Assembly: GCA_043819795.1 (NCBI GenBank)
Contig: JBDREN010000235.1
Coordinates: 1 to 35,235 of the forward strand
Source: Elusimicrobiota bacterium
GTDB taxonomy: Bacteria > Elusimicrobiota > Elusimicrobia > UBA1565
DNA: 35,235 nt
Direction of reading: 5' to 3'
Positions 1 through 35,235 of this stretch are shown piece by piece. A program made the position numbers and the translations under genes. A model generated the notes under the pieces. The model worked only from the letters and a program-made list of their open reading frames with translations, made no database searches and was not told the origin of the DNA. Each line of letters begins with the position of its first letter. The first letter of the stretch is position 1.

Positions 1-81
1 TTGGCCCTCAAGGTTAGCCGGCTAGCCGCGAGAGCCGAGAATAGGCGTTTCGACTGAGGGGTTTGAGCGTAGGCCTCCAAA

Positions 82-127
82 GCTCATAACCTTGAGGTCG
101 TGGGTTCAAATCCCGCCCCCGCACCCA
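82..127 (+). pseudogene. tRNA-Met(CAT) 3' half / degenerate tRNA, probable att-site remnant
   Basis: CTCATAA anticodon loop, CCTTG, AGGTC variable loop, GTGGG-TTCAAAT-CCCGC T arm, CCCCGCA acceptor strand and CCA closely follow initiator tRNA-Met. The 5' side (55-81) gives only a mismatched acceptor stem, a short D arm and a mismatched anticodon stem. Confidence 0.75.
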
Positions 128-298
128 TTTAAAATCAACACCCTCAAGTTGAGGGTCTCGCCTGGGACCTCCTGACCGTCGAAGAAGCTGACCACGGCGG
201 GGAGGTCCCAAGTCATTGTGCCCGTCTTGTCGGGCCGGACATTCGCTCAGAGGTCCTTCTCCCCGCCGCAAAACCGACGCCGACTCTACGTGGATGTG

Positions 299-320
299 TG
301 GGGGCCAAATGGGGGCCAAA
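299..320. repeat. 11-bp exact tandem repeat TGGGGGCCAAA x2
   Basis: Direct reading of 299-309 and 310-320; resembles integrase arm-type sites at island ends (inference). Confidence 0.7.
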
Positions 321-491
321 CTCGCGCGAAAAGCCGCTAAATATCGGGAAACTCCGGGAAAAGGCGGGAAAGGACTTCGGGGGGCTTTCTCGTCGACGAT
401 TGCGTTTCTCGACGAGGATTTACTACACGCGGGAGAGGGGGGGATCGTTTTTCGAGAGCGTCCGTTTCAACCGCTCACGCACCCTTCCATC

Positions 492-856
492 TGTCGCACC
501 CCTCGACTGCGTCTCGGGGCCTGAGGGCCCGCGCGAGAGAGGCGCCGTGCTCGCGCGGGTGCTCCCCCTGGGGGCTTCCGCCCCCTCGGGCCCGCAAGCC
601 CCACATCGCCTGAGTGGGCCTTGCGGGTCACCCCCACTAAGGTCGGCGGGCCATGCCGCCGTCCAATATGTCGCACCCCTCGACTGCGTCTCGGGGCCTG
701 AGGGCCCGCGCGAGAGAGGCGCCGTGCTCGCGCGGGTGCTCCCCCTGGGGGCTTCCGCCCCCTCAGGGCCCGCAAGCCCCACATCGCCTGAGTGGGCCTT
801 GCGGGTCACCCCCACTAAGGTCGGCGGGCCATGCCGCCGTCCAATATGTCGCACCC
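492..856. repeat. Tandem duplication of a 177/178-bp palindrome-rich element delimited by TGTCGCACCC
   Basis: Units 492-668 and 669-846 are identical apart from a 1-nt indel; TGTCGCACCC recurs at 492, 669 and 847. Confidence 0.9.
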
Positions 857-899
857 GGTTCAGCGATCCAAGCGCAGCGGGCTTGAAGCGCTGAACCGG
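855..899. terminator. Hairpin, possible terminator of the minus-strand gene ending at 954
   Basis: CCGGTTCAGCG (855-865) / CGCTGAACCGG (889-899) plus inner CAAGC/GCTTG; no U tract. Confidence 0.4.
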
Positions 900-953
900 C
901 GCTGACAGCCCGCCTATTTTAGCTTGGTAGGATTGCCTGCGTCTGGGAGGGTG

Positions 954-2168
954 TCAAACGCAGTGCTGGGCGCCCTCCGGGGCGTCTTTCCGCGCCTGCC
1001 TGCGTCCGGAGCCGCCGCGGCGCCGCCTTTTCCGGGGCCGCGAGGCGGGACTCCGCTCGCCGGCGCCGATGTAGGCTTTGAGTTGGTCGTGCAGCTTGAG
1101 GTTCTCGGAGCCGATCTCTGTGAAGTACTGCTCGACCGGCTTTCGGCCCTCCAGCACCAGAGCCTTGTCCTTGTCCTCCTTCAGAGTGAACCCCATGGCC
1201 GCCATCATCTTCTTCGACGAATCGCGCAGGCGCTCGGGCAGCGCCATCAGCAGCAGCGCCGGCGTGCGGTGGAAGCTGGCCGAGGCGTCCGTCACTCCCT
1301 TCATGAACGCCTTCTTCCACTCCGGGCTCGACCATATCCACCGCGGGGCGCCCGGGGCCTCGCCGCCGGCCCGCATCTCGATTCGGTCAAGGAAGTCCTC
1401 GATCCCCTGGGTCGGGAGGCGGGCCTCCTGGCGCTTGCGGTCGTCGCTCATCGCGAGCGAGGGCTTGACGCCGAAGAGATCCTCGGTCGTGTTCGCCCAA
1501 CTGGCGGCGAAGTTTTGGCCCATGCGGCGGTCCGCCGACAGCGTCACGGAGTCCTCCTCGCGGCGGGCGGCGGCGAGAAGGACGCCCGTCCAATGGGCGA
1601 GCTGGCTCGAGAGCTTCGGGACCCGCGGGCCTTGGGCCTTTTCCGCCGGGCGCCTCTTCGCGGTTTTGGGCTTTGCCGGCGGTTTCGGCCGGCCGGCGGC
1701 TTCCTTCGCTTCGGCGGGACCGCGGCGCCGCCGGCCGCTGCCCGAGGCCTTGCTCCGGCGGCCGGCCGCCGGGTTCGCCGCGGGGGCCGCGGCCGGCTTG
1801 CGCGGTTGCCGCGCGGCAGGGGTCTTCTGTCCCGAGCTGGGTTTCGGGGGAGTGGCCGCCGGGCGGGCCGTTCGTCGCGGCGGGCGGACCTCGACGACCG
1901 GCTGGAACTCGCGCCGCAGCTCGTTGACCGCGGGGAGGTTGACGTGGAACTCCTGGGCGAGGCGCTGGAGGGAGAGGTAGGGGATGTGCGTCTTCCCGCT
2001 CGCCCAGTCCGATGCGGCGTGCACCGAGGCTCCACAGGCCTTCGCGATCCGCTCCATGCGGCCGCCGGCCTTCTTCTTGAGCGCCGTGAAGAACGACGTA
2101 CGCGCGTCGTCCTTCAGTACGGCGCAGGTGACCGACATCAACTCTTCACGCTTGCGCAGGATTCCCAT
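954..2168 (-). CDS. HTH + basic low-complexity linker + degenerate LAGLIDADG-like domain protein
   Basis: 404-aa ORF. N-terminal HTH-like MERIAKACGASVHAASDW, K/R/A/P-rich linker, two LAGLIDADG-type helices (LAHWTGVLLAAA, AFMKGVTDASA) with PRWI before the second. Confidence 0.65.
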   Translation of the reverse strand: MGILRKREELMSVTCAVLKDDARTSFFTALKKKAGGRMERIAKACGASVHAASDWASGKTHIPYLSLQRLAQEFHVNLPAVNELRREFQPVVEVRPPRRTARPAATPPKPSSGQKTPAARQPRKPAAAPAANPAAGRRSKASGSGRRRRGPAEAKEAAGRPKPPAKPKTAKRRPAEKAQGPRVPKLSSQLAHWTGVLLAAARREEDSVTLSADRRMGQNFAASWANTTEDLFGVKPSLAMSDDRKRQEARLPTQGIEDFLDRIEMRAGGEAPGAPRWIWSSPEWKKAFMKGVTDASASFHRTPALLLMALPERLRDSSKKMMAAMGFTLKEDKDKALVLEGRKPVEQYFTEIGSENLKLHDQLKAYIGAGERSPASRPRKRRRRGGSGRRQARKDAPEGAQHCV

Positions 2169-2269
2169 GGATGGTTCCTTTCAGTGTTCTCCTCAAGGGG
2201 TCGCGGAGCTCTCCGGCGGACGGTTCGCTCCGAGTCGGGTGGCCGTGGGCTTGTCTTCGGGATATTGTA

Positions 2270-3226
2270 TCAAGGATGGCCGTCGTCGGGGCTGTGTCCG
2301 GGGGGGGCGTCCGCGTCGCGGCGCTGGAACGGGTCGCTATTCCGGTCCTGATAACCGAGCTCCTCGACGAGCCCGCGGAAGTCTCCCCGGTCGCCGTAGT
2401 GGCGGATCTTCGCGAGGTGCTCGAGGTAGTCGGCCACGAAGCCGGGGGCCTTCATCCGGCCGCGCGCGAATTTTCCGATCGTGGCGCGGGCCCAGGAAAG
2501 CTTCTGGCCGGTGGGGTCCATGACCTTGAGCCAGAGATACTCGGTCTTGTACGCGAGAGCCTCGCCCTTGCGGACCTCGATCGGGTTCAGCTGCCCGTTC
2601 GCATGGTCTCGCGCGTGGGCGTCCTCGTGGATGGTCGTGGAGGCGGCGAACTCGTTGCCGACCCACGACTGGATCGTCCGCATCAGCTTGTTCAGGAAGA
2701 CGCCGATCGTGGAATCCTTCGCGTACACGTAGACGCCCAGCTGCTCGCGGCGCAGGCGCCCGGCGTCGTCGTACTCCTTGAGCCCGTGCTTGCGCAGCCG
2801 CTCCCCGTAGAGGTGGGCGTCGATCACCTCGGAGGGCGGCGGCACCTCGGCGCGCATGAGCGTGCCGTGGACCGCGCGGGAGAGGCCGGCGACGCTGATC
2901 TCCTCGCGCCGGTTCTTCTCGCGATAGTCCCGGGTGTGCACTTCCGGCTTGGCCCAGCCGCGCAGATCGACGGCGCCGATGGCCGTTGTCTCCCGTCGCG
3001 GGATGGCTCCGAAGAGCGCTCCCGCGCGGGCGTGAATGTCAGCGTGCGAAAGCACCGGGTCGGCAACGGCGTCCTGGAGTCTCTCGGTCTCTTCGTCGAG
3101 ATACCGGACCGGCCCGCTGGCCACGGGCGTCCGCTCCGGGTCCCGCGCTTCATATCCCGGGACCGCGGCCGAGGCCGGGGCAACGGCCAGAAACGTCGCG
3201 AGCATGCACAGCGGCAGAAGTCTCAT
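2270..3226 (-). CDS. Secreted protein with HExxH motif (putative zinc metallopeptidase)
   Basis: GGGGAG RBS before ATG at 3226; signal peptide MRLLPLCMLATFLAVAPASA; TIHEDAH motif followed by a distal Glu (GEALAY). Confidence 0.6.
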   Translation of the reverse strand: MRLLPLCMLATFLAVAPASAAVPGYEARDPERTPVASGPVRYLDEETERLQDAVADPVLSHADIHARAGALFGAIPRRETTAIGAVDLRGWAKPEVHTRDYREKNRREEISVAGLSRAVHGTLMRAEVPPPSEVIDAHLYGERLRKHGLKEYDDAGRLRREQLGVYVYAKDSTIGVFLNKLMRTIQSWVGNEFAASTTIHEDAHARDHANGQLNPIEVRKGEALAYKTEYLWLKVMDPTGQKLSWARATIGKFARGRMKAPGFVADYLEHLAKIRHYGDRGDFRGLVEELGYQDRNSDPFQRRDADAPPGHSPDDGHP

Positions 3227-3402
3227 GTCTCCCCAATATGTTAAAGGAACCTCTTTCCTCAGACAAACCTCCGAGGACCCAGCCGCTCCTGGGCCCAAAG
3301 GCCTAGCGGCGGCTGGATCCTCGAATTTATTTTTTCGCAAAAATTTCGCAACAGGCGGGGACTACACTCCAGGGACGGTGTCGGGTCGCGACGGTGCGGC
3401 GC

Positions 3403-4674
3403 ATGGACCTCATCACGCCGAGGCGGTTCATAGCGGTCTTCTTGATCCTGGCTCTTCTCGCCGGCGAGACCGGCGCGAGGAACATGGCGGCCATGCTGGG
3501 CGTTCCCGGGGGGAGTCCGGCCGCCCTCCATCCCGCCTTCGGCCCGCGCGGGCTTGCCTCCCCGACGAGAGGCGTCCCCCGGCTTCCCGCGCCTGTACCA
3601 AGCAGGGCATCGAAGGCTCCCAAGTCCAAGCCCGCCAAGCGCGTCCGCAGGTCCCGCGAGCGCCCCGCATCGGGCGCGGCGTTGCGCCGCTATTGGAGGT
3701 CCGTCCGGCAGGCCGTGCCGGAAAAAGCGGGGGAGAAGGCGCCTTTCCGTTTCCGGAACCCTTTCCCGAGAAGGCCGGGCGGGGAGGCTTCGGCCGCGCT
3801 CCTCCCGGCGTCCCGGCGACGCGGTGAGTCGGAGCGCGGCCAAGGCGACCGCATCCTCATCGCTTCGGCGCGGGGCCAAGCGGCGGCCCGGCTCACCCCC
3901 GGGAGCTATCCCACGCCGCGCTTCGCGCGGACCGGGAGGTGGGAAGCGCGGCCGGCCAATCTTTTCTCGATCGATCATGCCGCGGTGGCCTCGGCGGAGG
4001 CGTCGGCAGCCGCCGCTGGGGAGCGAAGGGATTTCTGGTCGCGAGGATACTCCGAGGGAGATTTGAGGGCGTTCCGCGACCGGTTCCGTTCCCCGGCCAT
4101 CGATATCGCGAGGGTCACGGGGCTGTGGCGCGGGCAGAGCCCGCCCCCGCCTGTCCGGCGCATCCGGGGCCGATGGAGGCGGGGACCGGACGGGCTCTTG
4201 TACCGGGTAAGCTACCTGAACGCGGTCGGTCTTACCATCCTGGATCGGGACGGGGTGCACTTCCACGTCCCGGGCCGGACGAAGTCAAAGCCCGCGGACA
4301 TGGTCGTCCCGGAGCGGCACCGGGGCGTCTACGGAGTCTACCTCGGAGGGCAGCGGGTCGAGTACGAGATCGAGTTCATCAATAGGGGCATCAACACCTT
4401 CAGGGGCCTGCTGGTCACGGGAACCCAGGAGGGCTTCAATCCTTCCGGGGGCGAGGGGCGGTGGTTGTCCTCCCATGAGGTCCTCGCGCGTCAATCCAAT
4501 CCGCTCGCTCCCGGCGAGCGGCTTGTGCTCAAGAGCGCGTTCAGGCTCGTCGCCGGCAGGTATTTCCTGCAGCAGACGCATCTGCGCGTCTATGGAAAGG
4601 ATGCGTCCGGCCGCCTCCGGGAACTGATCGACGACCCCCAGGCCGCGATCGTCGATCCCCCCACCGGAATCTAA
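3403..4674 (+). CDS. Hypothetical exported protein
   Basis: Signal-like N-terminus (RRFIAVFLILALLA), basic disordered region, beta-rich C-terminal domain; convergent overlap with the next gene's stop. Confidence 0.6.
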   Translation: MDLITPRRFIAVFLILALLAGETGARNMAAMLGVPGGSPAALHPAFGPRGLASPTRGVPRLPAPVPSRASKAPKSKPAKRVRRSRERPASGAALRRYWRSVRQAVPEKAGEKAPFRFRNPFPRRPGGEASAALLPASRRRGESERGQGDRILIASARGQAAARLTPGSYPTPRFARTGRWEARPANLFSIDHAAVASAEASAAAAGERRDFWSRGYSEGDLRAFRDRFRSPAIDIARVTGLWRGQSPPPPVRRIRGRWRRGPDGLLYRVSYLNAVGLTILDRDGVHFHVPGRTKSKPADMVVPERHRGVYGVYLGGQRVEYEIEFINRGINTFRGLLVTGTQEGFNPSGGEGRWLSSHEVLARQSNPLAPGERLVLKSAFRLVAGRYFLQQTHLRVYGKDASGRLRELIDDPQAAIVDPPTGI

Positions 4675-6566
4675 TCGGAGCAGCGTTTTAGGTGATCGGC
4701 GGCCTCCCCGTAGGAGGGCCTCAGGGCCAGGGTCTTCCGGAAGTGGGGCGCCGCGCCCGCGCAGTCCCCGTCCCGCATGAGGGCGTAGGCCAGGTTGAAA
4801 TGGAGCCGGAAATAGTCCGGGTCGAAGCGCAGCGCCTCGCGGTAGGCCGAGATCGCCGCCCGACGCCGGCCCAGCTTCTGGAGTCCGAATCCGTGGAGGA
4901 ATCTTGATCGCTTGTAGTTGGGCAGGAGCGCATGGAGCCTGTCCAGGAAGATCAGGCTTTCCTCGAAGCTTCCCGCGTCTTGCAGGGCCCGCGCCGCTTC
5001 GTATTGATACTCGGCGTTCTTAGTGTCCATGTCCCCGGCCGTCTTCGCCTCTCGCAGCGCCTCAGCGCCTCTCCCGGCCGCTTTGAGGGCCCTGGAGAGC
5101 CAGAAGTGGGACTGGGCCCGGCCCGGGTCCAGGGACACGGCATGCTCCACCATGCGCAGGCCTTTCTCGACCTCGCCGCGGCGCAGATGCAGAAGCCCGA
5201 GATTTATGTGGGCCAGGATGTAGTGGGGACTTATCTCCAGCGCTCTTTCCAGAAGGGCCTTGGCCCGGTCCTCTTCCGGATCCATCACGGTCATCGCCAG
5301 GTTCAGATGCGCGAGCGAGCCTCCTCCGGTCTCGACGCCGTGCTCCCAAAGGCTGCGCTCCGTCCGCCACCACGAGTTCTGGATCATCGACGCGATGGAG
5401 AGATATCCGATCGTCAGGACAGCGAGCTTCTTCACGGCGCTCCTGGATAAAAGGGAGTCCAGGGCCGCGTATATGAGCAGGCTCAGGAAGATCAGCGAGG
5501 CGTAGGGCCTGTAGTCCGCCGCGAGACGGTGCAGCTTCAGAAAGGACGACGTCGGGGCCAGCAGCGTCCAATAGGCGGCGATGCAGAAGGACCACAGCGG
5601 ACGGCGGCGCCTGAGCCGCCACGCCGTGACCACGGTGGCCGAGATGAGGAGAAGCGACAGCAGCGGTTTCGGATGCCAGAGCGCCGTCTCTTTCGCGATG
5701 AGGGGGTCGCCGTTCATCCGAAAAGGGTAGACCAGGTTGATCCAATAGCGGGACACGTGGACCTTCACCTGGGTCGCGAGATATCCGAGGTCTATGAGCG
5801 GAGCGTCTCCCTTGAGATAGTGCAGCGAGGAGAAGCCGAGCCAATGGCGCTCGAAGCCCCAGAACGCGGCGGCGATGAGGGGGAACAAAAGCAGGCGGAG
5901 CAGCGTGCTCTTCGACACGACCTTGTCTTTGCCCAGCAGGGCCTCGTAGAGGAGGAGCAGCGCCGGCAGCATGAGGGCGTTCTTCTTGGAGAGCAGGGCC
6001 GGCACGAAGAGGACCGCCGAGAGGCAGTATCCGGCGGCGGAGCGGCCGCCTTCGCGCGTCCGCACGTAGGCCAGGAACGATCCCATCATGAACATCGTCG
6101 CCATGATGAGGTCGCGGCTGCAGATGTAGTTGACCAGTATCCCGGACACGGGATGCAGGCCGAAGGTGAGGGCCGCGAGGAGCGCGATCAGGCGCCTGTC
6201 GGCCGGCCTTGCCGGGGACCCGCCCTGCGCCAGCAGCTCGGCACCCAGGAGGTAGACCAGGATCATCGTGGCCGTGTGGGCCGCCAGGTTGAAGAGGTGG
6301 TATCCCAACAGGTTGTGGCCGGCGACGGCGAAGTTGAGCGAGAGGCTCAGGGGGAGCAAGGGCCGGTACTCGGAGATGCGGGACAGGGAGCTGGCCGTCG
6401 AGGGATCGAAGAAATGGCGCCAGAATGGATGGAGCGTCTCGACTTGCGGGTTGCCGACCACCCTGAAGAAATCGTCGAGGTGGAACGCGCTGTCGAGGGC
6501 GCCGAAGAAGACGAGAAAAGGCAGAGCCCCCAGCGCGAGCAGATGCCGGCGGTCGCCGCTCCTCAC
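4671..6566 (-). CDS. TMTC-like GT-C membrane glycosyltransferase with C-terminal TPR repeats
   Basis: FHLDD...NP and YRPL motifs, LHPV, many TM segments, WRTERSLW, then TPR repeats; GTG start just after the purH stop. Confidence 0.8.
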   Translation of the reverse strand: MRSGDRRHLLALGALPFLVFFGALDSAFHLDDFFRVVGNPQVETLHPFWRHFFDPSTASSLSRISEYRPLLPLSLSLNFAVAGHNLLGYHLFNLAAHTATMILVYLLGAELLAQGGSPARPADRRLIALLAALTFGLHPVSGILVNYICSRDLIMATMFMMGSFLAYVRTREGGRSAAGYCLSAVLFVPALLSKKNALMLPALLLLYEALLGKDKVVSKSTLLRLLLFPLIAAAFWGFERHWLGFSSLHYLKGDAPLIDLGYLATQVKVHVSRYWINLVYPFRMNGDPLIAKETALWHPKPLLSLLLISATVVTAWRLRRRRPLWSFCIAAYWTLLAPTSSFLKLHRLAADYRPYASLIFLSLLIYAALDSLLSRSAVKKLAVLTIGYLSIASMIQNSWWRTERSLWEHGVETGGGSLAHLNLAMTVMDPEEDRAKALLERALEISPHYILAHINLGLLHLRRGEVEKGLRMVEHAVSLDPGRAQSHFWLSRALKAAGRGAEALREAKTAGDMDTKNAEYQYEAARALQDAGSFEESLIFLDRLHALLPNYKRSRFLHGFGLQKLGRRRAAISAYREALRFDPDYFRLHFNLAYALMRDGDCAGAAPHFRKTLALRPSYGEAADHLKRCSD

Positions 6567-6571
6567 CGTCC

Positions 6572-8785
6572 TCAGTGCCGGAAGTGGCGCACTCCGGTGA
6601 AGATCATCGCCAGGCCGTGCTCGTCGGCCGCGGCGACGACCTCCGGGTCCCGGATCGAGCCGCCGGGCTGTATGACGGCCGATGCGCCGATGCCCGCGGC
6701 CTGGTCGATGCCGTCGCGGAACGGGAAGAAAGCGTCGGAGGCGAGGACGAGCGGCGTCGGGGCCGGGTTCTCCTCGAGGAACGCGGCGTATTTCTCTCCG
6801 GCGAGCCGCACCGAATCCACGCGCGACATCTGGCCGGCGCCGATACCGACGGTCGCCTCGGGCCCGGCGAGCACGATGGCGTTGGAGCGCACGTGCTTGA
6901 CCGCGCGCCACGCGAACCGGAGGGCCCGCTCCTCATCCGGGGCGGGCTCGCGCTTCGTCACGGTTTTCAGCGCGTCCCCGAATACGACGCTGTCGGGCTC
7001 GGCGGCCAGCACGTCGTCGCCGGAGCCGAGCGAGCGCAGCAGAGCGGCGCCGCTCGAGGGAGGTCGCATGACGATCAGGCGCAGTTTGGGCTTCCTCTTG
7101 AGGACCTCGAGCGCCGCGGTCTCGAAGGCCGGCGCGACGATCACCTCGAGGAAGCATTTGCGTTCGGCGAGAAGTCCGGCGACGGCGGCCGTGAAGGGGC
7201 GGTTGACCGCGAGGATGCCGCCGAAAGCGCTCTTGCTGTCGCAGGACCAGGCCCGCTCGAAGGCTTCCTTCAGGTCTTCGCCGGTGCCCACGCCCGACGG
7301 CGTAACGTGCTTGAAAACGGCGGAGGCCGGCTCCTCGAACTCGCTGACGGCGTCCCAAGAGCCGAAGGCGTCGAGCAGGTTGTTGTAGGAAAGCTCCTTG
7401 CCCTGCAGCTGCTCGAAGGAGGGGCCGGAGCCCCGGACGTAGAGCGCCGCCCGCTGGTGGGGGTTCTCGCCGTAGCGCAGCACCCGGGCCCGCTTCAGGG
7501 AGGCGGTGATGGTGGGAGGGAAGAGTTCCCCGCCGGCTTCCGACGGGCCGTCCGCGTCGTCGGCGCCGCTCCAGGCCCGGGCGATCATCGCGTCGTACCC
7601 GGCCGTGTGGCGGATCGCGGCCAGCGCCAGTTTGCGGCGGGTCTCGAGGTTGAGCTGTCCGGAGGACCCGCCCAGCTCCGCCAAGACGCCGGCGTAATCC
7701 GAAGGCGATACGACGACGGCGACGTCCTCGAAATTCTTCGCCGCGGCCCGGATCAGAGCGACGCCCCCGACGTCGATGTTGTCTAGGGCCTCACGGCTGT
7801 ACGGGGAGCTTGATCGGGCGGCCGTTGTCTCGAAGGGGTAGAGGTTCACCGCGACCAGGTCGATGGGCTCCAGGCCGAAGGTCCGGGCCTCCTCCGACTG
7901 CCGCGGGTCGTTGCGCCGCAGGAGGATGCCGCCGTGGATCTTCGGGTGCAGCGTCTTCACGCGGCCGTCCAGGATCTCGGGGAAGCCGGTCATCGCGTCC
8001 AGCGCGCGCACCTCGACGCCGGCCTCCTTGAGGGCGCGGGCCGTCCCCGAGGTGGACACGATCTCCACGCCGAGCTCCTCCAGGCCTTTCGCGAACTGGA
8101 CGATCCCGTCTTTGTCTGAGACGGAGAGCAGCGCGCGCCGGATGCGGGGGGAGGCGTCGTCTCGGGCGGGGAGGACCCGCGCCCGGCGGCCTTCTATGCG
8201 TATCCGCCCGTCGGCGAAGAGCCTTACGGCTTCCGGGTAGAGCCAGAGCTCCTGTTGGCGCACGCGGGCCGCCAGCGTCGAGGGGGTGTCGTCGGGAAGG
8301 ACGGGGACCGCCGCCTGCAGGAGGATCGGGCCGCGCTCGTACGCCGCGTCGACCAGGTGGATCGTGCAGCCCGATACCTTGACGCCGGCCCGGATGACCT
8401 CCTCGTGCACCTTCATGCCGTACATCCCCTTGCCGCCGAAGGCCGGCAAGAGCGCCGGGTGGATGTTGAGGATCCGGCCGGGGAAGCTTGATAGCATCGG
8501 CTCCAAGAGCTTGCACATGAACCCGGCCACGCATATCAGGTCGGCGCCCGCTCTCCCGCATTCGGCCGCCAGGAACGCGTCGTAGGCCGCGGGCGTGGAG
8601 AAGTCGCTCGAGCGGACGGCTTTCGAAGGGATGCTCGCGCGTTCGGCCCGCCGCAAGGCCCCGGCGTCCTCACGGTCCGACAGGACGAGGGCGATTTGTC
8701 CGGCGATCCGGCGGCTGCCGCAGGCGTCGATGAGGGCCTGCAGGTTCGCCCCCTCTCCGGAGGCGAGGACCGCGATTTTGATCAT
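6572..8785 (-). CDS. purH: PurN-PurH fusion (GAR transformylase + IMP cyclohydrolase/AICAR transformylase)
   Basis: PurN motifs LNIHPALLP and SGCTIHLV in the first ~200 aa, then RALLSVSDK, GRVKTLHP, LRYGENPHQ, SDAFFPF, RHFRH in the same frame. Confidence 0.93.
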   Translation of the reverse strand: MIKIAVLASGEGANLQALIDACGSRRIAGQIALVLSDREDAGALRRAERASIPSKAVRSSDFSTPAAYDAFLAAECGRAGADLICVAGFMCKLLEPMLSSFPGRILNIHPALLPAFGGKGMYGMKVHEEVIRAGVKVSGCTIHLVDAAYERGPILLQAAVPVLPDDTPSTLAARVRQQELWLYPEAVRLFADGRIRIEGRRARVLPARDDASPRIRRALLSVSDKDGIVQFAKGLEELGVEIVSTSGTARALKEAGVEVRALDAMTGFPEILDGRVKTLHPKIHGGILLRRNDPRQSEEARTFGLEPIDLVAVNLYPFETTAARSSSPYSREALDNIDVGGVALIRAAAKNFEDVAVVVSPSDYAGVLAELGGSSGQLNLETRRKLALAAIRHTAGYDAMIARAWSGADDADGPSEAGGELFPPTITASLKRARVLRYGENPHQRAALYVRGSGPSFEQLQGKELSYNNLLDAFGSWDAVSEFEEPASAVFKHVTPSGVGTGEDLKEAFERAWSCDSKSAFGGILAVNRPFTAAVAGLLAERKCFLEVIVAPAFETAALEVLKRKPKLRLIVMRPPSSGAALLRSLGSGDDVLAAEPDSVVFGDALKTVTKREPAPDEERALRFAWRAVKHVRSNAIVLAGPEATVGIGAGQMSRVDSVRLAGEKYAAFLEENPAPTPLVLASDAFFPFRDGIDQAAGIGASAVIQPGGSIRDPEVVAAADEHGLAMIFTGVRHFRH

Positions 8786-8889
8786 CTTACCACCTCGACA
8801 AAGGCGCCATGATTCTGGATGATTTTAGCGTTTTTTCGCCGGAGAACTCCGTCATTTTTTGGGGACGCTGAGCGGCCCCGATCCGAGGT

Positions 8890-9579
8890 TCATGCGGCGT
8901 TGCGCATCTCCGTGAGGATCTCCTGGGCGGCCGCGAGAGGATTCGCCTCTTTCGTGACCGGCCGGCCGACGACCGCGTAGCGGATGCCGAGGCGCGCGGC
9001 CTCGCCCGGCGTGATGTGGCGCTTCTGGTCGTGGGCCGAGTGGCCGGCCGGACGGATGCCGGGGGTGATGAAGCATGTCTCCGGCCCGAGCGCCTTCTTT
9101 AAGGATGGGACCTCCAGGCCGGAGCAGATGACACCGTCGATCTTGTGGGCCAGCCCCATCCGGGCGAGCCGCAATGCCATCGGCCGGAGAGAGGCCTTGG
9201 GATGGATCACGTGCAGATCCGTGGCCGAGAGGCTCGTGAGGACCGACACGCCCCACAGCTTGGGCCGGGGATACACCGAAGCTGCGGCGTGGATCATGTC
9301 GGCGCCGCCGGAGAGGTGCAGGCTCACTGCGTAGACGCGCATCTTCTGGACCTCGTGGACCGCGTGCTCCACCGCCTGCGGTATGTCGTGGAGTTTGAGG
9401 TCGAGGAAAACCTTCGCGCCGTAGCGGTGCACGAGCTCCACGGCTCGCTTTCCGTGCGAGGTGAAGAGGCGCAGCCCCACTTTGAAGTAGGTGACGGTCC
9501 CCTTGAGGGTCTCGAGAAGCTCCTCCTCCTGGGTGATCGTGTCGACGTCGAGGGCGACGATAAGCTCGGTGATGTTCAT
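8890..9579 (-). CDS. pyrF: Orotidine-5'-phosphate decarboxylase
   Basis: IVALD, FKVG, FLDLKLHDIP, TPGIR, DQKR, VVGRP; ATG overlaps the pyrD stop. Confidence 0.93.
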   Translation of the reverse strand: MNITELIVALDVDTITQEEELLETLKGTVTYFKVGLRLFTSHGKRAVELVHRYGAKVFLDLKLHDIPQAVEHAVHEVQKMRVYAVSLHLSGGADMIHAAASVYPRPKLWGVSVLTSLSATDLHVIHPKASLRPMALRLARMGLAHKIDGVICSGLEVPSLKKALGPETCFITPGIRPAGHSAHDQKRHITPGEAARLGIRYAVVGRPVTKEANPLAAAQEILTEMRNAA

Positions 9580-10712
9580 GGACGCGCCTGCGTGGCCGCG
9601 GGGCCGGAGCGCGCGGTCCCGGCCCTCACGCCGGGATCGGAGCGGCCGACGGCGTCGGCGATATCGGAGAGCCCGTGCCGCTTGAGCAGATTCGCGAGGC
9701 CCCGATTGACGGCTCCCGGGAGCGCGGGGCCCTTGTAGATCAGCCCCGTGTAGAGCTGGACCAGGCTCGCCCCGGCGCGGATCTTCTGGTAGGCGTCCTC
9801 CGCGCTGAAGACGCCGCCCGCGCCGATGATCGGCAAGCGGCCGCGGGTGAGGCGGTAAACCTCGCGGATCATCCGCGTGGACAGGTCCCTGATCGGCGCT
9901 CCGCTGAGGCCCCCGCGCAGGCTCTCGAAGCGCTCGGGCAGGCCGAGGCCGGATCGCTGGACGGTCGTGTTCGTGCAGACGACGCCGGCGGCGTTGCTCT
10001 CGATCATGGGCAGCAGGTCCGACAAGGCTTCGGTGTCGAGGTCGGGGGAAAGCTTGACGAATACCGGCTTGCGCTCGCCGTTGCTCTGCTGCAGGGTCGC
10101 TAGGATCCGTTCGAGCCGGAGCTTCCGCCGCAGCGCGCGCAGTCCTCGCGCGTCCGGGGAGCCGAGGTTGACCACGAAGTAGTCCCCGAAGGGATAGAGC
10201 GTGGTGAAGGTCTCGGCGTAGTGCCGGGGCGCCTCCTCGGGAGGGGTATCCGCGTTGAGCCCCAGGTTGATGCCGATGGGCGCGAGGCTCTTGCCGGGGT
10301 CGAGGCGGCCCAGGCGCCGCGCGGCATCCGCGGCGCCCGCGTTGTTCGATCCGAGCCGGTTGATGATCGCTCCCGCCTCGGGCACGCGGAAGAACCGCGG
10401 GCGTGGGTCGCCGGATTGAGGGCGCAGCGTGACGGTGCCCAGCTCGACGAACCCGAAGCCCAGCGCGGGCAGCACTCCCGCGAGCCGGCAGTCCTTGTCG
10501 AATCCGGAGGCCAAGCCGACGGGGTTCGGAAAGCGCAGGCCGGCGACCGTGGTGGCGAGAGCCGGGTCGCGGTGTGAGAAGGCGAGCTCCAGGGCCCGGA
10601 CCGCCAGAGGCAGCCTTCCCGCCCAGTAGAGCGCCGTGGTGGCGCACGCGTGAGCCGTCTCGGGGTCGAGAGAGAAGAGCAGGGGGCGCAACGCCCGTTC
10701 GTAGGCGCTCAA
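9576..10712 (-). CDS. pyrD: Quinone-dependent (class 2) dihydroorotate dehydrogenase homolog
   Basis: DPETAH, NPVGLASGFDK, ELGTVT, TNTT, GGLSG, GASLVQLYTG. Confidence 0.9.
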   Translation of the reverse strand: MSAYERALRPLLFSLDPETAHACATTALYWAGRLPLAVRALELAFSHRDPALATTVAGLRFPNPVGLASGFDKDCRLAGVLPALGFGFVELGTVTLRPQSGDPRPRFFRVPEAGAIINRLGSNNAGAADAARRLGRLDPGKSLAPIGINLGLNADTPPEEAPRHYAETFTTLYPFGDYFVVNLGSPDARGLRALRRKLRLERILATLQQSNGERKPVFVKLSPDLDTEALSDLLPMIESNAAGVVCTNTTVQRSGLGLPERFESLRGGLSGAPIRDLSTRMIREVYRLTRGRLPIIGAGGVFSAEDAYQKIRAGASLVQLYTGLIYKGPALPGAVNRGLANLLKRHGLSDIADAVGRSDPGVRAGTARSGPAATQARP

Positions 10713-10732
10713 TTCTTCTTTAGTTTTCGGGG

Positions 10733-11509
10733 TCAGTTCGAGACATGCCGGACCGCGTTGCGGAACAGCTCCAGGCCGACCCCCTCCGCGCAGAAGGTCT
10801 GCCGCGTCCAGTTCGGGTGATGATACCGCGTGAGGTATCGCTCCGGATGCGGCATGATGCCGAGGCAGTTGCCTTCGGGGTTCGTGATGGCCGCGATGTT
10901 GAAGAGGGATCCGTTCGGGTTCTGGGGATATCCGGCGAACTTACCCTCCTCGTTGACGTACTGCATGAGGATGGACCGTGTCTTTTTGAGCATCTCAAGG
11001 ATCTTGGGGGATTTTACGACGAACTTGCCCTCGCCATGGGCCACCGGCAGCTCGATCATCTCGGGAAGGCCGCAGGTGAACAAGGACTGGCTCTGGAGGT
11101 TGATCCGAAGGCGCACCCAGCGCGCCTCGAACCGGTTCGAGTCATTGAACGAAAGCGAGGCGACCTGGTCCCCCGACGGGGTCTGAGGCAGCAGGCCCGC
11201 CTTGACCAGTACCTGGAAGCCGTTGCAGATGCCGATCACCGGGCGCCCGCTCCGGATGAAGCCCCGCAGGTCCTTGACGTGCCCGCGGATCTCATTGGCC
11301 AGGATGCGGCCCGCGCTGATGTCGTCGCCGTAGGAGAACCCGCCGGGGATGGCCAGGATCGGGTAGTCGAAGAGCCGCACCCTGCCGGAGGTCAGCTCGC
11401 GGATGTGCACGAGCACGGGATTGCCCCCGGCCAGCTTGAACGAGGCGGCGGTTTCGATGTCGCAGGTCGTGCCGGCGGTGCGCAGGATGAGGACTTTCGG
11501 GGAGCTCAT
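10733..11509 (-). CDS. purQ: FGAM synthase glutaminase subunit
   Basis: PGGFSYGD, GICNGFQ, AHGEGK, MPHPER; ATG overlaps the purL stop. Confidence 0.93.
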   Translation of the reverse strand: MSSPKVLILRTAGTTCDIETAASFKLAGGNPVLVHIRELTSGRVRLFDYPILAIPGGFSYGDDISAGRILANEIRGHVKDLRGFIRSGRPVIGICNGFQVLVKAGLLPQTPSGDQVASLSFNDSNRFEARWVRLRINLQSQSLFTCGLPEMIELPVAHGEGKFVVKSPKILEMLKKTRSILMQYVNEEGKFAGYPQNPNGSLFNIAAITNPEGNCLGIMPHPERYLTRYHHPNWTRQTFCAEGVGLELFRNAVRHVSN

Positions 11510-14055
11510 CTTCTCCGGTCCTTGGCGCTCCCGTCCAGCATCCGGGGCAGGGTCCGCCGCCATGACGCCTTGAGCTCTTGGAGGCCTTCCTCGAGCACTT
11601 GGCGTCCGTCCAGCCCGGTGATGCGCAAGACGGGGTTGGCTATCGTGGAGCCGATGCGCGCGAGAGGGACTCCTCTCATGGCTTTCAGGAAGGCCTTCTC
11701 CTTTTCGGCGGCTATCTCGAGCAGGAAACGGCTCGGGCTTTCCGAGAAGAGCAACGTCGCCTCGTCGGAGGCGCCCTTGGCGCGGGGAATCATGTCCAGG
11801 TCGATGTGGACGCTGACCTCCCCCGCGAACGCCATCTCGGCGGCCGCCACCGCCAGGCCGCCCTCGGCCAGGTTGTGGGCGGTCGTGATCAGTCCCTTCT
11901 GCGCGGCCGCGCTCAGCGCCCAGAGGGCCTTTTTTGCGGAGCGCGGCTCCACGGTCGGCACTCGGCCCTGGGGCGTGCCGCTCCATGCTTCGTGGATGGT
12001 CCCCCGCATCTCATCGGCGGTCTCCCCCATGATGTAGACCGGATTGCCGGGGGCCTTGAAATCCATCGTCAGCGCGCGACGGATATCGGGGACGGGCGCC
12101 ACCGCCGAGATCAGCAGCGTCCCCGGAATCGAGCGGCGCGGCCTCTTGCCGTCGGAGTAGACGTTGTGGAGGCTGTCGTTACCCGAGATGAAGGGCGCTT
12201 GGAAGCCGAGCGCCGCGTCCCGGCAGCCTTGGGCCGCGCGGACCAGGGCCCCGAGGGTATGCGGGTCGTCGGGAGCTCCCCAGCAGAAGTTATCGAGCAG
12301 GGCCGCCCTCGTGACGTCGGCGCCGACGCAGGCCAGATTGCTGAGCGCCTCGCCGACGCAGGCCAGGGCCATGGCGTAGGGGTCGAGCTTCCCGTAAGCC
12401 GGGTTGATCCCGTGCGCGACGGCGACGCCCTTGTGGGATTTCGCGTCGCCGGTGACGGCCGCGGGCCAGATGACGCAGGCATCGCCGGGGCCGTCGTGGT
12501 GGAGCCCCTGCAGCGGTTTGATGACCGTGCCGCTCTGGACCTCATGGTCGTACTGGCGGATCACCCATTCCCGGCTGCAGACGTTGAGGTGGGCGAGGGC
12601 CCAATGCAGGGCCTCGGCGCATCTCGCCCGGCCGTCCGAGCGGCTTTTCCTCTTGGCGGAAGCCTTGGGCGGAGGATTCCATACGGCGCGGAGCTCCGGC
12701 CGGGGCAGGCCGTCCCGCAGGAACCCGAGATCGAGGTCCAACAGCGGGCGGCCGCCGAAGCCGACCTCGATGCGTCCCGTGTCGGTGAACTCTCCGAGCA
12801 CGCACAGCTCGACCCCCTCCGACTCCACGACCGCGGCGAGGCTCTTGAGGTTCTTCTTGGGGACGGCCAACACCATGCGCTCCTGGGACTCCGAGACCCA
12901 GACCTCCCAAGGCTCGATGTCGGGCGTCTTCAACAGCGCGTTCTCCAGGCGGACGCGGGCGCCCCCGAGCCGGCCGCCTCGGGACGGCGTCGCGGCGCCC
13001 CGGGCCATCTCCGCGATCGCCACGGAGAAGCCGCCGGCCCCGCAGTCGGTCACCGAGCGGTAAAGCCTTTTGTCGCGCGCCTTGAGCAACGCGTCGAGCA
13101 GGCGCTTCCCCATGGTCGCGTGGCCGATCCTGACGGCCGCGGTGTCGGCCTCTGCCGGGCCGGCGGCCGCGCTCGATGAGACGGCCGCGCAGGGGAACCC
13201 GTCCCGGCCCGTGCGGCCGCCGACGGCGGCGATCAAGTCCCCCGGGACGACGCTTTTTCGGAGCGTCCCGTTGGGCATGATCCCCACGGTTCCGACGAAA
13301 ACGAGTGGGTTGAATCGGTAGCCCTCGTCGAACCATATGGCGCCCGCCGCCGTGGGGATACCGAGGCGGTTCCCGTAATCGCGCACGCCGGCGACGACGT
13401 CCGTCATCATGCGGCGCGGATGCAGGACGCGCTTCGGCAGCGGCCCCGCGTAGTCGGGGGGGCAGAAGCACAGGACATCGGTATTCAGGATGGGCTTGGC
13501 GCCGAGCCCGGTCGCCAGGATGTCGCGCATCACGCTGCCGACGCCGGCTCCGGCTCCCCCGTGCGGCTCGATCGCGCAGGGGCGGTTGTGCGTCTCGACC
13601 TTGTAGGCGAGGGACCACTCCTTGTCGAAGGCGACCACGCCGGCGTTGTCCTTGAGCGCCGAGAGGCACCAGGGCCTTCGCAGCTTCTGCGTGGCGGCCA
13701 TGATGGTGTCGGCGAGCAGGTTCTTATACCGGGTGGTCGATTTTCCGTCCTGGTATCGGATGGGCCCCGTGAAGGTCTTGTGGCGGCAGCGCTCGGACCA
13801 TATCCGGGCGATGGTTTCGGCCTCGGCGCGGGTGGGCTCGCGACGCAGGGAAGTAAAGTGGTCCTGGACGGCTTTGAGCTCGGCCTCGGTGAGGGCCCAC
13901 CCGTAACGCGCGTTCAGGGCCGCCAGATTCTTCCCCGGGGCTCCGATCCAGGGGTTCTCCCAATCCGACCCGTTCGAGCCCGGTTGCGCGCCGGCCGCGG
14001 GGGCCGGAGCGTGCCTTTCGGGTTTTGGCGCGCGCGCCTTTCCCGAAAGACTCAT
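11506..14055 (-). CDS. purL: FGAM synthase subunit PurL homolog with altered active site
   Basis: DNAGVV, KVETHN, RDYGN, TGRDG, DCGAGG, SESQERM, QYDHEV, DNFCWG. Confidence 0.9.
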   Translation of the reverse strand: MSLSGKARAPKPERHAPAPAAGAQPGSNGSDWENPWIGAPGKNLAALNARYGWALTEAELKAVQDHFTSLRREPTRAEAETIARIWSERCRHKTFTGPIRYQDGKSTTRYKNLLADTIMAATQKLRRPWCLSALKDNAGVVAFDKEWSLAYKVETHNRPCAIEPHGGAGAGVGSVMRDILATGLGAKPILNTDVLCFCPPDYAGPLPKRVLHPRRMMTDVVAGVRDYGNRLGIPTAAGAIWFDEGYRFNPLVFVGTVGIMPNGTLRKSVVPGDLIAAVGGRTGRDGFPCAAVSSSAAAGPAEADTAAVRIGHATMGKRLLDALLKARDKRLYRSVTDCGAGGFSVAIAEMARGAATPSRGGRLGGARVRLENALLKTPDIEPWEVWVSESQERMVLAVPKKNLKSLAAVVESEGVELCVLGEFTDTGRIEVGFGGRPLLDLDLGFLRDGLPRPELRAVWNPPPKASAKRKSRSDGRARCAEALHWALAHLNVCSREWVIRQYDHEVQSGTVIKPLQGLHHDGPGDACVIWPAAVTGDAKSHKGVAVAHGINPAYGKLDPYAMALACVGEALSNLACVGADVTRAALLDNFCWGAPDDPHTLGALVRAAQGCRDAALGFQAPFISGNDSLHNVYSDGKRPRRSIPGTLLISAVAPVPDIRRALTMDFKAPGNPVYIMGETADEMRGTIHEAWSGTPQGRVPTVEPRSAKKALWALSAAAQKGLITTAHNLAEGGLAVAAAEMAFAGEVSVHIDLDMIPRAKGASDEATLLFSESPSRFLLEIAAEKEKAFLKAMRGVPLARIGSTIANPVLRITGLDGRQVLEEGLQELKASWRRTLPRMLDGSAKDRRR

Positions 14056-14684
14056 CTCTGGATCACTTTCAACTTATGGATCAGGGGGTTCGAAAGCAGC
14101 TTCTCCAGGATACTTCCCACCTGCGCCTTGTTGACCCGTCCCAGGATGTGGTAGGCCGTCCCGGTCCGCACGCGTGCCGGCTCCGGCAGGCCCATGTCCC
14201 GCACGGCTTTGCGCACGCTCTCGCCGACCGGATCGGCGAGAGCGGGTTTGAGCCACACCTCGAGGCGCCAGTGCGGGCCCATCAGGAACGCCGGCGACGG
14301 CATGGCGCGCTCGACGCGGTACTCCTGAGTCACCGGGTCGGAGAGCAGCTCTCGCGAGAGCTGATGGACCTGGTTGACCGTGAGCTTTCCTACGATCTCG
14401 TAGAGGGCGGATACGCGGACCTCGCGGGCGTTTTGGACGCCTAGCGAAGGGATCTTGCTCAGCAGGGCGGCGCCGGATGCGTCCGTCATGCCGTACTTGG
14501 TGGCCACTTCGACCAAGTGGCGAGGGAGCTCCGGGGCCGGGGCCAGCTTGCGCGGTGGCGGCAATACGGCGGTCAGCTCTCGCGCCTGGGGGAGACCGTC
14601 CTTGACGGCGGAATCGCGCGCTCCGGAAGCCGTCGCGCTTCGCAGGCCGTTCTTTCCGTTCCTTCGGTGGTTGTTGCGCCTCAT
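14052..14684 (-). CDS. purS: Tandem PurS-like domain protein with basic N-terminal extension
   Basis: Two PurS-like units ending LLSDPVTQ and LLSNPLIH; KPALADPVG motif; directly upstream of purL. Confidence 0.75.
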   Translation of the reverse strand: MRRNNHRRNGKNGLRSATASGARDSAVKDGLPQARELTAVLPPPRKLAPAPELPRHLVEVATKYGMTDASGAALLSKIPSLGVQNAREVRVSALYEIVGKLTVNQVHQLSRELLSDPVTQEYRVERAMPSPAFLMGPHWRLEVWLKPALADPVGESVRKAVRDMGLPEPARVRTGTAYHILGRVNKAQVGSILEKLLSNPLIHKLKVIQR

Positions 14685-14686
14685 AT

Positions 14687-15823
14687 TCAGGTCGGTCCGG
14701 AGCTCATGCCGCCTTCGGCCCGCGTCGCGAGGGCGATGATGATCTCGGTCAGTTGCATCTCCTTGATGGTCGAGGCGCCGACGGCGCCCATGCACGTCTT
14801 GAGCGCGCCGACGAGGTTCTGGCTGCCGTCGTCGAGCCGCGGGCCGAAAAGGACCTCTTTGAGCGTCCCTGTGACCCCGACGTGGACTCTGGCCCCGAGG
14901 GGGAGGCCTTCGCGCGTCGTCGCGCCCCAATGGTAGCCCTGGCCGGGCGCCTCCTCGGCGCGGGCGAGGGGCGAGCCGATCATCGCGCCGTCGGCCCCGC
15001 AGGCGATCGCCTTGCAGAGGTCGCCGCCCTTTCCGATGCCGCCGTCGGCGATGACCGGGACGTAGCGTCCGGTCTTCTTGAAGTAGAAATCCCGGGCGGC
15101 CGCGCTGTCGATCGTCGCCGTGGCCTGGGGCACGCCGAGCCCCAGGACTCTGCGGGCGGGGGAGGAGGCGTTCGGCCCGACGCCGACGAGCAGGCCGCTG
15201 ATCCCCGCCTCCATGAGCTCGACGGCGACGTCGAATCCGACGGAGTTGCCGACCACGACGGGCACCTCCATCCGCTCGCAGAACGAAGCGATATCGAAGG
15301 GCTTGTGCCGCGTCGACGGATGCCGCGCGGCCGCCGTCATCGACTGCACCACGAAAATGTCGCAGCCGGCCTCCTGGGCGATCGGGCCATACTCGTCGGC
15401 GTTCTCCGGGGTCGTGCTGACGGCGCAGGGGACGTTCGTCTTGACGATCTCCGAGACGCGTCGGGCGATGAGGCGCTCTTTCGTCGGCTCCCGGTAGATC
15501 TCCCGGACGAGGCGGGCGGCGTCCCGAGGCCCGGCCGCCGCGATCCGGGCCACGACCTCCCGCGGCTTCTCGTAGCGCGTATTGATGCCGTCGAGGTTCA
15601 GCACCCCCAGTCCCCCGAGCTTGCCCATCTCGATGGCGAACCGGGTGTCCACGACGCCGTCCACCGCCGAGGCGAGCACCGGGATGTCGAGGAGGATGTC
15701 GCCGATCTTCAGGCTGGTGTCCACGCTGTCGGGCTCGACGCCCGCTCCGCTCGGGACGAGGGCGATCTCGTCGAACCCGTAGCAGCGGCGCACCTCTCGG
15801 TCATGTCCGATGAAAAAAGGCAT
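14687..15823 (-). CDS. GuaB3-family IMP dehydrogenase-related protein lacking the catalytic Cys
   Basis: YGFDEIALVP, DGVVD, VLGLGVPQATA, YVPVIADGG, CGADGAMIGSPLA, QNLVGALK. Confidence 0.88.
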   Translation of the reverse strand: MPFFIGHDREVRRCYGFDEIALVPSGAGVEPDSVDTSLKIGDILLDIPVLASAVDGVVDTRFAIEMGKLGGLGVLNLDGINTRYEKPREVVARIAAAGPRDAARLVREIYREPTKERLIARRVSEIVKTNVPCAVSTTPENADEYGPIAQEAGCDIFVVQSMTAAARHPSTRHKPFDIASFCERMEVPVVVGNSVGFDVAVELMEAGISGLLVGVGPNASSPARRVLGLGVPQATATIDSAAARDFYFKKTGRYVPVIADGGIGKGGDLCKAIACGADGAMIGSPLARAEEAPGQGYHWGATTREGLPLGARVHVGVTGTLKEVLFGPRLDDGSQNLVGALKTCMGAVGASTIKEMQLTEIIIALATRAEGGMSSGPT

Positions 15824-15840
15824 GATTTTAGGACCCCGTC

Positions 15841-16078
15841 ACTGATGGCAGCCTGAATAATGTCCTGCTTTGGAGGCGCAGCCTTGCGGCGGATGCAAGG
15901 CGCGACGAGGGAGCATAGCCAAAGCTATGTGACCGAGGAGCAACGCCGCAGCCGCCCGGGGATGCGCCTCCCCGGAGGGGCTGGGCGCTTTTGAGCTGCG
16001 CCTGCGTCGCTCGTCGCTCCTTGTCGCGCTCCAAAATCACCTCGGCCAAAGTAGGACATTATTCAGGTTGCCATCAGT
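15841..16078. mobile_element. 238-bp MITE-like element with 33-bp terminal inverted repeats
   Basis: ACTGATGGCAGCCTGAATAATGTCCTGCTTTGG (15841-15873) matches the reverse complement of 16046-16078 with 2 mismatches; no credible coding content. Confidence 0.75.
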
Positions 16079-16083
16079 AGGTC

Positions 16084-16117
16084 AAAAAAAAGACCGCAGC
16101 GCGGCCATGGGGTCTTT
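16084..16117 (-). terminator. Intrinsic terminator-like hairpin at the end of the guaB leader
   Basis: Minus strand AAAGACC...GGTC followed by a run of 8 T. Confidence 0.55.
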
Positions 16118-16264
16118 GGGCCACCTACGGTGTTTCGGGTCCGGAATGGGCATTGCGCTGAGGGCGTCGGCCCTGGTTCGGCAGCCTGTCCCTCCTGCCG
16201 GGGCCCCCGCTTTGGAGGGAACCGGCCGGGGGCTCCGATATTTCGGCGTTCCCGTCGGTAAAAA

Positions 16265-16294
16265 CTGTAGCAAATTCATAAGAAACAGCGCAAC
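16265..16294 (-). promoter_or_regulatory. Putative sigma70 promoter of the nucleotide cluster
   Basis: Minus strand TTGCGC-18 nt-TACAGT with an extended TG, in an AT-rich patch. Confidence 0.5.
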
Positions 16295-16301
16295 TTTATC
16301 G

Positions 16302-17009
16302 TCACTCCGCCGGGAGACAGACCGTGGCGTTGATCCCGACCCGGCTCAGGTCCGTCTCCAGACGCCCCGGGGAGGATGCCAGGATGGCGTCCTCTTCCGG
16401 GGAGCACTCCACCAAAAAGGCCTTGCCGTCGCGGCCGTAGGCCTTCTTCAGGCGGTCCCGGAGCCGGCGAAACCGGACGGGGGAGTGGCGCCGCAGGCTG
16501 CCCATGTTGTAGAGAAGGACCGAGAAGCCGGGGCCGAGCGTCATCGCCGACGGCTGGACGCTCTCGACGTTATAGACGGCGAATCCGTCGGCGAACGTGT
16601 CTCCGAACCGGAACTTCAGGGCGACGAGGACCTGCTCCAGCGATCCGACGGAGGCGAACACCCGGCAGGGATGGCCCTTCCCCCGGCAGCGCCCGATGAG
16701 CTCGTCGGCCAAGGAGAACAGGGCGGGGCTCCCGGTCACGGCCACGCCGATGCGCCGGCCCCGGGAAAGGCCCCGCAGGACCGCTCCCGCCACCTGGCCG
16801 GCGGGGACCTTCCGGCGTTTCGCGCCGTACACGCCGCCCCAATCGAAACCCGTGTATTTCAGGCCGAAGCCCCTGCAGAACCGCGCGAGGGCCTCCTGAT
16901 GGACCGTGCCGAAGACCTCGTCGCACCGCTTGAGGGCTTCCAGCGCCTCCAGCGTCAACTGGCTCACGCCTCTCGGACCCACGCCGAATATGATGAGCTC
17001 CCCCCGCAT
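16302..17009 (-). CDS. Tetrapyrrole-methylase-family SAM-dependent methyltransferase
   Basis: LIIFGVGP...QLTLEALEALKRCDEVF, TGSPALF and VFASVGSL fit the class III methyltransferase fold. Confidence 0.75.
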   Translation of the reverse strand: MRGELIIFGVGPRGVSQLTLEALEALKRCDEVFGTVHQEALARFCRGFGLKYTGFDWGGVYGAKRRKVPAGQVAGAVLRGLSRGRRIGVAVTGSPALFSLADELIGRCRGKGHPCRVFASVGSLEQVLVALKFRFGDTFADGFAVYNVESVQPSAMTLGPGFSVLLYNMGSLRRHSPVRFRRLRDRLKKAYGRDGKAFLVECSPEEDAILASSPGRLETDLSRVGINATVCLPAE

Positions 17010-17093
17010 CGTTAGCGCTCCGGCCACGGTATATTGTCCATAATTTCCGGCCTCGCGCGGAAGGCGGGAAACGATTCTGTATAATGCGTTCTC

Positions 17094-19256
17094 GTGGAGC
17101 GGCTCAAGATGATCGCCTTCCCCGTCGCCGCGCTGGCCGCGGCGCTGATCCTCGTGTGCGTATTCCCCCGGGGCCAGCGCCTGGGGCCGCCGGACTGCGT
17201 CTTCGGGGACGGGACCTACATGGATCCCGGGGAGGCCCTGCTCCACGCCGTGAGACCGCCGGGCCTCAACGTGTCCTATCATCTCCCGCTGGCGAGCCTG
17301 GGGTCGGCCGTTCTCCGTTTTCACGCGGGCGAAACGGCCAAGCGCGGCTGGATCCGCTCCGTCCGGTGGGTCGGCGCGCTGCTTCTTTTCAGCCTCGCGT
17401 GCTTCCTCGGCCCCCCGGCCTGGGCCGCGCTGGCGCCCGCGCTTTGGGTATCCCGGGCTTTCGGGATCGATCCGGTCTGCTACCTGCAGGCCGGGTTCAC
17501 GCTTCTGGTCCTCATAGTCGCCGGCCTGCTGGTCCGTCGCGCGCGCGCGCCGTCGTTGGGCTCCAAGCTGCTGCTCGGGCTGGCGCTTGGGGCCAGCCTC
17601 GTCTTCCGCTCCGCGCTCGCGTTCTTCCCTCCGGTACTGGCGTTCCACGAGCTGGTATCGGCCCGGCGGAGCCGGCCTCGGCGGCGGATCGACTGGAGGG
17701 GCCTGCTCGCGGCGTGCGCTCTCCCGTACCTGTTCCTCCTGCCGTGGCTGGGGATGAACTACTCGGTCCACGGGCGCGTCGTCCCGTTCGAGGCCGGCGA
17801 GGCGAGCATGAACGTCATCACGGGCGCGCTCGGCATCGTGCCCACCGTCGAAGGGAACGTCGAGGCGCTCGCCGACGACCTTCCCGACACATCCAAGACG
17901 GGCCGCGTTCTCGTTTGGGCGGCCCGGGAGGTCCTGCGCCATCCCCTGCGCTACGCGCGCGCCTGCGCCCAGCGGGTGGGCTTCGTCCTCGGGCTCCATC
18001 CGCTGCTGTGGGCGCTCGCGCTCTGGGCGCTGTGGCTGCATCGCGGGAAGGAGGAGTACCGCCTCATCGGGCTGCTGCTCGCCTATTTCGTGGGGGTCCA
18101 TTGCCTCATGTCCGTCGAGCGCTCCTACTTCCTGCCGCTCGAGCCCCTGCTGGCCGCGCTGGCCGCCGCTCCGCTGCTGGCGATCCGGAGGCGGCCGTCC
18201 CCGCGGGCGGAAGCCTGGGGGCGTCGCGTCTCCACGGTCGCGCTGGCCTGCGCGTTGACGGTCGCGCTCGGGCTGGTCGCGTTCGCGTTCGGGGTCGTAT
18301 GCGCCTACGCGGTCCGGGCCCGGGCGCGCCCCCCGGAATCGCCGCGGGCGCTCGATGAGGCGATCGCCGCGAACCCCGCCGATCCCTGGCTGCTGGCCTA
18401 TCGCGGCAGGCGGAGCCTGCGCGACGGGCGGAACGAGCAGGCGGCGCGGGACCTGGAGGCGGCCGTGCGCGCGCGCCCGGGCGACGCGGGCATCCGGCTG
18501 CTGCACGCCTGGGCGAGCCGGCTCTCCGGCGACCCGGCGCCGCTGTCGGCGTTCGATCCCGCGCGCATGTCCATCGCGCGCTGGCGCGTCGAGGGGTGCG
18601 TACTCAAGGCGGAGGGCGCGCTGCGTGTCGGCCGCGCGCGGGACGCGCGCGACCTGTTGGAGGCGGCGCTCGGGACTTGGCGCTCGGAGGAGGTTCGGGT
18701 CCGCCGCCTGCGCAGTGAGACCGACAGGAGGACGCTCGCGCGCCTGAGCTCTCCCGCCGAGGGCGTTCACCGCATGCTGGGCGTGCTGCGAAGCTATCGC
18801 TCCGCGGGCGAGCGTTTCCTGGTGGCTCGGCCGATCCTCGATCTGGCCCGCGGGACGCTCTCCCCGGAGGACCCGGCCTGGCATTCCATCGCCGTCCAGC
18901 TGCAGGATATCGGCGAATACACGCGAGCCGTCGGGATCCTGGACCGCTTGCTGGCGGCCCGGCCGGACTCGTCGAAGCTGCTCGGCGACCGGGGGCTGTG
19001 CCGTTACCTGGCGGGGTCCGTCCGCGAGGGCATCGCGGACCTCGAGGCCGCCATACGCCTCGACCCGGGCCTGTTGCCGCCGTATCTGACGCTGGCCACA
19101 GTGCACCTGCGGGAAGGGCGGCATGCGGAGGCGCTGGCCGTCTGCGAACGGGCGCTGCGCGAGGGCAAGGACCCCGTTCTCGAGCGGTTGATACGGCGCA
19201 CGCGCGACGACCTGCTGCGGGAAGATCGTGGTAAGCCCCAATCCGGAAAGCGTTGA
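17094..19256 (+). CDS. Polytopic membrane protein (ArnT/GT-C-like) with TPR repeats
   Basis: Multiple TM segments, PWLGMNYSVHGRVVP, ERSYFLP, C-terminal TPRs; TATAAT at 17080-17085. Confidence 0.7.
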   Translation: MERLKMIAFPVAALAAALILVCVFPRGQRLGPPDCVFGDGTYMDPGEALLHAVRPPGLNVSYHLPLASLGSAVLRFHAGETAKRGWIRSVRWVGALLLFSLACFLGPPAWAALAPALWVSRAFGIDPVCYLQAGFTLLVLIVAGLLVRRARAPSLGSKLLLGLALGASLVFRSALAFFPPVLAFHELVSARRSRPRRRIDWRGLLAACALPYLFLLPWLGMNYSVHGRVVPFEAGEASMNVITGALGIVPTVEGNVEALADDLPDTSKTGRVLVWAAREVLRHPLRYARACAQRVGFVLGLHPLLWALALWALWLHRGKEEYRLIGLLLAYFVGVHCLMSVERSYFLPLEPLLAALAAAPLLAIRRRPSPRAEAWGRRVSTVALACALTVALGLVAFAFGVVCAYAVRARARPPESPRALDEAIAANPADPWLLAYRGRRSLRDGRNEQAARDLEAAVRARPGDAGIRLLHAWASRLSGDPAPLSAFDPARMSIARWRVEGCVLKAEGALRVGRARDARDLLEAALGTWRSEEVRVRRLRSETDRRTLARLSSPAEGVHRMLGVLRSYRSAGERFLVARPILDLARGTLSPEDPAWHSIAVQLQDIGEYTRAVGILDRLLAARPDSSKLLGDRGLCRYLAGSVREGIADLEAAIRLDPGLLPPYLTLATVHLREGRHAEALAVCERALREGKDPVLERLIRRTRDDLLREDRGKPQSGKR

Positions 19257-19356
19257 GAAGTCCGCCCGCCTTCGGCGGGCAATTCCCTCATAACTCAGCG
19301 GCGTAAGCGACCGGTCGGCGCTCCGCGCGACCGGAGCTGAAAGGGCCAAAAAAACA

Positions 19357-19430
19357 AGGTGCGGATGGGATTCGAACCCATGAATACGGGTTTTGCAGAC
19401 CCGCGCCTTGGACCACTTGGCTACCGCACC
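19357..19430 (-). tRNA. tRNA-Cys(GCA)
   Basis: GGTGCGG acceptor, CGGGT-CTGCAAA-ACCCG anticodon arm, ATGGG-TTCGAAT-CCCAT T arm, U discriminator; CCA not encoded. Confidence 0.95.
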
Positions 19431-19504
19431 GAGGGCGTAATTCTAACATTTAGTCCGGCGGGGCACAAGGCAAATTTATAATGCAAATATAATGCTTTTT
19501 GCTA

Positions 19505-19533
19505 TTGACGCCTGCCAAAACCCCTGTTAAACT
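19505..19533 (+). promoter_or_regulatory. Sigma70 promoter of the pilin-like operon
   Basis: TTGACG-17 nt-TAAACT with extended TG; divergent from tRNA-Cys. Confidence 0.65.
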
Positions 19534-19580
19534 TAAAATGAGAACCTCCTCGCGCGATCTGGCGAGGGGGAAGTTGTGTT

Positions 19581-20015
19581 ATGCCTAAGCGGCGGACCAT
19601 GAACGGAATCCGCGGCCAGTCCGGCTATACGTTGGTCGAGACGATGGTCGCGATCCTGCTCGTCTCGTTCGTGGTGACGTCCGTCTTCTCGGTGGTGCTC
19701 ACGGCCAGGATGGGGGCCCACAAGACGGGCGTGCGCGGGCAGGCCCTGTACTTCGTCCGCCAATCCATGGAGCGGCTCAAGGCTTACGTCTCAGCCGACA
19801 CGAGCGCGCCGGGCCCCACGCCGAACTGGACGTATCCGGGCGATGCCTGCAACTGCTACGCGCTGGCGCAGGGAGTGCACGACATCACGAGCACTCTCCC
19901 GGTGAGCTTCCGCGGCGCTCCCAGGAACGGGACTTTGGAGTACAACGTGTCGAACCAAGCATGCGGGGGGCAGATGTGCCAGCGCGTGGAATTCCAGATA
20001 AAATGGGACGAATGA
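19581..20015 (+). CDS. Type IV minor pilin/pseudopilin (PilV-like)
   Basis: Class III signal G/YTLVE followed by a hydrophobic helix; start may be 19599. Confidence 0.85.
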   Translation: MPKRRTMNGIRGQSGYTLVETMVAILLVSFVVTSVFSVVLTARMGAHKTGVRGQALYFVRQSMERLKAYVSADTSAPGPTPNWTYPGDACNCYALAQGVHDITSTLPVSFRGAPRNGTLEYNVSNQACGGQMCQRVEFQIKWDE

Positions 20016-20662
20016 CGGGGCGGTTCGAGCGGGGGGATGCGGGGTTCAGCCTGGCCGAGCTGGTCATCGCGTCGCTGCTCTTCAGCATGGTGATCGCCGG
20101 CCTGGCCGCCATATACGGCACGGTTTTCCAGCAGAGCGGCCGCATCCTCGGCAACAGCCGGATCAAGAACCAGGCGGCGTACGCGTTGCGGGCCATGCAG
20201 AACCAGGTCACCGTGGCCACCCACCTCGAGGATCCGCCGAGGGGCGTCCCGGGGAGCCAGTTGAGCGGATGCCGGAACGCCAAGCCCGACGGGACCCGCA
20301 TCGTCCCGTCTCCGGAGAAGCACGGCAGCTTCGGTTTCTGCCTGCGCAACACGGCCATCAGGCTCTGCCAGGTTCCGGGCAATTCGCCGCCTTGCCTGTT
20401 CTACTATTATTGGCCGAACATCTGTCCACCGCCGCAGGTGACGCCCGCCAACTGCGGCAACCCTGTCAGCGGGGTGAGCCCCGAGGTGCTCGCCTCCGAG
20501 GTGGAGGGGGGGGCCGGGGGCGGGAATGTTTTCGAACGGTCTCAGGAGATCACCGACGTGCGCATCGCGTTCGCCGTGACCAAGGCGAAGACGCGCAGCC
20601 ACCCGAAGCTGTCCTACGCGGTGGATACGACGCTGCACGCCCATTTCGGGGTGTCGCCGTGA
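20012..20662 (+). CDS. Type IV minor pilin/pseudopilin (PilW-like)
   Basis: G/FSLAE plus hydrophobic helix; ATGA overlap with the previous gene; Cys-rich head. Confidence 0.85.
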   Translation: MTGRFERGDAGFSLAELVIASLLFSMVIAGLAAIYGTVFQQSGRILGNSRIKNQAAYALRAMQNQVTVATHLEDPPRGVPGSQLSGCRNAKPDGTRIVPSPEKHGSFGFCLRNTAIRLCQVPGNSPPCLFYYYWPNICPPPQVTPANCGNPVSGVSPEVLASEVEGGAGGGNVFERSQEITDVRIAFAVTKAKTRSHPKLSYAVDTTLHAHFGVSP

Positions 20663-20979
20663 GCTTCCGGGGAGGGGGCTGCGAGAGGGGGCTGGCGCTC
20701 GTGCAGGTGCTCGTCATGTCCGTGCTGCTGGTCATCCTGGCCACCGGGGTCCTCAAGGTGATCTTCGCGGACCACGTCCTCGTGGCGCGGGTCAAGAACA
20801 GCGACGTGCACAAGTACTACGTGGAGGCGTGCATGGCGCGCAAGAATTCGGAGTGGGACGGGCAGCCCTGCAGGCCTCCGAACTCTCCCTGCGTCTTTTC
20901 CTCGCCGGGGGGCGGATCCGTCAGCGTGAGTGCGGTCTGCAGCGGGAACACGGCGGTTTTCGAGGTCAATTGGCAGTGA
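20659..20979 (+). CDS. PilX/GspK-like minor pilin
   Basis: ERG/LALVQVLV with no Glu5, as in PilX/GspK; GTGA overlap. Confidence 0.7.
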   Translation: MSFRGGGCERGLALVQVLVMSVLLVILATGVLKVIFADHVLVARVKNSDVHKYYVEACMARKNSEWDGQPCRPPNSPCVFSSPGGGSVSVSAVCSGNTAVFEVNWQ

Positions 20980-20990
20980 GAGGGGGCGCC

Positions 20991-21659
20991 ATGGAAAACG
21001 CGGATAGAAGGATAACCGTCCTGATCCGGTTCAGGAAGCGGCAGGCCGTCGCGGCGCTGGTGGCGGCGCTCGTCTGTCTTCTGCCCGTGAAGCTGGCCAC
21101 CCAGCAGGCGAGACAGCAGATGTCCCTGACGACCTACTATCCGGCTCCCTTCGGGGTGTACCAGCAGCTCCAGGTCGAGACGGAGACGTATCTGGCCTAT
21201 ATTTCAGGCCGGGTCGGCATCGGCACGCAGACCCCCGCCTCGTCGTTCAAGCTGGAAGTGAACGGGGGAACCCTCATCCAGGGCGACGCCGACGTGACGG
21301 GGAGGGCCGCCGTCGGGCAGAACCTCACGGCGGCCAACGGCGCCGTGACGTTGGGCAACGACGGCGGCTTTCATTTGAAGGCTTCTGGAAATCTCGTGTT
21401 GGGCGGCCAGACGGGGCGGGTTCATATCGGGACCAGCGTGAGCCAGTACCTGGGCCGGATGTGCAAGGTGGCCCCTTACTACAACATGGTCCTGTTCAAT
21501 CCTTGCCCGAACGGCGGGGTGGGTTGGGTGCCGCTCGCGTTCGCGAAGAAGGTCGGGCCGAACAAGTTCGACATCCTCTCGGATAAGGCGCGGAGGACCC
21601 CGGATAGATACCCGCCGTTGAGCGGCCACATGCTGTGCTGCAAGATGGAGCGCCCTTGA
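20991..21659 (+). CDS. TYYPxP/GIGT/MLCCK paralog 1 (putative pilus-associated adhesin)
   Basis: RBS GAGGGGG; hydrophobic N-segment, TTYYPAPFG, GRVGIGT, terminal GHMLCCK. Confidence 0.8.
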   Translation: MENADRRITVLIRFRKRQAVAALVAALVCLLPVKLATQQARQQMSLTTYYPAPFGVYQQLQVETETYLAYISGRVGIGTQTPASSFKLEVNGGTLIQGDADVTGRAAVGQNLTAANGAVTLGNDGGFHLKASGNLVLGGQTGRVHIGTSVSQYLGRMCKVAPYYNMVLFNPCPNGGVGWVPLAFAKKVGPNKFDILSDKARRTPDRYPPLSGHMLCCKMERP

Positions 21660-21676
21660 GCGCGGAAGAGGAGCCG

Positions 21677-22327
21677 ATGAGCCGGATGAACGGAGCCGTG
21701 GACGGCGAAGCGAGGATGCTGACGGTGCGCCTTGAGCTGCGAAGAGGGCAGATCGTCGCGGCCCTCGCGCTGCTCCTGCTCTGCGCGCTCCCCATGGACC
21801 TGGCCACGGAGAAGCTGGCCCTGGCCACGTACTATCCGTCTCCGTACGGGGTGTACGAGAGGATGCGGGCCACGGACAACGCGCGGCTCGCCTACACGTC
21901 GGGGCGGGTCGGTATCGGCACGACGGCCCCCAACGCGGAGCTGGACGTGGTGGGGCACGCCCTGATCCAGGGGACCGCCACCGTCTCGGGCAACGCCGCC
22001 ATCGAGAAGAACCTCACGGCGTGGGGCGGGAGGGTGGAGTTCGGCAGCAGCGCCGAAGGCTACAGCCTGAAGGCCGCCAACGGCGATCTGATCATGGGGG
22101 GCGCCGGGGGCAAGACGGGCGAGGTATTGATCGGCAACTCCCCCGACTATTTCCTGGGCCGGATGTGCCGGTTCGTGGCGTATGATGACGTCATCGTCTG
22201 GACGCCCTGCCCCAACAACGGGGTGGGCTGGACGCCGGTCAGCTGGGGAAGCGTCTCGGACCGTCTCGCGGGCACGGCCGGCCGGGTGACCGGCAGGATG
22301 CTTTGCTGCAAGATGCAGCAGTACTGA
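21677..22327 (+). CDS. TYYPxP/GIGT/MLCCK paralog 2
   Basis: RBS GAGGAG; TYYPSPYG, GRVGIGT, GRMLCCK. Confidence 0.8.
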   Translation: MSRMNGAVDGEARMLTVRLELRRGQIVAALALLLLCALPMDLATEKLALATYYPSPYGVYERMRATDNARLAYTSGRVGIGTTAPNAELDVVGHALIQGTATVSGNAAIEKNLTAWGGRVEFGSSAEGYSLKAANGDLIMGGAGGKTGEVLIGNSPDYFLGRMCRFVAYDDVIVWTPCPNNGVGWTPVSWGSVSDRLAGTAGRVTGRMLCCKMQQY

Positions 22328-22338
22328 GCGAAGAGGGC

Positions 22339-22962
22339 ATGGAAAGCGAAGGACGGATGTTGACGGTCCGCATCGAGCTGGGAAGGCGCCAGATCGCTTC
22401 GGCGCTGGCGCTGCTTCTGCTCTGCCTGCTGCCCGCGGAGCTGACGACCGAGGAGATGACGCGCACGACCTACTATCCGTCGCCCTTCGGGGTGTACGAG
22501 AAGATGCGCTCCACCGACAACACCCGGCTCGCCTACACGTCGGGGCGGGTCGGCGTCGGCACGACGGAACCGGCCGCCGAGCTGGACGTCCGGGGTCACT
22601 CGCTCATCCAGGGAAACGCCGATATTTCGGGGAAGGCGGATGTCGCCCTCAACGTCGCCGCCGGGAACGGGGACGTGGAGGTCGGCCAAAGCGCCGAGGG
22701 CTTCCACATCAAGGCCAACCGCGGGGATCTGGTGCTGGGTGGCGCGGGGGGAAAGACGGGCGAGGTCCATATCGGCAACAGCTCCAGCTATTTTCTGGGC
22801 CAGATGTGCCGGTACGTCGACTACAACCAAGGCGTGACGTATTGTCCGAACGGAGGAAGAGGCTGGTCGGTGGTCAGCTGGGGAGGCGTCTCGGACCGCT
22901 TCAGCGGCACGGCCGGCGCGTGGATGGGCAGGATGTTGTGCTGCAAGATGGAGCCGTACTGA
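22339..22962 (+). CDS. TYYPxP/GIGT/MLCCK paralog 3
   Basis: RBS GAGGG; TYYPSPFG, GRVGVGT, GRMLCCK. Confidence 0.8.
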   Translation: MESEGRMLTVRIELGRRQIASALALLLLCLLPAELTTEEMTRTTYYPSPFGVYEKMRSTDNTRLAYTSGRVGVGTTEPAAELDVRGHSLIQGNADISGKADVALNVAAGNGDVEVGQSAEGFHIKANRGDLVLGGAGGKTGEVHIGNSSSYFLGQMCRYVDYNQGVTYCPNGGRGWSVVSWGGVSDRFSGTAGAWMGRMLCCKMEPY

Positions 22963-22988
22963 GCGGCGGGAAGCGAGGGGGAAGAGTC

Positions 22989-23663
22989 ATGGAAGCCAGA
23001 GAACGGACGATCACGGTGCAAGTCGAGATCGGAAAGCGCGGGTTCGGCGCGGCGCTGGTCCTGCTTCTGCTCTGTCTGCAGCCGGTGGAGCTGGCCACCG
23101 AGCAGCTTACCCTGACGACCTACTATCCGGCCCCCTTCGGGAACTATGTCAGGCTGCGGACGACGCGGGACTCCTACCTGGCCTACTCGGGAGGCAGCGT
23201 CGGCATCCGCACGGTCACGCCGTCGTCCGGCTACAAGTTGGACGTCAACGGAAAGGCCGTCATCCAGGGGAACGTCGAGGTCCGGCAGATGGCCAGCGTC
23301 GCCAACAACGTCACCGCGGCGGGCCGCTCGGTGACGCTGGGCGATGTCGGAGGGTTCCACCTGAGCTCCACCGGGAATTTGGTGCTGGGCAGCCAGACGG
23401 GCGCGGTGCGGATCGGGGCGGGCGCCAACGAGGATAATTACTACCTGGGCGACATGTGCCAGTATGAAGCCTACGACAGCGGCAAGCGCGACTGCTCCTT
23501 CACGGGCTGGTCGCCGGTCGCTTTCACCGACGGCGGCAGGAAGATGCATGACAACATCAGCCTGCAGGGCAGCCTCGGGCCGATCCTCGACGATCCCGGA
23601 CCCGGAAACCAGGTGGTGGTCCCGGGGAACCAGATGCTGTGCTGCAAGCTGGAGTCGTTTTGA
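22989..23663 (+). CDS. TYYPxP/GIGT/MLCCK paralog 4
   Basis: TYYPAPFG, GSVGIRT, QMLCCK. Confidence 0.8.
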   Translation: MEARERTITVQVEIGKRGFGAALVLLLLCLQPVELATEQLTLTTYYPAPFGNYVRLRTTRDSYLAYSGGSVGIRTVTPSSGYKLDVNGKAVIQGNVEVRQMASVANNVTAAGRSVTLGDVGGFHLSSTGNLVLGSQTGAVRIGAGANEDNYYLGDMCQYEAYDSGKRDCSFTGWSPVAFTDGGRKMHDNISLQGSLGPILDDPGPGNQVVVPGNQMLCCKLESF

Positions 23664-24521
23664 TCAGAACCGCCGTCTGAGCCACTGCTCCGGATCGACG
23701 GCCGCGCCGTGCACGTAGACCCCCCAGTGCAGGTGCGTCCCCGTGGAGAAGCCTCCTCCGCCGATGGCGCCGATCGTCCGGCCCTTGGGCACCTCATCGC
23801 CGGCCTCGACCTCGCTGGACCTCAGATGGAGAAAGGCGCTCATGACGCCTTGGCCGTGGTCCAGGATCACGGTCCCGCCCTGCACCGGATAGCGTCCCGC
23901 CAGCGCGACCTTGGCCGCGTTCGGAGCCGCGACCTGGTGCCCCTCCGGGGCCGCGATGTCGACGCCCTTATGCCAGCTCCACTTTTTCCTATTGACGTTG
24001 CGGGAATGGCCGTAGGCCGACGTGAGCCGCCCCTGCGCGGGGCGCAGGAAGGCTCCCTCCCAGAGCTGGCGCGCCGTCTCCGTCCGCAGCGCCGCGCGTA
24101 TCGTCCGGATCGCGTCCTCGGCCTCGGGCTTCTTCGGGAGGGCGGCTTTCTTTTTGGGCATGCGGAGCTCGCGATGGCCGAACTCCCTGGCGGCGACCGT
24201 GATGTTCACCGTCTTCGTCTCTTCGGGCAGAAGGAAGGGCCTGCGGGTGACTTCCAGCGCGAACCGGCCGGGCTCCTCGACGGCCTCCAGGCCGATCAGC
24301 GCCCGCATCCTGCCCGGGCCGACCGCGTAGAGGGGATAGCTCTTCGAACGGAACAGGCAGCTCACGCGCCCCGGGTTGTCGACGCCGAGCACCTCCACGC
24401 GAACGACGTCTCCGGGCCGGGGCGCCCGGGGCTCGACGCGGATCTCGAGGGCGTCGACTCCCGCCGCCGTGGCCCACAGGGCCAGGGCGGCCAAGGTCCG
24501 TCTCCTAAACCGCGCGCGCAT
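23664..24521 (-). CDS. M23 family metallopeptidase
   Basis: HKGVD (HxxxD) and HLHW (HxH), DHGQG, signal peptide. Confidence 0.9.
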   Translation of the reverse strand: MRARFRRRTLAALALWATAAGVDALEIRVEPRAPRPGDVVRVEVLGVDNPGRVSCLFRSKSYPLYAVGPGRMRALIGLEAVEEPGRFALEVTRRPFLLPEETKTVNITVAAREFGHRELRMPKKKAALPKKPEAEDAIRTIRAALRTETARQLWEGAFLRPAQGRLTSAYGHSRNVNRKKWSWHKGVDIAAPEGHQVAAPNAAKVALAGRYPVQGGTVILDHGQGVMSAFLHLRSSEVEAGDEVPKGRTIGAIGGGGFSTGTHLHWGVYVHGAAVDPEQWLRRRF

Positions 24522-24592
24522 GCGGACGAGAATACAAAATTTCCTTAAGACGACGCCCGGTTGCTATAATGGGGAGGCAGGAGGTGATCAGC

Positions 24593-24793
24593 ATGCTCCC
24601 CAATCTCGGCTACGGCGAACTCCTTATCATCCTGGCCGTGGTGATCCTTCTCTTCGGGGCCAAGCAGGTCCCGGAGATCGCGCGCGCCTTCGGGCGGGCC
24701 ATCAATTCGTTCAAGGCCGGCATGAAGGAGCCGCCGGAGGACGTCCCGAAGGACCCCCCCCAGGACGATTCCAAGCCCGGATCGACGACCTAG
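24593..24793 (+). CDS. tatA: Twin-arginine translocase TatA/E
   Basis: ELLIILAVVILLFGAKQVPEIARAFG; RBS GGAGGTG; TGCTATAAT extended -10 at 24562-24570. Confidence 0.92.
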   Translation: MLPNLGYGELLIILAVVILLFGAKQVPEIARAFGRAINSFKAGMKEPPEDVPKDPPQDDSKPGSTT

Positions 24794-24802
24794 GGGGTCC
24801 GG

Positions 24803-25282
24803 ATGCCGGGGCATCTGAACCGCCGGGGAGAGGCCCGGATGGTCGACGTGGGCGCCAAGCCCGTGACGCGGCGCGAGGCCGTCGCGCGCGGCAGCGTCCG
24901 CATGTCGGCGGGGGCGTTGCGCCTCCTGCGCGCGGGGCGCCTGCCCAAGGGGGACGCGATGGCCGCGGCCCGCATCGCGGGCATCCTGGCGGCCAAGCGC
25001 ACGGGCCTTCTCATCCCGCTCTGTCACCCCCTCCCTCTGGACTCGGCGGAGGTCCGCCTGCGGCCCGCCGGGGGGCGCGTCGATGTCGAGGCCGTGGTGT
25101 GCGCCACGGCCCGGACCGGAGTCGAGATGGAGGCCCTCGTCGCCGTCTCGGCGGCCTGTCTCACGCTCTACGACATGGCCAAATCCGAGGACAAGCGGAT
25201 GACGATCGGGCCGATCTACCTCGCCGAGAAGCGCGGCGGCAGATCCGGCGATTTCCGCCGAGGAAAGGCGCCCTCGCGCTGA
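24803..25282 (+). CDS. moaC: Cyclic pyranopterin monophosphate synthase
   Basis: ARMVDV, LIPLCHP, TGVEMEAL, YDMAK, EKRGG. Confidence 0.95.
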   Translation: MPGHLNRRGEARMVDVGAKPVTRREAVARGSVRMSAGALRLLRAGRLPKGDAMAAARIAGILAAKRTGLLIPLCHPLPLDSAEVRLRPAGGRVDVEAVVCATARTGVEMEALVAVSAACLTLYDMAKSEDKRMTIGPIYLAEKRGGRSGDFRRGKAPSR

Positions 25283-25290
25283 ACTTCGCG

Positions 25291-25791
25291 ATGCGCGTGA
25301 ATACCTCCCCCGTCCGGATCGGAGTCCTCACCGTCTCGGACGGCTGCGCGAGCGGGGAGCGCGCCGACCGCGGCGGTCCGGCCGTGGCCGAAGCCGCCGC
25401 GCGCCGGGGCTGGGAGATCGCGGAGCGCGCCGTGCTCCCGGACAGCGCCGCGCGGATCGAGCATCGGCTCAAGCAGTGGTGCGACCGCGCCGAACCGCTG
25501 GACGCGATCTTCACGACGGGGGGGACGGGGCTGGGACCGCGTGACGTGACCCCCGAGGCGACGCGGGCGGTCCTCGACAAGGACCTTCCCGGCTTCGCCG
25601 AGCGGATGCGGCGCGAGGGAGAGAAGGCCACGCCGCGGGCCGCGTTGTCGCGGGCGGTCTGCGGCGCGCGCCGGCGCACGCTCATCTGCAACCTTCCCGG
25701 CAGCCCCAAGGGAGCGGTGGAGTCCTTCGACGCGGTCGCGGGGCTCATCGAGCACGCGCTCGAGATGCTGCGCGGCGGGGGGCACCCGTGA
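25291..25791 (+). CDS. mog: Molybdopterin adenylyltransferase (MogA/MoaB family)
   Basis: LTVSD, TTGGTG, RDVTPEAT, LSRA, NLPGSPK. Confidence 0.9.
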   Translation: MRVNTSPVRIGVLTVSDGCASGERADRGGPAVAEAAARRGWEIAERAVLPDSAARIEHRLKQWCDRAEPLDAIFTTGGTGLGPRDVTPEATRAVLDKDLPGFAERMRREGEKATPRAALSRAVCGARRRTLICNLPGSPKGAVESFDAVAGLIEHALEMLRGGGHP

Positions 25792-26492
25792 CGCACGTCG
25801 ACCGCGACATGACGGTCACCGAGCACCTGGAGGAGCTGCGCCGGTGCCTCATCGTCTGCCTCATCGCCTTGTTCGCCGGGACGGCGGTCGTCTGGTTCTG
25901 GTCCGGGGACTTCCTGTCCTGGCTCGCCAAGCCGGTGGGGGGGCTCATCTTCATCGCCCCGACGGAGGCGTTCTTTACGCGCCTAAAGGTCGCGATGTTC
26001 GGCGGGTTCCTGCTTGTCCTGCCGGTCGTCCTCTATGAGGCTTGGTCCTTCACCGCCTGCGCGATGGGAGAAGCCCTGCGCAGGGCCCTGGCTTTCGTGA
26101 TCCCCGTGTCGTATCTGCTCTTCGTGTGCGGCGTCGCGCTCGCGGTGCTCGTGGTCGTGCCCACGGCCGTGCGATTCCTTATCGGGTACGGCTCGGCCGA
26201 CGTCCGGCCGCTATTGACCGTCGGAGGCTACCTCGATTTCGTGGCCATGCTCTCGCTGGCGTTCGGCGCGACGTTCCAGATCCCGCTGGTGATGATGTCG
26301 CTCGAACGGGCCGGCCTCGTCAGCCGCAAGGCTCTCGCGGCCAAGCGCCGCTATTTTTACGTCGGGGGCTTCATCATGGCCGCCATGCTGACGCCCGGCC
26401 CCGACGTCTTCTCCCAGCTGGCCCTGGCGATCCCGATCGTCCTGCTTTTCGAGGCCTCTCTTTTGGTCATGCGGCGGTCGGGCTCCTCGTGA
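25788..26492 (+). CDS. tatC: Twin-arginine translocase TatC
   Basis: EHLEELR, PTEAF, FQIP, LTPGPD; GTGA overlap with mog. Confidence 0.93.
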   Translation: MTHVDRDMTVTEHLEELRRCLIVCLIALFAGTAVVWFWSGDFLSWLAKPVGGLIFIAPTEAFFTRLKVAMFGGFLLVLPVVLYEAWSFTACAMGEALRRALAFVIPVSYLLFVCGVALAVLVVVPTAVRFLIGYGSADVRPLLTVGGYLDFVAMLSLAFGATFQIPLVMMSLERAGLVSRKALAAKRRYFYVGGFIMAAMLTPGPDVFSQLALAIPIVLLFEASLLVMRRSGSS

Positions 26493-27913
26493 GGCGTTCT
26501 CTCGGGCTCGTCCTTCCTCCCGCCCTGGCCGTAGCGCTGTATTTCCTGTCGAAGGGTTCCGGCCTGCCGGACGCCGGGCGCGCGACCGCGGCCGTCGCGG
26601 TCCTTATGGCCGGCTGGTGGCTCACCGAGGCGCTGCCGCTGGCGGCTACGTCTCTGGTGCCGGTGGCGCTCTTCCCGCTCGTCGGCGCCGCCTCCATCCA
26701 GCGGGCCGCGGCCCCATACGCGCACAAGCTCGTATTCCTCTTCATGGGGGGGTTCATGATCGCGGCGGCCATGGAGCGATGGGAGCTGCACCGGCGCATC
26801 GCCCTCCTCACGGTCTCCAAAGTCGGAGCGCGCCCGGCCCGGATCGTCGCGGGGTTCATGCTGGCGACCGCGTTCCTGAGCCTCTGGGTCTCCAACACGG
26901 CGACGACGCTCATGATGCTCCCGATCGGGATGAGCGTGGTGGCCCTGGTGGCGGGCGGGGCGCGGGAGGAGACCGCCGGCCGCAACTTCGCGACATGCCT
27001 CGTCTTGGGCATCGCCTACTCGGCCTCGATCGGGGGCATCGGGACCTTGATCGGGACCCCGCCGAACGCTCTCCTGGCGGCCTTCATGGAGCAGCAGTAC
27101 GGCGAGGCCTTGTCCTTCAGCGGCTGGCTGGGGATCGGCCTGCCGGTAGCGGCCGCGATGCTGCCTCTGTGCTGGGTCCTGCTGACGAAGGTCCTGTTCC
27201 CGATCCGGATGGCCGAGGTCCCCGGCGGGCGGGAGCTCCTGGATCGCGAGCTCGCGCGCTTGGGGCCGATGGGCCCCGCCGAGCGCCGCGTGCTGGCGGT
27301 TTTCGTGATAGTGGCCTTGACGTGGTGCCTGCGGCCGCTGCTCGCGAGGGCGGCCCCGGCGGTCTTCGGCTCCCTCGACGACGCCGGCGTGGCGATCCTG
27401 GGGGCGCTCGCGCTGTTCATCCTCCCCTCCGGCGAGGAGGAAGGGGGGCGGGTGCTGGACTGGAAGGCGGCCGAGCGTCTCCCGTGGGGGGTGCTGCTCC
27501 TTTTCGGGGGAGGGCTGAGCCTCGCCTTGGCCATCAGCGACACCGGCCTGGCCGGGTTCCTGGGCGGGCTCTTCTCGGGGCTGAAGGGCGTCGGCCCCCT
27601 GGGGCTGGCGCTGCTCGTGACCGCGATGATCGTGCTCCTCACCGAGCTCACGAGCAACACCGCGACGACGGCGGCCTTCCTGCCGATCTTCGCCGCCGTG
27701 GCCGCGGGCGCGGGGGTGCCGCCGCGGATGCTGCTGTTCGCGACCGCGCTCGGCGCGAGCTGCGCGTTCATGATGCCCGTGGCTACCCCGCCGAACGCGA
27801 TCGTCTTCGCCTCGGGGAACGTGACGATGCGGCAGATGTTCCGGGCGGGGGTCTGGCTGAACGCGGCCGCCATCGTTGTGATCACGGCGTGGGTCTGGTG
27901 CACGCAAGGGTAG
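26489..27913 (+). CDS. DASS/SLC13 sodium:dicarboxylate or sulfate symporter
   Basis: SNTAT twice, IGTPPN, PVATPPNAIVF, PWGVLLLFGGG. Confidence 0.92.
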   Translation: MRRSLGLVLPPALAVALYFLSKGSGLPDAGRATAAVAVLMAGWWLTEALPLAATSLVPVALFPLVGAASIQRAAAPYAHKLVFLFMGGFMIAAAMERWELHRRIALLTVSKVGARPARIVAGFMLATAFLSLWVSNTATTLMMLPIGMSVVALVAGGAREETAGRNFATCLVLGIAYSASIGGIGTLIGTPPNALLAAFMEQQYGEALSFSGWLGIGLPVAAAMLPLCWVLLTKVLFPIRMAEVPGGRELLDRELARLGPMGPAERRVLAVFVIVALTWCLRPLLARAAPAVFGSLDDAGVAILGALALFILPSGEEEGGRVLDWKAAERLPWGVLLLFGGGLSLALAISDTGLAGFLGGLFSGLKGVGPLGLALLVTAMIVLLTELTSNTATTAAFLPIFAAVAAGAGVPPRMLLFATALGASCAFMMPVATPPNAIVFASGNVTMRQMFRAGVWLNAAAIVVITAWVWCTQG

Positions 27914-27917
27914 GGAT

Positions 27918-28850
27918 CTAGGCTTTCTTGACGCCGAAGCCGCTGAGGATCGAGGCGCCCGCGCCCGCCGCGGCCACGGCCACGCAGACCAGCCACTTGA
28001 CGAGCGGGATCCACTGAAGCGCCTTGAGCAGGACCATTCCGACGATCACGCTCACGATGGGGCTCTTCCACCGTCCCGAGGCGAGCCGCTCGCCGATCAG
28101 GTAGGCCAGGGCGGCGAATCCCCATACGTAGGCGGCCGCGGCGGCCGCGAACAGAAGCGGGATCAGCGGGATGCCGATCAGCGACAGCACGAGGGTCGCC
28201 GTGACCACGCCCAGGCAGGGCCAGGCCAGGATTCCGACGAGCACGCTCTTGAGGGGCTTCTTTCCCATCAGGTCCTTCGTGGCGGCGAGGGCCTTGGGGA
28301 AGAGGGCGATCAGGACGAGGCCGAGGACGATCCATCCGAGGCTCGCCGAACCCTTGGCGATTAGGTAGAGGCCGGCCCAGGCGGCCGCGAGTGCCGCCAC
28401 GGCCGAGCCGCCCACGGCGCCCGCCCGCGCGAGGAGCTTGGCGCCGGGAGTGTCGACGATCGCGCCGCCGACCCGGCTTCCGGGGGCGCGTTCGGTCCTG
28501 CCTCCGATGGAGACCGCCGCGTCTTTGACCACTGCCTCGGGCCCCAGGCGTATGGAGCCGCCGAAGGCGACGGCCGAGCCCTCGACCGTCCCGTCCACCC
28601 CTATGGAGCCGCCGAAAGCCACCACGGAGCCGTCGACCGTCTCGCCCGCCTCGACGACGATCCCCTCCCCGAACTTGACCACGGTTCCGGACGCCGGGAG
28701 CTTCTCCGCCGGTTCCGACCGGACCTCGATCTTGACCGTCTTCTTTACCGGGCTCGCGGCGGATGCCGAGGCGCCGCCGGCTGCCGCGGGAACGGAAGCG
28801 CAGACCGCGAAAAAGGCTGCGAAGTGGATGGTCCTCAGGAGCGTGGTCAT
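27918..28850 (-). CDS. Membrane protein with bactofilin-like beta-helix repeats and a C-terminal TM bundle
   Basis: Signal peptide; repeats VDGSVVAFGGSI / VEGSAVAFGGSI / VKDAAVSIGG; several TM helices. Confidence 0.7.
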   Translation of the reverse strand: MTTLLRTIHFAAFFAVCASVPAAAGGASASAASPVKKTVKIEVRSEPAEKLPASGTVVKFGEGIVVEAGETVDGSVVAFGGSIGVDGTVEGSAVAFGGSIRLGPEAVVKDAAVSIGGRTERAPGSRVGGAIVDTPGAKLLARAGAVGGSAVAALAAAWAGLYLIAKGSASLGWIVLGLVLIALFPKALAATKDLMGKKPLKSVLVGILAWPCLGVVTATLVLSLIGIPLIPLLFAAAAAAYVWGFAALAYLIGERLASGRWKSPIVSVIVGMVLLKALQWIPLVKWLVCVAVAAAGAGASILSGFGVKKA

Positions 28851-28944
28851 TCCCCTATATCCTCCTTCCATAGCTTCGGGTTCTTGGTTCGGGCATTCTT
28901 GTATATACCCAATTGCCGGAAGGGGCGCAACTCGCGCCTCCTCG

Positions 28945-30063
28945 TCAGCTCCGGCGGCGCCGGCGCAGCAGCAGTATCCCGGGGATCAGCACCATCGTGA
29001 GCACCGCCGCTCCCAGAAGGTAGGCCGCCAGGTTTCCGCGGGGTTGCGCGTCTTCCTTCGGGGGAGCCTCCTCCTTCACGCCCTCGAAGGCGGACGCCCG
29101 CGTTCCTTCCTCGCGGCCTTCGGAGAGCCAGGAGCGGAAATCGGCGAACTGCCTTGATACGCGATACTCTCCGAGCCATCCGACGAGCGGGGCGGTCCGC
29201 GGGAGCAGGACGCCGACCACCTGGACCGCTCCCGGCTGGCCGCCGGGGCACGTGTACGGCTTGTAGATAAGCTCCCAGCCGTTCTTGAGCGTGTCGCCCG
29301 ACAGCTCCCCGGCCGAGCAGCCGTTCTCGTCCACCAGCCGGGTCTCGTTCTGGGCGAGGTAGGCCGATGTCATGGCCTGGACGTCCTGGGTCGAGCTTCC
29401 GGCGGCTTCCATGATGGCGGAGGCGCTCAGGGCGAAGCTCCATTGGGGCCCTTCGGCCATGACCCAGCCTTCGTCCCGGCCGTAGCTCCACCCGGGAACG
29501 GGGGAAAGAGTGAGGGCGCCGGCCGCGAGCCGTATCTCCGATTCCTGCGATCCGCCTTCCGGCGGGGCCTGCGCTGCCTGGGCCGGCGGGGCCTGCGCGG
29601 GCTCGGAGGGCGGCGGCGCCAGCGTGGCCAGGATGGCGCGGACCTCGGCGCCGGAAGGGCGCTTGGCGAGGAAGGAGTAGGCGCGGTCCGCGATTGAGAA
29701 GTAGCCGAAGTGGGTCTCGGCGCCCCGCTGCCCGAATCCGGCCAGGTAGCATGGGACTCCGGCTTGGGACTGGATATCCCCATCGGCCCGCACGCGCCGG
29801 CCCTTGCGCGAGAGCCGCCGTACGTCGGCCTGGAAACGTCCCCGCAGCGCCGCGGGCCCGAGCCGCTCGTTTAGGAGCACCACCGAGAATTCCGCGCGTC
29901 CCCATCGAAGGTCGAGCACCGTTTCGGGGCTTGACGGCTCCGCCGCCTGCCAGCCCTCCGGCGCGTCAAGAGTGAAGGCCCCGTCGGTCGATGGGACGCC
30001 GGCCGCGTTGAGCGGGCCGGCCAGGAGCGCAAGCGAAGCGGCGATGGAGGCAAGGCGCATCAT
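28945..30063 (-). CDS. Exported protein with C-terminal membrane anchor
   Basis: Signal peptide, two domains separated by a P/A/Q linker, terminal TM plus RRRRRS; TATAAT and GGAGGT upstream. Confidence 0.7.
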   Translation of the reverse strand: MMRLASIAASLALLAGPLNAAGVPSTDGAFTLDAPEGWQAAEPSSPETVLDLRWGRAEFSVVLLNERLGPAALRGRFQADVRRLSRKGRRVRADGDIQSQAGVPCYLAGFGQRGAETHFGYFSIADRAYSFLAKRPSGAEVRAILATLAPPPSEPAQAPPAQAAQAPPEGGSQESEIRLAAGALTLSPVPGWSYGRDEGWVMAEGPQWSFALSASAIMEAAGSSTQDVQAMTSAYLAQNETRLVDENGCSAGELSGDTLKNGWELIYKPYTCPGGQPGAVQVVGVLLPRTAPLVGWLGEYRVSRQFADFRSWLSEGREEGTRASAFEGVKEEAPPKEDAQPRGNLAAYLLGAAVLTMVLIPGILLLRRRRRS

Positions 30064-30224
30064 CGTCCAGGATACCTCCGGACGATTTCGAGTGTATTAT
30101 ATATTGGAGATATGGGGGTAGGGGCTGGGGTCCGTCCGTATCTGTCCGTCCGCATCAATGACCGAACTTGGACTCTCTCGGGATTCCCATAAGAGATCCC
30201 GGAAAGTCCCGTCTCAAATCTCGG

Positions 30225-34897
<4,673 letters not shown>

Positions 34898-34908
34898 AAC
34901 CCCTCCCC

Positions 34909-35235
34909 TTAACGCACCACCGCGAACTTGCCCGACTTGCGGATGTCGGCGTGTCCCGACTTCTCGGCCGTCATCGTGTAGAGGTACACCCCGCTGGGGA
35001 TGCGCCCGTCCCACGTGTACTCATAGGCGTACTTGGGCCCGCTCCCGTCGTCGATCACGGGCGGCGCGTCCTCCAGCGTCGCCTGGTGCGCCTGCTGGCC
35101 CGCCATGTTGTAGATCCGGAGCGTCACCTTATCCGCTATCCCCACCGCCGCGTGCAGGGTGGGCCGGGCTCCGCCCACCGCCGGGTTCGGGAACACGTAC
35201 ATGTCGCGCAGCGTGAAGCTCGGGTCCGCCGCACC
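34909..35235 (-). CDS. C-terminal end of a protein with T9SS type A-like / FlgD-Ig-like sorting domain (partial)
   Basis: YVFPNP...LRIYNMAGQ...WDG...SGVYLY...GKFAVVR; the frame is open to the window edge. Confidence 0.8.
   Translation of the reverse strand, partial: GAADPSFTLRDMYVFPNPAVGGARPTLHAAVGIADKVTLRIYNMAGQQAHQATLEDAPPVIDDGSGPKYAYEYTWDGRIPSGVYLYTMTAEKSGHADIRKSGKFAVVR

Follow-up and report, generated by a model that had tools for sequence, protein, structure and literature searches.

Why would a bacterium keep nucleotide-biosynthesis genes that are open from end to end while residues on which their chemistry depends have been replaced? The question is raised by the window analysed here, a 35,235-nucleotide stretch from an uncultured Elusimicrobiota bacterium whose genome is 90% complete. 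Its minus strand carries seven open frames (6572-15823) without stops or frameshifts, separated by three 4-bp overlaps and single gaps of 2, 20 and 104 bp. An earlier note, made from the letters alone, had described the same seven intact frames and four overlapping or nearly abutting junctions (the three overlaps and the 2-bp gap), and both descriptions hold. The answer that we consider fairly probable, from sequence comparison, is that the cluster is the purine/pyrimidine-operon remnant of a salvage-living bacterium, and that PurS, PurL and PurQ are likely kept for a non-catalytic complex, which would bind a putative partner through an order-specific surface. The features are as follows.

6572..8785, minus strand: purN-purH fusion; PurN eroded, PurH in the normal range
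8786..8889: junction where relatives hold pyrE and purM; ribosome-binding site for purN present
8890..9579, minus strand: pyrF, with the single private change T69A
9576..10712, minus strand: pyrD class 2; Ser185 kept, orotate-site residues changed
10713..10732: junction where relatives hold purF, purD, (purE), pyrC and a lipoprotein-like gene
10733..11509, minus strand: purQ; triad C95/H221/E223 present; part of the retained trio
11506..14055, minus strand: purL; synthetase half eroded, C-terminal half kept; part of the retained trio
14052..14684, minus strand: purS (tandem PurS), conserved; part of the retained trio
14685..14686: junction where relatives hold guaA and purC
14687..15823, minus strand: guaB3, an IMP dehydrogenase homolog (TIGR01304, 405.6 bits vs a cut-off of 342.1)
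15846..16075: inserted element of 230 bp, bounded by long terminal inverted repeats, between guaB3 and the operon leader
16082..16153, minus strand: leader with a terminator-like hairpin and T run, common to most family relatives

The operon remnant and its host

The cluster is the leftover of a 15-16-gene pur/pyr operon. Compared with the loci of relatives, 8-9 genes have been deleted from within it, which the earlier note overlooked, and guaA, purC, purF, purD, purE, pyrC, pyrE and purM have gone cleanly. The 230-bp element has two further long copies, about 82% alike, and no Rfam family matched the leader in a search of 8 loci. In the 90%-complete genome, we found no match to guaA, purC, purF, purD, purE, pyrC, purM, pyrB or carB, and for pyrE only a distant paralog; both the FGAR supply and the FGAM consumer are missing. 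The proposed search for the other purine genes thus gave no purF, purD, purM, purE or purC; PurB served as a control. The search for canonical second copies found none of guaB3, purS, purL, purQ, pyrD or pyrF. Salvage genes are present, Rho is encoded, and hisD occurs in 4 of 31 genomes, the host genome among the four. The bacterium likely lives on salvaged bases. Auxotrophy, which had been named as the main alternative to selection on folded proteins, is true, its pathway genes not being found, and it is the setting of the case rather than a rival.

Sequencing error as the cause of the changes was ruled out by independent runs and a sister contig, which supplies the base confirmation suggested earlier. 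Contigs from two other public runs (150-300-base pieces covering part of the stretch only) match at 99-100% in guaB3, purL, purN/purH and the purQ-pyrD junction, and one from run X1 spans that junction (10687-10937) without a difference. The sister contig, 95% identical, has eight of the same PurL changes. The closest other PurL matches, the best among 8000 scored candidates, reach 69-71%, and GuaB3 relatives from metagenomes reach at most 70%. A contig search for PurD gave 1 Elusimicrobia locus among the 80 matches listed and was not used.

Active-site changes and selection on the fold

We called a column invariant when it was identical in all aligned relatives, and each relative's own deviations gave the normal range; the purL of genome G060 was excluded for its stop. 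This per-site comparison bears out the claim that normally invariant motifs are altered in GuaB3, PurL, PyrD and PurN, as these four deviate more than every relative: 34/174 columns in GuaB3 (maximum 5 among 34 relatives), 21/226 in PurL (maximum 6 among 28), 5/65 in PyrD and 4/50 in PurN (relatives at most 2 in both), that is, 8-20% of invariant positions, mostly in active sites. The others are normal, with 0/15 changed in PurS, 2/88 in PurQ (relatives up to 3), 1/49 in PyrF (up to 5), 4/184 in PurH (up to 6) and 2/132 in the PurB control (up to 4). The reported concentration in active sites also stands. Changed conserved columns number 45 of 160 inside active-site windows vs 35 of 476 outside, although the windows were drawn around known motifs after the changes were seen and are thus biased. 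A PurL test avoids this bias because its columns were defined by other dead PurLs: among columns released in at least two of five such proteins 17/45 are changed, vs 8/220 of the others (p 2e-9).

PurL carries H89R, Q84R, H158R, T170A, G174S, Q309R and changes at 288-292, with loss of the C-loop (H288P, G289C, T291A, F292V), its Gln (Q309R) and the end-gate Thr (T170A). H89 aligns with Salmonella H216, which we take to be the first catalytic His; 112 of 116 further homologs have His there. The second His, H156 (Salmonella H296), the Mg ligand D337 and residues 388-392 are unchanged, so that the damage proposed for the second PurL motif is right for H158 but not for H156. PurL falls below the TIGR01736 cut-off (508.8 vs 525.75), a score obtained for this protein only and weak evidence when taken alone. 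In PurQ, the triad is intact and the TIGR01737 score is over the cut-off; a motif change had been suspected, and N15T does alter an N-terminal-loop Asn that is invariant in 32 relatives and released in dead ones, but the protein as a whole is within its normal range. A predicted PurQ model (mean pLDDT 85) bears out the fold but goes no further, and residues 230-240 are not resolved in it. PurS keeps 20 of 21 order-specific columns.

GuaB3, aligned to 8P4Q and 8P37, has lost its catalytic Cys (C221S, the same Cys-to-Ser by which 8P37 and 8P4Q differ), together with T222P, G218N, R309L and deletion of the IMP-binding Met300. Its catalytic loop, NAD site, flap and C-terminus are eroded: 21/49 conserved columns changed in active-site windows and 20/158 outside, the conserved last residues lost at the deletion junction, and two single codons missing. 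By score it remains in its family, passing the TIGR01304 cut-off. PyrD keeps Ser185 and shows F122S, S184G and N187D at the orotate site; in its other flavin-site windows, A69S was the one change flagged. GAR transformylase uses an Asn-His-Asp catalytic set; the PurN changes (T13A, D150E, H180L) replace its Asp (D150E) but do not include its Asn and His. GuaB3 and PyrD are likely, and PurN probably, operon passengers; GuaB3 may even have been actively silenced, as IMP would drain to dead-end XMP without GuaA.

The retention of core catalytic residues that had been noted in PurQ, PurH and PyrF is in keeping with the triad and with 180/184 and 48/49 invariant positions kept, respectively. The supposed PyrF motif change proved half right: T69A is private, but the preceding Gln is the family consensus. 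To judge from its sequence, PyrF probably retains activity or was released from constraint a short time ago. The PurH motif change must be withdrawn, being identical in an intact relative and absent from PurH's own deviations. PurH, conserved in both domains and over the TIGR00355 cut-off, likely recycles AICAR from histidine synthesis, as the his operon and FolD suggest.

We tested the fold on A:T to G:C changes at conserved columns of guaB3, purL, pyrD and purN. Conservative changes were found at 34/299 sites, radical ones at 2/190 and Leu to Pro at 0/71 (p 4e-6); the bias recurs in PurL alone (12/117 vs 3/142, p 0.007) and GuaB3 alone (17/108 vs 2/89, p 0.001). About 5 stops were expected and 0 observed (P 0.007), and all 8 indels are in-frame, with 0 frameshifts; A:T to G:C changes, which are unable to create stops, predominate. 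Against the sister strain, PurL residues about 87-265 differ by 12 synonymous and 12 nonsynonymous changes, giving a dN/dS of 0.32-0.46 (P 0.01-0.04) from one contig at depth 3.1, counted by hand on 24 of 29 differences listed. This dN/dS, a measure that the earlier note had proposed, is below 1. Two further measures fit either reading: the terminal branches of PurL, PyrD and PurN are no longer than those of relatives, and dN/dS against family relatives does not separate the readings at a dS of 0.6-1.6, near saturation. By these counts, stops, frameshifts and changes that would break the fold have been removed and the decay is not neutral, in agreement with the proposed selection for folded proteins with lost chemistry. 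Because GuaB3 shows the fold signal and is likely a passenger, this signal alone does not prove function.

The PurS-PurL-PurQ trio across the order

PurL was found in 47/47 well-assembled genomes searched, and purD in 53/59. In genomes G029, G036, G038 and G048, purS-purL-purQ is open and the catalytic residues of PurL and PurQ are gone; no other gene of the operon, not even purH, accompanies the trio there, and no match to purD, guaB3, pyrD or purN-purH was found in these four. Two other genera of the order thus hold the trio without its catalytic residues. Between G038 and G048, dN/dS is 0.21 for purS, 0.16 for purL and 0.037 for purQ (dS 0.26-0.31), a measurement on the fully dead trio of another genus, not of this genome. 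Both that trio and the present PurL have stayed under purifying selection since their catalytic residues were lost. The dead PurLs are altered at the same residues and have at least four origins in the order: four changes, forced by the starred branches, are needed on a tree from which the PurLs of the older lineage g21 were left out as long branches. In g21 itself, 113/158 N-half columns and the whole synthetase site are lost. A candidate dead PurL, P0121, was dropped, as H89 is kept and the changes lie mostly in the C-half.

In the C-terminal half of PurQ, 77/135 columns are conserved in 31 active members of the order, 29/135 in 19 Elusimicrobiota outside it, and 93/135 are identical in six dead versions. 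Dead lineages keep 52/67 order-specific columns in PurQ, 17/21 in PurS and 30/36 in PurL residues 651-849. These positions, on the PurQ C-terminal half, PurS and the PurL C-terminal third, likely form a putative binding surface. Retention is bounded: only 7/95 genomes of family f4, which belongs to the same class, gave PurQ, so a second job is not general. PurQ gave no match in G020 and G062 (88-89% complete) or G028 and G084 (75-77%), where assembly gaps are possible; G020 and G062 lack ligA as well, so gaps could explain the absence, but so could a true loss of the whole trio. An ancient dead PurH paralog lies beside ligA and is conserved in the class; the idea that it was lost together with the trio (G020, G062) was dropped, as ligA, the gene next to it, is missing in all 5 genomes tested. 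G100, G062, G077 and G040 were dropped as pathway losses, their remaining genes being intact.

The trio has the same three genes, folds and order as FGAM synthase (Thermus thermophilus 3VIU, Thermotoga maritima 2HS0/3D54, Salmonella large PurL 1T3T). It shares the PurQ triad, PurL H156, D337 and 388-392, and a PurQ R224/PurL D503 pair that is kept in every dead version aligned and corresponds to the Salmonella R1263-D657 bridge (PMC7124931). In contrast, H89 (H216), T170 (T310, the ammonia end gate; PMC7124931), Q309 (Q471) and the start of the C-loop are missing here, the genome lacks FGAR supply and FGAM consumer, and there are order-specific conserved positions. The gammaherpesvirus proteins vGAT/ORF75 (PMC7605207) likewise use an FGAM-synthase fold without catalysis through protein contacts, but they are viral, single-chain and host-acquired, whereas here the cell's sole copy was converted in place, repeatedly, and in this genome the glutaminase triad is still present. 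Searches of mostly open-access papers turned up no account of an auxotroph that retains a dead bacterial PurS-PurL-PurQ.

Explanations and their meaning

We propose that the second job would have arisen in the order's ancestor while the enzyme still worked, and that after loss of purF and purD only the catalytic residues would be freed. PurS, PurL and PurQ would still form a complex shaped like FGAM synthase, whose order-specific surface would contact a partner. Since the trio and PurH would still need the operon to be expressed, polarity would remove nonsense and frameshift mutations from guaB3, pyrD and purN, and the cost of misfolding would remove variants that fold badly. These three would drift only at active sites until deleted, as in other lineages. 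The scaffold or regulatory role proposed earlier would thus apply to the repeatedly retained trio, but not to GuaB3, PyrD and PurN.

It is unlikely, in our estimate, that no new function is involved and that every upstream gene, including the trio, rides along in an operon expressed for PurH (and PyrF), held open and folded by polarity and by the burden of misfolding until it is deleted. This would explain GuaB3, PyrD and PurN, and it suits the dominance of changes that cannot make stops, the presence of Rho, and G060, where PurD is eroding (5/91) and the eroded trio has a TGA stop inside purL, so that protection of the trio has exceptions unless this base is an error. However, PurQ and PurS stay near-invariant as their neighbours erode, and four genomes keep the trio alone, without purH, at a dN/dS of 0.04-0.21 (G038 vs G048).

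Quite unlikely, too, is that every leftover protein, including GuaB3, PyrD and PurN, is a selected pseudoenzyme in one nucleotide-sensing or scaffold assembly. The GuaB3 fold bias, the third-position clock (7/26, suggesting old changes) and the ancient PurH paralog speak for it, as does mycobacterial GuaB3 (PMC9790621), which, like Corynebacterium glutamicum 2QR6, lacks the catalytic Cys and the IMP/NAD residues and is needed for growth. That protein sits beside an active GuaB2, whereas here GuaB3 was the cell's one IMP dehydrogenase, no GuaA remains, and related auxotrophs lack GuaB3. In none of the four further genomes with a dead trio was a match to GuaB3, PyrD or PurN-PurH found, and in the present GuaB3 the conserved C-terminus is missing and 20/158 conserved columns away from the active site have changed.

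That the trio serves this genome as an uncoupled glutaminase or deamidase, with PurQ active and PurL and PurS forming a scaffold that activates it, appears very unlikely. The present triad and normal PurQ count are consistent with it, and a basal glutaminase activity exists in the large PurL of bacteria (PMC13013826). However, none of the six other eroded PurQs aligned retains the Cys, the probability that a released codon would still be unchanged in this genome was 62%, and N15T belongs to the released set. An ammonia-dependent enzyme was rejected, as the losses fall on PurL and on the enzymes that feed it. New chemistry toward a non-canonical nucleotide, as the earlier note had suggested, is highly improbable: PyrD keeps Ser185 with near-clean flavin-site windows and H89R, Q84R and H158R recur in two to four lineages, but these are the commonest mutation type, the same PurL positions elsewhere become Pro, Tyr, Ser or a deletion, feeders are missing, and older lineages lack the whole synthetase site.

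Returning to the retained non-catalytic trio, we suggest tentatively, and at somewhat less than even confidence, that FGAM synthase has a conserved second, non-catalytic function, visible upon loss of purine synthesis, which would use the order-specific surface and may work with the dead PurH paralog beside ligA. The function could be that of an adaptor, a sensor or a structural assembly. The window would then be an early stage of conversion, with passengers still in place. Operon passengers can resemble designed pseudoenzymes, and annotation of purL, purQ or guaB in such genomes overstates metabolism. Core enzymes are assumed to decay after pathway loss, yet here the sole copy of FGAM synthase repeatedly loses catalysis and stays under strong selection. 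The retained trio would thus expose a moonlighting role in prokaryotes and yield a short list of positions, with relevance to purinosome-like assemblies and to the possible origin of the herpesviral vGAT pseudoenzymes.

Remnant operon and its genome

The cluster lies on the minus strand (window 6572..15823) in a 4.99-Mb assembly that is 90.3% complete and the sole member of its genus in our genome set; the named homologs of its PurL belong to Elusimicrobiota. It comprises seven frames:

guaB3
purS (tandem)
purL
purQ
pyrD
pyrF
purN-purH fusion

The gene order of relatives (20 loci) is guaB3-guaA-purC-purS-purL-purQ-purF-purD, (purE), pyrC, ..., pyrD-pyrF-pyrE-purM-purN/purH, with purE in 11 of the 20, a lipoprotein-like gene after pyrC in some, and 8 extending to purM. 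Missing here are guaA-purC, purF to pyrC, and pyrE-purM, leaving gaps of 2, 20, and 104 bases, respectively. Genome incompleteness does not explain the three deletions, since all of them fall within a single contig and an independent contig covers one of the junctions. The rest of the genome gave only weak paralog matches to the deleted genes, the one for pyrE being a 40% paralog adjoining purB. The search for purF, purD, purM, purE, purC, and purB proposed in the earlier note recovered purB, and weak paralogs only of purM, purE, and purC; purF, purD, and carB were not found in the 90.3%-complete genome, and neither was pyrB, its top match lying under the cut-off. As to canonical paralogs, also raised there, none of the cluster genes has a second copy in the assembly apart from a distant PurH on contig C69. 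The genome does hold hpt, apt, upp, udk, a UraA-like permease, purA, purB, pyrG, and the full his operon. The organism is most probably auxotrophic for both purines and pyrimidines. The PyrE paralog (G000:C131:26756-27361), immediately 5' of purB, has an unusual PRPP-binding loop and is kept in relatives.

A leader at window 16082-16153 has counterparts upstream of guaB3 in loci L031-L047, with a short common motif, a long hairpin, and a T run, features found in most genomes of families f1 and f3. An Rfam search of the leader gave no match, and it is possibly an attenuator or riboswitch. Between leader and guaB3 sits a 230-bp element (15846-16075) with long terminal inverted repeats, two other long copies in the genome (~82%), and 26 short matches; with the leader T run it forms a predicted sigma-70-like site at 16085-16058. 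The window also encodes a series of pilin-like and paralogous secreted proteins of small size, rich in Cys at the C-terminus (19581-23663), and contains a repeated stretch of ~110 bases near its left end (423-894), and a repeat-rich secreted protein of 1371 aa near its right end (30899-35014).

Erosion under selection

Damage was scored at columns that never vary among the other relatives aligned, of which there were 19-34 per gene. GuaB3 (34/174 altered), PurL (21/226), PyrD (5/65), and PurN (4/50) each exceeded every relative, whereas PurS (0/15), PurQ (2/88), PyrF (1/49), and PurH (4/184) were within the normal range, as was the control PurB (2/132). Scored with 119 homologs, PurL has 19 changes against a median of 2. 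Active-site functions belong to Salmonella H216, the Asp of PurN, and the site residues of IMPDH and PyrD. The PurL changes correspond to Salmonella H216, H298, T310, Q471, and the C-loop, assuming an 8-residue tag offset; the ammonia end gate consists of H296 and T310 (PMC7124931). Erosion is heavier in GuaB3 than in PurL (p 0.005), and GuaB3 carries the same Cys-to-Ser change that distinguishes PDB 8P37 from 8P4Q. The proposed concentration of substitutions in active sites holds, with 45/160 positions changed inside active-site windows, drawn after seeing the data, versus 35/476 outside, and independently in PurL, where a released set defined by five other dead PurLs (catalytic residues lost) alone has 17/45 changed versus 8/220 elsewhere.

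The earlier note took the absence of stops and frameshifts as evidence against neutral decay. This argument is weakened because the dominant class of change, A:T to G:C transitions (40 of 86 single-step changes in columns 90% conserved), is unable to create stops; it survives in part, as ~5 stops would be expected even so, against none observed (P 0.007), and all 8 indels are in-frame, with no frameshifts. Within the same class, conservative changes took 34 of 299 opportunities versus 2 of 190 for radical ones (p 4e-6), and fold-breaking types did not occur (Leu to Pro 0/71, Trp to Arg 0/11, Cys to Arg 0/16). The erosion is not neutral decay. Nor are the amino-acid changes recent, since the third base was altered again afterwards in 7/26 informative codons, about half-way to equilibrium; the terminal branch is long for GuaB3 only. 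A single low-depth contig of another sequencing run, X2 (594 bases, 95% identity), shares the PurL changes H89R, F134L, A148S, H158R, T170A, G174S, G181A, and F195L. The two sequences differ at 29 positions, 24 of them listed as 12 synonymous and 12 nonsynonymous; ten of the latter are conservative or to active relatives' residues, and the other two (positions 91 and 165) lie inside the eroded site. The resulting PurL dN/dS is 0.32-0.46 (P 0.01-0.04), from this one low-depth contig.

GuaB3, PyrD, and PurN are probably passengers, because they are missing from other genomes with a dead trio (the FGAM synthase subunits PurS-PurL-PurQ). Here, guaB3 adjoins purS, purN is fused to purH, and Rho is encoded in the genome. 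A second, N-terminally shorter Rho homolog (G000:C30:34854-35699) occurs in 5/5 genomes tested. GuaB3 may instead have its own role, as the mycobacterial GuaB3, in which the catalytic Cys is likewise missing, is required (PMC9790621). Without GuaA, GuaB3 would drain IMP to XMP, and selection against this drain is a possible cause of its stronger erosion.

AICAR, produced in histidine synthesis, is recycled through PurH. Because PurH is normal and the his operon and FolD are present, this recycling is the likely reason for PurH retention; the operon is rare in the order (hisD in 4/31 genomes). It is complete at G000:C153:10424-17336, with 45-60% identity to E. coli, and was perhaps acquired. 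The second PurH (G000:C69:14180-15733; L433:4181-5734, P0127) lacks catalytic residues in both domains, follows ligA in 19/19 order loci containing it, and has a dN/dS of 0.10 between genomes G038 and G048; apparent orthologs occur class-wide, often as the sole PurH-like gene.

Dead trios across the order

No purD match was found in 13 of the 101 genomes of the order. Open purS-purL-purQ without any other operon gene alongside occurs in G029 and G036 (genus g11) and G038 and G048 (genus g21), where guaB3, pyrD, and purN-purH gave zero matches; purF, searched in G029, G036, and G038, was not found. G096 (g21, 62% complete) retains PurQ together with the C-half of PurL. In G040, G077, G100, and G062, the remaining genes are intact and the missing pathway genes look like assembly gaps. 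Five further eroded PurLs were found among protein matches, and a quick tree excluding g21 requires four changes to the dead PurL state, forced by its starred branches. In all cases the N-terminal synthetase half carries 18-36 changes versus 3-7 in the C-half (here 20/158 versus 5/107), and the PurQ Cys is substituted in 6/6 eroded relatives aligned. Between G038 and G048 (dS 0.26-0.31), dN/dS is 0.21 for purS, 0.16 for purL, and 0.037 for purQ, falling to 0.014 in the purQ C-terminal part. G020, G028, G062, and G084 gave no PurQ match, which may reflect either gaps or true loss. There are counter-cases: PurQ is present in only 7/95 genomes of family f4, and G060 (L420, G060:C99), with purF deleted, the trio eroded, a stop in purL, and purD eroding, is an intermediate stage of loss.

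A proposed second role of the trio

In the C-terminal half of PurQ, 77/135 columns are conserved in active order members versus 29/135 in 19 Elusimicrobiota outside the order, and order-specific columns survive in the dead lineages (PurQ 52/67, PurS 17/21, PurL 651-849 30/36). The universal PurQ columns lost there are those of the glutaminase site, including position 15, which is changed here. In the predicted model, many of the kept positions fall in the 135-140 loop, in the 167-175 helix, or within 231-241, where they would face outward. The PurQ R224/PurL D503 pair, the counterpart of the Salmonella R1263-D657 bridge described in PMC7124931, is retained in all dead versions, which fits continued assembly of the trio. 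The gene neighbours of the trio vary between lineages. We infer that a second, binding role of the complex dates back to the order's ancestor, and that selection on the present-day dead trio would act on this role alone. Our literature search found no report of a dead but retained bacterial PurSLQ. Herpesviral pseudoenzymes with the FGAM synthase fold are already known (PMC7605207). Retention of the dead trio is repeated, measurable, and testable.
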